NCBI GenBank assembly: GCA_018992685.1
Contig: JACVGT010000002.1
Location: 1-64,000 of the forward strand
Length of the DNA stretch: 64,000 bases
Origin: Theionarchaea archaeon
GTDB lineage: Archaea; Methanobacteriota_B; Thermococci; Methanofastidiosales; SZ-28-30
Reading direction: 5' to 3'
The position numbers were made by a program, and so were the translations under genes. This document shows positions 1 through 64,000 of the stretch, piece by piece; within the stretch, counting starts at the first letter, position 1, and each line of letters opens with the position of its first letter. Under the pieces are notes generated by a model that was given only the letters and a program-made list of their open reading frames with translations, was not told the origin of the DNA and ran no database searches.

Positions 1-1
1 T

Positions 2-1285
2 CCTCTCATGAACTGCATGACCTGGCTGGATTCCAGAGCGGCCGGGCAGGCGAAGAAAATCATCGGGAAAGGGATTTTGAAAGTTTCAGGGTATTCTTTG
101 ATACCATTGTTCCAATTTTTGAGAATTACAGGAGGCTCACCGGGGAAGGCAGGCAAAGATGCCATAAGCAAGATTGTATGGTTGAAGGAAGAAGCACCCC
201 AAATCTACCAGGGGAGTTATAGACTTTTGGATGTAAAAGACTACCTGATCTACCGGTGTACTGGAAAATTTGTCACCAGCCGAGACTGCGCCAATGTTTC
301 CTGGATGATGGATACCAGGCCAGGAAAGTTCTGCTGGTCACAGACCATTTTGAATAAGTACGGAATCGATGGGGAAAAGCTCCCAGACATAAGAAAATCA
401 ACTGATATTGCAGGACGGGTAACAGAATCAGCATCCCGGGAGCTGACCGTTCCTGAGGGAACACCGGTAATCACAGGAGCGGGAGACATGGCGTCTGCAG
501 CCCTGGGTTCAGGAGCAGTTCTTCCTGGAGAACCCCACGTGTATGTGGGAACGAGCTCGTGGATAGCAGCCCATCTCCCTGCCAGGAAGAAGGATTTAAG
601 ACACTACATGGGCAGTATTTGCAGTGGAAACCCTGATCTATACATGCTGGTAGCCGAACAAGAGACAGCATCAGGGTGCCTGGAGTGGATCAAGCACAAT
701 ATTGTGCGTGAATGGGACTACGAACAGCTGAACCAGTATGTATCTGAAGTAGAGCCAGGAGCTGGAGGCGTCATTTTCACCCCCTGGCTGTTCGGCGAGA
801 GGAGTCCACTTGATGATTCAGAAGTCAGAGCAGGGTTCTACAATCTGAGTCTGGAACACACCCGGGGGCATATGGCCAGAGCTGTCTATGAGGGTGTGGC
901 GGTGAATATCTCCTGGGCTTTTCAGTATTTTGAACAACTAATCTCCTCTTTCAGGGCAGGCAATGTGGTAAACCTAATTGGCGGCGGTGCACAATCTACT
1001 GTATGGTGTCAGATCTTTGCTGATGCCTTGGGCTGTCCTGTGGCCAGAGTGGAAAACCCTGTAGATGCAGGAGCACGGGGTGCTGCAGCTCTTGCTCTGC
1101 TTTCCCTGGGGCATCTGGAAGAGTTTGCTGATATCAAGAAACTAATTACTGTGGAGAAACGATTCGAGCCAAGGGAAGAAAACACAGCACTGTACAGAAA
1201 AATGCGCGAAGAGTTCAAATCAATTTGTAAAAAGAGGGTTTCCACGCGAAAAGGAGAGAAGACAGAACACCTGGGTTCTGGATAG
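2..1285 (+). CDS. FGGY-family carbohydrate kinase (xylulokinase-like), 5'-truncated by the window edge
   Basis: TWLDSRA, GAGD, YVGTSSW, PWLFGERSP, RAVYEGVA and GGGAQS motifs. The N-terminal phosphate-binding motif is absent and the frame is open to the edge. Confidence 0.9.
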   Translation, partial: PLMNCMTWLDSRAAGQAKKIIGKGILKVSGYSLIPLFQFLRITGGSPGKAGKDAISKIVWLKEEAPQIYQGSYRLLDVKDYLIYRCTGKFVTSRDCANVSWMMDTRPGKFCWSQTILNKYGIDGEKLPDIRKSTDIAGRVTESASRELTVPEGTPVITGAGDMASAALGSGAVLPGEPHVYVGTSSWIAAHLPARKKDLRHYMGSICSGNPDLYMLVAEQETASGCLEWIKHNIVREWDYEQLNQYVSEVEPGAGGVIFTPWLFGERSPLDDSEVRAGFYNLSLEHTRGHMARAVYEGVAVNISWAFQYFEQLISSFRAGNVVNLIGGGAQSTVWCQIFADALGCPVARVENPVDAGARGAAALALLSLGHLEEFADIKKLITVEKRFEPREENTALYRKMREEFKSICKKRVSTRKGEKTEHLGSG

Positions 1286-1297
1286 CTTCCATCTTCA

Positions 1298-4084
1298 TCA
1301 GATTTTTACTCTGGGATCGAGCCACCTGTAGGAGATATCAGTTACCAGGTTTGCAATAAGGATCATCAGAGCCAGTGCGAGAGACGTTCCGATAACGGAG
1401 AAGTAGTCTCTCATGAAAGCAGCATCTACGAAGTATTTACCCATCCCCGGCCATGAGAACATTTTTTCAATGATAGGTGATCCCCCAAGCATCATAGCAA
1501 TCCTCAGCCCAATGACCGTCAGAATCGGGAGTATTGCGTTCCTCAATGCATGCTTGTAGATAACAATTCTTTCTTTCAATCCCTTGGAGCGGGCAGTCAG
1601 GATGTAGTCTTCCCTCAGTACACTGAGCATGGAAGATCGAACCAATCGGGTTGTATAGCCAATGGAGGCCAGCGTTAACGTCAGGACAGGTAGCATGAGG
1701 TGCTTCAGGTAGTCCAGGTAATAGGTCAGATCATGGGGGACATTTTGTCCTGCAAATTCCCAGGAATGAGTACCTCCAAAGGGAAACCATCCAAGTACCA
1801 GTGAGAAAAGGAGTATGAGCATCAGTCCAATGACAAACTCCGGAAATGAAGCACCAAACAGGGAACCCATGACAATGTATGTGTCAGTGCGCGTGTTGCG
1901 GTGAATCGCTGATATGATTCCCAGTGGTACAGCAATAACTGTTGAAAGAACCAGGGCAAGAATCTGGTAGATCAATGTATTGGGCAGCCTCACAAGGATT
2001 TCTGAGAGAACAGGTTGACCAGTGGTGAACGAAAATCCAAGGTTTCCTCTCACTGCCTGTTGTAACCAGCGGTAATACTGGATATACCATGGTTGGTCCA
2101 ATCCCCACGCCTTCTTAAGCAGAAGATACTCCTCCATGGTGGGTCTCTCTCTGAACACCTGTTCCAGCCCCATGACTCTGTCGACTGCATCTCCCGGACA
2201 GAGGTAAACCAGAATGAAGACAATGAAGGAAACAGCCAGCAGTATAGGCACAAGAAAAACGAGTCTTCTTGCAACATACCGTAGCAATCCGGGATCGAAA
2301 AGTCTGGATTTCCCTGGCTTCGTTTCCACTGGAGCAAAGGCAGGTGTAGGCCTCAACAGCCCTCTGCGCTCCATGTTCCTTAGAATCAGTCCCAGGCACT
2401 CATCAATCTCCGCTTCAAGATATGAATCTACATTCTTAGGAAGTGCAGATCTCTTCCTCACCAATTCATCATATCTCGTGTGCGCCCGCGAAACGTTGCC
2501 CCTGTCAATATCAGAAGCAAGTCTCTGAGCGTCTCTTAGAAATATCTGGAGAAGACCAGAGGATTTCTTCCTTTTCGCCAGGTCGTCTTTCCTTTTTCCT
2601 TTGCTCCGAGACGAATAGATCAGCTCATCCATGAAAACCGGAAAAATGATGGCGAGTGTCACGATTATCAGCCACAGGGGAACAGGTACATCATGTTCAG
2701 TACGAACCTCCTTGTATTGAGCCTTTTTGTTAAGATCTATCTCAAAGATATTTGGTGTCGCCATGCCTGAGACAAACGCCGTATCATCCTCTCCGAAGGT
2801 TATTCCTCGGGGCAAGTTGTCAGGGACATAGTACCAGAGTGAGACTCTTCTAGTTTTCACTGTGATATGAAACGCTTTTCTATCCCCGACTACTACAATT
2901 TCACCATCCTTGAAGGTAATATCACCCGAATGAGCAGATGGGCTTTTGAATTCATCCAAGATCACGTCATTTTCATAATCGTACTGATATATGACTGAGT
3001 CAGGATAAATTTTGTTCATGTTGCCAGAAATGTCTGGGAATTCCTCAATGGAATAGACATCCAGAACCCACAGGTTGGCACCATCCCACGCCACCCCATA
3101 GGGTGTACTGTATGGGGTCTCATAACTTGATACCACCTCCCCCTGAGGAGAAATCTGATAGATAGTCCTCTTACTGAAATCACAAACCCAGAAGTTCTCT
3201 CCATCAAAGGTCAAACCCGTTGCTTCAAAGCAGGGTACATCAATTGAATCTACCACTTCATGTGTGGTGAGATCATATTTCAGGATAGCACCGTGATATC
3301 CTGAGGTAATCCACAGGTACCCATCCATGTACAGCAACCCATTTGCTGCATGCGTGGGGCTCTCAAATTCATTCTCCACTGTGAACCTGTGAGGGATATT
3401 TCTCTCCCCCTGCCGTTCTTCATAAATCCCTACACCATACCAGCCCCCCACAAAGACAATGCAGGCTATGAAGATGATAATCTTATTACTTCGCCTCATC
3501 CTGACGGGATTGGGAATTGAACGAAAAGACAATCCTTTCGCAACCCCGGCCAGCCTGTCTTTGATCTTTTTCTCGGCCTGGGGTTCTCTTCCAGTCATTT
3601 CATGCCTCGAGGGACCAGTGTGTTCCAGGGCCGGTGGTTCAGGATGTGGCTGGATATGAACGTCAACACTTCCTTCTTCTTCCTTCTGGATTTCCTTTCC
3701 GATTTTGAAAAGATATTCTTCAATTTCTGATCTGAGGATGGGATCCCCATCTGTGGGAAGCCTCAGTTCCTGTTTCAGAAGCTCTGCGTACAGTCTTTTG
3801 GCCTGTCCTACATCATAAGTAGCAAGGGCACTATAGAGTTCCTTGGCTTCAGAAAGCAGGCGCTGTGTATTCCTTCCACGGTCTGTTTCTTTGTGTCTGG
3901 CAGTCTTTTTCTGAGAGACTTCACTACTGATTGGAGATTCTCCGGGCAGATCTTGAACAGCGTCCTTGAAATCAGGAGACTCAGCCCCCAGATGAATTCC
4001 CAGGTAGGCTGCCCGTTCCCTGATCTTCCGTTCATTCTGTTCCAGCTTTTTCAAAGCATCTTCAAGATCATTGGCTTTTTTCAT
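1298..4084 (-). CDS. Fusion protein: helical domain - TM - beta-propeller - TM - helical domain - DppB/OppB-type ABC permease
   Basis: C-terminal ~320 aa are DppB-like (GLDQPWYIQY, GNLGFSF, EDYILTARSKGL, HALRNA, FSWPGMG). The middle has GLTFDG/GVAWDG propeller blades. Start moved to ATG 4084 behind GGAGA (track start 4132). Confidence 0.8.
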   Translation of the reverse strand: MKKANDLEDALKKLEQNERKIRERAAYLGIHLGAESPDFKDAVQDLPGESPISSEVSQKKTARHKETDRGRNTQRLLSEAKELYSALATYDVGQAKRLYAELLKQELRLPTDGDPILRSEIEEYLFKIGKEIQKEEEGSVDVHIQPHPEPPALEHTGPSRHEMTGREPQAEKKIKDRLAGVAKGLSFRSIPNPVRMRRSNKIIIFIACIVFVGGWYGVGIYEERQGERNIPHRFTVENEFESPTHAANGLLYMDGYLWITSGYHGAILKYDLTTHEVVDSIDVPCFEATGLTFDGENFWVCDFSKRTIYQISPQGEVVSSYETPYSTPYGVAWDGANLWVLDVYSIEEFPDISGNMNKIYPDSVIYQYDYENDVILDEFKSPSAHSGDITFKDGEIVVVGDRKAFHITVKTRRVSLWYYVPDNLPRGITFGEDDTAFVSGMATPNIFEIDLNKKAQYKEVRTEHDVPVPLWLIIVTLAIIFPVFMDELIYSSRSKGKRKDDLAKRKKSSGLLQIFLRDAQRLASDIDRGNVSRAHTRYDELVRKRSALPKNVDSYLEAEIDECLGLILRNMERRGLLRPTPAFAPVETKPGKSRLFDPGLLRYVARRLVFLVPILLAVSFIVFILVYLCPGDAVDRVMGLEQVFRERPTMEEYLLLKKAWGLDQPWYIQYYRWLQQAVRGNLGFSFTTGQPVLSEILVRLPNTLIYQILALVLSTVIAVPLGIISAIHRNTRTDTYIVMGSLFGASFPEFVIGLMLILLFSLVLGWFPFGGTHSWEFAGQNVPHDLTYYLDYLKHLMLPVLTLTLASIGYTTRLVRSSMLSVLREDYILTARSKGLKERIVIYKHALRNAILPILTVIGLRIAMMLGGSPIIEKMFSWPGMGKYFVDAAFMRDYFSVIGTSLALALMILIANLVTDISYRWLDPRVKI

Positions 4085-4413
4085 GATCCCTATCTCCTTT
4101 TTCAAGTCTCTCCAACTCGCTGCAACAGCCACTCTCCGAAATATTACTACTGTAAGTAGTAGCCGGTACCATTGTGCGCGGCTGTCTTATATATGTTTCG
4201 GTGAAAAGAAAACAATAGCTTCGTGGGCAATCCAGACTTCATGGTGAAAACTGGTGAAGAAATAGACGGGAAAACAAGATGGAGTGACATTCATGGCCGC
4301 TGGGAAACAGGTCTGCATCAATTGTGTTGTCTGGTAATAAAAGAATAAAAGAAAAAAAGAAAAGGGGAATATGAATCCGTCTCAAGGAAAGTGCATTTCA
4401 CAGGGATTCAGGT

Positions 4414-5388
4414 TCAGCCCAGTTCACCGTTGAATAGATTGGTGCGCTTCACATGGACAACTGCAAGACCCACCATCACGACAATCCACCCTGAAAAGAG
4501 CAAATGCTGCTGAGGGCTGAAATCACCCATGAAATACTCCAAGAACATGATGACAATCCAAAGGTGAGCGAAGTCCATGACGTGAGAGTGCTTTTCAGGA
4601 TGGGCAAAGTAATAGAGTGAGACATTGGCGCAGATCAAAGCTGCTGTGATATACAAATTGAGGAGACCACAAAACACGATGCTAAATCCAAAAAAAATCA
4701 CCAAGAACAGAACTTTCAGTGTATTTGATGTATTCTGACCCAGTTTCTGGACAGTATGGGACGCACTGCTGATCCTGTCTACATGAAAATCACGTACTTG
4801 ATTATCAATTTGTCCTATTAGACTTATCAGCAAAAGAATGACCACACTTCCCCATACAAATGATTCAGCTGTGACCTTCACTCCAATGAAGTAGAGATAG
4901 CTTGCAGCAATGATCAGACCTTTCCACAAGAAGACAAAGATCCAGTCCCAGTATTTACGGTCTCTCAGCCTCACTGGTGGCGCAGAATAGAGCAGAGCAA
5001 GCACGTTGAGCAGTAGGATGGGTATGAAGACAGCCCGGGTTATAGAAGCTGCCAAGACGAGGCTGGCTCCAGGGCTGATATAGAGGACTGCGGTTCCAAT
5101 CTTTCGGCGTTCTTCTGTGCAGAATACGTTTCTCGTCCCTTTGTTGGGGTCTCTGGAATCATGAGGGGCATCAAAAAAATCGTTGACGACGAACATGAAG
5201 ACATTACCGCAGAATACACTGACCGCGAGAATGATTACCTGCAATGAGAACCCCTGCAGATAATTCCAGAAGAATCCCACCAAGATTAGACCAGATGAAA
5301 CCACAGCATACTCAAATCGCAGATCTTCTAGGAGCAGCAACACAGACTGGCTTCGGCCGAGAACCTGGTAGCTGGAAGTGGACATCAC
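4414..5388 (-). CDS. UbiA-family prenyltransferase
   Basis: NDFFDAPHD and NQVRDFHVD Asp-rich motifs, YSAPPVRLR, multiple TM helices. Confidence 0.85.
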   Translation of the reverse strand: MMSTSSYQVLGRSQSVLLLLEDLRFEYAVVSSGLILVGFFWNYLQGFSLQVIILAVSVFCGNVFMFVVNDFFDAPHDSRDPNKGTRNVFCTEERRKIGTAVLYISPGASLVLAASITRAVFIPILLLNVLALLYSAPPVRLRDRKYWDWIFVFLWKGLIIAASYLYFIGVKVTAESFVWGSVVILLLISLIGQIDNQVRDFHVDRISSASHTVQKLGQNTSNTLKVLFLVIFFGFSIVFCGLLNLYITAALICANVSLYYFAHPEKHSHVMDFAHLWIVIMFLEYFMGDFSPQQHLLFSGWIVVMVGLAVVHVKRTNLFNGELG

Positions 5389-5664
5389 ACATCACCATCA
5401 GAGGGGGGATGGGTGATCCTGCTTGACAACGCATTCTTCTCACTGGAACTACTGGTACACACTGGGGGCATAGGCTGATGTTCAGACGTCGCTCCCCCGG
5501 ATGTCGAATCTCCCATAGAGTACATCTGCTTTGGATTCATTATCACAATCTGTAGAACAGATATTTAAACATTGCGTCATTAGAATTCAGAGGAGGTTGG
5601 AAAGGTGTCAGGAAAGAGCCTTTGACTCAACTTTATAAGTTCTCGTGACAGAGAGACTCAGGAG

Positions 5665-7053
5665 TTGACCCGCATGTTGGATATTCTAGAACGTTGCATT
5701 GATGTCTGTTCTCATCCTGAGCACCTATTGCAGATACGAGGCCAGAGGAGACAGGTGACAGCGTGCACTGTCAAGAATAGTGTCGTCCAGCAGTTCTCCA
5801 CCCTTTCTGTTCAAGGAGTGGGAGTGAGAGCCCGTGTTGATAATGGATGTTGGGGGTTCAGTTCAGTCAATACATGTGAAGCAAGCCAGGTGGAGCAGGC
5901 AGCCAGGCAGGCTGTGGCTTTGGGGAAAGCGGCTTCACGAGTTTCTCAGGATCGTGTTGAAATTCAGACACAGAAAGCCGTCACTGATACGGTTTCTTCA
6001 CCAGTCAAGGTTTCCCCTTCAGGATTAGCTGAAGAAATTGTGGACATTCCCATGAGGGCGTGCACGAGTGCGCTGGGTGCAGGACCGGAGATTAAAGATT
6101 GTAAAGCAACCTATATTAGTATGGAAGATCAAAAGTATTTTGTCAGTTCAGAAGGGTCACAGATCACTGAACATATTACAAGAATCATGCTGTTCGTCAA
6201 TGTGGTGGCAAGGAGGAATGATGTCGTCTGCCCGTGTTCTGACAATGTGGGGTTTACAGGGGGGTGGGAAGTTTTCGATGAAACCTCACCTGAAGAGCTG
6301 GGGCAGACGGTTGCAGAAAAGGCAGTGAATCTACTGGCCGCCAAGACCCCGCCCTCGGGTACGGTTCGTGTGATTATTGGCCCCAAGTTATGCGCTACCC
6401 TCCTTCACGAGGCCATTGGTCATCCCTTGGAGGCTGATCTTGCCATGGCGGGAGGAGGATTTGGCACTCAACTCAATAGACCAGTGTGTTCTGAATTGGT
6501 GACTATTTACGATGATGGACATGTACCAGGAGGGCTGGGCTATTTTTTCTATGACGATGAGGGGACACCCTGCACCCGTACCACCTTGATTGACTGCGGA
6601 GTTTTGAAATCATTCATGCATGACCGCGAGAGTGCCTCAGCTGCAGGGGTTCTACCCACCGGGAATGCTCACGCCTGGGACTACAGCGTGGAGCCCTTGA
6701 TCAGGCAAACCAACATCGGTATTGAACCAGGGGAATATACGGTCGAGGAGATGATAGAAGACGTCTCTGACGGATTGTTTCTGGAAGGAACCTTTGGAGG
6801 GCAAGCAGACTCCAATGCTGATTTCACTTTTGGCTTTCAGAGCGCCCGGGCAATTGAAAAAGGGGAGCTCACAGAGGAGTTCAGGGGTGCAAATGTGGCT
6901 GGAAATGCTATTGACGTGTTCAAGACCATTGACGCCGTGAGCAACACGTCAGTGTTGAGGCCCGGTGCATGCGGGAAGCATCAGTTCGCAGTTCAGGGAC
7001 GGGTGGTTCCAGCCATCAGGTGCCACATCATGGTGGGAGGACATGGAGGCTAG
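5665..7053 (+). CDS. tldD: TldD metalloprotease subunit
   Basis: HEAIGHPLEAD metal motif, YDDEG, RQTN, C-terminal CGK. Confidence 0.9.
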   Translation: MTRMLDILERCIDVCSHPEHLLQIRGQRRQVTACTVKNSVVQQFSTLSVQGVGVRARVDNGCWGFSSVNTCEASQVEQAARQAVALGKAASRVSQDRVEIQTQKAVTDTVSSPVKVSPSGLAEEIVDIPMRACTSALGAGPEIKDCKATYISMEDQKYFVSSEGSQITEHITRIMLFVNVVARRNDVVCPCSDNVGFTGGWEVFDETSPEELGQTVAEKAVNLLAAKTPPSGTVRVIIGPKLCATLLHEAIGHPLEADLAMAGGGFGTQLNRPVCSELVTIYDDGHVPGGLGYFFYDDEGTPCTRTTLIDCGVLKSFMHDRESASAAGVLPTGNAHAWDYSVEPLIRQTNIGIEPGEYTVEEMIEDVSDGLFLEGTFGGQADSNADFTFGFQSARAIEKGELTEEFRGANVAGNAIDVFKTIDAVSNTSVLRPGACGKHQFAVQGRVVPAIRCHIMVGGHGG

Positions 7054-7056
7054 ATC

Positions 7057-8436
7057 ATGGAAGAATGGAAGGTACTCCACGGCTTGTGTTCAAGAACTGT
7101 TACAGATCTAGAGAAAAAGGGAGTGACAGCAGAAGCTTTCCTTACAGCAGACAGTACCACTAAGGTATCTATCAGGAATTCCAGAATACTAACTCAAACC
7201 AACGAGAGAGACGCTGGCGTGGGAATACGGGTGATAAGAGGAAAAAGAGTGGGATTCGCCTGTACCAACGTGGTGACAAGGGAGGCTATCATGAAAGCAG
7301 GAGATATGGCATATCATATGTCCAGGGTGAGTTCTGAAGTGCCCGGACTTGAGTTGCCTGAGCCAGGTAGGTATCCAGTGGTCCAGGATTTATATGATGA
7401 AACCATCACGTCCATCACGGGTGACGAGGCAGTGGACGTTGCCTGCAGGGCCCTGACTGCAGCAGAAGGACATGATCCACGGGTGCGGGTGAAGAGTGGT
7501 GTTATCATGTTCAGGAGTGGCTGGCGAGGTGTAGTGTCTTCTTTGGGGATTGACAGTGAGGAGCAGGAAACAAGAGCCGCCATGTATCTGGGAGGAGTGG
7601 GTGAATCAGGTGATGAAGTCACCGGAATTTGCTCTGATTGTGAATGCGGTCGTACGGCGGTGCTTTCTCCTGAGACTCTGGGAGAGTCGGTAGGGGAAAA
7701 GGTGCTGGAAATGTTTCATCCGTGCTCGGTGAAAACAGGGAAAACCACGGTGATTCTGGGTCCAGAGGCAGGGAACTACCAGGTGATAGAAGTACTCATT
7801 GATGCACTGCGGGGAGATTCAGTCATGACAGGGCGTTCTTTCTGGACCGGGGAACTCGGATCTCCTGTCGCGAGTCCCCTCCTGAGTATCCATGATAATG
7901 GGGTATTGAGGAATGGCTTTTCGTCACGGCGATTTGATGACGAAGGGTACCCCTCTCAGGAAACTGTGGTTGTACAGGAGGGAGTTCTTGTATCCTATTT
8001 GCATAATGCTTGGTCTGCTCATGGGTTGAACGTGGAAAACACAGGAAATGCTTCTCGATTTGTAGGCGGGTTCGACCTTGTCCGTAATATTATTGGTTAC
8101 GGGTACCGTACAGAGCCAGAAATCTACTGTTCAAATCTGGTGATCCTTCCAGGAACCAAATCCAGAGATGAACTCGTGTCTGAGGTCTCTGAAGGGGTTT
8201 TGGTGGAATCAATGGCAGGATTTCCCCAGGCGGGATCTGGGGTGATCAGTGCACAATTATCTCGAGCATTTTCCATCAGGAACGGAGAGATACAGCACCC
8301 CGTAAAGGGCATGATCTCTGGAGTTGCATTTGACTGGCTAACCAAAATCTCTGATGTGGGAAATGACAGCAAGCAGTTTGAGAATGCCGTCCTCCCATCA
8401 CTACGAATTGAAGACGTCCACATGGTAGGTGGATGA
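7057..8436 (+). CDS. pmbA: TldE/PmbA partner subunit
   Basis: GVGIRV, FDDEG, TGNA; lacks HExxH; starts 3 nt after tldD. Confidence 0.88.
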   Translation: MEEWKVLHGLCSRTVTDLEKKGVTAEAFLTADSTTKVSIRNSRILTQTNERDAGVGIRVIRGKRVGFACTNVVTREAIMKAGDMAYHMSRVSSEVPGLELPEPGRYPVVQDLYDETITSITGDEAVDVACRALTAAEGHDPRVRVKSGVIMFRSGWRGVVSSLGIDSEEQETRAAMYLGGVGESGDEVTGICSDCECGRTAVLSPETLGESVGEKVLEMFHPCSVKTGKTTVILGPEAGNYQVIEVLIDALRGDSVMTGRSFWTGELGSPVASPLLSIHDNGVLRNGFSSRRFDDEGYPSQETVVVQEGVLVSYLHNAWSAHGLNVENTGNASRFVGGFDLVRNIIGYGYRTEPEIYCSNLVILPGTKSRDELVSEVSEGVLVESMAGFPQAGSGVISAQLSRAFSIRNGEIQHPVKGMISGVAFDWLTKISDVGNDSKQFENAVLPSLRIEDVHMVGG

Positions 8437-8447
8437 TTACCTGGAGA

Positions 8448-8897
8448 CTACCCGGTTATGGAGAAGGTTCCTTCTGCTACCGCACTCTTCTCGGATATCG
8501 TATCCGTTATAGTCACAGTTACAGTGTATGTTCCTTCACCAAGATTTGCAGTGGCAATCCAGAATTTGAACCATACGTAGACAGGCTTTCTCTCTAACGG
8601 TATTTCCATGGATTGGGTTATTTCTCCTTGGGAGATGCCCTGTGCGTCAAAGACCTCCAGCGTGGCATCAAAGTACGATACGTACCCTTCCTCCTCTTCC
8701 AGATATCCAAACCGAAAAGCCTCCATATACATCCACAATATGTCGCCTCTTGTATACGCAGCATCTGGATTTCGGCTGTACGAGCGATCAGAGGGTTCAG
8801 TATTGCAGAAAGTGATATCAGTGACAGTGAAGTTCTCTTGCCCTAAACAGCCTATCGCAAAGACTGCAACCAATACAAGACAGACGGACCATTTCAT
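8448..8897 (-). CDS. Lipoprotein with Ig-like domain
   Basis: Lipobox-like AIGCLG after a hydrophobic stretch; GTYTVTVTITD strand; BRE/TATA at about 8917-8932. Confidence 0.7.
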   Translation of the reverse strand: MKWSVCLVLVAVFAIGCLGQENFTVTDITFCNTEPSDRSYSRNPDAAYTRGDILWMYMEAFRFGYLEEEEGYVSYFDATLEVFDAQGISQGEITQSMEIPLERKPVYVWFKFWIATANLGEGTYTVTVTITDTISEKSAVAEGTFSITG

Positions 8898-8942
8898 AGA
8901 TTTCCTACCTCTTTGGGTATATTAACTTTTCCTTCCGTCTCT

Positions 8943-10088
8943 CTACACTGCTTCTACAATGATGTACCATATTCCGGAATAGGTGCCAGCTTCCATGGCT
9001 TCAGGAAGCACACCCCAGAATATGAGGTGGACTGAATCGTTCTGGCTGAATCCACGGGAACCTGCGTAGTTGGGGTATATCACCTGTTTATCTCCCGTGA
9101 GCTGCACCTGCTGGCCTGAAACCTCAACGTAAAAAGCCTCCACAGGCAGCATGTTTCCTTCAGGAGAATACAGGTTACTGCCTTCCACAGAAATATTCAC
9201 CCCAGAATTCGAGGTGACAACTACATAAAGGGAAACTCCGGACAGTTGCTCTCCTGGAGATCCCTTGCCGAAATCGACTCTAGTCATGGAAGAGCCTGTG
9301 CTGTCCTCCACACGAAAGGACATGTACCGGGTAACTGCCACATGTTCAGACACCTGTGCTGGCTGATACTCTGTGTCAATGGCCTCAATTAGCAGAATCC
9401 AATCTCCCGGGGCAGCTATCTCACCGAGTGAAAAGGTCAATGTCCATGCAATCTCAGTGGGCGTTACAGAAGCTGCAGCCTGTACAGGAAAATCTGACTT
9501 CCACACGGTATAAATATTGGGAGCCTCCCAGCTGAAAATATAACATTCTCTCTCAGATGGTGTCTTGGACTTTTGATAGAGCGTGACCTGTACAGAAGTC
9601 AGATCCTCCACCCCGAAATTATCTGAAACAGAAAAAGACAGTGCATACTCTTGGGCAGGATTGATAACATGTGGGTAAGACACCCCTGTTATCTCAGGTG
9701 GATAGTTGACCCCTATCTCAAAAAACGTCTTCTTCAGGATTTCTACTCCCCCCCAGGTCTTCACCGTAACCTCAGCTGTTCCCAGTCCAGGAGAGACGTT
9801 AAGAGGCAGATCACATCCATACTGATACACCTTCGTTGCAGCTGCATCAAGACGTTCAGTTCCTGCAGGATAGGTGTCCTCCACTGTGTACACCACATGC
9901 TGGGAATCAGACACCTCCACCCTCACAGACTGTAACCACTCCTCACCTGATGTTCTATTCTCAATTGTGACCTCAATTCTCATGGGCTCTCCCGGCTCAT
10001 AGAATGATTCATCCACCGTGATGTCAACTCTGAACCCGGGCAGCTGAACCACCAGCAACAGGAGAAGAACTCCCCACCTCATACTCAT
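8943..10088 (-). CDS. Secreted multi-Ig-like surface protein
   Basis: Signal peptide, beta-rich domains, ends AGTYSGIWYIIVEAV; ATGA overlap with the upstream gene. Confidence 0.65.
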   Translation of the reverse strand: MSMRWGVLLLLLVVQLPGFRVDITVDESFYEPGEPMRIEVTIENRTSGEEWLQSVRVEVSDSQHVVYTVEDTYPAGTERLDAAATKVYQYGCDLPLNVSPGLGTAEVTVKTWGGVEILKKTFFEIGVNYPPEITGVSYPHVINPAQEYALSFSVSDNFGVEDLTSVQVTLYQKSKTPSERECYIFSWEAPNIYTVWKSDFPVQAAASVTPTEIAWTLTFSLGEIAAPGDWILLIEAIDTEYQPAQVSEHVAVTRYMSFRVEDSTGSSMTRVDFGKGSPGEQLSGVSLYVVVTSNSGVNISVEGSNLYSPEGNMLPVEAFYVEVSGQQVQLTGDKQVIYPNYAGSRGFSQNDSVHLIFWGVLPEAMEAGTYSGIWYIIVEAV

Positions 10089-10984
10089 CTGTGCCTCCTC
10101 CACAGAAATACACCTATACCTGCTCCTATGATCACCAGGATGAAAATGCCATACTGTGGGAGGATTCTGTGTTGCAGATCCTTTGAAAGGCTGTATTCCA
10201 CTTCCATAGGATTTCCCGCGATAATCTCATCTCCTATTACAATCAGGGCACTCCATGTTCCTTTTTCATCGAAGGAGAAGGTGGCTTCACTGGGTAGTGA
10301 GTAGGTTTTTCCTGAAGGGGATACCAGGACGAATCCCAGTTCTGTGGGTTCTTCTCCCTCTGCAAATGTCACTGCAAGAGGGGTGGGTTCATGCTGGTAG
10401 ACCTGAGCTGGGACATTGATGAGTAATGGCGTGTCAAAGGGACGAACTGCTGTGGCTTTTGTTTCTTCCAATTCTTGTACCGTCTTTGTCAGTTCCCGCG
10501 GTTTCTCTGGAGTAACTTCTGCCTCTGGGGGTCTGATGGAACCTGCCTCCTCTGTCACAATAAGAGTAAGGTTATACGCCGCAGACATGGCCAGTTGGGC
10601 CATTGCTGAACCAGGAGCAGGTGCTGTCTGGGTTGGAAGGAGGGTAGGCCTGAAAGCAATCTCATACTCCCCCTGGTACCCGGATTCTGCATAGACAGAG
10701 AACTGGATTACCCGGGTTTCCCCGGGAGGGAGGGTGAATACTGACGTGTCCACAGTGATCCAGTCCAGAACATCCTTATACGGGGCACTGACTGAAATCA
10801 CGAAAACTCTCTCTTCAGTCCCCTTGTTGTATACCCTGAATTGATTCTGGTAGACGAAAGGGAAGGAATCAATGACTAGCTCTTCCACCACAGGCGTAGA
10901 TAACCCAATGCCAGGCTGCCCAGCCCCCGAAGGAACAATCAGGAACAGACAGCACAGGATAATAACCCAATGCATGACCACCAT
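10085..10984 (-). CDS. Secreted, C-terminally membrane-anchored Ig/PapD-like protein
   Basis: Signal peptide, VYNKG...FTLPPGETRVIQFSV, C-terminal TM + RRHR. Confidence 0.65.
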   Translation of the reverse strand: MVVMHWVIILCCLFLIVPSGAGQPGIGLSTPVVEELVIDSFPFVYQNQFRVYNKGTEERVFVISVSAPYKDVLDWITVDTSVFTLPPGETRVIQFSVYAESGYQGEYEIAFRPTLLPTQTAPAPGSAMAQLAMSAAYNLTLIVTEEAGSIRPPEAEVTPEKPRELTKTVQELEETKATAVRPFDTPLLINVPAQVYQHEPTPLAVTFAEGEEPTELGFVLVSPSGKTYSLPSEATFSFDEKGTWSALIVIGDEIIAGNPMEVEYSLSKDLQHRILPQYGIFILVIIGAGIGVFLWRRHR

Positions 10985-11036
10985 TTGTGTGAGAAATTAT
11001 AAAGGTTTTCATCCCTGCATGTCAGCCACCCAGGAG

Positions 11037-14000
11037 CTACGCGGGAGAAACAGACTCCTGTACTACCACAGGATGGGACACAGTTCTCTCGAAAATTTCG
11101 GGGGCATCCACGGTGCTTCCATCCACATGGATGACCTCCTGGTTCATCAACAGTATATACCCATTTTTTGCATGAGAAAACCCAAGTCTCTCCAGAATGG
11201 AACTGATTTCTGATTCCTCCACAGGAACTTCATTGAAGGAAGCAAATCGCAGTGCTCTGAACTTCTTCTGGACTGCGCTCTTCCTGCCATACTCTATCAC
11301 TTTGTACAGGAGGGATATCATCTCCTCTCTTGTGACAGTCTGGAGGAGGCTCATTTCTATATTAAAATATCTCTCAGGGTAGTTCTTGCTGGTTAAGATG
11401 CTTACAGGACGCCCCCTCTTAATGATGATGTGATTGGCCACGGCTACGGCATGTTTTACAGGGTTATCTCCATTTTCTATGGGGATGAGCTTTCCATATA
11501 GGTTGGCAGGGTCTTTCATGCATAAGATGACGTACTGATCATCAAAGGTTATGTTGCGAAGCATGTCCACAGCTTCAGGTGTGGCATACTGCATACCATC
11601 CACCTCCTCAATGAATCGCCCCTCTCTCACTTCACCTCGCAACATGAGGACCTTGACAGCCTGGGAGAAATCTTGAGGTGAGACTGCTTCCCTATTCACT
11701 TTGAGGAGATCTCTTGTGACAATGCCATACCGGGTGAAGATCTGCCTCACCTTGTCCAGAGAAGATGACGGTACTGGCCTCTTAACCAGTGACCACCTGC
11801 CTTTATCCACCCGGATTCTTTTCTTCCTGATATTCCTGGATATGATGTCATCTGACACATCCTCCGGAGTGTGGGTCAAATCCCAGGCAGCAGACATCCC
11901 AGAGATGATCACTGATTCTCGAACTGATTCGTAGGAGTCATTCTCCACAATTCCCAGCTGGAACAGGCGCAGGAGGGCACGCATCACCCGAGTCCGTTCC
12001 ATTTGAGCGCCAGTGACAATCCCCTCCAAAGAGAGAGAAGGCCATATACCTAAGATCTCAATGATCTCGTCACACTCTTTTTTCAAGTCTTCATAATACT
12101 CTTCCTGTATCACGCCGTTCACCACGAAGTTCGCATCTTCTGTGCAGTATAACTGAATAATACCTCTGTTTGGCAAATTGTATCGTTCGTGAGGAGGTAG
12201 TTCATTGAATCGTCCGAAAGATATCCTCTTTTCATTGACGAGTTCGTTGAGGTACTTTTTCCTGTAGTCTCGTACCCTGCTGCTCAAGAGGTATCGTTCC
12301 CAGCACGTGATGTGTTCTTCCCAGGTTTCGAGCTTCTTTACTGCCTGGATTACTCCTTCCTTGCCCTGAAGGTTGGTCTGAGGATGGACGTTCTGCCACT
12401 TGAGCATGAAATCCACATACCGATCTGCAGAAAGTGGTTTTACCTGCTCTCTCAGTGAATAGAGACTCCTTCGGTGAAGCTCTTCCAGGGTACGTCTCCA
12501 GCACCACTGAGGAGTGTCTTTGCTGGCCATGAAGGACCCATGAGTTATAACTCCTTCCTCTTCCAGAGTGTCCACCAGCGTAGTTGTACCTTCAGAGGAC
12601 AGACCGTACCGTTCCATGAGCTCGTACTTGGCCACAGGACCACGTCGGCTGAAAAATGTCTTCATGATGGCCAGGCAGGACTGGAGCCTGTCTTTATCAG
12701 TTCTCATGTCCTCTGGAATCCATTCTTCAGGCTTTTCCTCAATTCTCCCCTTCTTCAGGACACCCACTGTGTGAAATGAATGGCGTGTGGCCAATCCAGG
12801 TCCTCCCTTGGCATGTCTTGCAAAAGCAGCTCTATACAGACTGTACAGTTCTGTGGGAATCCAGCGTTCTTCAGGTACCCCAAACGGTATCCACACTTTG
12901 ATGACTCGTTTCTGGTCACATAGTGTCTCCAGGAGCTGGAAACAATCCCCCTTCACTCTCCTTTCAATTTCCTCTGTAGTCAAGTCTCCCAGGGTTTGCA
13001 GGATTCTCGCAAGTTCGTCTGTGGATCTGGCCTTCTGATGTTCTAGGAGGAGCTGGAGTTCCTGTTCCACCCGGATAACTTCTTTTTCCACGAGTAAGCT
13101 TTCAATCAGGTCCTCATCAATCAGCTGTTTCAAGACCTGACGATGCAGATGAATTAATCGCAGCTTTCGTTCCTCGTTGGAGATCTGACCAAAATCACCA
13201 AACTGACCTACCAAGAGCAACTGGTGGATGAAAGGGGAAGGAATTCGTGATTCACAGAACGTAATTCTCAGTTCCTTTCTTGCTATTCCATTGAGAATTT
13301 CCATCAAATGGGGAAGATCAAAGGCTTCTTCTACACTTTCTCGAAGAGCTTCCTTCACTATGGGAAATTCTCTATCTGATCTAACTTCTTCCAGCAGATC
13401 GGCTGCCCTCAAGCTCTGGAGCCAGACGGGAACTCTCTTTCCCGAATATTCCCGTAAGATGAGGAACGATCTCACTGCACAGTGACGAAATCGCGAAGAA
13501 AATACTGGAGAATCCATAATAATCTTGTCAATGTTCTCCTCCATGAATTCGGGAGTGACCAACTGAACTATATCTTCCGGGCTGGCTGTTACCCCCTCAG
13601 GCAGAGTGAGCAGGATTCCATCATCCACTGTAGCCATCCCAGCCCTGACCTCATATAGGGTTTCTGCAGCCTTAACCAGCGCATATCCCCAGATATCATT
13701 GAGCCGCACGCCAAAGGGAGAATGCACCGCAATTTGCTGGTGTCCCAGTTCATTGCTAAAGGATTCCACCACAATATTCACGTCAGAGGGAATAACTCCG
13801 AGCATCATTGACTGCTCTCTGTAGTATTTGGCCACAGCTGCAGCGCCATCTGCATCCAGCATGTACTCAGACATCAACCAGCCTTCAACATCATTTTCGG
13901 TGAGGATTTCCTTCTCCATTTTTCGCCTGAATTCTCCCACCAGCACACCCAAATCATACGTTCGAGATGGCCGCACTCCTCCCCAGTAGGGGATGGTTGG

Positions 14001-15686
14001 TGGCACTCCTGCCACGTTCTGAACCAGAACCTTTTTCTTGTCCAGTCCCACCATCTGCCAGGCCTGAGATCCCAGAATAAACACATCTCCGGGGCGGATA
14101 CGTTCCACAAATCCTTCGTCCAGAGTTCCAATCTTGGATTTTCCCTGATAAACATCATAGTTTGAGACATCAGGGATAGCTCCTCCACAGCGGAATGCAA
14201 TGTTCCGGGACCCTCGACTACCCGTGAGTCTCCTGTTTACTCTGTCATAGAAGATTTTGGGGTAGATATTCCTGGAAATCTGGGATGAGAGCATGGTAAG
14301 AGTCTTCTCAAAGTCCTCTCTGGACAGGGTGTGATAGCAGTATGACTGGGTTATCAGTGCATAGAGTTCCTCAGGGTTCCAGTCATCTGCTGCAACGCAG
14401 GCCACAATCTGCTGGGCGAGAATGTCCAATGCATTGAAGGGAATGACAGTTGTGTCAATGATGCCGTCAGATATTCCTCTTACCAGAACAGCAGACTCCA
14501 CGAGGTCATCCGGATCTGTGGCCACAATTCTCCCCTTGCTGGTTTCTTTGAGCAGGTGCCCTGCTCTTCCAATGCGCTGCATACCGCTGGACAAAGATTT
14601 TGGGCTCTCCAAACTGCATACAAGGTCAATTGACCCAATATCTATGCCCAATTCCAGAGAAGAGGTGGCAATCACGGCGTCCAGCTCATTGTGCTTGAGC
14701 TGGTTCTCGATAGTGTGACGAATGGTTCGGGACATGGATCCGTGATGACTTCCTATCCTGAGTGCTTCTTCTTCTGCCAATTCTCGTAGCTGAAGTGTCA
14801 TGTGTTCTGTTCTATACCGGGAGTTGGCGAAAATAAGCGTTGTTTCATGAGCTTTGATCATGCTCAGCAGTTTGAGGTAGGCTGCATTCCATACCACGTC
14901 GTTCTTGGCATCCAACAGGTTATCCACAGGCGAAATGACCTGCAGATCCAGGTTCTTTCTGGCCCCTGCGTTGACAATGGCACATTTCCTGGGAATGCCT
15001 TGTTCCATTCCCACGAGGAATTTCGCAATTTCTTCCACGGGGGATTGTGTGGCAGACAGTCCGATCCGCACAGGATTCCTGTTGAGTAGATGGACCAACC
15101 GTTCCAACGACACAGACAACTGAACTCCCCTCTTGGACCCAGCCAGTGCGTGGATTTCGTCTACAATAACGTATCTGATGTTTTTCAGATGTTTTCTGAA
15201 TTTGGCAGTGGTCAGTGTAATATACAATGTCTCAGGGGTAGTTATGAGAATGTGGGGTGGTTTTCTTGCCATTTTTGCCCGTTCTGCACTGGTCGTATCC
15301 CCTGTTCTGACCCGTGATCTAATGGGCTGGCAGTGGACATTCTTCTTCTTGAGAATACCATGAATGCCACGAAGAGGCTGATACAGATTCTTGTGAATGT
15401 CATTACTCAAAGCACGTAGGGGGGACACATACAGGACATAGATGGTGTCCTCCAGTTGCTGAGAAACGGATAACTTGAAGAGTTCATTGATGCAGAACAA
15501 AAAGGCTGCCAAGGTCTTCCCCGACCCAGTGGGAGAGAAGATCAAAGTATTCTCACCGCTGGCAATCAAAGGCCAGGCCTCTCGCTGGGGAAGGGTTAAC
15601 CTGTCAAAGGTAGATACCATCCACTCTTCCACATAGTCCTCAAAGAGTTTCATGGTCTCCTGATCCTTTTTTGTGAACTCGCTCAT
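11037..15686 (-). CDS. lhr: Lhr-family SF2 helicase, long form with C-terminal winged-helix extension
   Basis: SPTGSGKT, DEIH, GLSAT, SSLELGIDIG, QRIGRAGH, distal DPANLYG. Start set at ATG 15686, downstream of a TATA box at about 15711-15719. Confidence 0.9.
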   Translation of the reverse strand: MSEFTKKDQETMKLFEDYVEEWMVSTFDRLTLPQREAWPLIASGENTLIFSPTGSGKTLAAFLFCINELFKLSVSQQLEDTIYVLYVSPLRALSNDIHKNLYQPLRGIHGILKKKNVHCQPIRSRVRTGDTTSAERAKMARKPPHILITTPETLYITLTTAKFRKHLKNIRYVIVDEIHALAGSKRGVQLSVSLERLVHLLNRNPVRIGLSATQSPVEEIAKFLVGMEQGIPRKCAIVNAGARKNLDLQVISPVDNLLDAKNDVVWNAAYLKLLSMIKAHETTLIFANSRYRTEHMTLQLRELAEEEALRIGSHHGSMSRTIRHTIENQLKHNELDAVIATSSLELGIDIGSIDLVCSLESPKSLSSGMQRIGRAGHLLKETSKGRIVATDPDDLVESAVLVRGISDGIIDTTVIPFNALDILAQQIVACVAADDWNPEELYALITQSYCYHTLSREDFEKTLTMLSSQISRNIYPKIFYDRVNRRLTGSRGSRNIAFRCGGAIPDVSNYDVYQGKSKIGTLDEGFVERIRPGDVFILGSQAWQMVGLDKKKVLVQNVAGVPPTIPYWGGVRPSRTYDLGVLVGEFRRKMEKEILTENDVEGWLMSEYMLDADGAAAVAKYYREQSMMLGVIPSDVNIVVESFSNELGHQQIAVHSPFGVRLNDIWGYALVKAAETLYEVRAGMATVDDGILLTLPEGVTASPEDIVQLVTPEFMEENIDKIIMDSPVFSSRFRHCAVRSFLILREYSGKRVPVWLQSLRAADLLEEVRSDREFPIVKEALRESVEEAFDLPHLMEILNGIARKELRITFCESRIPSPFIHQLLLVGQFGDFGQISNEERKLRLIHLHRQVLKQLIDEDLIESLLVEKEVIRVEQELQLLLEHQKARSTDELARILQTLGDLTTEEIERRVKGDCFQLLETLCDQKRVIKVWIPFGVPEERWIPTELYSLYRAAFARHAKGGPGLATRHSFHTVGVLKKGRIEEKPEEWIPEDMRTDKDRLQSCLAIMKTFFSRRGPVAKYELMERYGLSSEGTTTLVDTLEEEGVITHGSFMASKDTPQWCWRRTLEELHRRSLYSLREQVKPLSADRYVDFMLKWQNVHPQTNLQGKEGVIQAVKKLETWEEHITCWERYLLSSRVRDYRKKYLNELVNEKRISFGRFNELPPHERYNLPNRGIIQLYCTEDANFVVNGVIQEEYYEDLKKECDEIIEILGIWPSLSLEGIVTGAQMERTRVMRALLRLFQLGIVENDSYESVRESVIISGMSAAWDLTHTPEDVSDDIISRNIRKKRIRVDKGRWSLVKRPVPSSSLDKVRQIFTRYGIVTRDLLKVNREAVSPQDFSQAVKVLMLRGEVREGRFIEEVDGMQYATPEAVDMLRNITFDDQYVILCMKDPANLYGKLIPIENGDNPVKHAVAVANHIIIKRGRPVSILTSKNYPERYFNIEMSLLQTVTREEMISLLYKVIEYGRKSAVQKKFRALRFASFNEVPVEESEISSILERLGFSHAKNGYILLMNQEVIHVDGSTVDAPEIFERTVSHPVVVQESVSPA

Positions 15687-15938
15687 AACTATTACCCTTT
15701 TCCAGGGGGTTTTTATATCTTTCTGTTCTTGTTCTTCCAAGAGAGATGAGTCCAGAGATTACAGGGCAAGATGTTTGGAATCAGGCTATCCACCACGTTT
15801 CAGGCAGAGGCTCTGAATTCGAGAGGTGGAAGGAGAAGTACGTTCAAGAGGACACTTTTCGGGAAAATCAAAGAATGACTAAATTCGGCAATAATGAGTC
15901 TCTGAAGGTAAAAAGAAAAAAAGAAAAGAGTATTCTGC

Positions 15939-16560
15939 TTATCTCCGCTTGAGTGCTACACCCAGCAATACGAGAGCAGATACAAAGGCAGTTCCAAGGC
16001 AGGTACCGCCACACTCACAACCACAATCTCCATCAGCTGGTGGAGACACACTGGGGTTGCTGATAATCTGCTGTACCGCAGCGTATGCATCTACACGACC
16101 CCATCCCCACAGGCAGTCTTTGTTGACATTGCCCTTGTCGATGGCAGTTGCACCCATGCAGTTCTTGACCTGCAATGGGGTGGCTGTACCACGGGCGTCC
16201 AGCATCAAGGCAGCAACACCTGCAATGTGCGGTGTGGCCATTGATGTACCAGACATTGAAACATCACTGCATGAGGTTCCGGAATCGGCAGCGTAGATAT
16301 ATACACCGGGAGCTGTGATATCGGGCTTTATTCTGTCGTCAGTAGTAGGACCTCTGGAAGAGAAGCTGGCAAGAGCATCTGACTTGTCAGAAGCACCAAC
16401 AGTGATGACATCTGTTGCATCACCAGGTGTGCTAATGGTGCAGCATGCTGAACCATCATTTCCAGCAGCACATACGACGACAACACCCTGACCTACAGCC
16501 CAGTTGCACTCCTTAGCCAATGCGCTAGTACCGTCGCCACCGCTTCCACCTAAAGACAGT
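15939..16560. repeat. Near-identical direct repeat, copy A (3' part of S8 gene 1)
   Basis: Matches 22020-22641 almost base for base, offset 6081. Confidence 0.9.
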
Positions 16561-17495
16561 GACTCCACATCTGCTCCCTGGGCAACTCCGAAGTCAATAC
16601 CCTGGATGATAGCACTGTCAGTGCATTGTCCGCCAGAAGTACATACTTTGGCCATCATGAGGTCTGCACCAGGTGCAACACCCTCAGGACTGTCTTCGCC
16701 AGCGGCAATGGATGAGCAGTGGGTACCGTGTCCATGGTCATCGTAAGGTGTGGATTGACTGTTGACGTAGTCTGCCCAGGCAATGATCTTCCCAGAGGGG
16801 AAGTCACAGTGGTTGGGGTCAATACCAGTGTCGATGATACATATTTTAATTCCAGTACCATCGTATCCAGCATACCAGCAGTCATCTGCGTTGATCAGCG
16901 GGATACTGTCAGATAAGGTGACGTAGGCGACACCGTCAGCTTCTACGAACTCAACCTCAGCGACCTCAGACAGAGCTTTGATGTTGGACACACGAATGTC
17001 CACAACAGCACCCATGCCACTGAGGAAGTTGTAGTAGACACTGCCGAATTTTTCCAGTTTGCTGGCAGCGTTGGGATTCTTGAACCATACTAGAGTTCTT
17101 ACAATGTCGTTTCCGTTCATGCCATTGATCTGGTCCTTGATTGACCACTTCATTTTGGCCACGTTGTTCGGTACGACGGCGACATATTCGTTAGAACCTA
17201 CTTCAGTTAAGTAGGCCATTGGTATCATGAAATCGGTATCACTGATCTGGACAATGGGAAGGTATTCTACATTGATTTCCTTCGTCACTCTGTTCAGAAC
17301 ACCAGAGCCAACCGATATGTACAGGAAGTCAGAATCTTCCCCTGTAATATCCATGTTGAGCTTCAGCAGGTCTCTTCCCTCGTATCCAAAAGTCTGGACG
17401 TGAATTACTCCCTTGGTGGGCTTAGCACTCACGGCAACTAGTGAGAAAACAAGCATACTTATTGTGGCAAGCACGAAGATCTTTCGACTCTTCAT
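15939..17495 (-). CDS. Secreted subtilisin-like S8 protease, copy 1, with CLGT-TM-basic tail
   Basis: Triad IIDTG / HGHGTH / GTSMATPH; signal peptide; GGAGGTGA RBS before ATG 17495. Confidence 0.93.
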   Translation of the reverse strand: MKSRKIFVLATISMLVFSLVAVSAKPTKGVIHVQTFGYEGRDLLKLNMDITGEDSDFLYISVGSGVLNRVTKEINVEYLPIVQISDTDFMIPMAYLTEVGSNEYVAVVPNNVAKMKWSIKDQINGMNGNDIVRTLVWFKNPNAASKLEKFGSVYYNFLSGMGAVVDIRVSNIKALSEVAEVEFVEADGVAYVTLSDSIPLINADDCWYAGYDGTGIKICIIDTGIDPNHCDFPSGKIIAWADYVNSQSTPYDDHGHGTHCSSIAAGEDSPEGVAPGADLMMAKVCTSGGQCTDSAIIQGIDFGVAQGADVESLSLGGSGGDGTSALAKECNWAVGQGVVVVCAAGNDGSACCTISTPGDATDVITVGASDKSDALASFSSRGPTTDDRIKPDITAPGVYIYAADSGTSCSDVSMSGTSMATPHIAGVAALMLDARGTATPLQVKNCMGATAIDKGNVNKDCLWGWGRVDAYAAVQQIISNPSVSPPADGDCGCECGGTCLGTAFVSALVLLGVALKRR

Positions 17496-17562
17496 TTCTT
17501 CACCTCCTTTTTCCTTGTTATGCAGCTGCACAAGGCAGGCACACATTTCTGTTTGCCCTCAT

Positions 17563-17584
17563 GTATATAAATTTTTCGGTTAGA
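17563..17584 (-). promoter_or_regulatory. Archaeal BRE+TATA promoter of S8 copy 1
   Basis: Minus strand CTAACCGAAAAATTTATATAC; almost the same string lies upstream of copy 2. Confidence 0.75.
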
Positions 17585-17747
17585 CAATTGTCTAGTAGGT
17601 GATATTATAAGAAAAGGAGAAATATTTCTGACCTTCTAGGATTATGTACATTATCCCATGATAAGAAATAAGAATGAGAGCCGCTTTTCTATTGGGCAAT
17701 AACTGGATCGAGATTGCACATTCACTACAATCTGGGCGTGTGAACTC

Positions 17748-18983
17748 TCACCGAACTACCCACGACACGATGAGGACAATCAGGAAGGTCACAGCAGTCA
17801 GTATTCCAAAGAAAACCAGAACGGCAAAGAAGATCAGTGCACTCATTTGCGGGCTGCTCAGAGGATTGGAAAGGAATGCAAGGAGTAAAGCAGGAACCAC
17901 AAGATACTCATAGTCTTTGAGCCAGGACTCGACTCTGGTACCCCATCGTTCACTGTCCATTCTCACAGTGTTTATCATGAGAACACTTCCCGTATATCCC
18001 AGGAGAAGACCGAAGGCTGTGTAGCTATACGTGATGACCTGCAACTGGAATGCGCTGAGAGCTCCAGCATCCAGGATTCCAAGAAAATCAGCAATGTTCA
18101 GCCCAAAAAACATGAATATCTGGGGAAGCAGTCCAGGGACGTAGAACTTCCAGGTGTGCAGCTTCTCGAAAAGGGTTTTCTCGAAGAGGAGGAAAGCAAT
18201 GAATACTCCCAGGAATATGCCAGTGCACCCCGAACAGGTTACAAATTGCTTTCCTGCAAAGAAATAGGAAGAGGCTCCCCACTGGTCACAGAACACTCCA
18301 CCGAACCTGAACAGGTATTTGTACAATGCTTCTGTCCATTCAGGTGCTGTCACAATCCATGACGGCATTGAGGTCATATTACTGTATACCAGAACGTCCC
18401 AGATGACATGACTTATGGCAGGGGCCAGCAGATTCCGTATCTTCTCCATTTCTATGCTCAAGATCACTGATCCGATGCAACTGATGACCACAATCTCGGC
18501 CAAGGACAGGGGGGAACGCAGGGAATAGAATACTGACACTTTGTACAGTCCAAACAGTGCCGTAACAATGATGACCTTGCTCACAAATCCAAAGCTCTCG
18601 GACAGTTTCCCCTGAAGATATCCTCTGAAGAAGAACTCTTCCGCAGCAGCTACCACTGTAACAGCAGCCACAATAGATGCATTAAAAGCAATGGTGGACA
18701 GACTCAGTCTCTCATAGACTACATATATGAGGAACATTGCCAGTCCAAGCACCAATCCCACTCCAATGTTCAGGGGCAAATCCTGATTCTTGAGTTGAAA
18801 GTCGTCAAACCCTCTTAGGGTACTGCTCCACACATATAGGACACCCAAGAATAGTGCAATTGACACCAGTTGTGCCCAGCTATCTCCGGTGTAGTACAGA
18901 TAGATGACGGCGCACAGGCCGAGGGTGGCTATGATAGCCTGATTCGAAATCGAAATTGAACGTATCTTTTCAGTCACATTCAT
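17748..18983 (-). CDS. CPBP (CaaX/Rce1/Abi-type) intramembrane glutamic protease domain fused to a DUF2085-like membrane domain
   Basis: EEFFFRGYL and SHVIWD motifs; motif 2 reads FGLYK rather than FxxxH. FCDQ...SYFFAGKQFVTCSGCTGIFLG resembles the DUF2085 signature. ATGA overlap with the UbiA stop codon. Confidence 0.8.
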   Translation of the reverse strand: MNVTEKIRSISISNQAIIATLGLCAVIYLYYTGDSWAQLVSIALFLGVLYVWSSTLRGFDDFQLKNQDLPLNIGVGLVLGLAMFLIYVVYERLSLSTIAFNASIVAAVTVVAAAEEFFFRGYLQGKLSESFGFVSKVIIVTALFGLYKVSVFYSLRSPLSLAEIVVISCIGSVILSIEMEKIRNLLAPAISHVIWDVLVYSNMTSMPSWIVTAPEWTEALYKYLFRFGGVFCDQWGASSYFFAGKQFVTCSGCTGIFLGVFIAFLLFEKTLFEKLHTWKFYVPGLLPQIFMFFGLNIADFLGILDAGALSAFQLQVITYSYTAFGLLLGYTGSVLMINTVRMDSERWGTRVESWLKDYEYLVVPALLLAFLSNPLSSPQMSALIFFAVLVFFGILTAVTFLIVLIVSWVVR

Positions 18984-19840
18984 GATATTCCTCCTGCATA
19001 GGTGATTCCTGAGAGCAGAATGCTTGCTGTGCAAAAAAAGAAGCAGTTTATATAAGCTTTTTCATAAGAGTTGGTGTTGCCCATGAGTATGTGGATGTAG
19101 GCCATCCAGGGCACCAGGCCCAGATATACGAGGAACCATGGAGAGAATAACCCTGCAACAGCCAGTATTGGAAATCCCACCACAGGCACAGCAAGGCCCC
19201 CCATGACCACAGCGCGCGATGTGTTGATCCCCATGGTGAGAGGAACAGTGTCCACGTCAAGAGCGTCATCACCTTTGAGATCAATGAAATCTTTGCTGAT
19301 ACTGGCCCCTGCGGTTTGTGCAGTGAGAAGGGCAGCAATGATCATAATATCAGAATTCAGTGAGGAGTAGATGTCAAACCCACCGACGAGAGGTATCAAA
19401 ACATACCCAGCTGCAATTGCCAGCGGTGCAGCCGCACCACGTGCCTTTATGCGGGTTGGCCGGATGGAGTAGGTTGTTGCCAAGATGAGACCTGCTATCA
19501 CAAAGAGGGAACGGGTCAGGTCGAGGAACACTATTGACAAGAGGAGACCGCCCACAAAAAGGAATGCGGAAAAGTATAAAACTGTCTCTTTCTTTACGAT
19601 GCCTTTGGGTATTGCCCTATCAGGACGTGTAATCCTGTCGATTCTGTAATCTGTGTATGCATTGAGGCTGTTGGCGTACCCCAGTATGAACACAGGGAAT
19701 AAAACGGCAATAAAGACAATGTCCTGGAGAGGAGGTATTCCCCGTAACGCAATCATCATTCCGGCCAGGATCGTGACGATTACAGAAACCCAGGTCATAG
19801 GGCGCATGGTTCGAATAAGTGCGACTGCTTTCGTAATCAT
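18980..19840 (-). CDS. UbiA-family prenyltransferase, DGGGP-synthase-like
   Basis: RTMRP, NAYTDYRIDRITRPDRAIPKG, KDFIDLKGD...TVP. Start ATG 19840 (or 19864); BRE/TATA CGAAAACCTTTTAT at about 19863-19876. Confidence 0.88.
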   Translation of the reverse strand: MITKAVALIRTMRPMTWVSVIVTILAGMMIALRGIPPLQDIVFIAVLFPVFILGYANSLNAYTDYRIDRITRPDRAIPKGIVKKETVLYFSAFLFVGGLLLSIVFLDLTRSLFVIAGLILATTYSIRPTRIKARGAAAPLAIAAGYVLIPLVGGFDIYSSLNSDIMIIAALLTAQTAGASISKDFIDLKGDDALDVDTVPLTMGINTSRAVVMGGLAVPVVGFPILAVAGLFSPWFLVYLGLVPWMAYIHILMGNTNSYEKAYINCFFFCTASILLSGITYAGGIS

Positions 19841-20044
19841 GCTATGTGGAACCCCAGCCTCCATAAAAGGTTTTCGATATGAAAGAGATTGACCCAGGTG
19901 TGTGATAGTATATAAGAGGTACGTGATTTGATGACTGGTACTTTCTAACTTCTGAAGAAGAAGACCATGAATACCCGAAAAATCTTCAGGCTAGATTCGG
20001 GAAAGGTAGGAGAAAAAGAAAAAGGAAATAAGAGAGAAGTTGAC

Positions 20045-21901
20045 CTATCTCTTTCTGAACACTTCTACAGAACCAAAGAGCAGCAGTATTCCCAGGAGGA
20101 CTGTTCCAAGGCAGCTTCCGCTGTTATCAACAGTCACAGTTATTGTATCGTCATCCACCAACTGACTGCTGGCATTGTATCCTTCAGCCTTCACCGTGTG
20201 GCTGGCGTCAGAGTACTGGGTTGTGTCCCAGCTCCACGAGAATGGGGATGTACTGTCTGTGGCCACGTTCGTGCCGTCTATGTAAAACTTGACGGATGTG
20301 ACTTCTGTGCTGGTGTCTACGGTGACGCTAACTGTGCCAGAAACGGTCTGGCCCTGCGAGGGGTTGGTTATAGAGACTGCTGGAATGACCTTGTATGGAT
20401 TGTCTGCGCAGTCGATAAAGTAGAGGGCACCTTGGTAGTTGTTTGCACACAGTGTGGGCAGCACTGAAGGCGGTGGGTAGAATTCTCCTCCCTCCAACTC
20501 AACTGTGAAGGAGAAGCACGGCATAGCGTCATTCTGTGTTACTCCGTAACTCCAGTCATCAGTAGTCCCAGAAGCCAGGTACAAATCTGCAGACTGCTGA
20601 GCTGTGTATCCAACGTAGCTAGCATACTTGGCACCCATGGTCTCGTGAACCTTTCGGTCGCTTGCATCTGAAATAGCATCATAAGTGTAACCCCACGGCC
20701 AGAGTACTAGCTCGCCGTAAGAGTGGTAGGTCAGTAGCACATTGATATCAGGATGAGCATTGAAGAAGTCCCTTACAACTGCCGTCTCGGGAGCGTCAAA
20801 GGCCTCATACCCCCGGAAGGTGTCACTGGTGCAGTAGCCTGAAGAGCCGCTTCCACCCCATCCGTAGGAGTAGTTTCTGTTCAGATCAGTCCCAATGCCA
20901 CCATCGCATGGCTGTCTGTTCTTTCTCCAGCTGAGTCCGCTGCCTGAGTAGCCACCAGAGTCATCATATACTTTACCATCTGGATTGATGATGGGCACAA
21001 TGTAGATTTCTCTGTTATTCACCAGATCAGTGATTGTCTGATTCGAACCGTAGTTGTCAGTCAGCTGATTTATGATGTACATGGCAACTTCTACTGTAGC
21101 ACATTCTCTTGCGTGGTGCAGGGCACAGAAGAAGATCTCGGCTTCAGATTCTTCAGTTGCAACGTTGTCTGAAATTTTGAGGTATGGGATGGTTCTGCCT
21201 TCATATGAAGTCCCGAGAGAATATACTTTGGCAATGGACGAGTGATCCGATTCAATCTGACTGAGTTCACTGACGACTTCAGCGTAGGTGTGGTACTCAT
21301 CTTCTATTACCAAGATCGACGGGCTGTCCACCACCTCAACGGTAAACCCAGAGAGGCAGAGTGCTATCAGACCTTCATAGGATACTAGAACATTCATGTA
21401 TCCCTCTTTAAGGTTCACTCCTGCAACGTCTACACCACTGATTGCCACCAGGGTTCTCAGGTACTTGTTGTTGGCGTACACTTTGACTTGAAGCTGCTCT
21501 GCTCCAATGTATTGATCGAACTCGGATGTGTCAATTTCCTTCTTCAGCACTGAGTGGGGCAGTTTGATCACGTAATCATTGAGTCCTTTCTGTTTGAGAT
21601 CACTCTTGGCGATAGTCACTACAAAATAGCCTTGTCCAACTCCGGTGACTGTCAAATCAACGTATTTGACAGCTGAAGCTATGGCAAAATGATACTGGAA
21701 CATTGCCATGTCCAGGTCAGTGAACTTACAGGTGATTGTCTTTTTGTCTTCCGAAATCTTTTCCAGTTGCAGGACGACAATATCCTCTTTTTCTCCTGCA
21801 ATCTGAACGTGGACGGTAACTGTGTTTCCGAGTCCAGTGGCTGCTGCAGATAAAGCGAGTATAGCTGTTAGGAATACTAGAGCTCCGATTTTACCTTTCA
21901 T
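20045..21901 (-). CDS. Secreted M14 zinc carboxypeptidase (carboxypeptidase T-like) + Ig-like domain + CLGT-TM-basic tail
   Basis: HHARE, NPDG, WRKNR, DLNRNY, TYHSYGE, FTVEL; GGAGGTGA RBS before ATG 21901. Confidence 0.92.
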   Translation of the reverse strand: MKGKIGALVFLTAILALSAAATGLGNTVTVHVQIAGEKEDIVVLQLEKISEDKKTITCKFTDLDMAMFQYHFAIASAVKYVDLTVTGVGQGYFVVTIAKSDLKQKGLNDYVIKLPHSVLKKEIDTSEFDQYIGAEQLQVKVYANNKYLRTLVAISGVDVAGVNLKEGYMNVLVSYEGLIALCLSGFTVEVVDSPSILVIEDEYHTYAEVVSELSQIESDHSSIAKVYSLGTSYEGRTIPYLKISDNVATEESEAEIFFCALHHARECATVEVAMYIINQLTDNYGSNQTITDLVNNREIYIVPIINPDGKVYDDSGGYSGSGLSWRKNRQPCDGGIGTDLNRNYSYGWGGSGSSGYCTSDTFRGYEAFDAPETAVVRDFFNAHPDINVLLTYHSYGELVLWPWGYTYDAISDASDRKVHETMGAKYASYVGYTAQQSADLYLASGTTDDWSYGVTQNDAMPCFSFTVELEGGEFYPPPSVLPTLCANNYQGALYFIDCADNPYKVIPAVSITNPSQGQTVSGTVSVTVDTSTEVTSVKFYIDGTNVATDSTSPFSWSWDTTQYSDASHTVKAEGYNASSQLVDDDTITVTVDNSGSCLGTVLLGILLLFGSVEVFRKR

Positions 21902-22019
21902 GTCTTTCACCTCCTTTTGATTTGTCTCATTAGTGAGCTAATGAGCGTGATGCATGATATGATACGGTATGATGTGGTGAGCGTAAAAGAGAAATAAAAA
22001 AGAAAAAAAGATGAATGAT

Positions 22020-22641
22020 TTATCTCCGCTTGAGTGCTACACCCAGCAATACGAGAGCAGATACAAAGGCAGTTCCAAGGCAGGTACCGCCACACTCACA
22101 ACCACAATCTCCATCAGCTGGTGGAGACACACTGGGGTTGCTGATGATCTGCTGTACCGCAGCGTATGCATCTACACGGCCCCATCCCCACAGGCAGTCT
22201 TTGTTGACATTGCCCTTGTCGATGGCAGTTGCACCCATGCAGTTCTTGACCTGCAACGGGGTGGCTGTACCACGGGCATCCAGCATCAAGGCAGCAACAC
22301 CTGCAATGTGCGGTGTGGCCATTGAAGTACCAGACATGGCAACATCACTGCATGAGGTTCCTGCATCGGCAGCGTAGATTGACACACCAGGAGCTGTGAT
22401 GTCGGGCTTTATCCTGTCGTCAGTGGTAGGACCTCTGGAAGAGAAGCTGGCAAGAGCATCTGACTTGTCAGAAGCACCAACAGTGATGACATCTGTTGCA
22501 TCACCAGGTGTGCTAATGGTGCAGCAAGTTGAACCATCATTTCCAGCAGCACAAGCAACGACAGCGCCCTGACCTACAGCCCAGTTGCACTCCTGAGCCA
22601 AGGTGCTGGTACCGTCGCCACCGCTTCCACCTAAGGACAGA
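22020..22641. repeat. Near-identical direct repeat, copy B
   Basis: Matches 15939-16560. Confidence 0.9.
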
Positions 22642-23570
22642 GACAATACATCTGCTCCCTGAGCGACTGCCCAGTCAATACCCTGGACGATAGCAGTTGT
22701 GGTACCGGACCCGGAAGAGTTCAGCACCTTTGCACCCATCAATGAAGCAGCCTTGGCTACACCATATGGTGATGCAGCACCTGCAGCAATGGATGCGCAG
22801 TGAGTACCGTGTCCATGGTCATCGTAGGCTGTGGTCTTGCTGTTGACATAGTCCACGAATTTCACAATCTTCCCAGAGGGGAAGTCACAGTGGTTGGGGT
22901 CAATACCAGTGTCAATGATGCAGATCTTAATTCCAGCACCATCGTATCCGGCATTCCAGCAGTCATCTGCGTTGATCAGAGGTACACTGGAAGACAGTGT
23001 TGCGTAGACAATGGCGTCATCTTCCAGGAACAGAATTCCAGCATCCTCAGACAGTGCCTTGATGTTGGAAACAGCGATGGTCATGGATGCTCCCAGTCCA
23101 CTGGCAAACTCGTAGGTGACTGTACCGAATTTGGTGAGGTCGACAGCTCCGCCCTTGTACATAACCATGATGTCCATCAGATCATTGCCGTTCTTTCCAG
23201 CGATCTTGTCCTTCAAGTTCCACTTGATCTTGGTGACATCGTTGGGGACGACAGCGACGAATTCATTGTCACCCACCTCAGTCAGATATGCTTTGGGGAT
23301 GCCAAAGGTCGTCTCATTGATCTGGACAATGGGCAGCTTGTCAACGTTGATCTCCTTCTCGATTCTGTTGAGCATTCCGGGGTTGACGTTAACATAAATG
23401 TAGCCGGAGTCTTCACCAGTGATGTCAACGTTGAGTTTCAGAACGTCTCTTCCCTCAAATCCGAAAGTTTGAACGTGAATTGTTGCGTTGGTGGGCTTAG
23501 CACTAACAGCAATCAGTGAGAAAACAAGCATAGCCACTGTAGCAAGCACAAATACCTTTCGCGTTTTCAT
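22020..23570 (-). CDS. Secreted subtilisin-like S8 protease, copy 2, with CLGT-TM-basic tail
   Basis: IIDTG / HGHGTH / GTSMATPH; GGAGGTGA RBS; C-terminus identical to copy 1. Confidence 0.93.
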   Translation of the reverse strand: MKTRKVFVLATVAMLVFSLIAVSAKPTNATIHVQTFGFEGRDVLKLNVDITGEDSGYIYVNVNPGMLNRIEKEINVDKLPIVQINETTFGIPKAYLTEVGDNEFVAVVPNDVTKIKWNLKDKIAGKNGNDLMDIMVMYKGGAVDLTKFGTVTYEFASGLGASMTIAVSNIKALSEDAGILFLEDDAIVYATLSSSVPLINADDCWNAGYDGAGIKICIIDTGIDPNHCDFPSGKIVKFVDYVNSKTTAYDDHGHGTHCASIAAGAASPYGVAKAASLMGAKVLNSSGSGTTTAIVQGIDWAVAQGADVLSLSLGGSGGDGTSTLAQECNWAVGQGAVVACAAGNDGSTCCTISTPGDATDVITVGASDKSDALASFSSRGPTTDDRIKPDITAPGVSIYAADAGTSCSDVAMSGTSMATPHIAGVAALMLDARGTATPLQVKNCMGATAIDKGNVNKDCLWGWGRVDAYAAVQQIISNPSVSPPADGDCGCECGGTCLGTAFVSALVLLGVALKRR

Positions 23571-23645
23571 TCTTTTTCACCTCCTTTGCGTATTTTGACA
23601 GCCTGCGAATAGATTCTTACAGGCAATCATACATCTTCTGTTCAC

Positions 23646-23666
23646 CTATATAAACTTTTCGGTTAG
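23646..23666 (-). promoter_or_regulatory. Archaeal BRE+TATA promoter of the S8 copy 2 / M14 unit
   Basis: Minus strand TAACCGAAAAGTTTATATAG. Confidence 0.75.
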
Positions 23667-23726
23667 TGGGCAAATGAAATCCTCTCCAGTACTGAAAGAA
23701 AGAAATTCCGAAAGAATTGATGAATA

Positions 23727-24929
23727 TCACAGAGATATCCCAAGATGATAGATCAGGATCGGAAGGAGGAGAGCACCCATACAATGTGATCGGCGTATGG
23801 CCAGAAAAAGCGGAAGAAGTCCGATAAGGCAACCAACTCCCATCAGTGCAACCCCTCTTACCCCGGTCATTACCCATACCAGTATGACCAGCATGCAACA
23901 AGTGCCAGCCACTACCGCGGTGTAGTGGACACGAGATAAGAGCTTCAGCATCTGTCGAGCAATAAAGAGAGCAGCAACAGATGCTATTCCAGCTGCAAGG
24001 AGTCCACAAGATAGGAGTTGCGCCAGCGCTGCTCTATCTACTTGGATCAGGTTCTGGATGGCAGCTACTGCCCCACTCCGTGCCTTTCCAACAGTATATG
24101 CTACAATGAGAGCATACACAGCATTTGCGGTGTTGACCCCAGAGACTGCCACCAGAAATGCCCTGGGAGAAGATCTCACGGAAATGACAGCAGTCGCATG
24201 AGCAGGGCCGATTCCTGGAAAGAGTGACACAAAAATGCCTGCCACTGCTCCCTTTGCCATATTCAGCATGATTTGAATCTGGCTCAGGTGGATTCTGGAG
24301 TCAACGGGCTGAAGGGGAAGGGTTGCTGAACAAGTTGCGCTTACCAGTAAAGTACTCATTCCAAATAACCCACAGAACATAGGAAATAAGACAAGATCAC
24401 TGCTGACCAAAGGAGAGTTCAGGGCGATGTATCCATAGATTCCTGATATCAGAAAGACCACACAGGCTGCCGAAATCCTGTAGAGAGTCCTTTCAGAACC
24501 AGCCATTAGAACCACAAATCCCAGCAGGATATATGCCAGGTACGGATTGATGGCCACATAGATGCAAGGAATTACCAGGACCAGCAGTGGGACCAATGCA
24601 CATGATATCATCAATGATCCCAAACTTCCTATTATCGTGAGCTTGATTGCTTCGTATCCCCTTCCCTGGAGAAGCAGCCGATGTGCTGGCAGAATACTCA
24701 GGGCAGTGTCTTCGTCGGGGACCCCAAATAATGTGGATGGAATGAAGTCTAGAAATGTATGGGTCACAGCCAGGGAGAAAATGAGGACAGCGCCCATGGT
24801 TCCGGAAATAGGAAGCAGCACCACAAATGGCAACAGCGTATTGACGTGTAATCCTGGAGTCAATCCGGTAATAATTCCGAGACAGACCCCCGCTCCGCAC
24901 ATACTGGTAAATACTAGAACTTCATGCAC
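23727..24929 (-). CDS. TctA/DUF112-family membrane protein (archaeal type)
   Basis: GLTPGLHVN, THTFLDFIPS, ILPAHRLLLQGRG, GLFG, RSG. Confidence 0.85.
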   Translation of the reverse strand: MHEVLVFTSMCGAGVCLGIITGLTPGLHVNTLLPFVVLLPISGTMGAVLIFSLAVTHTFLDFIPSTLFGVPDEDTALSILPAHRLLLQGRGYEAIKLTIIGSLGSLMISCALVPLLVLVIPCIYVAINPYLAYILLGFVVLMAGSERTLYRISAACVVFLISGIYGYIALNSPLVSSDLVLFPMFCGLFGMSTLLVSATCSATLPLQPVDSRIHLSQIQIMLNMAKGAVAGIFVSLFPGIGPAHATAVISVRSSPRAFLVAVSGVNTANAVYALIVAYTVGKARSGAVAAIQNLIQVDRAALAQLLSCGLLAAGIASVAALFIARQMLKLLSRVHYTAVVAGTCCMLVILVWVMTGVRGVALMGVGCLIGLLPLFLAIRRSHCMGALLLPILIYHLGISL

Positions 24930-25857
24930 AGATGGTCACCGGTATAAGTTCCACCTTCCCATTGTACAGATGAACGATCCCGGTCACCGTGAGGGACTGA
25001 TCTTCATGAAATGAGTTCACATCCACCTGCAACTGAGACTGCAAATCAGAGAAAATAGGGACAAGAATCGATCCTGTAGAATCTTCAATCACCATGAAAA
25101 TGTGTCCATTGGATGCAGTCACTGATTCAATGATGCCCGATATGGTTATGGGGTATCCTTCAGGCATTCTTCTTGCCTGCGCAATAGAGTCTACTGCCAG
25201 GGGTTCCCAGGTGTAGTAGAGAACTCTTACCGTTTGGCCACTCTGGACGCCGAACCCCTTGACGGTACCTGGAGAAAGTGGACAGAAGGAGACAAATGTG
25301 CGGTAGTCTCCGTACAGGAGAAATGTACTGGAGCTACCTCCAGTTGAAATGTCACATATTCTTCCTTCCAAAGACACCAACGGGATCTGGAGACACCTTT
25401 CAATAAGGAGCTGACCTTCCTTCGTTGATCCTGCGAGAGCGTAGTCGCCGTCCGCCAGTGGGACAGAGAATGTACCCTGTTCTGTGTACAATACTGAATT
25501 GACACATCTTCCATAAATGACGTTGGCTGCGCTCCATTTCTTGGGGATAAGTTCGAGCCTTCCTTTGTACAACGATACTGTCCCCTCGACCTGGAGTAAA
25601 TCTCCCACCGATATCTTGTCTGAAAAATTGAATAAAGGTACCAGAATAGGAGAACCATCAAAAAGCGTAACAAAGGTGTGCTCTTGATTCTGGAACGTTT
25701 CCCACACAATGCCTTCACAGGCAACGTATGAGCCGGGCTCACTCACAGATGATATCGGACATAGTACAGGATGTGACAGATGGACTGCAGCGGCCAGCCC
25801 GGCTAGGCCGCACACAGCACAGACTGCAGCCCCCATGGTAATGCCCATGTTTTTCAT
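24922..25857 (-). CDS. Membrane-anchored multi-OB-fold protein
   Basis: N-terminal hydrophobic segment; two OB-like units ending VEGTVSLYKGRLELIP and VTGIVHLYNGKVELIP. Confidence 0.65.
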   Translation of the reverse strand: MKNMGITMGAAVCAVCGLAGLAAAVHLSHPVLCPISSVSEPGSYVACEGIVWETFQNQEHTFVTLFDGSPILVPLFNFSDKISVGDLLQVEGTVSLYKGRLELIPKKWSAANVIYGRCVNSVLYTEQGTFSVPLADGDYALAGSTKEGQLLIERCLQIPLVSLEGRICDISTGGSSSTFLLYGDYRTFVSFCPLSPGTVKGFGVQSGQTVRVLYYTWEPLAVDSIAQARRMPEGYPITISGIIESVTASNGHIFMVIEDSTGSILVPIFSDLQSQLQVDVNSFHEDQSLTVTGIVHLYNGKVELIPVTICA

Positions 25858-26035
25858 GAGGCGTCCCCTCTGTAAGAGGCTATAACCCTTTGGTGTGCAC
25901 TTCAGAGTGCTGACTGATAGATACTGATAGTAGGAAAGGAAAACCTTTTAACGGTTTAGTGGAATGTCTGTACATCATGAGCTCTTCACATTCAATGAGA
26001 TATTGCTTGAAGAGTTCTCTCGCGGAAGTGGGATC

Positions 26036-26728
26036 GTGAAATACCAATGGGTCATTTCTGTTCTGGTAGGGATGGTGCTTCTTACACCACTTGGCCAGGC
26101 CGGTACCGAGTATGTGTGGACTGAGAGAGGGTGTAATGCATCATATACTGTTGGAGAGAAGATCACAGTCTATTTTGTAACGATCAAGGATGTAGAATTT
26201 GAATTGTGGGCCTATGACGTTCTTATGAGAGAAACCGTGCTTGCATCAGGAGTAGGTGACGGAAGTACTTTCTTCGTTGAAGTAACTGCATCCATGCCGT
26301 CTGGCCCGTTCACCTTTGTGCTGAAGATGCCCTGCAATGAGGAATGCGAGGCATGTCTGTGTGATCTTGACCAGTGTACGCTGCACATCCAGGAGGAGGA
26401 GTGCGAAGGCCACTGCTCCAACGGCAAGCAGGACTGCGGAGAACGCGGTATAGACTGCGGCGGGGGATGTCCCTTCACGGATTCTGATGATGATGGAATA
26501 GAAGATTGCAGGGACCAATGTCCTGATACTGAGTGCAGAAGTATTAGTTTGAATGGATGCGAATTGGATTCAGATGGTGATTCCATCGGCGATTGTTCGG
26601 ACCAGTGTCCTTTGAGGAGAGGAGACTTATCCAATGGTGGATGCCCCACCGGGATGAATTATCCCCTGTATCTGGTAGGGGGTGTAGCAATTGTGGCAGC
26701 AGGCATTGCCGTGTGGAAGCTCAGATAG
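26036..26728 (+). CDS. Cys-rich secreted protein with thrombospondin type-3-like Ca-binding repeats and C-terminal TM anchor
   Basis: DSDDDGIEDCRDQCP and DSDGDSIGDCSDQCP; CSNGKQDCGERGIDCGGGC; TM + KLR; start GTG 26036 inferred. Confidence 0.7.
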   Translation: MKYQWVISVLVGMVLLTPLGQAGTEYVWTERGCNASYTVGEKITVYFVTIKDVEFELWAYDVLMRETVLASGVGDGSTFFVEVTASMPSGPFTFVLKMPCNEECEACLCDLDQCTLHIQEEECEGHCSNGKQDCGERGIDCGGGCPFTDSDDDGIEDCRDQCPDTECRSISLNGCELDSDGDSIGDCSDQCPLRRGDLSNGGCPTGMNYPLYLVGGVAIVAAGIAVWKLR

Positions 26729-26732
26729 CAGG

Positions 26733-27155
26733 TTATTTCTGTTCAGGGCAGCATTCTCCTCTAGGTATGCCGTTCCCGTGTGGGCATTCCCGCGGATGAT
26801 CCAGGAATATGCACAGCTTTGTGGCAACTTCGCTTGAAATTGAATGCTCGCAAGAACAGGCAATTTCCTCAATATCTCTCCTGTCGATGTGAACTACTCT
26901 GTTCAGAAGCACTTCCATGAGTCTGTGGGCTCTTACTATTTGTTTGGCCTCTGTCTCCCCCTTTTCGGTCATAATAATCCCCTTTTGCCTTCTGTACGTG
27001 ACCAGCCCCTTTTTCTCCAGTTTTCTCAACATTTCTACGGCACTGGGGGGCTGCACATCCAGCAGCTGGGCTATATCCCTGATTCGACAGATACTGTCAC
27101 CGCTTTCCCTCAGGTACCACAGAGCTTCCAGATATTCTTCCCCGCTTTCACTCAT
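26733..27155 (-). CDS. DtxR/MntR-family metal-dependent repressor
   Basis: EEYLEAL, HTH, RAHRLMEVLL, CEH, PRECPHGNGIP; ATGA overlap with feoB. Confidence 0.92.
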   Translation of the reverse strand: MSESGEEYLEALWYLRESGDSICRIRDIAQLLDVQPPSAVEMLRKLEKKGLVTYRRQKGIIMTEKGETEAKQIVRAHRLMEVLLNRVVHIDRRDIEEIACSCEHSISSEVATKLCIFLDHPRECPHGNGIPRGECCPEQK

Positions 27156-29053
27156 ATCAAAATCCCTCCTGCTCTCACCAAGAGAGCCAGAATCACCGCC
27201 AGCCCAGTTGTCAAGAATACAATGGACACCGTTCTTTGGATCCCAAATTCCTTTAACAGAACGCCAATGGTAGCAACACATGGAACATAAAACATGACGA
27301 ACACCGTGAATGTCAAGACCTGTACTCGTGTCAGAACGTTGAGCACCTGAGATGTACCCAGAGCCTGGATCAACATGACCAGAGAGAGTTCTTTCTTCAA
27401 TACACCAAATACGAGAGTCACTCCCACTGCAGCGGGGAGGCCCAGCACCATTGTGATTGGGCTGAGAGCCTGGTTAATGGAGAAATCAACTCCTACGTAG
27501 GTCATGAGACTGAGCACAGAACTTCCTCCTATGAGAAGAGGCCATGCAATGTATATAAACTCTCTCACCCGAAGCCAGGTTTTCAACAACACGTTCTTTA
27601 CAGAAGGAACGTGGTACGTTGGAATTTCAAGGATGAGTCCCGGGGTAACCTCCGGCATGAACCGAGACATGACAAGACCCAGTGCTACGACCACTACTAT
27701 ATTGAAGGCGTAAAGACCTAAAGCAGCATTGGGAGATATGAAAAAGGCTACCAACCCTAAAATTACGGTAGTCCGGGCAGCACAGGGTATAAGAGTTGAT
27801 AAGGTGGCTGTAATGAAACGATCCCGTTCAGATTCCAGAATTCGAGTGGCCATTATTGCAGGAACAGTACACCCATACCCCAGTATGACGGGTATTACAG
27901 CCTTCCCGTGGAGACCAATCCTGTGCAGGAACGTATCCATGAGAAAAGCTATCCGGGGCAAGTACCCGATATCTTCTAGAATGGCAAGTCCAATCAGGAA
28001 AGGGACCAGGTAGGGCAGGACAATACCCACCCCTCCAGAGAATCCTTCCAGCACGCCTTCAGCCATTTCCAGTGGCAGCCCGCTCAGATACTCCGACAGG
28101 TGAGGCATGAGGTGTTCAAACGCGTGAAGAACGTAAGATTCCACGATTTGGCCAATTCCGAAAACCACATTAAAAAAGACGTAGAGGATAACAGCCAGGG
28201 CAACATATCCTCCGTACCTGTGCATTAGTACATCATCGAGCCGGTCTCTCAGAGAGATCTCGGGCTCTGTGACTACTCCTACTTTTTCGAAAATATTCAT
28301 AGCCTGGGCGTGCCTTTCTGAGGAGATTACTACATCTGCAGCTCTTCCGTGGGATTTTTCCAGTCGGCTTTGAAAGGTTCGCACCTTCTCCAGGATTTGT
28401 GAGTCTCCAATCGATTCTATGAAAAACTGGTCATTCTCCAGGAGTTTCAGTGCCAGAAGTCTGGATGGCACGTTTAAGGTTTCACTCTCTCCTATGAGTT
28501 CTCTTTCCAGTTCTGTTATAACCTTCTCGATATCTTTGCTGAACTCAATCTTGTGAGACAGGGTTCCTGCTCGAGCAGTGGCTATGGCAGCCTGGAATAC
28601 TTCTCTGATTCCCTTTCCCTTGACTGCAACAGCAGTTACCACTGGGATTCCCAAAATTCTCTTCAGCTGCTCTGTGTCTATATGTATTCCCTTTCGTTCT
28701 GCTTCATCCATCATGTTCAAGACAAGTACCAGAGGAATATCCAACTCTGCGATCTGAATGGTTAGTTCCAGGCTTCGTGACAGCCGGGAAGCGTCAACTA
28801 CATTGACGACCACGTCTGCTTCCTTTCGCAACAAGTACGTGCGGGCTTCAAGTTCTGCAAGATCAAAAGAAGTCAAGGAATACGTTCCCGGAAGATCCAC
28901 CACATCCAGGATCTGACCTGAAAACTGAACACGGGATTCGTTGTATTTCACCGTTTTTCCAGGGAAATTGGAGGTCACTGTCTTGTATCCAGCGATTTGG
29001 TTGAAAAGGGTACTCTTGCCGGAATTGGGTTGTCCTGCCATGGCCACGATCAT
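27152..29053 (-). CDS. feoB: Ferrous iron transporter FeoB
   Basis: GQPNSGKST, NFPGKTV, DLPGTYSL, NMMD, GYGCTVPA, YVPCVAT. Confidence 0.95.
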   Translation of the reverse strand: MIVAMAGQPNSGKSTLFNQIAGYKTVTSNFPGKTVKYNESRVQFSGQILDVVDLPGTYSLTSFDLAELEARTYLLRKEADVVVNVVDASRLSRSLELTIQIAELDIPLVLVLNMMDEAERKGIHIDTEQLKRILGIPVVTAVAVKGKGIREVFQAAIATARAGTLSHKIEFSKDIEKVITELERELIGESETLNVPSRLLALKLLENDQFFIESIGDSQILEKVRTFQSRLEKSHGRAADVVISSERHAQAMNIFEKVGVVTEPEISLRDRLDDVLMHRYGGYVALAVILYVFFNVVFGIGQIVESYVLHAFEHLMPHLSEYLSGLPLEMAEGVLEGFSGGVGIVLPYLVPFLIGLAILEDIGYLPRIAFLMDTFLHRIGLHGKAVIPVILGYGCTVPAIMATRILESERDRFITATLSTLIPCAARTTVILGLVAFFISPNAALGLYAFNIVVVVALGLVMSRFMPEVTPGLILEIPTYHVPSVKNVLLKTWLRVREFIYIAWPLLIGGSSVLSLMTYVGVDFSINQALSPITMVLGLPAAVGVTLVFGVLKKELSLVMLIQALGTSQVLNVLTRVQVLTFTVFVMFYVPCVATIGVLLKEFGIQRTVSIVFLTTGLAVILALLVRAGGILI

Positions 29054-29289
29054 CTGATAACCTCAACTGTCACCTTCATGGCAACCCCTCGTCCCAGAGC
29101 GACCTCACACGAGTTGACCTGCACTCTGACTGGACCTCTCCACAGGCTAGAGTTGGCCATGGTCACGACCTGTCCCGGGAGTATCCCCATCTCACACAGT
29201 CTCTGTCTGAGACCCCATCCTCCCTGCACTTCTACCACTGTTGCCTTTTGGCCAGGTTCCAGAGTATCCAATGTCTGAATTAGGCTCAC
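29050..29289 (-). CDS. feoA: FeoA
   Basis: RLCEMGILPG, ALGRGVAMKV; overlaps the feoB start. Confidence 0.92.
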   Translation of the reverse strand: MSLIQTLDTLEPGQKATVVEVQGGWGLRQRLCEMGILPGQVVTMANSSLWRGPVRVQVNSCEVALGRGVAMKVTVEVIR

Positions 29290-29293
29290 CTAA
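29280..29293. promoter_or_regulatory. Palindromic DtxR-family operator TTAGG-N4-CCTAA overlapping the feoA start
   Basis: TTAGGCTCACCTAA, about 20 nt downstream of TATA box TTTATAAG (29319-29312, minus); the cognate repressor is in the same operon. Confidence 0.75.
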
Positions 29294-29571
29294 CTTTCTA
29301 GTGAGGGCAAACTTATAAACCTTACGGTTGCTGAAGTGCTTGGAACTGAGGTGGCCTTTGAGGTGACTTTGTCAGTATAATCTCCACACAACACAAGGTC
29401 TCAGGTAGAATTGGGCTGGTAAAGAGGTATTATTCAGGTTCAAGCTTAGAATACCTTCAAAAGGAATGTAAGAAGAAAAGTATTTAAGGAAAGCAGAGGA
29501 AAAAGAGAAAGAGAGTCTTGGAGTTATTGTCTTGCATCAGAATGAGTCCTATGAATGTGGAGGGAAACAAA

Positions 29572-30327
29572 ATGAGAGAACGAAACCCGAGAGACTGGAA
29601 GACTCCGGAATTCTGCTTGGTTGTGGTCATGTTAGCGGTGCTTGTTCTTCTGGTTGGAATAGTGCTGTGGATGCCAATCAATATCCCTGCTGCGGACAAA
29701 ACAACGACAGGGAAGGACCTTCTTGAATATCGGAGAACTATCCTGACTGTCATAATCACTGCCTTTGGTGCATGGGTAGGGGCAGGAGCTGCGTATTTTT
29801 TTGGGCGTGAGAACCTTCGTGAGGCTGCGGAAAGTCTGCTGGAAATGCGGCAGCTCACACCGAGAGAATTTCTCCGCAGAATCCAAGTTCAAGAGATCCC
29901 GCCCAGAAAATTGACGTGGCGTGTCAAAAAAAGTGACAACATCAGGGACATCTTGGAAAGGCTCAGAAAAGATCCCAGCTACTGGTTTATTCCGGTTGTC
30001 ACAGATAAAAACACTCTGGAAACTGTCATCCATGAAGAGGCTGTGTGGCGATTCATAGACAGTAAGACCGAAGAGAAGATTGAACGTGACAAGATTGTGG
30101 GTGCGACAGTCTCGGATGTGCTTGACTACCTTAAGGGAAATGAGGATCTCAATAAGGTCGTTTCAGGGGCGTACGTACTAGTCAGTATGGATCAGAGTCT
30201 TGCAGACGCCGCAGACCTCATGGATGATAGAAATGTGAGTCTTGCCATCGTGAGAGATGAGGCAGGTATCCCCGTGGGATTTATCACTACAAAGGACGTG
30301 AGGGAAGCGCTCTTCCGATCCAGATAG
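29572..30327 (+). CDS. Two-TM membrane protein with C-terminal CBS pair
   Basis: Two hydrophobic helices, then IPVV...VIHEE and LAIVRDEAGIPVGFITTKDV; GGAGG before ATG 29572. Confidence 0.75.
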   Translation: MRERNPRDWKTPEFCLVVVMLAVLVLLVGIVLWMPINIPAADKTTTGKDLLEYRRTILTVIITAFGAWVGAGAAYFFGRENLREAAESLLEMRQLTPREFLRRIQVQEIPPRKLTWRVKKSDNIRDILERLRKDPSYWFIPVVTDKNTLETVIHEEAVWRFIDSKTEEKIERDKIVGATVSDVLDYLKGNEDLNKVVSGAYVLVSMDQSLADAADLMDDRNVSLAIVRDEAGIPVGFITTKDVREALFRSR

Positions 30328-30538
30328 AGTCTTTGACGTCTCAGCTGAAGTCTTTCTGTGCCTGACGAATTGCTCGTTCGGTATACGCAAGTAGTGTTAC
30401 GCTTGAAGAGTTGGCAATAATTCTTTAAGCGGCAAAGGTCGAACGATTCAAAACTTATTTATTGGGACACGTCATTGAATGAATAGTGCACAGAGAACGT
30501 GACATCGAGGAGAAGGAGGAAAAGAGGGAGAAAGGATC

Positions 30539-31621
30539 ATGGACTTAACAACATCTGAAAAGAAACTCCTCACACTCATTGGAAAGAATCCCTCACATAC
30601 CAGGTCGGAATTGCTGCATGAGCTCAATTACAAACGGGCCACTACACTGAGCAGTAAAATGAGTGAATTGAAAGAGTCTGGATATATCAAGGGGCCATAC
30701 TACCACGTCAATCTGAATGCTGTATGTGAGACTCCCGTATTCAGCATGTTGGTTGAAATTCGATTCAGCCCCCACAACTACGATGTGGTCTTCAAGAGTA
30801 TTCTATGCATTGACTGCTGGGAGTGGATTTTTCCCGCCATACAGGGAGAGACACTCTTCGCATTTTTCAGATCCTGCGACTGTTCTCATCTCCACAGGTT
30901 GCTGAACTTTCTGAGGAATAGGGGGTTCATTGAGTACCGCTCATATTCTTCTCAGAACAGGTGGTTTGTGCAGAACCCAGACTTCTCAGGAAACATTTTT
31001 CCACAGACGTCTGATCTTTTTCGTCCTGTAGACATTGAGCTCTGCTATCCACATAAGGCTCATGACACCACGTGGCAATTTATCGATCTAAAAGTGATGC
31101 AATACCTCCAGGTGAGAACCAGCAGCATAACAGAAATACAGAAACTGGAAATGAACCTGCATAAGAGGTTCTGGAGGCGCCATCAAATCAAATACAGCAT
31201 TAGGAAGATTACTGAAGCGGGAATTGCGGAAAGAAAACATTACAACATTTCTCCCTATCCTCGAGGTGAGGAGTATGCATTTCTGTTGATGATTGAAGGT
31301 GACAGCATGGATGTTCTGCAGTTCATTTCGAATTTTGGCGAAGGATGCAGACTGTATAAGGCCTTCACGATAAGTGGTGAGACAGGGTTTCTATGGTGCT
31401 GGTGCAACCCCCAGGTCGGTCCAACGTTGATGAAGAGGCTTGATGGTCTTCGTCCGCGAATCGAAGCCCGCTGCCTCCCATTGAAATCCAGGGGATACGA
31501 TGATACCCTGAAGAAATCGTTTAACGAAGAGTATTTTGATCTTGAAAAGCAGAAGTGGACGTTTCGCTTCAAGAAATGCGAAGATGAAATAAAAAAGATA
31601 ATGGAAAGAAAGAACGAATAG
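30539..31621 (+). CDS. Winged-helix transcription regulator, tandem Lrp/AsnC-like layout
   Basis: N-terminal LTTSEKKLL...RSELLHEL...LKESGYI; second HTH-like unit starting IDLKVMQYL. Confidence 0.6.
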   Translation: MDLTTSEKKLLTLIGKNPSHTRSELLHELNYKRATTLSSKMSELKESGYIKGPYYHVNLNAVCETPVFSMLVEIRFSPHNYDVVFKSILCIDCWEWIFPAIQGETLFAFFRSCDCSHLHRLLNFLRNRGFIEYRSYSSQNRWFVQNPDFSGNIFPQTSDLFRPVDIELCYPHKAHDTTWQFIDLKVMQYLQVRTSSITEIQKLEMNLHKRFWRRHQIKYSIRKITEAGIAERKHYNISPYPRGEEYAFLLMIEGDSMDVLQFISNFGEGCRLYKAFTISGETGFLWCWCNPQVGPTLMKRLDGLRPRIEARCLPLKSRGYDDTLKKSFNEEYFDLEKQKWTFRFKKCEDEIKKIMERKNE

Positions 31622-31934
31622 ATGCTTTTCAGCAGGGAGTGTCTTTATCATCACCTTCAACTCCCCCACAGGGGGTTATTCTCCAGATGATGTCCGGAAG
31701 AACTGATTTCTGTATTGTATTGTACATTCTAGACCACCTAGTGGGTGGATTGAGCAGGTACTTAAGAATCGTTTCGCCTTTATTACATATGCGAGGGATT
31801 CTCAAAATTTAAGAATTCACTGGGTTCAGATATGGGAACCCTCTCATATCTTTGGGAACCGGTGCGAGCAGAACCCGAGGGAACCCGGCGGAAGAGAAAT
31901 CAGTCTGAGACTGGAGAGAGCCCTGCAACCATGA

Positions 31935-33296
31935 TCATCCCTCTGGAGGGGTGATGAGATCCATTTCGAAACTGACAAGTGCATTGTATGCCCTTCTGAC
32001 ATCTTCTGAGGTCCCTGTTTGCAGCGCCTCCCTGTATTTTTCTTCAAGGAATTCTCTCTTTTCTTTCGCACTGATCTCTCTGACGTTTCGTTTCACTTTT
32101 CTGATCTCTACAGAGTCACCCAGCTGTTCATAGAGATGAAGACTTCTCTCCCAGTGTTCCCTGGCTCTGGCCAAGTCTTCTTTCCGGGCATAGCACAGTC
32201 CTTCATTATGAAGCGTGCCTGCAGTCCTGAATGCACAATTTCCTGCCAGGGCCAATGCTTTCTCAAACAATGCCAGAGCATCATCAATGTCATCATTCAT
32301 GTAGAGGCAGGAACCCAGATTGTTCAACACATCTGACAGCAGTGGGATATCCTGCACATCTTGAGCAATTCCTTGGCACCTTCTGTAGTAGTGCTCTGCC
32401 ACTAGGAAGCTCGATCTCTTGTATGACACGTTTCCCAGTCCCTTCAATGCGTATGCCCTCCCTCTGTCGTCTCCTGTCTCTCCACATATCCCCTCCATGC
32501 GGAGAAATGTTGCCTCTGCCTTGGCCAGGTCACCCTTCAATTCATAGACGTTTCCTAAAGTATAAAGTGCCCAGATACTCTGAGAGTTGTCCAACCCATC
32601 AGGGAGGACAGCATCCAAGGCATGAAAAAGTGCTGTGTCATCCTCCTCTCGTTCTCGCGTTACTTTCTCAAGTATCTTCTTGAGAGCAGTATCCCATTCC
32701 TCAGACGTTCGCAGCCGGGAAGCTGCATCCGCCTTTGTCATGTAAAAGATTTCTTCCCCTTTTTTCGAAAGTCTGTACTGACTCTGATCAATGTGGCTCT
32801 TTTTCTCATATGCTATGTACCCTTTCATTCTCAGGTGTTTCAAGTTCCGGTAGATGCTTGCTCTTGATACACCCTTTATACCACCAAGATATGTGTTGAA
32901 ATAAGCTTCAATTTCTCCTGTTGTAACGAACTGCCTTTTTCCGACCACATGAATGATGTGAACCATGATCTCCCAAGGTTTCACCTCCAATTCTTCCATT
33001 ACTTTGATGATTTTCTTTCCAATCTCTGTCTTGAGCTTCTCTGGGGCTGGCTGGGATTTCCTCACGTCTCCGAAGAGGTTTAGCCCTCTTGACGTGATTG
33101 TGTAGAAAGGAGGAATATCCTGCTTTTCGACTTTCAGGAGGTACTCCTGGGCAAGAAGCTTGAGCAGAATAGACTGGGCGCTGCCACCCCCAAGTTTTCT
33201 GGCTTGATCTTCTGTGATTTTTCTCCCGTGGCGACGTGCGAAGTCCAGCACCTCAACCATGAGCTCAACCTCCTGTTTGTCACTGACAAGAGTCAT
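31935..33296 (-). CDS. Winged-helix + TPR putative transcription regulator
   Basis: VSRASIYRNLKHLRMKGYI...YRLSKKGEE; TPRs LGNVY, LGNVSY, NNLGSC, HNEGLCY. Confidence 0.8.
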   Translation of the reverse strand: MTLVSDKQEVELMVEVLDFARRHGRKITEDQARKLGGGSAQSILLKLLAQEYLLKVEKQDIPPFYTITSRGLNLFGDVRKSQPAPEKLKTEIGKKIIKVMEELEVKPWEIMVHIIHVVGKRQFVTTGEIEAYFNTYLGGIKGVSRASIYRNLKHLRMKGYIAYEKKSHIDQSQYRLSKKGEEIFYMTKADAASRLRTSEEWDTALKKILEKVTREREEDDTALFHALDAVLPDGLDNSQSIWALYTLGNVYELKGDLAKAEATFLRMEGICGETGDDRGRAYALKGLGNVSYKRSSFLVAEHYYRRCQGIAQDVQDIPLLSDVLNNLGSCLYMNDDIDDALALFEKALALAGNCAFRTAGTLHNEGLCYARKEDLARAREHWERSLHLYEQLGDSVEIRKVKRNVREISAKEKREFLEEKYREALQTGTSEDVRRAYNALVSFEMDLITPPEG

Positions 33297-33515
33297 GAAG
33301 TGTCTGGGGAATTCACTTTAATATGCGTTTTGGAGAGCTGGGCTGCGTTCCCATTACTAGTGATCTGTTCGTTCTTTGCCATAGGGACCCCCTTTCTTTC
33401 AAGTAACAGCTCTAGTGTGGGAAAACGCTGCTTGATAATGAAGCGTCATGACCTCGTCAAAAATCGCTGTATGTACCGTCTCGTACAACCTTTTTCCACG
33501 GTTGAATCAATAGCA

Positions 33516-33932
33516 TTATTGAAAATCCCTTTTATCCATGAGAAAGTCGACAATCTCCATGGAGAACTCAAGGGGAAATTCATTCTCTGACAAGAGCTTG
33601 AGCATCTTTTCTTCGAGGCCCTTGTTGCTTTCAGAATCCACCATGCGAGTCATCCCCGTGAAAAGGACATAAAAGGCTCGAACCACTTTGGGAGCCATGA
33701 CGCCCCTGTTCCCCTGGTGTGTTGATGGTTTTCCTGCATCCCTGACTGAGGGTCCCTCGAAATCCCACACTGCATTCCTGGCTGCATGGGCGACATTCTT
33801 CCGTTCCCCGATGGCTTCCATAAACGTCTCCCATATAATATGGAGGTAGGGGACTTCCTCGGGGTATTCTCGTTCTATGAATTCTTCTGCATACTGTCTG
33901 ACCTTGTCCACGATATCCTCTTTTGTGTTCAT
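33516..33932 (-). CDS. Hypothetical helical protein
   Basis: 138-aa ORF with GAGGA RBS; no family recognised. Confidence 0.6.
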   Translation of the reverse strand: MNTKEDIVDKVRQYAEEFIEREYPEEVPYLHIIWETFMEAIGERKNVAHAARNAVWDFEGPSVRDAGKPSTHQGNRGVMAPKVVRAFYVLFTGMTRMVDSESNKGLEEKMLKLLSENEFPLEFSMEIVDFLMDKRDFQ

Positions 33933-34120
33933 GAATAATCCTCATCCCTCTCTTCTAACGTTCATTGATGCCTTATAAGACTTTATGGTGCTTCTTCATC
34001 TTTCATTTTTTCGTGCCACATCAGGAATGGTGCTGCACGATTCGTGCCAAACCTATAAGAATGTGGGCATGCATGGTAATGGTAGACACTATCGGGAATT
34101 GCACAGAAACGGAGGTTACG

Positions 34121-36979
34121 ATGATCACCCATCCAAAGATCCTCTACTTGTTCTCTGGACCTCTGGTAGCCTTGGACGGCAGCCCTCTTGACGTGCTGGA
34201 TTTGAAAACGGAACGTGATATCATTGTGAGAGAGGTTTCTGCCTGTGAGATGACATGTTCACTCCGAATCGGGTATGCAACCATAGAAGAACTTGCCAAA
34301 GGCATTGAAGATGGATTCAACATTCTGCATATAAGTACACATGGCAGAGCGGAATGTCTCCTATTTGAAGATGGGAAGGGCGGAAGTCAGCCTGTCACAG
34401 GCGAGTACCTCAAGAGAGTGATAAGCACAAAAGGGTTACTTGAGTTGATCATCATCAGTGCCTGCCATTCAGAAGAGATTGGTGCAATGCTGGCAGACGC
34501 AGGTGTTCCACATGTTGTGGCTATCAGGCGCGATTCCTCTGTAGTAGATCAGTCAGCCATTCTCTTCACAACCCACTTCCTTCGCAATCTCTTTCGGGGA
34601 AGTTCTGTACAGAAAGCCTTTGAAATGGCTTCCCTGCTCGTAGAAGGGAACCCTGAATTGATGAAGATGAAACAACGTCTTGAGGTCATTGCCTACAGAA
34701 AAAAAGGGACATTCATTCCAGAAGAAAAGAAATTCATTCTACTTCCCACAGATGCTGCCCACCACGATCCTCTCCTCTCTCAAGAAGTCCCCTCAGGTAC
34801 CGTGACAATTGAAGAGCCCCCGGTTTCACCCTCGAATCTTCCCACAAAGCCGCAGTTCTTTGCAGGTCGACTTGAGGAGATGCATACCATCATCAACGAA
34901 CTCATTCAGGGTAGGTTTGTCACCCTGACAGGAGTGGGAGGCATTGGAAAAACAACGGTAGCTCTTGAGGTGGCACGATGGTTTTCTTCCAGGAGGGTTT
35001 TTCCTCATGGAATCTACTACATAGACCTCCGGCAGACTGATACTGCAGATGGAGCCCTTGATCTCTTGTGTTCAGCTCTCAAAGTACAGGTTTCTCGGCT
35101 CCAGAACGTTATCACCTACCTGGCGGACCGTCGCTGCTTGCTGCTTTTTGATAATGCAGAGGATGTTCTCTGGCACAATGAGAAAGACCTGCAGCATCTC
35201 TTCAACACAGTCCTGAAGACTACTCCCCACTCCACGATGTTGATAACAAGTCAGAGACCGGTTGGAGGCAACCTGCATGAACCCGAACATGTGTGCAGAA
35301 TATTTCCACTGGAACAGACATATGCTTGGATGCTTTTCTGTGCCACCACAAAGAGGAGGATTTTGCCCGATGAATGTGAATCGCCCCTCTTTTCTGCCCT
35401 CCTTGCCCGATTGGGGGGACACCCCTTATCAATTGTATTAACAGCACGTCAACTTGCTCCCGGGGTGACTCTGGAGGACATATACGAAAGGATTGAGACA
35501 TACAAGGCCGCAGCAATCAAAATAAAGCATCGTACAGATAGAATCCTGGACCACGGAGAAAGCCTCATGACAGCTCTGGCTTCTGCCTACCACATCTTGT
35601 CAGATCGAGCACAGATACTCTTTCAAGTGCTTTCCCTTCTTCCAGCGGGTGCCAGACGTGATATACTGGAAGAAATCTGGGGCAACCCAGTCTGGGAGCA
35701 CGTACAAGAACTCAATGATGCTTCCCTGGCAGAAGTGAGAAGCAGACGGGTGACTCTGCTGCCTCCAGTGCAACTATTTGCATTCACTGTTCTTGCTGAG
35801 GAAGTCAAAGAGTACTATGGTCCCAGAATCGTGGAAGCTATGGGGACATATGCCAAGACGCTGTACAAGGGCCACACCACAGAGGATTCGAGAGAATACC
35901 GGATTCTCTTTACTGTAGAAGAGCCAACCTTCCGAGCTATTCTAGACCTTCCCGATGAATCATTTCAAGCAGGGAAGAATGGTTCATTCCTTGGGTTCTT
36001 CGGAGCTGAACTCATTTACTTATATATTTTCCATAATCGGTGGAAAGAAGCAGAAACCATTGGTTCTAGGATACTGTCTCATCTTGGACGATGTGAGGAT
36101 TTTCAGGGTGAAGCACATGTTCTTGTAGCCCTGGGGGTCCTTGCTTTTCGAACAGGAAACCTTGAAGAAGCTAGGACAAGGTATGAAAAAGCTCTCAAAA
36201 CATACCAGAATATCCACGCGAGAATGGGAGTCGCAAATGCGTTTTGGGCACTGGGCGATCTTTTCTTTAGAACAGGAGATTTCGAAGAGGCTCAAAGGCG
36301 ATTTGAAGAAGCTCTGGATATATACCAGGAGATTGATGTGAATCTTGGTAAAGCAAATGCCTTCTTACGTTTAGGGATGCTTACTTTTCTAACAGGCAAT
36401 TCTGAAGAAGCTCAAGAACGGCTTGGAAAGGCCCTGATGATCTATCGATATATTCACGTCGAAATCGGTGAAGCAAACACTCTCCGCATACTGGGAGATG
36501 TCGCCATGTGGACAGGTGATGTGGACGCAGCCCACATCCAGTACCAGAAAGCCCTGAGAATCTATGTGCACAACAGCGTGAAGGATGGTGAAGCGCGTGC
36601 CCTGGTTCACCTAGCCCGGTGGGCCGCTCTTACAGGCAGAAGTGAGCACATGCAGACGTATCTTGATGATGCATTCACAATATATAGGGAGATAGAAGAC
36701 CTTGATGGACTGGCCCACGCGCACTTGGTAAAAGCGCTTCTCTTTCTCAAGACTCACAATACGATCAAAGCAAGGCGCCAACTCGATTTTTGTTCATCTA
36801 TCCAGGAAAAAACGTGCCAACATTCTGAAACAGCCCAATGGCTCATTACGTATGCAGACCACTTCATGTACTGTAAAGAAGAAGCAGTATTGTGTTTGGA
36901 ATATGCAGAGGAATTTGCCATGATGGCACGAAATCTCTACCTTCTTGGCAGAATAAGAGAAAAACAGGCATTGCTGTGA
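34121..36979 (+). CDS. CHAT (caspase-like) protease - STAND/NB-ARC NTPase - TPR protein
   Basis: ILHISTHG and ISACHS catalytic dyad; GVGGIGKT Walker A; LLFDNAED Walker B; GGHPLSI; several TPRs; GGAGG before ATG 34121. Confidence 0.88.
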   Translation: MITHPKILYLFSGPLVALDGSPLDVLDLKTERDIIVREVSACEMTCSLRIGYATIEELAKGIEDGFNILHISTHGRAECLLFEDGKGGSQPVTGEYLKRVISTKGLLELIIISACHSEEIGAMLADAGVPHVVAIRRDSSVVDQSAILFTTHFLRNLFRGSSVQKAFEMASLLVEGNPELMKMKQRLEVIAYRKKGTFIPEEKKFILLPTDAAHHDPLLSQEVPSGTVTIEEPPVSPSNLPTKPQFFAGRLEEMHTIINELIQGRFVTLTGVGGIGKTTVALEVARWFSSRRVFPHGIYYIDLRQTDTADGALDLLCSALKVQVSRLQNVITYLADRRCLLLFDNAEDVLWHNEKDLQHLFNTVLKTTPHSTMLITSQRPVGGNLHEPEHVCRIFPLEQTYAWMLFCATTKRRILPDECESPLFSALLARLGGHPLSIVLTARQLAPGVTLEDIYERIETYKAAAIKIKHRTDRILDHGESLMTALASAYHILSDRAQILFQVLSLLPAGARRDILEEIWGNPVWEHVQELNDASLAEVRSRRVTLLPPVQLFAFTVLAEEVKEYYGPRIVEAMGTYAKTLYKGHTTEDSREYRILFTVEEPTFRAILDLPDESFQAGKNGSFLGFFGAELIYLYIFHNRWKEAETIGSRILSHLGRCEDFQGEAHVLVALGVLAFRTGNLEEARTRYEKALKTYQNIHARMGVANAFWALGDLFFRTGDFEEAQRRFEEALDIYQEIDVNLGKANAFLRLGMLTFLTGNSEEAQERLGKALMIYRYIHVEIGEANTLRILGDVAMWTGDVDAAHIQYQKALRIYVHNSVKDGEARALVHLARWAALTGRSEHMQTYLDDAFTIYREIEDLDGLAHAHLVKALLFLKTHNTIKARRQLDFCSSIQEKTCQHSETAQWLITYADHFMYCKEEAVLCLEYAEEFAMMARNLYLLGRIREKQALL

Positions 36980-36982
36980 TAT

Positions 36983-37894
36983 TCAACTCCCTGGATCGTC
37001 CCTGTCTGAGGGAGGCTGGGGGAACGGCTCTGAAAGATTCTCTATGAACTTTCTAACATCCTCAACCAGCTCTGGTGCACTATCAATCTTGTCATTGATG
37101 CTGAAGAGTCCCACTGCTTCTTCGAAACAGTGGAGAATCAACGTAACCTGGGTGGGATCATCATCTTTCGCTTGTTTCCAGAGAATATTGGCCTCTGTCC
37201 AGAGCCTGTTTGCCCTTCTTCTCAGTCTGTTCGCACGATTCCGGAATTGTTTCTTGAATTCTACTGGAATGCTTCTTTCTTCTCTTGTATCCCTTGTACC
37301 CTCCTGCAGACACTTGGTTTCATGGGCCAGGAGGATATCATACACATGACCAACTATGCCATCTGGATGGGTTTCACCTTCAGCCTTCCAGTTGTTCTTC
37401 GTTACTGCTGTTATCTCTAATCCACACGCTTCCTTAACCAGATCGGCAGAATTCTGTATCATGGGCCTGGAAGCAGACGGGTTATAGCTTGAAAGGTTGG
37501 CCAGTCTTTCAGCAGGTGCTGTGTATCCCTGATACCCGTTGCACAGATACTCCCAGTGTGTTCCCAGCAAATTGAAGTGAGTGGGGATTATATCAGGCTG
37601 CCCCCATCCCTCACGCGCGTAGGAGTCGGTGAGGAATCTTGAAAGAACTTCTGTCATCTCAATGACAATTTCCAGTAGTTCTTTCTCTTTCCCTACTAGT
37701 GTAGAAGTAAGAACCACCATTTCGTCTCTCTTTTCGTCAATGGCACCCATATTGAAAAGCACGGCGTCACCTGTCTTTAATGCTGCAGCAGCCGCTCCTT
37801 TGAGTGCTTCGTCAAAACTCCTCTTGATCTGCTGTTCTATACTGATGATCCTATTTATTTCCAGTTCAATGCTGTTTTCTTTTTGCCTTTCCAT
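36983..37894 (-). CDS. Hypothetical, largely alpha-helical protein
   Basis: 303-aa ORF, convergent on the CHAT-STAND gene with a 3-nt gap; no family recognised. Confidence 0.6.
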   Translation of the reverse strand: MERQKENSIELEINRIISIEQQIKRSFDEALKGAAAAALKTGDAVLFNMGAIDEKRDEMVVLTSTLVGKEKELLEIVIEMTEVLSRFLTDSYAREGWGQPDIIPTHFNLLGTHWEYLCNGYQGYTAPAERLANLSSYNPSASRPMIQNSADLVKEACGLEITAVTKNNWKAEGETHPDGIVGHVYDILLAHETKCLQEGTRDTREERSIPVEFKKQFRNRANRLRRRANRLWTEANILWKQAKDDDPTQVTLILHCFEEAVGLFSINDKIDSAPELVEDVRKFIENLSEPFPQPPSDRDDPGS

Positions 37895-38079
37895 GAGTTC
37901 GCCTCATATCGAATTGTTCTGATACATTCTCATAATAACAAGTGAGTATTCCTTTAAGAATCTTGGGTTGGAGGAGGTATTCTCATCCTCCCAAGGATTT
38001 CAGAGAACCAACCTGTACAAAAGTCTCAAGGAAAAGCATGAGACATTGGTGAAAAAAGGAGAAAAAAGGACTCCCTGGT

Positions 38080-39126
38080 CTAATCAGTCACCAAGATGTG
38101 TTCCAGTTCCTGCCAGCACCGCGGATCTTCTCCAAGGAAGTCGCCCGTTGCAGAAGCAGCTCCTCTACAGCCTCCGCAGGCGAATTTGTACTTACAGCCA
38201 CCACATTTCCCTTCAAGTGCTGATCTGGAATGGCGAAAATTATCTAGAAGTTCATTCTCAAACCAGATTCTTTCCACGTTCTCTCTTGTGGCATCAGCCA
38301 CAGAGATGGGGAAATAAGGACAGAGCTGCACAATCCCCTGAGGGTTGATGTAGAGCAGCGTAAAAGCAATCGAGCAACCAGTAACTGCTATCCCCTGCAT
38401 GAGATCTGAATCAATGTCTATCTCTTTCTGTCTGGTCTCGTTCACGAACATCTCAGGGAAGGGGTCACTGAACCCAACCCTCATATTCAATTCTTCACCC
38501 GTTTCCCATATTCTCTCGCACAGCCTCCGGTACTGATCCGCATCCACCATCCTATTTGTAGCTCGTCCCACTGGAACGAGATACCGGAAATTGAATATCC
38601 TGACGCCAATGCTATCTACAAATCGCATGAGAGCTTCAGGTTCATCTTCTCCCTGATGAAAATATGTCATCCGGACAGCCACTGTGGCATCACTTTCCAC
38701 GAGAAGGTTTAATGCCTGGACAGTCTTTTCAAAAGATCCTCTGCCCCGTACAGAATCGTGTATTCCTGGAGTTGCCCCTTCCATGCTGACATTGAACCCC
38801 CGGACTGTTTCTAAGAGCCAGTCAATTCTCTCAGGAGTTATCAAGGTTGCATTGGTGAGAAGCTCAACGTGATTTCCAGGCAGGTTGTCTCTAATGTAGG
38901 AGAGAATCTCCTGGAGGTCAGCTCTCATGAGAGGTTCCCCTCCTGCCATCGCAAGGGCTGCATGTGGTGAAAGAGAGTGTATCTGATTCAGCAGTGATAC
39001 AATTTGCTGATATGTCAAGTCTGCCGCAGTCTTGTCCAGGACACTTGCCCGACAGTGTTTGCATGCCAGGTTACACTGGCTTGTAATGTCCATCTGGACA
39101 ATTCTTGGTGGGTATTGCCATTTCAT
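38080..39126 (-). CDS. Radical SAM enzyme with SPASM domain (PqqE/NirJ/Ahb-like)
   Basis: CNLACKHC, GGEPL, TNAT, HDSVRG; SPASM ligands GC...CP...CGGCKYKFACGGCR...DPRCW; GAGGTGA RBS. Confidence 0.93.
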   Translation of the reverse strand: MKWQYPPRIVQMDITSQCNLACKHCRASVLDKTAADLTYQQIVSLLNQIHSLSPHAALAMAGGEPLMRADLQEILSYIRDNLPGNHVELLTNATLITPERIDWLLETVRGFNVSMEGATPGIHDSVRGRGSFEKTVQALNLLVESDATVAVRMTYFHQGEDEPEALMRFVDSIGVRIFNFRYLVPVGRATNRMVDADQYRRLCERIWETGEELNMRVGFSDPFPEMFVNETRQKEIDIDSDLMQGIAVTGCSIAFTLLYINPQGIVQLCPYFPISVADATRENVERIWFENELLDNFRHSRSALEGKCGGCKYKFACGGCRGAASATGDFLGEDPRCWQELEHILVTD

Positions 39127-39150
39127 TTCATCACCTCTGGTTGTGTGGAT

Positions 39151-39176
39151 AAAAAAACGGGGGCATGAAGCCCCCC
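39151..39176 (-). terminator. GC hairpin + T7 tract between the peptide gene and the radical SAM gene
   Basis: Minus strand GGGGGC-TTCAT-GCCCCC-G-TTTTTTT. Confidence 0.75.
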
Positions 39177-39183
39177 ACTCTAG

Positions 39184-39432
39184 TTACTTCGGCAAAATGC
39201 AGATATCGCATCCGCCACATGGCCCCTGCAAGTCGGGATAGAATGGCCGTAGAGGATGAATCGTCTTCAGTTTCTGCAACCTGTCTTCAATATCCATCTT
39301 CTTTGGCTCTCCTATGACAAGGTCGCATCCTCCACATGGACCTTGAGCTGCGTACACCGGGATCTTGTTTTGTTTCGCATGTTCCAAGGCATCTATCAAC
39401 TCTGATACAGAGTAGTGTTTGTTTGTATCCAC
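39184..39432 (-). CDS. Putative RiPP precursor, 82 aa, with two QGPCGGCD cores
   Basis: GGAAGTGA RBS before GTG 39432; PVYAAQGPCGGCD and PFYPDLQGPCGGCD; directly upstream of the rSAM-SPASM gene. Confidence 0.75.
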   Translation of the reverse strand: MDTNKHYSVSELIDALEHAKQNKIPVYAAQGPCGGCDLVIGEPKKMDIEDRLQKLKTIHPLRPFYPDLQGPCGGCDICILPK

Positions 39433-39839
39433 GTTAATCACTTCCTTTCTTGCTGTGAGGTTGCTCTCTTTCCACAATGCAACCTCATACAGACACGTAT
39501 CTGGGTTCCTCTTCTTTCATGAATGTTATTATGGAGGATTAGACAACTCTTGGACAAAAAGGTTAGATTCATCAGGCCAGTTTTGACATTTTTCAGCAAA
39601 AATCATACATCTGAGGTATTGAAAATTCAAATAACCTGTTTCTAGAGACATAATGAACTAGATAATTCAATTGCCTGGATTGAGCATTGAGAACGAATGT
39701 CTAGGAATGTTAATTGTGAGGCCCTCGCTCGACTGTCATTTGAAAACATCAAGGCTTTCTGGGGACAACATCGAGGGATCATGGTATCATTAGGCGAGTT
39801 CCGGTGCCAGAAGCAGGTCTTCAATTGCAGGAAACACAG

Positions 39840-40928
39840 CTAATCCACATCTTCTGCAGCAATGCTGTCCCGATAGTTCTTCTTGATCCAGAGGTTCCGC
39901 ACAGGAATCAAGAGCCGAAATGCACCATTCAGGACTGGATTCGAAAATCTAATTGAAGCTTTTTTTTCCAGAAGAGTGCAGCCAATACGACGTTTCACAA
40001 TATAGGTTGTTGGACCGAAGTACATTCGTTTGCATCCTCGTCTGATCATTTCTCGAACTACCTCATAGCAAATGTTGAAGTAGGCATTATATTCTCTTCC
40101 GTATGTCTTTTCCACTCCAGAAATTGCCATAGATGCCAGATCGCCATCAAAGAAATAAATCCAGTATCCAAGCAATTTGTCCTCAAGGTAACAGCGCAGG
40201 ATGAACGCATAGTCACCAACATACTTTTCAAGTCCCTTGTAGAAATTCGAAGTGAAAGAAAGAGGATAGTTGTGTCCGTGTTCCAGAAGGTTGTCTCTGT
40301 GGAAACTAAATAGGAATTCTGCATCTGAGAAATCCTGGGAATGTTCCAGCCGAATTCCTCGTCTTTCTCCCTGGTTCAGAGTGTGTCGTATGTTCTTCTT
40401 TGATTTCCTCGGTAGTGATTTCAGGTAGTCCTTGAACGTCTTCCACCGGACATCAAGATATGTTGAGGGCGAGACCTCCAAGAGAGAGGTTTTTTTCTTG
40501 AGAAAGGACACATACGGCTCGTTGTCCACGTTGGCAATGACGATGGCTTTGGTGTGTTCCTTCCGTGCGGCATCCATCATGCTACCGTACAAAAGCGAGA
40601 GGATTGGTTCAGCAGGTTCCCCCTCTTTCACATGAATGCCGATTTCATCTGAGAAGGGGCACAAACAGGCGAGGCTTGACACATACACCCCTAGGATCGC
40701 CCTGTATGACAGAAAACAGACTGCAGATCCCACAAGCTGATCGTCCCGAGTGACGGTGAGGAAGTATGGGGAAATGCCTTCCCGGAGAGAATGCTCCAGG
40801 AGCTCCATCCACCTGTAGGTGTGGAAGGTTCTATTATTGACCACATTGTCCCATTCCTCTCGGGGAATCTCACTAATGTGATGGTGAACATGGGCTGTAA
40901 GGTTCATGGCTCTTTCACTATCCTTCAT
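39840..40928 (-). CDS. FemAB-like / GNAT-fold acyltransferase
   Basis: TFKDYLKSLPRKSKKNIR, YFNICYE, FGPTTYIVKRRIGC. Confidence 0.8.
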   Translation of the reverse strand: MKDSERAMNLTAHVHHHISEIPREEWDNVVNNRTFHTYRWMELLEHSLREGISPYFLTVTRDDQLVGSAVCFLSYRAILGVYVSSLACLCPFSDEIGIHVKEGEPAEPILSLLYGSMMDAARKEHTKAIVIANVDNEPYVSFLKKKTSLLEVSPSTYLDVRWKTFKDYLKSLPRKSKKNIRHTLNQGERRGIRLEHSQDFSDAEFLFSFHRDNLLEHGHNYPLSFTSNFYKGLEKYVGDYAFILRCYLEDKLLGYWIYFFDGDLASMAISGVEKTYGREYNAYFNICYEVVREMIRRGCKRMYFGPTTYIVKRRIGCTLLEKKASIRFSNPVLNGAFRLLIPVRNLWIKKNYRDSIAAEDVD

Positions 40929-41110
40929 GGAAGACTCTTCTCATTTCTCCTCTTAAAAGGTTTGGTCTCAGCCATTCAGGGCAACCTACCCGCATTCTCT
41001 GTGGATAGAACGCTCAGGTCTGCAGTGAACCTAGTTCTGACGAAAAGGTGAGAGGAGTGGAATGAAAAAGGTTATTATATGCCAAGGCCAGCTTTTGTCG
41101 GAGGAATCAC

Positions 41111-42643
41111 ATGATACGCACAGCATCATTTACTCGTGCTTTCCTTGAAACAGGACTGCCTGTCTGGCTACTTTTTGCTGCATTGCAGGTGGTTCAGGAA
41201 AATCGATCCCCCGGGATTATCGTCTTTTTCGCTCCTGTGTGGGGTGCTATTCGCCTTACCCAGCCCGATGGCTCATCCTGGAAGCGGCTGGAATACTACG
41301 TCAGATTCTGTTTGCTTCATGTTGCTGCAATGCTTGTGGTGATGTATGCAGCTGGATACGTCTCCTACGTGGCGGGGGCAATTCCAGAGCCACCCTCATG
41401 GACTTCTTTTAGCACTAACACATTTCTCTTGCTGACGATGATTATTATTCCGTTCGTTGCAGTGCGTGGGCTGCTATTCTTATGTGATTCATCTAGAGAA
41501 CCAGGATTTCCAGCGCAGTCCTTCTCAGAAGAAAGAGGAGAAAGAACCAGAATATTCGCTTTTGATGCAGTACGTGGGTGGGTGATGATCTTCATGGCCC
41601 TGGATCATGCGATGTACTTCTGCTATGTGCACATTTTTGCTGAAGGGTTTCAGAATTTACGGCCAGATCCCCTGCCTGATGCCATCCACTATTTGACCCG
41701 ATTTGTCACCCACTACTGTGCCCCGACATTTATCTTCTTGGCTGGCGTGAGCGTAGCTCTCTATGGTGCATCACGCAGATCATATATGACAGAGGGGCGC
41801 ATCACGAGACATCTGGTGACCCGGGGTGTTCTTCTCATCCTCTTACAGATGGTACTTGTGAACTGGGCATGGGGGTTCACCATCAGGGCCGGGCAGACTC
41901 TTGTGTACTTTGGAGTCCTGGCATGCATTGGATCAGGACTCGTCATACTGGCTCTCATAAGACGCGCCCCCTGCTCTCTGGTGATCATTGGCTCCGTGAT
42001 GTTACTGTTGATGATTCCGGTATTACTGAGTACCTTCGCTGTGCAGCCGGGAGCTGATCAGCCGCTTCTTGAAATCCTCCTGCAACCTGACACTGAAGGA
42101 TGGATTAGTTCTCTCTACCCAATTCTTCCCTGGTTCGGCGTTATGGGGCTGGGATACGGGGTCGGAGTGGTAGTAAGCAGAAAGCCCGAAAAGACCACGA
42201 GAGTGTTCCTGGTACTGGGGATTATTTTGCTGGTATCCTGGATTCTATTACGATTGGGTGGCGGCTACGGAAATCTGACCGTGTATCAGGGTGGAGACTG
42301 GAGGGATTTCATGCTCATGTCCAAGTATCCGCCCAGTCTCGTTTTCCTATGCTGGAATGTGGGGGGCATGGCACTGGCTATAGCTGTGCACAACTATTTC
42401 GGGAGGAGATTGCCTTTCAGAAGATTCTGGGACAGCGTTGTCCTCTTCGGTCAAACACCTCTATTCTTTTACGTGGTTCACCTGTACCTATACAGGACGC
42501 TTTCCCTGATCCCCGTTCTCAGAGGTTCCCTGGCTGCAGGATACGTGGCGTGGCTGGTGGGATTGATGGTGATGATCCTCCTTTGCAGACAGTACCAGAG
42601 GCTGCAGAAAGCTCACCCTGATAGTGTCCTCAAGTATGTATAA
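41111..42643 (+). CDS. DUF1624/HGSNAT-like membrane acyltransferase with N-terminal TM extension
   Basis: RIFAFDAVRGWVMIFMALDH, TRFVTHYCAPTFIFLAG, YPILPW, KYPPSL, PLFFYVVH. Confidence 0.85.
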   Translation: MIRTASFTRAFLETGLPVWLLFAALQVVQENRSPGIIVFFAPVWGAIRLTQPDGSSWKRLEYYVRFCLLHVAAMLVVMYAAGYVSYVAGAIPEPPSWTSFSTNTFLLLTMIIIPFVAVRGLLFLCDSSREPGFPAQSFSEERGERTRIFAFDAVRGWVMIFMALDHAMYFCYVHIFAEGFQNLRPDPLPDAIHYLTRFVTHYCAPTFIFLAGVSVALYGASRRSYMTEGRITRHLVTRGVLLILLQMVLVNWAWGFTIRAGQTLVYFGVLACIGSGLVILALIRRAPCSLVIIGSVMLLLMIPVLLSTFAVQPGADQPLLEILLQPDTEGWISSLYPILPWFGVMGLGYGVGVVVSRKPEKTTRVFLVLGIILLVSWILLRLGGGYGNLTVYQGGDWRDFMLMSKYPPSLVFLCWNVGGMALAIAVHNYFGRRLPFRRFWDSVVLFGQTPLFFYVVHLYLYRTLSLIPVLRGSLAAGYVAWLVGLMVMILLCRQYQRLQKAHPDSVLKYV

Positions 42644-42650
42644 GGGTATC

Positions 42651-42690
42651 ATGGCAATATCACTGCCATTTTCCAGTATGTACTGGAAAA
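42651..42690. repeat. Two abutting inverted repeats (possible terminator and/or operator)
   Basis: ATGGCA-N7-TGCCAT (42651-42669) and TTTTCCAGTA-TG-TACTGGAAAA (42669-42690). Confidence 0.6.
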
Positions 42691-42720
42691 CTATTTCAGG
42701 TAGGAATCAGAGAGAACTCT

Positions 42721-43599
42721 ATGACCGAAAAATCTCTTCCATCGCAGCATGAGACGCTGGCCCTCAAGTACTCACCGGAGCTGTACTACGCGGAGACAAG
42801 AGATCCTTTCAAAGATGTTTGCTCTGACGATTTTGGAGGGATTTACTGGAGAGCTGTAGAGAGCTCGGTTGCTTGGGCTGACGTGTGTATCCAGTACCTC
42901 CTGTATTTCAAAGAGCAGCACTGGGTCCCCAGTCCCCTTGATGGAATTCTGAGTAAGCTAGCGGGGAAGGGGGGAAAACTGCCTGGTAATCACCCCAATG
43001 ACTATGCTCCCATTTTTCTCTACTTCAAGGATGGACATCCAGTCAGAGCCGTCTTTGACGTCTGCCACTATGAGGCTGTGGGAGTTCTGGCTGAAGGCTC
43101 TGGATTTCTTCCTCCTGATTCGAAGCTGAAATTCCAGATAACAAACTTCTACAGAGGGCTCAGGCCATTGACAGAGAGTGAAGACCTTACCTATCTTCAA
43201 GAAAGTTTTGTTCCCCGTCTTTTGAGTCAGGAGCGTCTCGAAGATTGGTGGGAAGGGCTCACAGTTTCTGGAACATTTCAGGAGGCTGCAAAGCTCATAA
43301 TCAGAGAGAAGATCCATAATCCGTTCCAGGAAATATCCACCTTTCGCGACATTGGAAGTAAGCTTGGAAAAATCTTTGATTTAATATTCCGTTCGACAGA
43401 GAACATACCTGTGATTAGAGTCTCGACTGGGGATACAGGAATTGTTTCCGAGATACAGGAAAAAATGCCTGATAGAGACGATATTTCTGAAGAAGATATC
43501 AAAGGAGTACTGAGATTTGCAGAAGAGCATGTCTTGGAGGATCCTCATGCATCAAACTATCTCCCTGTGGGGAGACACGACAAAGCATACCCTATGTGA
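42721..43599 (+). CDS. Hypothetical protein
   Basis: 292-aa ORF; HPNDY and CHYE could be active-site-like; no family assigned. Confidence 0.6.
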   Translation: MTEKSLPSQHETLALKYSPELYYAETRDPFKDVCSDDFGGIYWRAVESSVAWADVCIQYLLYFKEQHWVPSPLDGILSKLAGKGGKLPGNHPNDYAPIFLYFKDGHPVRAVFDVCHYEAVGVLAEGSGFLPPDSKLKFQITNFYRGLRPLTESEDLTYLQESFVPRLLSQERLEDWWEGLTVSGTFQEAAKLIIREKIHNPFQEISTFRDIGSKLGKIFDLIFRSTENIPVIRVSTGDTGIVSEIQEKMPDRDDISEEDIKGVLRFAEEHVLEDPHASNYLPVGRHDKAYPM

Positions 43600-43648
43600 C
43601 GCTCTCAGAGCCAGCAGTGATCAAGAAACCACGCAGAAAACCTTCACT

Positions 43649-44341
43649 CTACTCGTCATCCCTGAAAGCGATCCTTTTGTATGGGTTCCCCCACCGTTCG
43701 CAATAGAACACTGATTCTAGCGGAAATCGGGAAGGGCCCAACATTCTCGGGATTTTGGGAACACCAATGGACAAGGTGGCTACAGGTATCCATGTGCGAG
43801 GGACACCAATTTTCTCACAGAGTAGTTCACACCGTCTCGGTTCCATGACAGGAAGGGCCTGGTATCCAGCGCCATACCCTAGTGCATGGGCAGCATACCA
43901 CATGTTCAGAATCCCCATGGCGACTACAATAGACCCGAAGTACTCCAGCTCATAAATCAACGGGGAGTCATGGAACGTCTCACTTCCACAGCCGATAATC
44001 ACGACGTCTGCATCTTGTGGGTACTCGAAGAGGTCGCCACGTCGCATGTCCTCAAACGTAGCTGGCCTGTTATGATCCGGCACATACCATATCCTGCCCT
44101 GAGTTATCTCATAGGGGGCTGACCCGAATAATTCGCTGGCTGCCTGCCTGGACACATCTGCCACGAATTTCTTTAGCTCCTGGTCTTCCCTAATAACAAC
44201 GTACCGCCACATTTGCATGTTTTCTGGGCTGGGAGCATATCGAGCAGCATCCAGGATTTTCTCCAGATCATCATCAGGGATCTTCTCTCCCGTGAAGTCC
44301 CGAATACTTCTTCTTGTTCTGACAGCTTCAAAGACATCCAT
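43649..44341 (-). CDS. Nitroreductase-family flavoprotein
   Basis: RRSIRDF, ARYAPSPENMQMWRYVVI, AHALGYG. Confidence 0.9.
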   Translation of the reverse strand: MDVFEAVRTRRSIRDFTGEKIPDDDLEKILDAARYAPSPENMQMWRYVVIREDQELKKFVADVSRQAASELFGSAPYEITQGRIWYVPDHNRPATFEDMRRGDLFEYPQDADVVIIGCGSETFHDSPLIYELEYFGSIVVAMGILNMWYAAHALGYGAGYQALPVMEPRRCELLCEKIGVPRTWIPVATLSIGVPKIPRMLGPSRFPLESVFYCERWGNPYKRIAFRDDE

Positions 44342-44612
44342 AATGAATCCTCCTGTCGCTTGCTTGCAGGTGGCTCACAGACAATCCAACACTATATAAT
44401 AGTATGCATGACTCCGGTCGTGTCACGTACTTCCACAGTCATCCACTCCACAGCAACCCAAGAGGGAGGGAATGCGATCCGCTGAAAAGCCAGGAAGACA
44501 ACTGCCACCTAGAAATGACCTGGGTCCTTCTCAGGGTTAAGAAAAGGAATCGACAGCATGCCAGAATCGTACCAACCCTTTTCTTGGATGCCCACCAATA
44601 GCAGATGATACC

Positions 44613-45017
44613 ATGAATGATCAGGAACTGATGAGCGCAGCGAGAAAGGCAGTTGAAACCTCCTACTCCCCATACAGCATGATTCAGGTAGGTGCAGCCC
44701 TGATAACCAAGGGTAATGAAGTTTTCACCGGCTGTAACGTCGAAAATGTCTCCTACTCACTTTCCATGTGCGCAGAGAGGATTGCTGTCTTCACCGCGGT
44801 TCTGCACGGAATGAAACCAGGAGAACTCACGAAGATTGCGGTGGCGGGAAAGACCTCAGATGGCCAATGGCAGTCCTGTCCCCCCTGCGGGGCGTGCAGG
44901 CAGGTCATTTGGGAATTCGCTGAAAGCCCTGAAACTCCCATCATATACCAGGATAGAGAAGAGGTGAAATCTAAGTCCATTGGCGAACTGCTCCCCGATG
45001 GGTTTGACCTCAGGTGA
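44613..45017 (+). CDS. cdd: Cytidine deaminase
   Basis: YSPYS, GCNVEN, CAER, PCGACRQ, ELLP. Confidence 0.93.
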   Translation: MNDQELMSAARKAVETSYSPYSMIQVGAALITKGNEVFTGCNVENVSYSLSMCAERIAVFTAVLHGMKPGELTKIAVAGKTSDGQWQSCPPCGACRQVIWEFAESPETPIIYQDREEVKSKSIGELLPDGFDLR

Positions 45018-45023
45018 TCCAGC

Positions 45024-46214
45024 CTATCTTTCATATACTACTTTACCTTTCTTTACTACCATGTCGACCAGGTTGATCCCAAAGTGGTATCCCATGTGTT
45101 TGTAATTGGGTATATCCAGAACAATGATATCAGCTTGGGTTCCCACTTCCAGCGACCCGATGTCCTCTCTGCCTACCGAATACGCAGCATTCACCGTGGC
45201 TGCTGCAATAGCTTCAGCGGGAGTCATTCTCATTTTTATGCAGGCCAGACTGATCATGAACTGCATGGACTCTGTCATACAGTTGGGATTGAAGTCAGTA
45301 GCTAATCCCACAAGGGCTCCTGCTTCAATCATCCGCCGAGCATCAGGGTACTTCCCGTTCAAGACAAAAGGTGTTCCAGGCAGCAGTATCGCAGCAGTCT
45401 GGCTCTCTGCCAGGGTCTGGATGCCGGCTTCAGTGGTGTTCTCCAGATGATCTGCTGACAGACACTTCAGGTCAGCTGCCAGTTCAGCCCCTCCAGAAGA
45501 GAATTCATCCACGTGCAGACGAGGACGCAACCCATGATGTCGGGCAGCCTCAACAATCTCTCTTGTCTGTGCAAATGAAAATACTCCTTCTTCACAGAAA
45601 ACATCCACAAATTCTGCCAGTGGAGCTGCATGTGGAAGGATATTCTCAATTACGTACTGCGTATAGTCTCCAGAGTACCCTTTTGGTACAGCGTGGACCA
45701 AATAAGTAGGTATGCGTTCGACACAGTGCTCAATCTCGCCAATGCATTCCAGTGATTTGACTTCTGTTTCCAGATCAAGGCCATACCCTGACTTTGCTTC
45801 AATCGTGGTGGTTCCGTACTGCAGCATGCGGGTCAATGTCTTCACTGCACGCTTCTTCAGTTCCTCTTTGGTGGCCTTCCGTGTCTTATCAACGGTATAG
45901 TAGATTCCTCCTCCAGCTTTCATAATTTCCATGTATGGCTTCCCTTCAATCTTCATTTGGAACTCTTCTTCACGAGTTCCATCGAAAATCAAGTGAGTAT
46001 GGGGGTCTACAAATCCTGGCATGACTACTTTTCCCTCTGCATCAATGACCTCTCCTGCACAATCAATGCGTGACGACTTTCCTACTGCAGCTATGGTCTC
46101 TCCTTCTACAGCGACTGCACCCTTCTGTATGATAGACAGGTCTCTCATTCTCTCTTTTCTTCTGGGTCCACCTCTTAGCGTGAGGAGCTCTGATGCATTC
46201 TTGATGACGAGCAT
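45024..46214 (-). CDS. hutI: Imidazolonepropionase
   Basis: PGFVDPHTH, GGGI, EAKSGYGL, DVFCE, HVDE, ADHL, ATDFNP; start at ATG 46214. Confidence 0.92.
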   Translation of the reverse strand: MLVIKNASELLTLRGGPRRKERMRDLSIIQKGAVAVEGETIAAVGKSSRIDCAGEVIDAEGKVVMPGFVDPHTHLIFDGTREEEFQMKIEGKPYMEIMKAGGGIYYTVDKTRKATKEELKKRAVKTLTRMLQYGTTTIEAKSGYGLDLETEVKSLECIGEIEHCVERIPTYLVHAVPKGYSGDYTQYVIENILPHAAPLAEFVDVFCEEGVFSFAQTREIVEAARHHGLRPRLHVDEFSSGGAELAADLKCLSADHLENTTEAGIQTLAESQTAAILLPGTPFVLNGKYPDARRMIEAGALVGLATDFNPNCMTESMQFMISLACIKMRMTPAEAIAAATVNAAYSVGREDIGSLEVGTQADIIVLDIPNYKHMGYHFGINLVDMVVKKGKVVYER

Positions 46215-46305
46215 GATTCCACCTACAAACCAGGTACCTATAACAGTTTTGCCGGAGCCAAAGCCAGAGATTCGATCATCTGCAGATGTGACTCTTCCAG
46301 CAGAG

Positions 46306-46869
46306 TTACACCTTCGTGGTCTCGGGCATGAATTCATTCTCCAGAATGCTCATCATGATAAAATCATGATAGTGATGGTCGTAGTAGTACCCATCCCTTT
46401 GAATACCTTCCGTTTCGAACCCAACTTTCTGGTAGAATTGTACCGCTCTCTCGTTGAAGCCTACCACCCCAACAGCTACCCTGTGGAAATTCAAGTATCC
46501 AAACGCATAGTCAAGCAGAAGGAGTATGGCTTCTGTCCCGTATCCCTTTCCCCAGCAATCTTTCTCTCCAATAATGAGTGTTAGATCCGTAGTCCTCCAG
46601 AAATGGAACATTCTCAAAAGGCCTGCTTCTCCGATGACGCGATCATTTTCTTTCAAGACTACAGAAAACCATACTCTCTCTTTTTCGGTGGATATCTTTT
46701 TCAAGAATTCTGTGGCCTGGCTCATGTTCATGGGCAGAACCTCACCAGTTAGCTTCCGTATCTCAGAATCATTTGCCCACTGACACAATAGCGGGAGGTC
46801 ATCTGGCTCCATGGCTCTGAGGAAGATTTTTTCTCCCACAAGAAAAGGATTATGAATGTTCTCTGACAT
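46306..46869 (-). CDS. RimJ/RimL-type GNAT acetyltransferase
   Basis: WGKGYGTEA, NERAVQFYQKVGF. Confidence 0.88.
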   Translation of the reverse strand: MSENIHNPFLVGEKIFLRAMEPDDLPLLCQWANDSEIRKLTGEVLPMNMSQATEFLKKISTEKERVWFSVVLKENDRVIGEAGLLRMFHFWRTTDLTLIIGEKDCWGKGYGTEAILLLLDYAFGYLNFHRVAVGVVGFNERAVQFYQKVGFETEGIQRDGYYYDHHYHDFIMMSILENEFMPETTKV

Positions 46870-47153
46870 GGATTCCCCTTGATTGCTGTACAAAAAAACC
46901 TTTAGTTCGTCACGTCAGCTATGCCTGATGACCCACATTGTAGATCAATACAACCGTAATCTCCCGGTTCTTTGCTGTTCACCCCTGAAACCCTTGACAC
47001 TCTTTGTGGATTCTTTTCTTGAAATTGCTCATTCGATTCACGGTGGATAATTCTGGAGCACAAGAAAAACACTGGACGATTCTCAAGGGTTGTGACCTCC
47101 ATCCTAGCAGGATGAACCAGAAGAGTCATATATAGTGGTGGAGAATATGCTGC

Positions 47154-48200
47154 ATGAAGAACAGGTTACGTGTGATCACATTCATTTTGATGGTTCTCGC
47201 GGTGGCAGCCGCATCTGATTTGTCTCTTGTACAAGGAGATTCTGTGGGAAAAAATGTGCCCAGAGAAGACAGATGGGGAATATACGCTTTAGATCTTGCC
47301 ACTGAGGAGATTTCTTTAATTTACAGCTCTCCCATGAAGATATCTGGACTCCAATTGAATGGGAAGGGAGATACTTTTGTCTTTTCTCAGGCATTCGGTG
47401 ATGCGAGTGGTCAGGAGGAGATTTGCAGCATACGAAGTGATGGAGAAAACGTCAGAAGATTGACCAACAACACTCTCATGGATACGTATCCTTGTTGGTC
47501 ACCTGATGGCAAGAAGATTGCATTTCTTTCCTTCAGGGATACTCTGGACATCTATGTCATGAATCAGGACGGGAGTGAGGTGACCCTCCTGTATGATTCG
47601 GGCTCCCATGACGGGGACATCCACTGGGCTGGTGAGACTATTGTCTTTACCAGGGACAACCGGATATGGATGATGAACCAGGATGGAACAGGTGCCCGTC
47701 CTGTAACTGATCCACCCCGTGCAGGGGAATGGGGAAAGGCTGTCCTTCCTTTTGGAGATTACGATCCCCGACTGAGTCCTGATGGTAAAAGAATTGTCTT
47801 CGAACGGTTGGTTGATGATGAGACTCGCCACGGTAACTACAATCTGTACTGCATCAGTATTGATTCTTCTTCAGAACAGGCCCTGACCTCCACAGGGTAC
47901 ACTCAGGGAATGGCAACCTGGTCTCATGACGGAAGCAGAATAGCCTATGTGGTCACAGCAGTTGGAGAAAAGGGCGTATACCGCATCTACATGATGAACG
48001 CGGATGGAACGGACCAGAGTGATGTGACGCCTGAGTACTTCCCCGAGGCATTTCTCTGCCATGCAGGATGGTTTTCCCCTGATGACACGGTCTTCTTCTT
48101 CGTGGGAGAATGGTGGGAAGGAGAATCGGCATGGGGGATAGGGTTGACAGTAGCTGGATTGCTACTGTTGCTGATAATGAGGACTCATCTCGCACGATGA
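47154..48200 (+). CDS. Secreted TolB-like (PD40) beta-propeller with C-terminal TM
   Basis: WSPDGKKIAF, LSPDGKRIVF, WSHDGSRIAY repeats; signal peptide. Confidence 0.85.
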   Translation: MKNRLRVITFILMVLAVAAASDLSLVQGDSVGKNVPREDRWGIYALDLATEEISLIYSSPMKISGLQLNGKGDTFVFSQAFGDASGQEEICSIRSDGENVRRLTNNTLMDTYPCWSPDGKKIAFLSFRDTLDIYVMNQDGSEVTLLYDSGSHDGDIHWAGETIVFTRDNRIWMMNQDGTGARPVTDPPRAGEWGKAVLPFGDYDPRLSPDGKRIVFERLVDDETRHGNYNLYCISIDSSSEQALTSTGYTQGMATWSHDGSRIAYVVTAVGEKGVYRIYMMNADGTDQSDVTPEYFPEAFLCHAGWFSPDDTVFFFVGEWWEGESAWGIGLTVAGLLLLLIMRTHLAR

Positions 48201-48309
48201 GATGCAAAAGCGACAGGATACAACCGAGAAACAGAACGCATTCTAAGAAAAAGAAAAGGGAATACTTCCAGTGTATCTAACTCTGTGAATTCCTGATTCT
48301 CTAGACCTT

Positions 48310-49986
48310 TTAATGGACAACCCAGGGCAGCTTCTCGGGTGCAATCTCATGGAGTCTCATGGTGTGAGCATCAATAAAAGTTGGCTCGTCGGTCTTCAGT
48401 GCCATTTTCAAGGCTTCTTCAAATTCCCTGTCCGTCTCTGCAACAGAGGATGACAATCCCAGTGATTCTGCAACACCATCGTACTTCACCTCAGGCAAGT
48501 CCACTGAGAGGTACTTCTGTTCCTTCCGGTATTTCAAGTGGACCTTTATCCAGCCATACTCATTGTTATGGAAGAGAATGACCACAGCAGGAATCTGTTC
48601 TCTCGCCACACTGGCGAGTTCAGCCATGCTGACCAACATGCTTCCGTCTCCTGTCAAAGAGATGATCCGCGACGAGGGACGTCCTTTATGTGCCCCTACG
48701 GCGCCCGGGATGGCATACCCCAGAGAACCAAACGCTCGGGGACTCAGGAACATCCTTCTCGCTCTGGAAGGATAAAATGAGGCAAAATACGGGGTAGGTG
48801 TTCCTGCATCAGCAACCAGAATCACGTCCTCAGGCAAAAGCTTCTTACATGTTTTCACAACAGTCAGAGGATGTATGGATCTCGAAACACTCGGATCTGC
48901 CAGTTCAGCTTCTTTCCATGCAGTGATGGTTTCATTCAGCCTTTCACTTCTTCCTGCATCTTTTCTCATTTTCGTCTCCAGCCCTCGTACCAGAATCTCT
49001 AGGACGCTTCGTGCATCTCCCACCAGTCCGCAGCTCACATCGTAGTTTCTCCCTATCTCTTGAGGATCAATGTCTATTTGGATGATCTTTCTCCTTCCAT
49101 CATTTGGAGGTGTGTGCCAGTGACTGGTGACGACAGAACCCGTCTGTGTTCCTACAAAGATCACCAGATCGGCCTCATTCAACATCACATTCGCAGCAGG
49201 ACTTCCTCCATTCTCTCCCACCACTCCCGCGCTGAGTGGATGTTCCTCATCCATGCTCCCTTTGCCAGTTATGCTGGTTCCCACCAGGCTGCCCGTGATC
49301 ACAGCAAACTCCTCAAGTGCCTCATACGCCTGGGAAAGGTGAATACCTCCGCCTGCCACCACGAAGGGAGTCTCCGATTCCATAATGATGTTCAGTGCTT
49401 CACTTACATCATCAGTGGAAGGACAAATCCGGACTGCAGGAAGGGATGTATACAGCCTTCTGAATGCTTTCCTTTCTGCAGAACCCTCACAACCAAGAAC
49501 ATCCATGGGAAAACTGATGTGGACTGCTCCTGGCTTTCCTGTGGTGGCTTCTCTGAAGGCATTTCTCACTGTTTCAGGTATCTTTTCCGCCTGAGTAACT
49601 ACCGTGCTCCACTTGGTAGCATCTTCGAAAAAATGCACCTGATCCATTTCAGTGAGCACGGCCTTTCCTTTCCCTGCAACTGGTATGTCTGTGTTTATGG
49701 CAACCATTGGCAGTGATGAATAATGAGCTTCATACAACCCAGGTATAATATACGATGCTCCTCCGCCGGAAGGTCCTTCACACACGCCCGGCCTGTTGGT
49801 GATCCTGGCATAGGCATCTGCCATGTATGCTGCATTTCGTTCATCGGTGGCCAACACGTGGCAGATTTCATCCTCCGCATCATACAGGGCCTCGTAAAGA
49901 TCCAGGCTGGTATCTCCTGGCAGTCCAAAAATGTACCTCACTTCGTGCTCTATCAACGATTCAACCAGAAGTGCAGCTCCTTTCAT
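48310..49986 (-). CDS. Thiamine-diphosphate enzyme, acetolactate synthase large subunit-like
   Basis: FGLPG, DERNAAYMADAYAR, GDGS...NN ThDP motif; no small subunit nearby. Confidence 0.85.
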   Translation of the reverse strand: MKGAALLVESLIEHEVRYIFGLPGDTSLDLYEALYDAEDEICHVLATDERNAAYMADAYARITNRPGVCEGPSGGGASYIIPGLYEAHYSSLPMVAINTDIPVAGKGKAVLTEMDQVHFFEDATKWSTVVTQAEKIPETVRNAFREATTGKPGAVHISFPMDVLGCEGSAERKAFRRLYTSLPAVRICPSTDDVSEALNIIMESETPFVVAGGGIHLSQAYEALEEFAVITGSLVGTSITGKGSMDEEHPLSAGVVGENGGSPAANVMLNEADLVIFVGTQTGSVVTSHWHTPPNDGRRKIIQIDIDPQEIGRNYDVSCGLVGDARSVLEILVRGLETKMRKDAGRSERLNETITAWKEAELADPSVSRSIHPLTVVKTCKKLLPEDVILVADAGTPTPYFASFYPSRARRMFLSPRAFGSLGYAIPGAVGAHKGRPSSRIISLTGDGSMLVSMAELASVAREQIPAVVILFHNNEYGWIKVHLKYRKEQKYLSVDLPEVKYDGVAESLGLSSSVAETDREFEEALKMALKTDEPTFIDAHTMRLHEIAPEKLPWVVH

Positions 49987-50469
49987 GCTATCACATTCCT
50001 CCTTTGGGGATTCCATTTAGAGACAGCCCCCTTAAAATGTTATTGCCATACTATTTTGGGAAATCTCCAGGTCAGGTGATCTGACAGAGACGCAGCAACC
50101 ACCCATTACTGGAATCCTCACGAATCGCGAGGCCTCTGTGATGAAAACCTCCTTCAAAGCATCCAGCATCTCTAAGGAAACTCTGGAGGAAGGAATACAC
50201 ACCATCACACACTCTAATCTGCAAAAGAACCTGAAGAAGAGCATATTCTCATCTCCATACAATCATGCCCGGGAATTTTTCCATGTTCTCACAAGATGAC
50301 CCCTGCTGATACCTTTCACTGAGTTTAATATAGTGTTACCAGAATATTCTGGGAAAATTCATAAGAACTTCCATTCCCTCTGCTGAATGAGGATGATCCT
50401 GACAGTAAATGCTGCAGGTGACACAAACACCATAGTGTCAAAACACAGATGAGGAAAGGAGGACTGAAA

Positions 50470-50727
50470 ATGAAGGATTTTTGGTTTGCCAAAAAGAAAG
50501 CAGTGACGGCTATGATTATCTATGCTGTCGTTTTCTTCCTGGTATTGTATGAATATCCAATGCTGGGTTGGTTCGACAGTCCAACGCTGACTGCTGGAAT
50601 GCCTACTTTTGTCCTGTACATTTGGATCTTGAATGTACTGTACATTGTCTTGACTGGAGCTGTGGTCATGTGGATGTTCAAGAACGCAGACAGGATTGAG
50701 TGGAAAGGAGCACCTAAGGAGGGATAA
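50470..50727 (+). CDS. Small 2-TM partner of the solute:sodium symporter (DUF3311/DUF485-like)
   Basis: P...AGMP...W pattern; AGGAGG RBS; ends 2 nt before the SSS gene. Confidence 0.7.
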   Translation: MKDFWFAKKKAVTAMIIYAVVFFLVLYEYPMLGWFDSPTLTAGMPTFVLYIWILNVLYIVLTGAVVMWMFKNADRIEWKGAPKEG

Positions 50728-50729
50728 GA

Positions 50730-52247
50730 ATGGAATCATGGGTTATTGTATTGCTCGGTCTTTTTGCTTACATCCTGGTGGCAGTCTACATCGGGCTCAG
50801 AGGCTATAAGACCACGAAGCACACGCTGGAAGACTACTTCCTGGGTGGTAGAGGAATTGGCGTCATTCTGCTGTTCTTCACCATGTACGCCACGTACCAG
50901 AGTGCCTACATGTATATTGGTGTGACTGGATTCACGTATACGCATGGTATTGGTATCTGGTACTCGAATGTGGCCAACCTGATGTGGGGATTCCTGTTCC
51001 TCTTGATTGCCATCCCAATGTGGAAGCTGGGAAAGAACTTTGGCTACGTGACGCAGGCTGATTTCTTTGCCGACCGATTTGGCTCAGAGATTCTCAGACT
51101 GATCATTGCCTTGTGGATGATTCTGGGATTGACGCCATACATTGGTTCTCAAGTTCTGGCTACTGGAAGGACTCTGAATACCATCTCAGGTGGTGTTCTC
51201 ACTCTTGGCGTGGCTGCTGCCCTTTACATCATTACAGTGATCATCTATACCAGTCTTGGAGGATTGAAAGGTGTGGTGTGGACTGATCTGATTCAGGGTC
51301 TACTCATGCTGATCTTTATCTGGCTGGGAGTCTTTGTACTGGTGGGAAAAGTAGGCGGGTTTGGAGCACTCTTTGAGCAGATCCAGGCTATCAAACCAGA
51401 ACTGCTGACCATCCCGGGTCCAAAAGGACTCTTAACGCCGCGTGCATGGTTCGGGTTCCTGCTGGTGGATGCACTGGGAGGAATCATGTGGATTCAAAAC
51501 TGGATGCGATACTACGTCGGCAAGACCTGGAGAACAATGGCAATGATGTCATTCTTGGTTCCAATCGGGACAACCCTGACATTCCTGCCCGCAATGCTGA
51601 TCGGGCTGTCAGGTGTGATTCTGGAACCCGGACTGGCCTCAGGAGACGCAATCTTCCCCACTCTCATGGTGAATTACCTCCCCGTGTGGGTAGTCATGGG
51701 ATTGATTGTGGGTCTGTTCGCAGCGTCCATGTCTACGGTGGATTCACTGTCACTGGCATTGTCAGCCAGTATATCCAAAGATATCTACGGACTGATCAAA
51801 CCAGGTACTGACGAGGCGAAGTTGGTCAAGATGGGCCGCTTCTTGATTATTGCCGTGCTGGTGGCCGGTGGACTGGTAGGCTATGTTGCTGCTGGAACGT
51901 ACATTGTGGTTCTGTTGACCTTGCTTTCTCTAGGCTTGAGTGCTGTGCTGTTCCCCGTGGCTGTGGCTGGTATCTACTGGAAGGGCGCCAACCGGTATGG
52001 AGCTATTGCAGGTATTCTCGTTGGTGCTGCAGTGGGTGTCAAGACCCTGCTCATTGGACCTGAGTTCTGGCTGGGTGTATACGGTGGATTGTGGGCTGTA
52101 CTAGCCTGTGCTGTTGCACTGATAGTTGTCAGTCTCGTTACACCACACAGTGAGAAGGAGAAGAGAGCAGAGAGTAGGATTTCTGAGGCCCTGGCCTCTC
52201 CCGTCATAACCATGATGGACGTCTCAAAGGACTACAGTGCGAAGTAG
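50730..52247 (+). CDS. Sodium:solute symporter (SSS family)
   Basis: DYFLGGR, YTSLGGLKGVVWTDLIQG, AASMSTVDS; about 13 TM. Confidence 0.92.
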   Translation: MESWVIVLLGLFAYILVAVYIGLRGYKTTKHTLEDYFLGGRGIGVILLFFTMYATYQSAYMYIGVTGFTYTHGIGIWYSNVANLMWGFLFLLIAIPMWKLGKNFGYVTQADFFADRFGSEILRLIIALWMILGLTPYIGSQVLATGRTLNTISGGVLTLGVAAALYIITVIIYTSLGGLKGVVWTDLIQGLLMLIFIWLGVFVLVGKVGGFGALFEQIQAIKPELLTIPGPKGLLTPRAWFGFLLVDALGGIMWIQNWMRYYVGKTWRTMAMMSFLVPIGTTLTFLPAMLIGLSGVILEPGLASGDAIFPTLMVNYLPVWVVMGLIVGLFAASMSTVDSLSLALSASISKDIYGLIKPGTDEAKLVKMGRFLIIAVLVAGGLVGYVAAGTYIVVLLTLLSLGLSAVLFPVAVAGIYWKGANRYGAIAGILVGAAVGVKTLLIGPEFWLGVYGGLWAVLACAVALIVVSLVTPHSEKEKRAESRISEALASPVITMMDVSKDYSAK

Positions 52248-52309
52248 GACTCAGAATCTCTATCCATATTTTTTTATTTTTTTGTTTCTTACTATAAAAG
52301 GTGATTTCA

Positions 52310-52789
52310 ATGCAGAGAGAATTGTTTGACACGCTGTGCTTGTATGGACTGTCTGTTGGATATCCCAGAAGCTGGAAAATAATCATAGACTCACGGCAGG
52401 TGACCTTCAAGGAGGGTAAGGTCAACGCACTGGGCAATGACATTCTCATGGGGGTTTTGTGGGAAAAAGTGGAGAAAGCCATAACCCTGGAAGAATATGA
52501 AGAACGGGTATTGACCAATCTGAAGAAAAAAGACAAGAAATTCAAGCTTATCAGGAAAGAGGTTGACGAGGTCTCTGGACACCGAGCGTTCAAGGAGACC
52601 ATGGAAACCAGAGGGCGTTCCGGGTTCATCGGGCTACAGAAGGGAGCAGTTGAACACAACCACTGTATCTTCTTTTGTGAATATCACAGGCGATTTGTCA
52701 CCGTGTATGTGTCTCTGGTGCCCTCCTTGAGGACGGAGTATCAGTTTGTGATTGATGAGATATTCGATTCAATCACATGCATTCACTGA
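52310..52789 (+). CDS. Hypothetical protein (possibly PsbP/Mog1-like fold)
   Basis: SVGYPRSW start and IDEIFDSI end are typical of that fold; AAGGTGA RBS. Confidence 0.5.
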   Translation: MQRELFDTLCLYGLSVGYPRSWKIIIDSRQVTFKEGKVNALGNDILMGVLWEKVEKAITLEEYEERVLTNLKKKDKKFKLIRKEVDEVSGHRAFKETMETRGRSGFIGLQKGAVEHNHCIFFCEYHRRFVTVYVSLVPSLRTEYQFVIDEIFDSITCIH

Positions 52790-52915
52790 CCGATGGAAAC
52801 CCTGTGATCCGAATACACGGAAAAGGAACCTCAGAACGTCTATTCACGAATCGGAACAGGAAAAAGAAAGGAGAGGAAAGAAAATCTGTGCCCAAGGTCG
52901 AGAGGAGGTAAGAAG

Positions 52916-53890
52916 ATGGATAGCGAAATAATACAGATGATGGTGGGAGCCAAGAAAGTGATCAAGGAATGTGCCCAGACGAAGCCAGGCGAGAAGGTTC
53001 TGATAGTGACAGATACAGAGATTGAACTCAGCATATCGACTGCACTGGCTGCAGCTGCTTACTATGAAGATGCTGAACCCTTGATCGCTGTCATGACTCC
53101 TCGAAAAGGACACGCTGAAGAGCCCCCAGCACATGTCAGGGAGGCCATGCTGGCTTCTGATGTGATCGTCACCCCCACATCCAAAACACTGTTCCATACG
53201 AAAGCCACCAGGGATTCCTGTGCCAAAGGTGCACGTGTTCTCTCCATGACGGGTGCCCTCCCCCGCACTCTCATGCGGGGAGCAATTACTGCCAACTTTG
53301 AGGAGATAGAACCCATCTGCAGGAAACTGGCTGATCGGCTAACCGAGGCAGAAAAGATACATCTGACCACACCAGGGGGAACAGACATCACATCCTCCCT
53401 AAAGGGGAGAGTAGGACAGTTCGAGCCTGGTATTGCCAGGAACAAAGGTGATCTTGTGGGAGTGCCCGATATTGAGGCAAATATCTCTCCTGTGGAAGAC
53501 ACCTCCCAGGGGGTCTTCGTAATAGATGTGACAGCCACCGACTTCGGGTTTGTGGACGCACCCATCAGAATTGAAGTGAAAAATGGAAAGGCAGTTAAAA
53601 TTGAAGGTGGTGTCATAGCAGAGCGCCTGAAGAACTTGCTGGAGAGTGCACATGATCCCAACCAGTACTTTGTCGCAGAGTATGGACTTGGACTGAATCC
53701 AAAAGCAGAGCTGCAGGGGCGCATTATTGAGGATGAATCTGCTCTCGGTACAGCACACATTGCCCTTGGTGACAACATCACCCTTGGTGGACAGAATAGG
53801 GCACCGTTTCACATTGACCTCATTATGAAAGATCCCACAGTAGAGCTGGATGGCAAGGTCGTCATTGACCGGGACAAGGTCATGGTGTAG
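52916..53890 (+). CDS. M29-like (thermophilic metalloprotease / NicX-like) aminopeptidase
   Basis: GEKVLIVTD, EEPP, GTD, AEYGLGLNP, EDE...GTAHIALGDN, HIDL. Confidence 0.8.
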   Translation: MDSEIIQMMVGAKKVIKECAQTKPGEKVLIVTDTEIELSISTALAAAAYYEDAEPLIAVMTPRKGHAEEPPAHVREAMLASDVIVTPTSKTLFHTKATRDSCAKGARVLSMTGALPRTLMRGAITANFEEIEPICRKLADRLTEAEKIHLTTPGGTDITSSLKGRVGQFEPGIARNKGDLVGVPDIEANISPVEDTSQGVFVIDVTATDFGFVDAPIRIEVKNGKAVKIEGGVIAERLKNLLESAHDPNQYFVAEYGLGLNPKAELQGRIIEDESALGTAHIALGDNITLGGQNRAPFHIDLIMKDPTVELDGKVVIDRDKVMV

Positions 53891-53898
53891 GTGGATAC

Positions 53899-54615
53899 AT
53901 GTATGGCTGGCGGTGCAGAATAGGGCTGATCATACCTTCAGATAACACAGTCATGGAGAGTGAATTCAACAAGCTGTTCAGAGACATACCTGGTGTGAGT
54001 GTCCACGCAACCCGTGTCTTTCTGGAAGAACTCACTGTGGAAACATTGTTGCAGATGAAAGAGGGGTTGAAGAGAGCATGCGAAGAGCTCAAGAGTGCAG
54101 AGATGGATGTCCTTGCCTATGGTTGCACCAGTGGCAGCTTTGTTAAGGGATTGCATTTTGACCAGGAGATCATCCAGGAAATCGAAGAAGAGACCCAGAT
54201 AACTGCCACCACCACCTCCACAGCAGTTATTGAGGCATTGAGGAAGCTCAAGGTCAACAAGATCGCTCTGGGAACTCCCTATTCTGACGAAATCAACGAG
54301 AAGGCAATCCACTTCTTTGAAGGAAACAACATTGAAGTGACCAATTCTCGAGGGCTGAATGTTGTGCCTGACGTTGATGTTGGAAAGCAGGAACCCTACA
54401 TTGCATACAACCTGGGAATCAAAGTGAATACAGAGGATTGCGACTGCGTTTTCCTGAGCTGTACTGATTTCAGGACGGTTGAGATTATAGACCTTCTGGA
54501 AACCCGATTGAAAAAACCTGTCATCAGTTCAAACCAGGCCACCTTATGGCACTGTATTGCTCTGAAGAACCTGGGGATGACTCTCCCCGGGTATGGGACG
54601 CTTTTGGCAGGGTGA
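53899..54615 (+). CDS. Asp/Glu racemase superfamily enzyme (maleate isomerase / arylmalonate decarboxylase / EutA-like)
   Basis: RIGLIIPSDNTVME, YGCTSGS, TPY, SCTDF, KPVISSNQATLW. Confidence 0.88.
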   Translation: MYGWRCRIGLIIPSDNTVMESEFNKLFRDIPGVSVHATRVFLEELTVETLLQMKEGLKRACEELKSAEMDVLAYGCTSGSFVKGLHFDQEIIQEIEEETQITATTTSTAVIEALRKLKVNKIALGTPYSDEINEKAIHFFEGNNIEVTNSRGLNVVPDVDVGKQEPYIAYNLGIKVNTEDCDCVFLSCTDFRTVEIIDLLETRLKKPVISSNQATLWHCIALKNLGMTLPGYGTLLAG

Positions 54616-54628
54616 AGAAGGTGTAACA

Positions 54629-55963
54629 ATGTCAGAAGAAATCGAAATTGACGAAGCACGGTTGAACCAATTTGTCCCCGAACCAGGGTACCTGGACGTC
54701 AACCAGAAGGGACACCTTGAGTTTGACGGGGTGGACTGTGTGGATCTCCGGGATCAGTATGGGTCCCCCTTGTATGTCATGAGTGAGAGAAGGATACGAG
54801 AAAACTACCGCAGTCTTGTGAACACCTTCACAGCACTGTACAGCAGGGCGAAGATTGCCTATGCCTACAAGGCAAACCCCATATTGGCAGCTTTGAGAAT
54901 TCTCAATGAAGAAGGTGCTACAGCAGAAGTGATATCCACGGGTGAACTCTTCCTGGCAAAAGTGGTAGGTGTCAGGGGAGACAATATTGTGCTCAATGGG
55001 TGCTACAAGGACAGGAAGGGTATCAGACTGGCCATCAGAATGGGTGCTGTGATTAACGTTGATTCATTTCATGAACTGGACATGGTTGATGAGGAAGCAT
55101 CTCATGTGGGGATACCTGCCAGGATTGGAATCCGCATAAACCCCATAGTCAGAACGGGTACATTGAGTGTCTGGGAGACTGCCTTGGACGAAAGCAAATT
55201 TGGGATCAGGTTGGAAAAGGGGTTGGAAGCCTACAAAAAGGCAAAGAGCTTGAAGAACGTGGAAATTGTTGGAATACACACTCATATTGGATCTCAGATT
55301 GAGAATACCAACCCGTACCGCGTAGCCAGTACTCGGATTATGGATTTTGTGGGAGATCTCAAAGAAAAGCTGGACATTGATCTTGAACTGGTGGATCTAG
55401 GTGGCGGGATTGCTGTCCCCTTCAAGTACATTGACCGTGCTCTCCTGGAGGAGTATGCTCATGCCATACTGGATCCTTTCATCCAGAAAAAGGAAGAGTG
55501 TGGATTGGGAGATTGTGACGTGGTCATTGAGCCGGGAGGGAGTATCATCGGCACCTCCACTATTCTGCTGGTGACTGTGGGAACTGTAAAGAGAGAGGAA
55601 TCAGGCAGGAAGTGGGCCCTGGTGGATGGTGGTGCAAATATCAATCTGCGGGCTACCCAGGGGTGGTATGTGTACCAGTCTGTGTGCTGCAACAAAATGA
55701 GGGAGACAAAAAAAGAGGTTGTCAATGTTGCAGGTCCTCTGTGTTATGCAGGAGACGTTCTGGGATACAACAGGGAGTTGCCCTACCTGGATGAAGGCGA
55801 TGTCCTGGCATTTCTGGATTGCGGAGCATATACCATGGCTATTCTCAATAGGTACAATTCCTATCCCTTCCCTGCAGCTGTCCTCATCACAGACAGTGTA
55901 CCCAGGATTATCAAGAGAAGAGAAGCTCTAGTTGATCTTTTCATGGGAGAGGAACTTATATAG
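54629..55963 (+). CDS. Diaminopimelate decarboxylase-like PLP enzyme, divergent paralogue
   Basis: YAYKAN, SKFG, HTHIGSQ, DLGGG; EPGG and GPLCYAGD in place of EPGR and CESxD. Confidence 0.85.
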   Translation: MSEEIEIDEARLNQFVPEPGYLDVNQKGHLEFDGVDCVDLRDQYGSPLYVMSERRIRENYRSLVNTFTALYSRAKIAYAYKANPILAALRILNEEGATAEVISTGELFLAKVVGVRGDNIVLNGCYKDRKGIRLAIRMGAVINVDSFHELDMVDEEASHVGIPARIGIRINPIVRTGTLSVWETALDESKFGIRLEKGLEAYKKAKSLKNVEIVGIHTHIGSQIENTNPYRVASTRIMDFVGDLKEKLDIDLELVDLGGGIAVPFKYIDRALLEEYAHAILDPFIQKKEECGLGDCDVVIEPGGSIIGTSTILLVTVGTVKREESGRKWALVDGGANINLRATQGWYVYQSVCCNKMRETKKEVVNVAGPLCYAGDVLGYNRELPYLDEGDVLAFLDCGAYTMAILNRYNSYPFPAAVLITDSVPRIIKRREALVDLFMGEELI

Positions 55964-55992
55964 TTCTTCTTTCTATTATATTGTGTGATAGT

Positions 55993-57216
55993 ATGGATTT
56001 TCGCCAATTGACTGAGATCAGGACAACATATGGAACTCCGACCTATGTGTATGACAAGCAGGTCATGGTCACGCAGTATCAGACCCTGGCTCAGAGCATT
56101 CACTATACTCCTCTCAAAATATATTATGCCTGTAAAGCTAACACCAATTGCGTTATACTGAGAATATTTAAGGAGTTAGGGTGTGGGGTGGACTGTGTCT
56201 CACCTGGCGAAGTCTTTCTTGCTTTGAAAGCAGGATTCGATTCTTCTGACATTTTATTTACAGGCAACAATCTCACAAATTCTGAAATGAAGTATGCTGT
56301 TTCTCATGATGTTTTGATGACTGCAGATTCTTTGTCTCAATTGGAGCTGTATGGGCAGATAAACCCGGAATCTGACGTTTGTGTCAGGATCAATCCCAAC
56401 CTGGGGGCAGGGCACCACAAACACGTCATTACGGGAGGGCTTCAGAGTAAATTCGGCATATACCAGGCTGATGTTCCTTACATCAGGTCGCTTCTACATA
56501 AGTATAACCTCCATTTGAAAGGCGTCCACATGCATATTGGCTCGGGGATTCTAGAGCCCGGACTGCTTCTCAAGGGCGTGAGTTCTCTCTTGGACGTGGC
56601 CAGTGAGTTCCCGGACCTGGAATTTGTAGACATTGGAGGGGGACTTGGGGTCCCATACGAGCCAGAGGAAGCACCCATGGATGTGCAGAAATTTGGCGAG
56701 CTGCTCACAGACATGATAACCCAGTGGGTTGAGCAGCATCACCAGATTGCCCTGGCCTTGGAACCAGGACGATTTCTGGTGGCAGAATCTGGCATTCTTC
56801 TAACTACGGTGACTGCAGTCAAAGAGAATCCCAAGTACACCTTTGTGGGTGTGGACACAGGGTTCAACCATTTCATGAGGCCTGCCCTGTATAATGCGTA
56901 CCATGAAATCGTCAAAGTGGAGCCTTCAGAATCCAGAGGAGGACTTCAGGAACGTGTTGACGTCACGGTGTGTGGTGACATCTGTGAGAGTGCAGACATA
57001 TTTGCCAGAAACAGAGCCCTCCCACCACTCAAAGAGGGTGATCTTCTGGCTATTTTGGATACGGGAGCATATGGATTCAGTATGGCATCAGAGTATAATT
57101 CCAGACCGCTCCCTGCAGAAGTCCTGGTTGATAAAACAACTGTTACCGAGATCAGAAAGAGAGGAACGTTCCAGGACTTGTTACGCAATCAATGTGAGGT
57201 AGATACCAATGGATAA
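55993..57216 (+). CDS. lysA: Diaminopimelate decarboxylase
   Basis: YACKAN, SKFG, HMHIGS, EPGRFLV, RPALY, ICESAD, GAYG, YNSRP. Confidence 0.9.
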   Translation: MDFRQLTEIRTTYGTPTYVYDKQVMVTQYQTLAQSIHYTPLKIYYACKANTNCVILRIFKELGCGVDCVSPGEVFLALKAGFDSSDILFTGNNLTNSEMKYAVSHDVLMTADSLSQLELYGQINPESDVCVRINPNLGAGHHKHVITGGLQSKFGIYQADVPYIRSLLHKYNLHLKGVHMHIGSGILEPGLLLKGVSSLLDVASEFPDLEFVDIGGGLGVPYEPEEAPMDVQKFGELLTDMITQWVEQHHQIALALEPGRFLVAESGILLTTVTAVKENPKYTFVGVDTGFNHFMRPALYNAYHEIVKVEPSESRGGLQERVDVTVCGDICESADIFARNRALPPLKEGDLLAILDTGAYGFSMASEYNSRPLPAEVLVDKTTVTEIRKRGTFQDLLRNQCEVDTNG

Positions 57217-58336
57217 CCAGGAAATTAGGGCCCATTTCGAGCCTGCGGTGAGCAACTGGACATATTTGAACGCCGCAGCGTGCGGGCTTTCCCCGCAATT
57301 CAGTAAGACTGGATGCGATACGTGGTGGGACGATAAACTGACCCATGGATCAGTACATTACCATACATGGGAGGATGACACTCTCGAAATCAAAGCCAAG
57401 TTTGGGACCCTGATCAATGCAGAGAAAGAAGAGATTGCCTGCGTGATGAACACGTCAGAAGGGTTGAACTTTGCCATCAATGGTATGAGGTTCAAAAAGG
57501 GGGACAACGTCGTTGTGAATAAGTACGATTTTCCCTCCAATTTTCTGCCCTGGCTGGCCTTGAAGCAGAAGGGCGTCGAGGTACGGTTGATGGAGGTTAC
57601 GGATAATAGGATCCCCGTGGAACGTATTCAGGAGAAAGTCGATGAGAATACCAGAGCTGTGTCTATCAGCAGCGTTCAATTCAAGAACGGATTCCGCAGT
57701 GACCTGAAAGCACTTGGAGCATTGTGCAAGGAGGTTGATGCATATTTTGTGGTAGATGCTATCCAGTCACTGGGAGCGCTTGAAATGGATGTAAAACGGT
57801 ATGGAATTGACATTCTGTGTACCAGCAGCTACAAATGGTTGCTAGGCCCTGATGGTGTTGGCTTTCTGTACTGCAGCAAGGACATTCTGGATGAGATTTC
57901 CACCACGAATATTGGATGGATGAGTACACCTGATCCATGGAGTTTCCCCACTGAGCTGGAGTTCATGAAAACGGCTCAGAAATTCGAGTCTGGGACATTG
58001 CCCTGGGCCCTCCTGTACAGTATGGACCCTATCCTTGATTTCTTCCTCAAGGTAAAGGTGAAGAATATTACAGAACACGTTTTTGGGCTTCTTGATTACT
58101 TGATTGAGGAGCTGGAAGCCCTGCATGTGGACATTGTTTCATCCCTTCGAGAGAACGAGCGGAGCTGTATCCTGGTCTTTGATGTCAAGGACAGAGAGAA
58201 GCTTGTAGATCTCTATCAGAGCAAAAAGGTGAGAATCAGTCTCAGGGATGGAATACGGGTAGCCCCTCACATCTATAACAATGAGGATGATATTACCCGG
58301 CTTGTATCCATTTTAAAGGAGTTTCTGGGTGGTTAG
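57209..58336 (+). CDS. Class V PLP enzyme (cysteine desulfurase / epimerase-like)
   Basis: YLNAAA, NTSEG, VDAIQSLG, YKWLLGPDG, FESGT, RVAPHIYN. Confidence 0.85.
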   Translation: MDNQEIRAHFEPAVSNWTYLNAAACGLSPQFSKTGCDTWWDDKLTHGSVHYHTWEDDTLEIKAKFGTLINAEKEEIACVMNTSEGLNFAINGMRFKKGDNVVVNKYDFPSNFLPWLALKQKGVEVRLMEVTDNRIPVERIQEKVDENTRAVSISSVQFKNGFRSDLKALGALCKEVDAYFVVDAIQSLGALEMDVKRYGIDILCTSSYKWLLGPDGVGFLYCSKDILDEISTTNIGWMSTPDPWSFPTELEFMKTAQKFESGTLPWALLYSMDPILDFFLKVKVKNITEHVFGLLDYLIEELEALHVDIVSSLRENERSCILVFDVKDREKLVDLYQSKKVRISLRDGIRVAPHIYNNEDDITRLVSILKEFLGG

Positions 58337-59158
58337 ATGAAAATAGAAGGAATTACGTTCTATAAAATGTCTGGTGCAGGAAATGATTTCCTGGTTATTG
58401 ACAATCGAGAAGGCATCATCCCTGAGAAAGAGAAGGGTGACGTTGCCAGAAGAGTGTGCAGGAGACGGCTTTCAGTGGGAGCAGATGGGATTCTTCTGGT
58501 GGAGCTATCACAGATTGCCACCTTCAGAATGAGATATTTCAATGCAGACGGGACTGAAGGGGAAATGTGTGGAAATGGAGCACGATGCATTACCCGATTT
58601 GCTTTTGTGAAAGGGATTGCAGGCGAAGAAATGACAATTGAGAGTATGTCCGGGATACTGGAGGCACGCGTCATGGGTGAGAAGGCCACAATCACGCTGA
58701 ACCCAGTGACAGAAAAGGAACTTGACAGGGAGATTACGGTTGATGGCCAGAAGATACAGTTTGATTACATAGAAGAAGGAACACCCGGACTGCCGCACAG
58801 CGTGATATTCAAAGATGATCTGACTGAGGAGGAAGATATCGAAGAGATTGGCAGAAAAATAAGGTACCACAAAGCCTTTCAGAGGGGAACAAATGCTAAT
58901 TTCTGCAGAGTCCTGGGGAAGGATACAATCCTGAACAGGACCTACGAGAGGGGCGTGGAGAGAGAGACCCTGGCCTGTGGAACTGGGTCTGGAGCTGCTG
59001 CGTGTGCAGTATTCTTGCACGGAATCTGTGGACCTGAAATCGAGGTAAAAACCAAAGGTGGAACTCTCAAGGTCACCATAGGAGATGAAAACCTGCAGAA
59101 GATTTATTTGACTGGAGATGCTCGAATCGTGTATGAGGGGATCTTAAAGGAGGTATGA
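58337..59158 (+). CDS. dapF: Diaminopimelate epimerase
   Basis: KMSGAGNDF, GADG, NADG, EMCGNG, ERG, TLACGTG. Confidence 0.93.
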   Translation: MKIEGITFYKMSGAGNDFLVIDNREGIIPEKEKGDVARRVCRRRLSVGADGILLVELSQIATFRMRYFNADGTEGEMCGNGARCITRFAFVKGIAGEEMTIESMSGILEARVMGEKATITLNPVTEKELDREITVDGQKIQFDYIEEGTPGLPHSVIFKDDLTEEEDIEEIGRKIRYHKAFQRGTNANFCRVLGKDTILNRTYERGVERETLACGTGSGAAACAVFLHGICGPEIEVKTKGGTLKVTIGDENLQKIYLTGDARIVYEGILKEV

Positions 59159-59482
59159 TCGGAGCTGGGTTGAACCAGGACGTGGACAGATTGTCTGGTG
59201 CAGAGTCAGGGAATCGGATAAAATTCAGTAGTATTAGTTCTTCCGGAAAAGAGAGACTTCTTTTGATACATTTCTGCAAACGTGGTATATAGACCTTGCA
59301 CTTGGAGAATTTTTTCAAATTTGCCATTTGATTCACTGTATCCCTTCCAGGGATAACCTAAGGTTTCTCTACTCACACAGATCTAAATTGGTGTCATCGA
59401 TCACAGTAATCGGCATATATCCATCGATATGACTTTCACGCTCAGGATAATACTTATATTGAACAAAACCACCGGGCAATCC

Positions 59483-59695
59483 ATGGCTACAGAATCCAGA
59501 AGAAGATTCACCTTCCCTGTAGGATACCATGAGTTCCACAGAGACCAGGTTTTCAATTTCCAGCTCAATCGCTGGTATTCTCTTGGATATACACGATTCG
59601 AAGATTTGAAAGAGGCGGTTTCCTCCAGAATTCTAGAGTTTAGAAAAGGGCCACGACTGCATAATCTCAGTTTGATTCGAAAGAGAACACTCTAG
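59483..59695 (+). pseudogene. Probable truncated 5' remnant of an alpha/beta-hydrolase gene
   Basis: FPVGYHEFH...FNFQLNRWYSLG resembles from memory the N-terminus of longer hydrolases; resemblance stops near 59615 and AT-rich non-coding DNA follows. Confidence 0.45.
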
Positions 59696-60091
59696 AACAG
59701 CTGATCACTTCTTGTATCTACTCCGTTCTTTTCCTCCATGAATGGGGAACCTTATGAAAAGAACTGAAGGTATCCATTCCCGCTTCGTATGAACTACTAT
59801 TTCTTCTACTGTATTTCAACGTTTTAGTTCCAGGCTTTTTTCAAGTCCTCAAAAGTACTTTTCTAGCTGTTTTTTAGAAAATATGTCCTTAAAATATGAA
59901 GGCTCATAAACGTTCATAGTTCTACTATTCTTACCTTCAATTCTGCACTTTATGAATCATGTTTTTCTACCACGAACGCAAAGTAACAGTCAAATACGAC
60001 ATTCCAGTCCCGACTCCAGAGACTTGGTGCGCGTCATGAGTGAATAGCTAGATTTTTATATAACAGGTTTCAATGTCAAAATGGCGATGAA

Positions 60092-62530
60092 ATGATACAT
60101 TGTCCAGTATGCGGAGCAGAGAATCCTGTAGATTCTTTCTTCTGCGGAAGATGTGGAGAAAAGATAATTATTGAAAAGAGATCTCTGATTGACTGGCCAG
60201 ATTTTGAGAAGGCAGTTATTGACCGTTTGAAGAGAAACATTGGAAAAGAAGAAGATGATAATCAGAATAGAGCTATTGGAGCTCCTATCAACAGCTCTCT
60301 CTTCGTGGTTGCAGGTCCAGGGAGTGGCAAGACCACGGTTGTCGCTCTCAGAATACTGAAGTTGATATTTGTGGACGGTATAGATCCATCTTGTATCATC
60401 GCGACGACTTTTACACGCAAAGCAGCAGCTGAACTCCGATCTCGAATTCTTGGATGGGGAGATCAACTCAAACAATGGTTCATTACTGGCTCCATCTCTG
60501 AGTCTGATAGAGAATGGCTGAAAAAGCTTGATTTGAATCGGATTATTACAGGAACTCTTGATGAAATTGCAGAAACAATTTTAGGGGAAAACCGTTTCCC
60601 CGGAGACACTCCCCCTATTATAATCGAAAATTTCGTGTCAAAAGTACTGATGTTAAAATGTGGTCTTCTTCAGACCAATCTGCATTCTGATATGAACCTG
60701 GAAAACTTCATTATCTTTCTGAGAGATAGTAAATGGGAACTCACTATTTCGGAGAAGTGTTCCATTTTGCTCGAGTTGAAAGACAGATTTCTTCATGACC
60801 GTGTAGACGTTAGAGAATATCGTTCAGACTCCAGACACGCGGGAGCCAGACTAGCGTGTGAGGCAATAGGGGCATATATAGTTGAACTGAAGAAGAAAGA
60901 TCTCTTTGATTTCGCATTATTGGAATTACGATTATTCAATGATCTTAAAAATGGATTGTTAAATGAATTCCTTGGCAGTATCAGGTTTCTTCTAGTTGAT
61001 GAATACCAGGATACGAATTTGCTCCAGGAAGGAATTTATTTTGAAATTGCCAACGTGGTCACGAGAAATGATGGGAGCATTACTGTTGTTGGAGACGACG
61101 ACCAGTCTCTGTACCGATTTAGAGGGGCAACAGTTGACCTTTTCAAGACATTTCAGGAGAGAGTGAGTGAACAGCTGGGTCTGAACCCGTCTCAGATATT
61201 TCTTTCCAACAACTATAGATCGACGTCGACTATTGTTAATTTTTGTAATGATTTCATCAGACTTGATCAAAATTATCAGAAGACAAGAGTCAAAGAGAAG
61301 CCTTCTGTAAGACCAGCTCGTGCTAGGAGAAATCCAGAGTTCCCAGTCATCGGAATGTTCAGGCCTAATGTTGATCAGCTTGCACAGGATATTGCCACGT
61401 TTGTCCACGAAGTCATCCGTGGGAAGGGCTTCCGTATCAGGGATAATCAGAACGACATGACCTACACTATAAGAGTTGACGCTGACAGAGGAGGTCCTGC
61501 AGATGTTGCCCTTCTCTTTCATTCTCCTCGTGAATATAGTTATGAAAGAAGGAGACTCCCCTTGCTTTTGCGAGAAGAATTCAGCAAGTTCTTGCCACCA
61601 CTCCTGGTTTTCAATCCTCGAGGTCAGAATTTCGAGGAAATTCCTACTGTCAAAATACTCTGTGGCTTGTTACTGGAATGCATAGACCCAGGTAGTCGCG
61701 TCCAAAATGCGCTTAACCTCTCCTCTGCAGCACATGAGGTCATGGAAAAGTGGAGGGAGACTGCAAGGAGGTATGTTGAAACAAATCATGTATCCTCATC
61801 AATGGGCAGCCTTCGTTCCTTCATAGATACCTGGCAGAAAAGATCAACCCCAGGAATGAAGCGAAAAGTCAACATGAACGTGTCTCTGATAGCATTGGTG
61901 TACAAACTTATTACGTGGATACCACCCATGCAGGATGACATAGAGAATCTGGTCTATCTGGAAGCCATCGTAAGAACGATCAATCAACTGAACCCTTCTG
62001 GTAGATATGGGGGGCACATTGTGCTCAACAGTGAGAAGCTCTGGTTGCAGCAGGATTCCATAGAAGAAGCGATATACAGTATATTTTTCCCCATGGCATC
62101 TGGAGCAGTGGAGGTCAACGAGGATCTTTTTGAAACTCTTCCCAGGGACAGAGTCAACTGCATGTCCATTCATCAATCCAAGGGCCTGGAATTCCCTCTT
62201 GTTATCGTGGATGTGGGTTCTGAATTTCTAGGAGATAATGAAATGCAGGCATTCAAGAGATTCCCAAGACGAGGTGGAAGGACAAGTAGAATCGAAGATG
62301 AGACCAGAGACTATTCTGATCTGAGATTTTTCACAAGAACAGGCTTAGATAGGGAATTTGACGATTTGATTAGATTATATTTTGAAGCCTATAGTAGAGC
62401 CAAAGACTGCCTGATGCTCGTAGGCCTGGAAAGCGTCAAGTCTGGTCGAGTACCACATGTCGCCACCGGATGGGATCGAAACAGAACCTGGTTCTGGAGG
62501 CATACACTTGGAAATGTGCTCTATATCTAG
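60092..62530 (+). CDS. UvrD/PcrA-like SF1 helicase with N-terminal zinc ribbon
   Basis: CPVC...CGRC; AGPGSGKT, TFTRKAA, VDEYQD, VGDDDQSLYRFRGA, NYRS, SIHQSKGLEF, SRAK. Confidence 0.93.
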   Translation: MIHCPVCGAENPVDSFFCGRCGEKIIIEKRSLIDWPDFEKAVIDRLKRNIGKEEDDNQNRAIGAPINSSLFVVAGPGSGKTTVVALRILKLIFVDGIDPSCIIATTFTRKAAAELRSRILGWGDQLKQWFITGSISESDREWLKKLDLNRIITGTLDEIAETILGENRFPGDTPPIIIENFVSKVLMLKCGLLQTNLHSDMNLENFIIFLRDSKWELTISEKCSILLELKDRFLHDRVDVREYRSDSRHAGARLACEAIGAYIVELKKKDLFDFALLELRLFNDLKNGLLNEFLGSIRFLLVDEYQDTNLLQEGIYFEIANVVTRNDGSITVVGDDDQSLYRFRGATVDLFKTFQERVSEQLGLNPSQIFLSNNYRSTSTIVNFCNDFIRLDQNYQKTRVKEKPSVRPARARRNPEFPVIGMFRPNVDQLAQDIATFVHEVIRGKGFRIRDNQNDMTYTIRVDADRGGPADVALLFHSPREYSYERRRLPLLLREEFSKFLPPLLVFNPRGQNFEEIPTVKILCGLLLECIDPGSRVQNALNLSSAAHEVMEKWRETARRYVETNHVSSSMGSLRSFIDTWQKRSTPGMKRKVNMNVSLIALVYKLITWIPPMQDDIENLVYLEAIVRTINQLNPSGRYGGHIVLNSEKLWLQQDSIEEAIYSIFFPMASGAVEVNEDLFETLPRDRVNCMSIHQSKGLEFPLVIVDVGSEFLGDNEMQAFKRFPRRGGRTSRIEDETRDYSDLRFFTRTGLDREFDDLIRLYFEAYSRAKDCLMLVGLESVKSGRVPHVATGWDRNRTWFWRHTLGNVLYI

Positions 62531-62533
62531 GAT

Positions 62534-63733
62534 GTGAGAGGAATGACATTATCACCACAAGTCCCGCCGTACAAGATACCTGAATACAGCCTGACAGGAG
62601 ATTTACTGGCATACTTGAATTGTGGACTTCAATACAGGTACCATAATAGAGGATGTCTGCCGCCTTCAAGGCCAATTCAGTTGTGGTTTGGTGAGTTCAT
62701 TCATTCAGTCATGGAGGAAGCTTTCCTCCAATGGAAGCAAGATGCTCAGAAGAAGATATTTCCATGGATGTGGAATCCTGATATCCGCAACATTGAGCAA
62801 GAGATAGGCAAAAGACTGAGAGCACGAGGACTGATTCCACCTGCGAGAATCTTCTGCCCGTATGACTCATCATACCGGAGACAGGGATGGTGTCCAGATG
62901 GAAAGCACCCTCATAAACTGATTGCAAGCCGGAGAGCTGAAGAAGCGATTAACACATGGGGGGTACATCTCTTTCCCTTAATTGACAGTGCTGAGGTCCG
63001 GCTGAAAGGTATTCGTGATATGCCTGGTTCTACGGGGGAAAGGAGGTGTGATTACTATGAGATAACAGGGATCATTGATGTGATAAGCTCTGTCAATCTT
63101 CGTAATTCACTGTCTGGAAACCTGATATTGCACTACATGCAGAGAAACCCCGCTGTGAAGAAGTACATTGACAGTCTGAAGGGGCCTGAGTATGAGATTA
63201 TCGTTGACTACAAAGGAATGGGGAGACCCTCTTTAGGAGACCCGAGAAGAACCTGGACGTATCATGAATGGCAAATACTCACGTATGCCTGGCTTCGCAG
63301 TCAGCAGCCCGATGCCAGGCCTGTAGCTGCGGGGATCATTTTCTATCTCAATGAATTGGCGCCGGTGAGGCGAGACATCAGAGAGCTGCGCGAGAGTGTA
63401 GAAAGAGGTTCAACAGATGTCGTACCTCAAGGACAGGATTTAGACGTCGTCCAGAGTCTGGGAAGGAACGTACCCTTCCCATTTCTCTCGAGAGAATTCA
63501 GGGAAGAAAGGTCTATAAGGATTATTCCAATGAGTGAAGAGAGAGTCCAAGCCTCTCTACATGAATTTGATACTGTGGTGAAAAACATCGAATCTTGCGT
63601 GCACCTGGAGGTTTCTGGAAATGGCATTAGGTCGTCATGGCCTGCACAACCACTTGAACGTATGTGCACGCTCTGCGATTTCAGGACATTCTGCCCACAT
63701 CCGGACGTCTCTGAGTATGGAGAAAGCAGATGA
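62534..63733 (+). CDS. PD-(D/E)XK nuclease, RecB/AddB/Cas4-like with Fe-S-type cysteines
   Basis: N-terminal C (YLNCGLQY), GIID...VDYK, QILTYAW, C-terminal CTLCDFRTFCP. Confidence 0.88.
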   Translation: MRGMTLSPQVPPYKIPEYSLTGDLLAYLNCGLQYRYHNRGCLPPSRPIQLWFGEFIHSVMEEAFLQWKQDAQKKIFPWMWNPDIRNIEQEIGKRLRARGLIPPARIFCPYDSSYRRQGWCPDGKHPHKLIASRRAEEAINTWGVHLFPLIDSAEVRLKGIRDMPGSTGERRCDYYEITGIIDVISSVNLRNSLSGNLILHYMQRNPAVKKYIDSLKGPEYEIIVDYKGMGRPSLGDPRRTWTYHEWQILTYAWLRSQQPDARPVAAGIIFYLNELAPVRRDIRELRESVERGSTDVVPQGQDLDVVQSLGRNVPFPFLSREFREERSIRIIPMSEERVQASLHEFDTVVKNIESCVHLEVSGNGIRSSWPAQPLERMCTLCDFRTFCPHPDVSEYGESR

Positions 63734-63737
63734 TACT

Positions 63738-64000
63738 ATGGAAATGAAGTTCTATTTGCCAGATTGGGAAGACCGGCTGGATCCAGATTTTGATTTCGCC
63801 AATGACGAATATTCGGAAGGGCACAAAGAGAACCCCTATACATATGATATGTATGCGCATCAGCTCTTTGATACACCTCTCTGTGATGGAATTCTCGTCA
63901 GTCTGAGTATTTTCAGATCGAAAATCTCTTTGAATAAGGAAGAGACAAGCTATAGTATACGAGATTGCAGGAACATAAAGGATTTCCTCAGAATCCCGGG
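63738..64000 (+). CDS. dpdA: DpdA-like DNA-guanine transglycosylase (7-deazaguanine DNA modification), 3'-truncated by the window edge
   Basis: Not in the ORF track. Manual translation MEMKFYLPDWEDRLDPDFDF...DMYAHQLF...DGILVS...FLRIP matches the DpdA N-terminal pattern KxFxPDxxDxxDPxFDF...DxYxHE...DGxLVS...FxRxP as I recall it. Confidence 0.75.
   Translation, partial: MEMKFYLPDWEDRLDPDFDFANDEYSEGHKENPYTYDMYAHQLFDTPLCDGILVSLSIFRSKISLNKEETSYSIRDCRNIKDFLRIP

Follow-up and report, generated by a model that had tools for sequence, protein, structure and literature searches.

A short peptide gene beside a radical SAM/SPASM gene

In the window (the whole stretch of 64,000 nucleotides that was analysed), two genes lie in tandem on the minus strand. 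The upstream gene encodes an 82-aa peptide built of two modules, each of which runs from a helix through PxY to the exact octamer QGPCGGCD, and the downstream gene, whose ATG at 39126 lies 57 nt past the peptide stop, encodes a radical SAM/SPASM enzyme. The earlier note had described this arrangement, including the distance between the genes, and it was found here as described. The features of the locus are as follows:

39437..39445, minus strand: Shine-Dalgarno-like sequence GGAAGTGAT, 4 nt 5' of the peptide GTG (sequence reading)
39184..39432 including the stop codon, minus strand: putative precursor peptide gene, 82 aa, GTG start (ORF and sequence, homologues, AlphaFold2 (AF2) model)
39322..39345, minus strand: motif copy 1, QGPCGGCD, residues 30-37 (sequence; family alignment A1)
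39205..39228, minus strand: motif copy 2, QGPCGGCD, residues 69-76 (sequence reading)
39149..39175, minus strand: GC-rich stem-loop (6 G-C pairs) and T7 run in the spacer between peptide and enzyme genes (hairpin scan)
38080..39126, minus strand: radical SAM/SPASM enzyme, 348 aa (Pfam, alignment A2, AF2 model)

By ORF reading, the coding part of the peptide gene spans 39432..39187 and its stop codon 39186-39184. A longer frame with a TTG start, reaching 39477, is an alternative; the 82-aa form is favoured because the homologues begin at the position equivalent to the window's GTG and because, in a locus of the same genus (L002), a stop lies two codons 5' of the equivalent GTG. The element GGAAGTGAT is presumably a ribosome-binding site belonging to the gene itself, as had been proposed; this putative assignment is based on the usual archaeal anti-Shine-Dalgarno sequences.

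The two motif copies differ at 4 of 24 nucleotides, and all four differences are synonymous. Compared with L002, the 82 codons of the peptide gene show 22 synonymous and 6 non-synonymous codon differences, a synonymous excess beyond chance which suggests that the peptide sequence is under selection. The earlier note had drawn the same conclusion from the motif copies alone, and the retention of the motif in 45 homologues is consistent with it. In the AF2 model computed from the family alignment, a helix (residues 9-21) is followed by a hairpin (strands 26-30 and 36-40), a second helix (48-56) and a second hairpin (65-67 and 76-78), with each QGPCGGCD predicted at a hairpin turn. The mean pLDDT is 71.6 and is low across the second motif. 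A fold search with this model gave no PDB match at E <= 0.001, and neither a rubredoxin nor a zinc-ribbon was among the PDB matches listed, down to rank 50.

The stem and the T-run of the spacer hairpin, which the earlier note does not mention, are kept in L002 with a different loop, and the bacterial loci described below have spacers of 57-130 nt with no hairpin in common. In the archaeal loci the hairpin may act as a partial terminator or attenuator setting the ratio of peptide to enzyme. The G + C content around the cassette (0.42-0.51) is unremarkable and thus gives no compositional sign of recent transfer. No RNA run covering positions 36900-41000 was found; the stretch was matched only by DNA contigs of sediment metagenomes.

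Several neighbouring genes were considered as a third conserved member and rejected: a FemAB-like gene (39840-40928), a 303-aa ORF (36983-37894) and a CHAT/NB-ARC/TPR gene. These recur at most in the same-genus locus, and none occurs in the bacterial loci; the ESM Atlas gave no usable match for the 303-aa ORF, which lies downstream of the pair. Among the neighbours scanned, the two genes are not accompanied by any conserved exporter, protease or immunity gene, and no PqqD-like protein was seen. The window locus itself has no RRE, protease or exporter, in line with what had first been noticed there.

A peptide family coupled to one enzyme clade

Including its homologues, the peptide family comprises 45 distinct sequences with 1 to 11 motif copies each. 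In the family alignment (A1), G31, P32, C33, G34, G35, C36 and D37 are invariant, and an Asp directly follows the CxxC in all 110 primary motifs of the 45 peptides. Every one of these 110 motifs provides Cys-X3-Asp and Cys-Asp, in keeping with the short distance from Cys to an acceptor residue (Asp, Glu, Asn, Thr and others) expected of a ranthipeptide precursor. The 82-aa peptide matched no NCBIfam and no Pfam family at E <= 0.01, nor was a usable match found in the ESM Atlas. We found no literature on the peptide or enzyme family or on the motif; the supplements of PMC13692751, in which further archaeal groups of Cys-rich proteins and radical SAM enzymes are listed, might mention it. The family is real but rare, and most likely represents an undescribed family of enzyme-modified peptides.

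Some matches were set aside. Seven proteins of 1337-3265 aa from the representative search contain no CxxCD and were taken as chance matches to the helix, and the repeat of P0131 (662 aa) is CGGYD, not the family motif. Two loci (L009 and L010) have a single motif in an unrelated frame with no leader, and no rSAM-like ORF was seen there; the pattern match in L029 lies inside the enzyme itself, and that in L065 is a 17-aa fragment on the opposite strand. On viral contigs, none of 44 pattern matches was a relative, so that nothing points to carriage of the cassette by phages.

The earlier note had proposed a tBLASTn search with the peptide and an inspection of the small ORFs beside homologues of the enzyme, and both directions of search gave the same picture. 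From the peptide side, 185,579 species genomes yielded nine tblastn-confirmed loci, seven of them true relatives (L002-L008), and in all seven a radical SAM gene of the same clade lies directly downstream on the same strand. From the enzyme side, the best 80 metagenome loci comprised three with an enzyme of at least 55% identity and 77 with enzymes at 27-34%; an upstream ORF with CGGCD was present in 3/3 of the former and a CGGCD peptide in 0/77 of the latter. The peptide gene is therefore directly upstream of the clade enzyme, on the same strand, in all ten readable related loci, which come from Theionarchaea, Desulfolunaceae, Bacillota, Polyangia, Thermodesulfobacteriota and metagenomes. These ten loci beyond the window, set against 83 enzyme clusters, are those at which the pairing was read directly. 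Six more peptide/enzyme pairs coincide in the length of their longest contig (55472, 52207, 34009, 3379, 6211 and 3573), which is an indirect sign of co-location. Taken together, these results show conservation of the gene pair, of its motif and of the enzyme clade, and a strict coupling between them.

The cassette is sparsely distributed, occurring in about one genome in 100 or fewer in the phyla sampled. Among 133 genomes of the phylum to which the window belongs, two have the enzyme, as do two of the 401 genomes sampled from the phylum of Desulfoluna; the latter two are known peptide carriers. The enzymes of Theionarchaea are 54-64% identical to those of Desulfobacterota, Bacillota and Myxococcota, and this cross-phylum identity together with the sparse occurrence suggests that the cassette has spread horizontally in anoxic sediments. 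The distribution is patchy, spans both domains and is not specifically archaeal; the carriers that can be named are mostly bacteria. Thus, of the initial proposal of an uncharacterised archaeal crosslinked peptide, the undescribed family holds and the restriction to archaea does not, and the crosslink would be a matter of the chemistry considered below.

A short enzyme outside the curated families

The enzyme is a member of the radical SAM/SPASM superfamily, scoring 82.7 bits on Radical_SAM (cut-off 29.5) and 26.3 bits on SPASM (cut-off 21.5) of Pfam. Its CxxxCxxC is C18/C22/C25, and ten Cys are invariant among 38 sequences (alignment A2): C18, C22, C25, C251, C269, C308, C311, C317, C320 and C337. 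Seven of these are C-terminal in the SPASM pattern. The last SPASM Cys pair is spaced CxxC, while the usual spacing is Cx3C, and the SPASM cluster motif includes CGGC twice (KCGGCK/ACGGCR).

The AF2 model of the enzyme has a pLDDT of 93.6, and its best PDB folds are SkfB, SuiB, CteB, anSMEcpe, ChlB and PqqE, with E-values of 1e-13 to 1e-15 for the first four. By phmmer the nearest solved sequences are SkfB (42 bits) and CteB (5wgg, 36.8 bits); the nearest solved relatives are hence peptide maturases, including thioether formers. An N-terminal RRE (PqqD-like) was not found, as Pfam gives only Radical_SAM, SPASM and Fer4_12. The radical SAM core begins at about residue 10 of 348, and the matching PDB maturases, which are 383-440 residues long, are matched from about residue 100.

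Every NCBIfam match of the enzyme falls below the cut-off of the family. The best scores are those of TIGR04053 (170.9, cut-off 395), AhbD (TIGR04545; 169.5, cut-off 500), NirJ2 (150, cut-off 500) and NirJ (123.6, cut-off 515); AhbC (TIGR04546) gives 82.1 (cut-off 650), MftC (TIGR03962) 97.1 (cut-off 265), PqqE (TIGR02109) 71.2 (cut-off 381) and the haloarchaeal pseudo-SAM (TIGR04347) 99.3 (cut-off 525). Proteins labelled TIGR04053 are 28-30% identical to the enzyme, at about 130 bits. The clade of the enzyme consists of 83 clusters at no less than 50% identity and 315 bits, and the next match drops to 211 bits and 34%. In one sister lineage (L021, enzyme at 34% identity), the upstream ORF of 46 aa has a Cys-rich tail of the form GP-x-CxxC-x-D.

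A candidate precursor with its maturase, and the alternatives

The two genes probably form a self-contained cassette for a ribosomally made, enzyme-modified peptide, one encoding the precursor and the other a dedicated maturase. Such a pair would most likely be of the ranthipeptide/sactipeptide kind, without RRE, protease or exporter. The N-terminal helix of the small gene's product would serve as a leader-like recognition element, of which the archaeal form has a further copy ahead of its second motif, and the A-x-G-P-C-G-G-C-D-hydrophobic units would be the sites of modification. The downstream enzyme would act on the peptide, engaging it without an RRE domain; its 5'-deoxyadenosyl radical would remove a hydrogen from a carbon of the motif, either in a side chain or in the backbone, and a thioether from a Cys sulfur to that carbon would then close one small ring per motif. 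Provided that the peptide is modified at all, we put a thioether product at somewhat under an even chance. Our best guess for the chemistry would be a Cys-to-Asp thioether: PapB crosslinks Cys-X3-Asp in freyrasin, and the invariant Asp lies at this distance from the first Cys of the motif. The second Cys adjoins the Asp. As no protease or exporter travels with the pair, the product would stay in the cell or be freed by generic proteases, and, with no immunity gene conserved either, it may not be a secreted natural product.

A close parallel is offered by PapA/PapB of Paenibacillus polymyxa, the ranthipeptide freyrasin system, in which several short Cys...Asp motifs follow a leader. The SPASM radical SAM enzyme PapB links Cys-S to Asp-C-beta by a single thioether in each of six CX3D motifs and tolerates spacings of n = 0 to 6 (PMC9413430). 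In CGGCD the same CX3D spacing separates the first Cys from the Asp, and the PapB reaction is taken here as a candidate chemistry only. However, the window's enzyme scores 58.7 bits on the PapB model (NF047865 rSAM_PapB, cut-off 340) and lacks an RRE; in its peptide motif another invariant Cys adjoins the Asp and an invariant Gly-Pro precedes the first Cys, and the leader-like helix, unlike that of PapA, is itself repeated in some members.

A second parallel is archaeal. CrpC of Methanococcus voltae (TIGR04463, 'rSAM_vs_C_rich') is a SPASM enzyme that places ranthionines on repeated motifs of CrpA, among them CAVD and PCAGD, which resemble PCGGCD; the substrate has a leader-like N-terminus and the small cluster has no exporter (PMC13692751). 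CrpC has a predicted RRE and its family model spans 438 positions, and CrpA is a protein of ten 17-residue repeats, whereas the window has an RRE-less enzyme of 348 aa and an 82-aa peptide. The window's enzyme is also not among the 36 TIGR04463 matches of its genome (E <= 0.001), in which other genes score up to 215 bits (cut-off 525).

Two further systems resemble the pair in architecture. SCIFF (CteA/CteB, thermocellin), known from Clostridia, combines a compact peptide with a SPASM maturase and has no dedicated protease or exporter, and is likewise a two-gene cassette, with CteB among the nearest solved structures in both sequence and fold. The structure of CteB reportedly has an open cluster site for a substrate Cys, and the seven SPASM Cys of the window's enzyme could, by analogy, leave one such site open. 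Sequence similarity to CteB is nevertheless limited to the 36.8 bits given above, CteB has an N-terminal RRE, and the SCIFF peptide has a single Cys-rich core with no fixed-motif repeats. The ACGX-repeat system (TIGR04340) pairs a short RRE-less SPASM enzyme with a peptide of repeated short Cys-Gly motifs; the window's enzyme, however, scores 104.7 on its model (cut-off 400), the peptide matches no NCBIfam model, and its own motif is CxxCD, in which the Asp is invariant.

Complex prediction gave a weak pass for a peptide-enzyme interaction. The median score was 0.37 (runs of 0.32, 0.59 and 0.37), against 0.02 for the best of three controls. Of 80 solved complexes, 58 attain the mark for a pass, as do 2 of 110 mismatches, and scores of 0.60 or less include only 7 of the 80 solved complexes together with both passing mismatches. 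The partner pLDDT was 46-53, and the contact agreement between runs was 0%.

Several observations sit less easily with a precursor and maturase. The best family scores of the enzyme are to tetrapyrrole-type or orphan SPASM families, and the enzyme has no RRE of the sort present in PapB, CteB and CrpC. The two CxxC knuckles at the hairpin turns resemble a metal-binding mini-protein, and the enzyme's own two CGGC stretches suggest that the peptide motif could be a cluster ligand, not a substrate.

An alternative hypothesis, which we regard as unlikely, is that the peptide is a scaffold for a small intracellular redox cofactor or metal-binding molecule, one per repeat, comparable to PqqA/PqqE and MftA/MftC; the peptide would still be modified, yet its product would not be a crosslinked RiPP antibiotic. 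Exporter, immunity and dedicated protease genes do not travel with the pair, the enzyme has the short, RRE-less build of AhbD, MftC and PqqE, and up to 11 copies per precursor would suit stoichiometric production. In the three Desulfolunaceae loci, two GMC-family FAD oxidoreductase genes lie directly upstream of the pair, and MftG, which reoxidises mycofactocin, is reported to be a GMC oxidoreductase (PMC11778925). In one locus (L080), moreover, an S9 prolyl oligopeptidase gene follows the enzyme 3', and the repeats are Pro-flanked. However, the GMC genes occur in one family only, so that these observations are not independent, and they are absent from the window, L004, L007, L008 and L080; in addition, all NCBIfam models of cofactor maturases are far below their cut-offs, and no cofactor-dependent dehydrogenase is conserved nearby. 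There is thus a small chance that the cassette makes an intracellular, peptide-derived thiol or thioether redox cofactor or metal chelator, not an antibiotic, and similarly little weight can be given to its extension, with 1-11 copies per precursor, to a two-gene unit passed between archaea and bacteria of anaerobic sediments. If true, this would place a new class of cofactor encoded in a ribosomal peptide beside PQQ and mycofactocin.

It is also improbable that the peptide is left unmodified as a CxxC protein that binds metal or an Fe-S cluster or acts in thiol redox, serving the radical SAM enzyme as electron donor, cluster carrier or chaperone, with the substrate of the enzyme elsewhere. 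Zinc-ribbon and rubredoxin knuckles have their CxxC at a beta-hairpin turn; the peptide model places each CxxC at such a turn, the two-module archaeal form has four such Cys, the motif is like the enzyme's own KCGGCK/ACGGCR cluster-binding stretch, and the weak complex score would be equally compatible with a binding partner and with a substrate. A fixed Cys4 site is at odds with copy numbers of 1, 3 and 11, however, and the invariant Asp (110/110) and the Gly-Pro before the first Cys would be left unexplained. Neither the fold search described above nor Pfam and NCBIfam yielded a metal-binding family for the peptide, and the L021 enzyme is accompanied by a different Cys-rich peptide, as is usual of maturase-precursor pairs. 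With 1-11 copies, the constant Asp and the coupling to one enzyme clade, this reading, which the earlier note had raised against its own proposal, appears to fit poorly.

That the enzyme belongs to the tetrapyrrole pathway (AhbD, AhbC or NirJ type) beside an incidental small ORF is very improbable: AhbD, NirJ2 and NirJ are its second to fourth NCBIfam matches and one clade member (P0055) is automatically labelled 'AdoMet-dependent heme synthase', but these scores are far below the cut-offs, the AhbD model has 43 matches in the source genome of which none passes its cut-off and one outscores the window's enzyme, the clade is set apart by the fall from 315 to 211 bits, the peptide is present at every clade locus read, and no heme-pathway or tetrapyrrole gene was seen among the neighbours scanned. 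AhbD/NirJ and the orphan TIGR04053 resemble the enzyme in their leading HMM scores and in a short build with no N-terminal peptide-binding domain, yet we know of no pairing of these families with a peptide. The outcome named beforehand as fatal to the peptide proposal, an AhbC/D enzyme with peptide-less orthologues, fails because the enzyme forms a separate clade (at least 50% identity) and the peptide is always upstream, at all ten loci.

If the two genes are a precursor and its maturase, they represent a precursor family and a dedicated maturase clade with no curated model, and a minimal test system of two genes around a very small and rigid motif, G-P-C-G-G-C-D. By sequence the enzyme lies closer to SPASM enzymes of the tetrapyrrole type than to the known thioether synthases, and, being RRE-less and tetrapyrrole-like, it could reveal either a new mode of leader recognition or new chemistry on a Cys-Cys-Asp triad. 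The 1-11 repeats and the repeated helix-core module would suit a scaffold carrying several small rings per peptide. Cassettes of a Cys-rich peptide and a SPASM enzyme are recurrent in the literature, which tempers this assessment. As a minor observation, the last module of the window's peptide carries a fifth Cys, as motif copy 2 is followed by I-C-I-L-P-K (CGGCDIC).

The peptide gene and its family

The cassette lies on the minus strand of the window, where ORF calling with translation and a hairpin scan gave the following features:

39432 (GTG) to 39186-39184 (TAA), minus strand: peptide ORF, 82 aa
39175-39149, minus strand: stem-loop with a six-pair G-C stem, then seven T, in the peptide-enzyme spacer
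39126-38080, minus strand: radical SAM/SPASM enzyme gene

The earlier note had described an 82-aa ORF of two units, each a helix followed by P-x-Y and QGPCGGCD, with the enzyme gene 57 nt downstream, and this observation was confirmed in the sequence: the modules span residues 8-40 and 47-79, and the enzyme gene starts at 39126, 57 nt past the peptide stop, preceded by AGAGGTGAT. An alternative longer frame, initiated by TTG, extends up to 39477; however, a stop codon stands two codons ahead of the GTG-equivalent position in the same-genus locus L002, and the homologues share that start point, so the 82-aa form was taken as real. The sequence GGAAGTGAT, 4 nt 5' of the GTG, is presumably the ribosome-binding site of the peptide gene. 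The stem and T-run of the spacer are retained in L002, with a different loop. As had also been noticed earlier, the two motif copies are encoded differently at synonymous positions: 4 of the 24 bases change, none altering the peptide. The peptide genes of the window and its congener show 22 synonymous and 6 non-synonymous codon differences over 82 codons.

Among 5.8 billion proteins, a word-indexed search brought up 24 candidates, of which 22 are relatives; a full HMM search, run against 1.84 billion representatives, yielded 24 matches, comprising 15 motif-bearing small peptides, a degenerate relative without the motif (P0134) and eight long proteins that were discarded as unrelated. Counting those translated from loci, there are 45 distinct family peptides, with 0 (one peptide), 1 (six), 2 (19), 3 (17), 4 (one) or 11 (one) copies of C-x-x-C-D. 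Asp follows the primary CxxC in all 110 motifs of these peptides. The family consensus is A-[EKSQ]-G-P-C-G-G-C-D-[LVI]-hydrophobic, with variable middle residues (CGACD, CFGCD, CGRCD, CGLCD and CGTCD), and archaeal-type peptides have one extra Cys two residues past the last Asp. No Pfam or NCBIfam model matches the peptide. Judged from these searches, it represents a real, conserved and rare family.

The eleven-motif precursor is a translated 283-aa ORF in L004, a Bacillota MAG locus (5989-6840, plus strand). The helix/PxY/motif module is present there three times, which backs the leader-core unit envisaged in the earlier note. Part of its eleven-motif array consists of 20-residue units in succession that are almost identical to one another, suggesting that the array expanded in tandem recently. 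An AlphaFold2 model of the window peptide built from the family alignment (mean pLDDT 71.6, low over the second motif) contains helices at 9-21 and 48-56 and hairpins at 26-30/36-40 and 65-67/76-78, and places both QGPCGGCD motifs at hairpin turns.

The enzyme clade and its coupling to the peptide

The 348-aa enzyme contains a radical SAM motif (C18/C22/C25) and a SPASM domain (Pfam), and seven C-terminal Cys are invariant in an alignment of 38 sequences. The solved folds closest to its model (pLDDT 93.6), SkfB, SuiB, CteB, anSMEcpe, ChlB, PqqE and TigE, are all peptide-modifying SPASM or twitch enzymes, and the best PDB matches by sequence are SkfB (42 bits) and CteB (37 bits). No N-terminal RiPP recognition element (RRE) was detected in the 348 aa, nor is there room for one. 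Every NCBIfam match is far under its model's cut-off.

NCBIfam scores of the window enzyme (bits)
TIGR04053: 170.9 (cut-off 395)
AhbD: 169.5 (cut-off 500)
NirJ2: 150 (cut-off 500)
ACGX: 104.7 (cut-off 400)
MftC: 97.1 (cut-off 265)
PapB: 58.7 (cut-off 340)

The enzyme is also absent from its own genome's 36 matches to TIGR04463, the family model of CrpC from Methanococcus voltae. In a large protein collection its clade comprises 83 clusters (at least 50% identity and at least 315 bits), the next match outside reaching 211 bits at 34% identity and TIGR04053-labelled proteins about 130 bits. The archaeal enzyme is 54-64% identical to bacterial members of the clade.

In a peptide-side scan covering 185,579 species, each represented by a single genome, 94 pattern matches gave nine tblastn-confirmed loci, of which seven hold true relatives; L009 and L010, lone motifs in unrelated frames, were dropped. 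The carriers are a Theionarchaea MAG, two Desulfoluna species, and Desulfolunaceae, Bacillota, Polyangia and Thermodesulfobacteriota MAGs. A clade enzyme lies directly downstream on the same strand in all seven, with a gap of 57-103 nt where measured. From the enzyme side, among the best 80 of 571 metagenome relatives, a motif-bearing ORF lies upstream in the three loci of at least 55% identity (three motif copies in L080, a single GRCGGCD each in L019 and L020) and in none of the 77 loci with an enzyme at 27-34% identity. The tBLASTn check proposed in the earlier note, with inspection of small ORFs beside enzyme homologues, thus returned pairs in 7/7 and 3/3 clade loci. Six further pairs are indirectly indicated as co-located by identical longest-contig sizes in both protein searches. 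Searches for the enzyme recovered it from 2 of 133 genomes in the phylum of the window (the window's own genome and one congener) and, in the phylum of Desulfoluna, from 2 of 401 genomes sampled (both known peptide carriers); each search scored part of its first-look candidates, so absence from the other genomes means not found with this query. On the coupling and these genome counts, the pair is a rare unit with a patchy distribution across archaea and bacteria, and the earlier framing as an archaeal system does not hold for these carriers.

Proposed maturation of the peptide

We consider the peptide to be probably the substrate and the enzyme its maturase, on the basis of the coupling, the leader-like helix, the invariant short motif and a different Cys-rich ORF beside a sister enzyme. 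The latter, in metagenome locus L021 (2974-3996; 34% identical to the window's enzyme), is preceded by a 46-aa ORF (2765-2905, plus strand) whose Cys-rich tail carries GP-x-CxxC-x-D, and which looks like a sister precursor family. The window peptide would thus be a precursor with a leader-like helix, and the SPASM enzyme would act on the invariant motif, on which it might put a thioether.

Given such a precursor and maturase, thioether chemistry is a tentative assignment, favoured because the side chains that never vary are those of Cys and Asp, because the spacing is PapB-like and because CrpC offers a precedent. Cys-Asp/Glu thioethers of the QhpD type are a further precedent, and CteB has an open iron available for a substrate Cys; by analogy, the seven-Cys SPASM pattern could leave such an iron here. 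The first Cys and the Asp of CGGCD have the Cys-X3-Asp spacing common to substrate motifs of PapB, the freyrasin maturase, which crosslinks CX3D motifs at the Asp beta-carbon and tolerates spacings of 0 to 6 (PMC9413430). Work from 2026 showed that CrpC, an archaeal SPASM enzyme, installs ranthionines at CAVD and PCAGD motifs that recur in its substrate (PMC13692751).

Predicted complexes of the enzyme (with clusters and SAM) and the peptide scored a median of 0.37 (runs 0.32, 0.59 and 0.37), the best of three controls 0.02; partner pLDDT was 46-53 and contacts common to the runs 0%. Of 80 solved complexes, 58 reach the score mark, as do 2 of 110 mismatched pairs; scores up to 0.60 account for only 7 of the 80 and for both mismatches that passed. 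The prediction gives weak backing to the pairing. Taken together, the reading in the earlier note of a peptide modified by its neighbouring enzyme is supported overall, with two corrections: the system is not specifically archaeal, and the crosslink is a proposal argued from analogy.

Gene neighbourhood and competing explanations

The neighbours of the pair differ between the window and the bacterial loci:

39840-40928, minus strand: FemAB-like/GNAT (Acetyltransf_6) gene, about 400 nt upstream of the peptide gene, same strand
36983-37894, minus strand: 303-aa ORF, 185 nt downstream of the enzyme, same strand
33965-36979, plus strand: large CHAT (caspase-like)/NB-ARC/TPR STAND protein, convergent with the cassette
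L003, L005 and L006, about 2.2-5.7 kb: paralogous pair of GMC-family FAD oxidoreductases, immediately 5' of the peptide gene
L080, 4237-6588, plus strand: S9 prolyl oligopeptidase (DPPIV_N + Peptidase_S9), about 170 nt past the enzyme

Enzymes of the FemAB-like/GNAT type are able to attach amino acids to peptides; this gene adjoins the cassette in no other locus read, the L002 contig ending short of that position. The 303-aa ORF drew no match in Pfam, NCBIfam or the Atlas, and L002 is the one other locus in which it is conserved. The STAND protein also adjoins the cassette in L002, a link not seen outside the genus among the loci read, and its TPR part resembles HaaT, a TPR protein of cyclophane RiPP clusters (126 bits; cut-off 1125). 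Further window neighbours are an HGSNAT-like membrane acyltransferase and a nitroreductase, and more distant genes are unrelated housekeeping or transport genes. The GMC pair occurs in all three Desulfolunaceae loci, with a P22 antirepressor-domain gene downstream; L004 has CheW upstream and YchF downstream, and L007 a serpin and a hybrid kinase. The L080 peptidase might process the repeats, which are flanked by Pro.

Across the window and the bacterial loci compared, the pair has no conserved companion that encodes an RRE protein, a protease, an exporter or an immunity function, and the absence of the first three from the window locus, already remarked upon, held among the neighbours scanned. 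This lack of export and protease genes would suit a scaffold for a cofactor or metallophore, as would the short MftC/PqqE/AhbD-like enzyme build, the GMC oxidoreductases of one bacterial family and the L080 peptidase; however, each supporting observation is confined to a single lineage, and we regard such a scaffold as unlikely. It is quite improbable that the peptide stays unmodified and serves the enzyme as a CxxC metal or redox partner. The knuckle-like hairpins of its model and the resemblance of its motif to the CGGC cluster motifs of the enzyme itself favour this reading; its copy range of 1-11, its invariant Asp and searches in which no metal-protein fold or family matched speak against it. 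An AhbD/NirJ-type tetrapyrrole enzyme is very unlikely, as NCBIfam scores fall far short of the cut-offs, the clade is separate (315 bits versus 211), none of 43 AhbD-model matches in the genome passes the cut-off, and the peptide is a constant partner, lying upstream in 10/10 clade loci read, so that the AhbC/D-type enzyme with peptide-less orthologues, named in the earlier note as the refuting case, does not occur.

A Cys-rich precursor with a SPASM enzyme, the reading we prefer, is a well-known kind of system; new here are the precursor family, the separate RRE-less maturase clade, the modular repeat of 1 to 11 units and the cross-domain spread. Literature searches found no published account of the motif or family; the supplements of PMC13692751 list other archaeal Cys-rich protein groups adjoining RS enzymes and might mention it.

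Elsewhere in the window, a FeoB ferrous-iron transporter and then a DtxR-type iron-dependent repressor are encoded by overlapping ORFs (26733-29053, minus strand). Outside the window, radical SAM/SPASM genes are very abundant in this genome, with many in tandem arrays and several scoring 130-215 bits against TIGR04463 (cut-off 525). The regions located by model matches may be further peptide- or protein-modification clusters:

C3: 57.5-61.3 kb
C10: 14.2-20.1 kb
C7: 96-100 kb
C13: 54.5-57.0 kb
C33: 0.8-3.3 kb
C1: 68-73 kb and 309-315 kb

Follow-up and report, generated by a model that had tools for sequence, protein, structure and literature searches.

In cellular DNA, 7-deazaguanines have so far been tied to large dpdA-K islands (~20 kb) of Salmonella enterica serovar Montevideo and other bacteria, with insertion dependent on DpdB. 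The Salmonella study reports that base insertion requires DpdB and that the exchange needs ATP hydrolysis by this protein, and its authors considered a helicase-like opening of the DNA (PMC10164549). Here we describe a three-gene cassette at the end of a 64,000-nucleotide stretch of archaeal DNA (the window; positions 1-64000 of contig C4, which continues to 80,293 nt). The cassette is apparently an undescribed, short relative of the bacterial Dpd DNA-marking defence. We found no published description of a UvrD-nuclease-DpdA cassette in the literature, and none of the PADLOC system models covers this set of genes. Like Dpd, the cassette encodes a DpdA orthologue in which the catalytic aspartates and the zinc site match, shares the dependence on preQ0 from the queuosine/archaeosine pathway, and has a sporadic, horizontally spread distribution. 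Its relatives also encode a DUF6884 protein, a domain assigned to DpdC in a recent preprint (10.1101/2025.02.24.639861). However, the cassette type is much smaller (three to four genes, 5 kb), lacks the ParB/DndB-like ATPase DpdB, carries an SF1 UvrD helicase and an AddB/Cas4-like nuclease in place of DpdD, E, F, J, and K, and has a DpdA that falls in a clade of its own. The window copy additionally lacks DpdC (DUF328/DUF6884-type, converting dPreQ0 to dADG) in cis.

The helicase and nuclease invite comparison with other known systems. They share with AddAB and AdnAB a UvrD-like SF1 motor and a RecB-family four-cysteine nuclease in the AddB/Cas4 arrangement. However, those enzymes have two large subunits, each combining a helicase-like with a nuclease domain, whereas the cassette helicase is free of a nuclease domain and the nuclease lacks the (inactive) helicase domain and is far shorter than AddB (396-399 aa versus ~1,150 aa); a physical pairing of the two cassette proteins is putative. 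With Cas4 and the Argonaute-associated ACE1, the nuclease shares a PD-(D/E)XK core, a QxxxY motif, and a C...CxxC...C cluster, but it has an extra conserved N-terminal half of ~150 aa, and neither cas nor Argonaute genes lie nearby. The helicase resembles the GajB-type UvrD helicases of Gabija, whereas the OLD-family GajA is missing from the cassette, which has a PD-(D/E)XK Fe-S nuclease and DpdA instead. The BREX-related BRC locus (TGT, HerA/FtsK) is likewise a non-canonical defence locus with a TGT homologue and without DpdB or DpdC, and another NTPase has been proposed to drive preQ0 insertion there; the partners named in that source are PglZ, a BrxC-like protein, a STAND NTPase, HerA, and GNAT, with no UvrD or Cas4-like nuclease among them (PMC12839542).

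The identity of the third gene is central to the comparison with Dpd. The window holds its first 87 codons (63738..64000, plus strand), a piece that by itself has no Pfam match but from which the initial annotation nevertheless guessed DpdA. The full-length gene (C4 63738-64994, 418 aa) bears this out. Its product scores 419.2 bits against the equivalog-level NCBIfam DpdA profile NF041059 (cut-off 200 bits), covering profile positions 1-401 of 406, and matches both PADLOC DpdA (1.4e-123) and the structure of S. Montevideo DpdA (PDB 7UI4, E 1.1e-83). D97, D135, and D268 align with Asp95, Asp130, and Asp256 of 7UI4, and the zinc site C379/C381/C384/H406 is retained, the roles of these residues being those given in the Salmonella paper (PMC10164549). 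The three aspartates and three cysteines are invariant in 72 of 72 aligned DpdAs, and H406 is present in 71, the remaining row being gapped. Taken together, sequence comparison shows a full-length member of the DpdA family of DNA-guanine transglycosylases with its predicted catalytic and zinc residues complete. Archaeal TgtA was considered and rejected: TIGR00432 gives the product 29.7 bits against a cut-off of 350, so the comparison with archaeal tRNA TGT proposed earlier favors DpdA, and Pfam finds a weak TGT match (4.2e-9). Nor is the full reading frame the tRNA TGT of this genome, a possibility raised with the first identification, as that enzyme is encoded on contig C3 by a gene of its own (271 bits), together with an ArcS-type gene.

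The two genes ahead of dpdA were also correctly recognized from the window. The first (60092..62530, plus strand) encodes an 812-aa UvrD/PcrA-type SF1A helicase that begins with a zinc ribbon (residues 2-25). Pfam identifies UvrD-helicase (1.5e-43), UvrD_C (8e-9), and the zinc ribbon/DZR at the N-terminus; among PDB sequences the protein is closest to UvrD, PcrA, Rep, and AddA, and the best PADLOC matches are GajB-type UvrD helicases (3e-32). The translation contains GPGSGKT, VDEYQDT, GDDDQSLYRFRGA, NYRS, and SIHQSKGLEF, which we take to be the SF1A motifs of the helicase. The second gene (62543..63733, plus strand) encodes an AddB/Cas4-like PD-(D/E)XK nuclease whose length is 396 aa if translation starts at the ATG (62543) and 399 aa if it starts at a GTG (62534). 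It matches Pfam PDDEXK_1 (5.2e-11) and, weakly, PADLOC Cas4 (5e-7). Invariant among 22 homologues are D182, D225-Y226-K227, Q247, Y251, and the four cysteines C30, C378, C381, and C387, which are predicted to form an Fe-S type cluster in the AddB/Cas4 arrangement. The AlphaFold model (pLDDT 83) has AddB, ACE1 (Cas4 family), Cas4, and AdnAB as its best PDB folds, with AddB chains at the top (Foldseek E ~1e-4), at low TM-scores of 0.37-0.46 on the query. A CRISPR Cas4 assignment was rejected, as the 18.1 bits reached with NCBIfam cas4 fall short of the cut-off (65) and no cas genes are among the neighbours.

The ORF listing and coordinates agree with the initial description of three co-oriented, closely spaced genes behind an AT-rich spacer. 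The listed ORFs are 60092-62530 (plus strand, 812 aa) and 62534-63733 (plus strand, 399 aa from GTG); within the open frame 63621-63998, counting from an internal ATG at 63738, exactly 87 codons fall inside the window. Gaps of 3 and 4 nt, as first reported, hold with the listed starts, but 12 nt is the likelier length of the first gap because the nuclease homologues start M-x-L-S, matching the ATG at 62543. The spacer between dapF and the cassette (59159..60045) has no matched gene: the two ORFs scanned in it (88 aa and 86 aa) matched no Pfam family. GC content over 59159-60091 is 0.37-0.42, versus 0.44-0.52 in 500-nt windows from 54000 to 59000. The last stretch before the helicase (60046..60091, plus strand) combines, by sequence reading and contig comparison, the left edge of a mobile unit with a probable promoter. 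The TATA-like TTTTTATATAA at 60053-60063, ~30 nt ahead of the helicase ATG, may mark an archaeal promoter whose transcript would have a short leader or none.

The cassette is horizontally acquired and foreign in this genome, and its three genes travel together as one 5-kb unit. Copies that are 90-95% alike occur in other flanks in three other runs (X4, X7, and X11). On these contigs the match starts exactly at window position 60046 (1046 in locus L001), and the sequence before it is unlike; X4 and X7 have a loose end in common, and the right end of the mobile unit lies near contig position 65046-65083. In a same-genus genome (G032), blastn homology ends at 59156, the spacer has no counterpart beside dapF, and the cassette segment is missing there. 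DpdA is found in 1 of 133 genomes of the phylum, and likewise the nuclease. The locus had been described as the start of a defence-like island, with dpdB/dpdC, que genes, or HerA/NurA to be looked for beyond the window. The contig does not bear this out: dpdA is the last gene of the cassette and is followed by housekeeping genes. The 15 kb past the cassette encode an ArsR-type regulator, a beta-lactamase-family protein, a cobalamin ABC transporter, and cobalamin salvage genes, and contain no dpdB, dpdC, que genes, or HerA/NurA.

Could the missing Dpd functions be supplied from elsewhere in the genome? The archaeal origin of the host, as first supposed, agrees with its genes for Ftr, formylmethanofuran dehydrogenase-type, Hdr-type, CofD, and prefoldin proteins elsewhere in the genome; the nearest named match of Ftr is in a Theionarchaea MAG (87% identity). 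QueD, QueE, and QueC homologues at C10:1721-4177 (tblastn 1e-15 to 6e-50) show that the host makes the substrate preQ0. DpdB (NF041060) is absent from the host genome, which is 91% complete, and the same search finds two copies in a positive-control genome. It is absent as well from the four other module-carrying genomes searched, of which three are titled chromosome-level or complete and one is a shotgun chromosome. None of the DpdD-K restriction genes occurs in the 15 kb downstream of the cassette. Genome-wide, where the search covered DpdD and DpdE and the positive control was for DpdB, DpdD has no match and DpdE merely generic helicase matches (28 bits against a cut-off of 500). With an SF1 helicase and a nuclease instead, the system is non-canonical, as originally proposed. 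No DUF6884/DpdC was found by tblastn or HMM in the cassette or on contig C4. The host has one solo DUF6884 gene amid housekeeping genes at C2:80510-81058, which presumably has some other role since it is also retained in both same-genus genomes, neither of which has DpdA.

We found the same gene trio in many other genomes. Among 77 fetched DpdA loci (from the best 80 of 116 pattern hits, with genes called by a crude ORF picker), 34 have UvrD and the nuclease within 6 kb of DpdA and lack DpdB, or 35 of 78 with the window included. The pair is therefore linked to dpdA elsewhere, and the outcome that would have refuted the initial annotation, a pair never linked to dpdA, does not hold. The trio is also not specifically archaeal, as had been thought, since 21 of the 34 loci are bacterial and 13 archaeal. 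Identities of the three proteins to the window copies co-vary across 20 full trios (Spearman 0.83-0.91). A solo DUF6884 is present in 18 of the 35 trio loci and a long DpdA ORF (540 aa or more), the form with a C-terminal DUF6884, in 15; both are missing from just two, the window and a truncated contig. Some cassettes include a Vut_1/YhhQ-type transporter (L009, L011, L034, and L038) or QueC (L034, L038, and L050), and none of the trio loci with named gene clusters contains DpdD, E, F, J, or K.

In a DpdA tree, built like the nuclease tree below by a quick method, all 33 UvrD+nuclease rows fall in one 41-row clade that contains no DpdB row; the branch between this clade and the 31 rows of the DpdB clade has an SH-aLRT of 100. 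DpdA of the 41-row clade is thus never accompanied by DpdB in the loci sampled; its partners are the UvrD-type helicase and AddB/Cas4-like nuclease or, more rarely, a HerA-type ATPase. HerA-type or BrxC/D-type ATPases replace the helicase-nuclease in other DpdA+DUF6884 loci, a pattern reminiscent of one fixed modification module coupled to changing effectors. Three loci (L065, L066, and L082) hold DpdA, DpdB, DpdC, and que genes together with the UvrD-nuclease pair, with no DpdD, E, F, J, or K within 19 kb. Seen from the nuclease, however, the helicase-nuclease pair is not specific to DpdA. No DpdA lies within reach in 28 of the 51 evaluable nuclease loci (window included), and the nuclease tree has a well-supported 34-row clade without any DpdA (24 rows without, 10 not evaluable). 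The DpdA-less pairs sit in repair-like surroundings, next to genes for an ExoIII-type nuclease, an MrfA-like helicase, Rad50/SbcC, and DUF169. On one contig from a viral collection (L174), DUF6884-UvrD-nuclease lies beside an Mrr-type type IV nuclease, without DpdA.

What does the cassette do? On balance, we favor the view that this 5.0-kb, horizontally acquired three-gene operon is a compact, DpdB-less Dpd 7-deazaguanine modification-restriction system. DpdA would exchange guanines in the cell's own DNA for preQ0, while the SF1 helicase would provide the ATP-driven DNA opening or loading that is DpdB's job in Salmonella. The helicase-nuclease pair, in the style of a small AddAB, would unwind and degrade incoming unmarked DNA, and the DpdC-like DUF6884 of the relatives would complete the mark, for example by converting preQ0 to ADG. 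Because the window copy has no DUF6884 in cis, the mark here would be dPreQ0, unless the solo DUF6884 on contig C2 works in trans; the cassette may even be incomplete, since it lacks a partner kept by almost all of its relatives. No domain able to read the mark was identified. We infer a restriction role for the pair, but this role is weakened by the repair-like neighbourhoods of the DpdA-less relatives, because of which the pair could instead be a processing or repair partner. In this possible, though distinctly less probable, alternative, the cassette would be a modification machine without restriction: the helicase would open the duplex in place of DpdB, the nuclease and helicase would clear failed exchanges (abasic sites, covalent DpdA-DNA adducts), and the mark would serve otherwise, for example as a shield from other nucleases or in an epigenetic role. 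Such a partner would be at home beside the ExoIII/AP-endonuclease-type and other repair-like genes of the 28 DpdA-less loci, and most DpdB-less DpdA loci with enough flank do have an ATPase (UvrD, HerA, or BrxC/D-like), in keeping with the ATP requirement and the helicase-like opening discussed for Salmonella. Moreover, one study lists the DUF6884 member YfjM among binders of abasic and RNA-base lesions (PMC11701544). However, in L065, L066, and L082 the pair is not needed as an ATPase, since DpdB is present, and it occupies the usual place of the restriction genes, since DpdD-K are absent. Restriction also agrees better with the pairing of DpdA+DUF6884 with interchangeable motor-effector modules, as in modification-restriction systems, and with the mobility and sporadic occurrence of the cassette, which are typical of defence genes.

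Two further explanations set aside modification of host DNA or of DNA altogether. In a type IV-like defence, a DpdA-like enzyme would recognise or excise viral 7-deazaguanines and the helicase-nuclease would degrade the damaged DNA, leaving host DNA unmodified. Such bases occur in many phages and archaeal viruses (PMC6884629), and glycosylases attacking DNA of this type are a known kind of defence (preprint 10.1101/2025.10.29.685425); the gene arrangement of L174 would also suit this model. We nevertheless consider it improbable, as the preQ0 supply genes of the relatives (QueC, YhhQ-type transporter) fit use of preQ0 over removal, the protein scores as an equivalog-level DpdA, and the whole transglycosylase active site is kept, together with the general acid/base responsible for activating the base to be inserted. 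The chance juxtaposition of a tRNA-acting TGT paralogue with an unrelated repair helicase-nuclease would explain both the weak Pfam TGT match and the existence of DpdA-less UvrD-nuclease pairs. It is very improbable given the gulf between the DpdA and TgtA scores, the host's own tRNA TGT and ArcS, the recurrence of the trio in two domains with matched divergence of its proteins, and the joint movement of the three genes.

A bolder proposal, which we regard as rather unlikely, is that the 7-deazaguanine mark is a signal for a moving motor and not a block at cleavage sites, with the helicase also replacing DpdB in writing the mark. Once loaded at DNA ends, the mini-AddAB (UvrD plus the Fe-S nuclease) would continue degrading processively up to the first dPreQ0 or dADG it encountered, which would act much as Chi does in taming RecBCD/AddAB, and a sparse mark would shield the entire chromosome. 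If true, self and non-self would be told apart by a new logic, and archaea would have their first chromosomal 7-deazaguanine DNA modification system, with a spread over no fewer than 13 archaeal and 21 bacterial genomes at species level. As an alternative to the large islands, the cassette type would be a three- to four-gene, DpdB-free route to the same chemistry in archaea and bacteria. A construct this small would make two ideas testable, that DpdA works with a helicase in place of DpdB and that the pool of archaeosine precursors also supplies 7-deazaguanine marks to the chromosomes of archaea. That one and the same helicase-nuclease pair splits into clades with and without DpdA offers a natural experiment on the possible recruitment of a repair-type module by a modification-dependent system. 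Similarly, the window copy is a natural test of the need for DUF6884, because it is missing this partner.

We found that the cassette starting at window position 60092, which encodes a UvrD-type helicase, a PD-(D/E)XK nuclease and DpdA, is an entire system of three genes. The helicase ORF (60092-62530, + strand, 812 aa) is followed by the nuclease ORF (62534-63733, +, 399 aa from GTG) and by dpdA (63738 to contig position 64994, +, 418 aa), of which 87 codons lie inside the window. ORF calls, with start and stop codons confirmed in the sequence, bear out the description of three co-oriented, tightly packed genes. The initial annotation gave the gaps as 3 and 4 nt; the second stands, and the first is more likely 12 nt because homologues of the nuclease begin M-x-L-S, which points to a start at the ATG at 62543. 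The AT-rich spacer is also present, spanning 930 nt upstream of the cassette at a GC content of 0.37-0.42. Neither of the two spacer ORFs scanned matched a family. At the end of the spacer, about 30 nt before the first ATG of the cassette, lies a TTTTTATATAA box, which we infer to be a putative archaeal promoter with a short leader. A degraded gene for DUF6884, the domain assigned to DpdC, was considered for the spacer and ruled out, as tblastn (E up to 10) and HMM searches of six-frame ORFs were empty across the parent contig, C4. No Rfam family reached gathering scores in the window.

Is the cassette the start of a larger island, as had been proposed? C4, whose first 64,000 nt form the window, is 80,293 nt long and belongs to a 3.03-Mb, 91%-complete assembly of 45 contigs. 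Downstream of dpdA it carries a convergent ArsR-type regulator, a beta-lactamase-family protein and a cobalamin-type ABC transporter. Farther on are genes for cobalamin salvage (CobS, CbiZ, CobD, CobQ and others), for the S component of an ECF transporter and for a methyltransferase. We read this DNA for dpdB, dpdC, que genes, HerA and NurA, and none is present in the remainder of C4 after the cassette. The island proposal is therefore refuted, and the absence of further Dpd-type genes downstream (Dpd being the bacterial 7-deazaguanine DNA modification-restriction system, dpdA-K) confines the system to its three genes.

The identification of dpdA from 87 codons proved correct. The complete protein is a DpdA, matching NCBIfam NF041059 over its full length at 419 bits (cut-off 200) and the PADLOC DpdA model at 1.4e-123, whereas the archaeal tRNA transglycosylase profile TgtA gives only 29.7 bits (cut-off 350). 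It aligns with the solved S. Montevideo DpdA (7UI4) at E 1.1e-83. The catalytic residues of the Salmonella enzyme, as named in part of PMC10164549, are conserved here: Asp95 corresponds to D97, Phe99 to F101, Asp130 to D135 and Asp256 to D268. The CxCxxC...H zinc site is preserved as well. Across the DpdAs that we aligned, no catalytic aspartate or zinc cysteine varies (72/72), and the zinc histidine is present in 71/72. We considered Gln in place of Salmonella His181 as a signature of DpdB independence and dropped it, since all 72 DpdAs, from both clades described below, have Gln there.

The first gene encodes a UvrD/PcrA-type SF1 helicase (Pfam 1.5e-43) that matches UvrD, PcrA, Rep and AddA among PDB sequences. 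Its translation carries GPGSGKT, VDEYQDT, GDDDQSLYRFRGA, NYRS and SIHQSKGLEF, which we take to be SF1A motifs. Pfam also places a zinc ribbon at its N terminus (residues 2-25, window 60092-60166), which may be particular to a few copies, as tblastn alignments with most homologues begin only at about residue 20-55. Separate zinc-ribbon proteins of about 200 aa occur near pairs of helicase and nuclease that lack DpdA.

The second gene encodes a PD-(D/E)XK nuclease (PDDEXK_1 5.2e-11; Cas4 matches are weak). In an alignment of 22 homologues, D182, D225-Y226-K227, Q247, Y251, C30, C378, C381 and C387 are invariant. The AlphaFold model built from this alignment has a mean pLDDT of 83. Among PDB structures, Foldseek ranks AddB chains (E about 1e-4), ACE1 (an Argonaute-associated Cas4-family protein), Cas4 and AdnAB highest, at modest TM-scores of 0.37-0.46 on the query. 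These relatives come from the fold search only; the family profile matched no PDB sequence up to E = 1. In PHROGs, the cassette had one generic match to a helicase and a weak one of Cas4-like type, and none for DpdA. Helicase and nuclease each occur only once in the genome. A complex prediction for nuclease and DpdA, run without controls, scored 0.00 and 0.00 and has no bearing on binding either way.

Which partners accompany DpdA elsewhere? DpdA homologues number in the thousands (5,165 of 8,000 scored candidates reach E 1e-10 or better), and the closest named ones among the matches listed are archaeal, from Methanoperedens (65% identity) and from Methanocaldococcus and Methanothermococcus (57-58%). 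A locus scan queried with the single DpdA protein returned no relative, but a scan with an alignment as query, over one genome per species, succeeded, and we fetched the best 80 of 116 confirmed relatives. ORFs from a simple picker served as gene calls; they were clustered, and cluster representatives were annotated. Three fetched loci had no called DpdA ORF; partners were counted within 6 kb in the other 77 and the window (78 loci). UvrD and nuclease occur without DpdB in 35 of these (34 fetched and the window), DpdB only in 25, UvrD and nuclease together with DpdB in three, UvrD only in three, and neither in 12. Thus the linkage is conserved, and the 34 fetched trio loci are, by their record titles, 13 archaeal and 21 bacterial; archaeal hosts include Methanoperedens, Methanotrichaceae, Methanoregula, Methanothermococcus, Methanobacterium, Thermoplasmata and Altiarchaeota.

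The DpdA tree from a quick maximum-likelihood search (72 rows, those under 380 aa dropped, SH-aLRT support only) divides into two clades at a branch with SH-aLRT 100. The smaller comprises 31 rows, of which 25 are linked to DpdB, three have both partners and three are other. The larger, which includes the window, comprises 41 rows, 33 with UvrD and nuclease, eight other and none with DpdB. DpdB, the ATPase required for insertion in Salmonella, is present in 92% of dpdA genomes according to a passage of a 2016 review (PMC5699537). A profile search of this genome, at its 91% completeness, did not find DpdB. It was likewise absent from 4/4 further module-carrying genomes, and the same search found two copies in a sphingomonad control. 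DpdD was not found in this genome, and the search for DpdE returned only generic helicase matches of 28 bits. At three loci (L065, L066 and L082, from Caballeronia, Acidovorax and Steroidobacteraceae), the pair lies directly upstream of dpdC-dpdA-dpdB-queC/E/D-dpdB, and the 19 kb fetched contain none of DpdD, E, F, J and K.

Trio loci often have a fourth gene encoding a DUF6884 protein of 150-160 aa (Pfam 5e-12 to 9e-18, with a weak YaaA match). DUF6884 is described in part of PMC11701544 as a YaaA-related domain with CxxxK and LSAxxG motifs, and part of a preprint (10.1101/2025.02.24.639861) equates it with the DpdC domain. A separate DUF6884 gene is present in 18/35 trio loci and a long DpdA ORF (at least 540 aa) in 15/35; a C-terminal DUF6884 on long DpdA was seen in the one protein scanned (P0053) and in 13 of 120 homologues listed. 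Both forms are missing only from the window and from one truncated contig. The cassette thus holds no DUF6884, and the one such gene in this genome is a solo copy (C2:80510-81058, + strand; L085:8510-9058) among core metabolic genes, between formylmethanofuran-dehydrogenase-type genes and CofD/AspRS. Both same-genus genomes, which have no DpdA, retain it at 77% and 59% identity, as do 26/133 genomes of the phylum in all, none with DpdA. Since it is kept in DpdA-less relatives, the solo gene has another role, though it may also serve the cassette.

The host is an archaeon, as its genes for Ftr, CofD, prefoldin and proteins of the formylmethanofuran dehydrogenase and Hdr types show; the closest named relative of its Ftr comes from a Theionarchaea MAG (87% identity). 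QueD, QueE and QueC are on contig C10, a tRNA-type TGT (271 bits) on C3 and an ArcS-type DUF5591 gene on C14. Therefore, an archaeosine pathway, and hence preQ0, is available independently of the cassette. A third TGT-superfamily gene, at C21:1187-2140 (- strand), scores 135 bits with Pfam TGT and 53.6 bits with the DpdA model, below its cut-off.

Of 133 genomes of the phylum, this is the only one with DpdA and the only one with the nuclease, which marks the cassette as foreign here. Homology between C4 and a same-genus genome, G032, ends with dapF (59156) and returns on a different G032 contig from C4 position 65155, at 93% identity. In G032, dapF is 1.5 kb from a methyltransferase that here lies 20 kb off, at 79379-80293, which puts the cassette at one end of a rearranged stretch some 20 kb long. 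Besides the cassette, this block (window 59157 to C4 79378) holds the genes for the ArsR regulator, the beta-lactamase-family protein and cobalamin transport and salvage, and part of it is found on another G032 contig at 88-93% identity. A simple empty site in G032 was rejected because the two flanks fall on different contigs and dapF is 1.5 kb from the methyltransferase.

The cassette is mobile. We compared the region with contigs from four other public sequencing runs; no RNA run was listed among those holding it. One (X3) has nearly identical DNA over the region. The other three (X4, X7 and X11), each from a different study, have copies 90-95% alike that match only from position 1046 to 6046-6083 of the window's locus, L001, with unlike sequence on both sides; X4 and X7 have the left loose end in common. 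These limits bound a unit of 5.0 kb (window 60046 to contig 65046-65083), which occupies different contexts. We identified no att-like sites around it and no convincing flanking direct or inverted repeats, only short, imperfect pairs of the kind expected by chance.

The main caveat comes from the nuclease side. An alignment-based scan of metagenome contigs yielded 262 confirmed relatives, of which we took the best 80, and viral contigs yielded one. UvrD is immediately upstream of the nuclease in nearly all of these loci, whereas DpdA is not a regular neighbor. After four loci were dropped because their nuclease ORFs fell short of 340 aa, and with the window added, 78 rows remained: DpdA is present in 23 (including the window), absent in 28 whose flanks suffice (at least 1.5 kb downstream and 4.2 kb upstream), and not judgeable in 27. 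In a nuclease tree from a quick search, with SH-aLRT support only, a clade of 34 rows (SH-aLRT 99) has 24 without DpdA and 10 that could not be judged. The clade holding the window (12 rows, SH-aLRT 100) has nine with DpdA and three not evaluable, and the linkage label changes at least five times on the tree. Since many pairs lack DpdA, the pair is, judging from these neighborhoods, a wider, self-standing helicase-nuclease module with one lineage tied to DpdA. DpdA-less pairs adjoin an ExoIII-type nuclease, an MrfA-like DEAD helicase with an MZB domain, DUF169, Rad50/SbcC-type proteins and HTH regulators, and some adjoin GmrSD, RhuM or Mrr genes. The DpdA-less clade resembles a repair module in its own right, a mini-AddAB that may be undescribed. 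Its loci are L113-L115, L121-L123, L125, L131, L134-L135, L138-L148, L151, L155 and L157-L170, typically in the order MrfA-like DEAD/MZB helicase, pair, then DUF169 or ExoIII-type nuclease and HTH regulator. On an IMG/VR viral contig (L174, 3377-9185), an Mrr-type nuclease is followed by DUF6884, UvrD and the nuclease, so that DUF6884 accompanies the pair in the absence of any transglycosylase; farther along are genes for an SNF2 helicase and for an anaerobic ribonucleotide reductase.

What might the pair do alongside DpdA? We favor, with some reserve, a modification-restriction reading, in which DpdA would write preQ0 into host DNA, the helicase would give the ATP-dependent access supplied by DpdB in Salmonella, and the pair would degrade unmarked DNA. 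The repair-like setting of the DpdA-less relatives argues for modification plus repair with no restriction role for the pair, as does the need for some ATPase; we regard this as possible but rather unlikely. A type IV-like system is improbable given the preQ0 supply genes in related cassettes; extras among the trio cassettes are QueC in three and a Vut_1/YhhQ-type transporter in four. Across 20 full trios, the identities of the three proteins to the window copies co-vary (Spearman 0.83-0.91), and we give almost no credence to chance adjacency of the three genes. Full-text searches of the literature, covering main texts other than Thiaville 2016 and Yuan 2018 and leaving aside supplements, returned no account of a DpdA, UvrD and nuclease gene set; the co-mentions of DpdA with UvrD or Cas4 are phage or virus genome reports (those with Cas4 judged by title).

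Elsewhere in the DpdB-less DpdA clade, HerA-type or BrxC/D-like ATPases replace UvrD and the nuclease. These partners look like alternative motor modules for one modification enzyme. A HerA/BREX-like system, as outlined in part of PMC12839542, also contains a TGT but differs from the cassette. At five loci (L017, L025, L029, L111 and L112), DpdA with DUF6884, or DpdA alone, occurs with a HerA-type (DUF87) ATPase and a family-less protein of 450-630 aa, and at L013 the partner of DpdA is a BrxC/D-like ATPase. At L111 and L112, the HerA pair lies upstream of UvrD-nuclease-DpdA.
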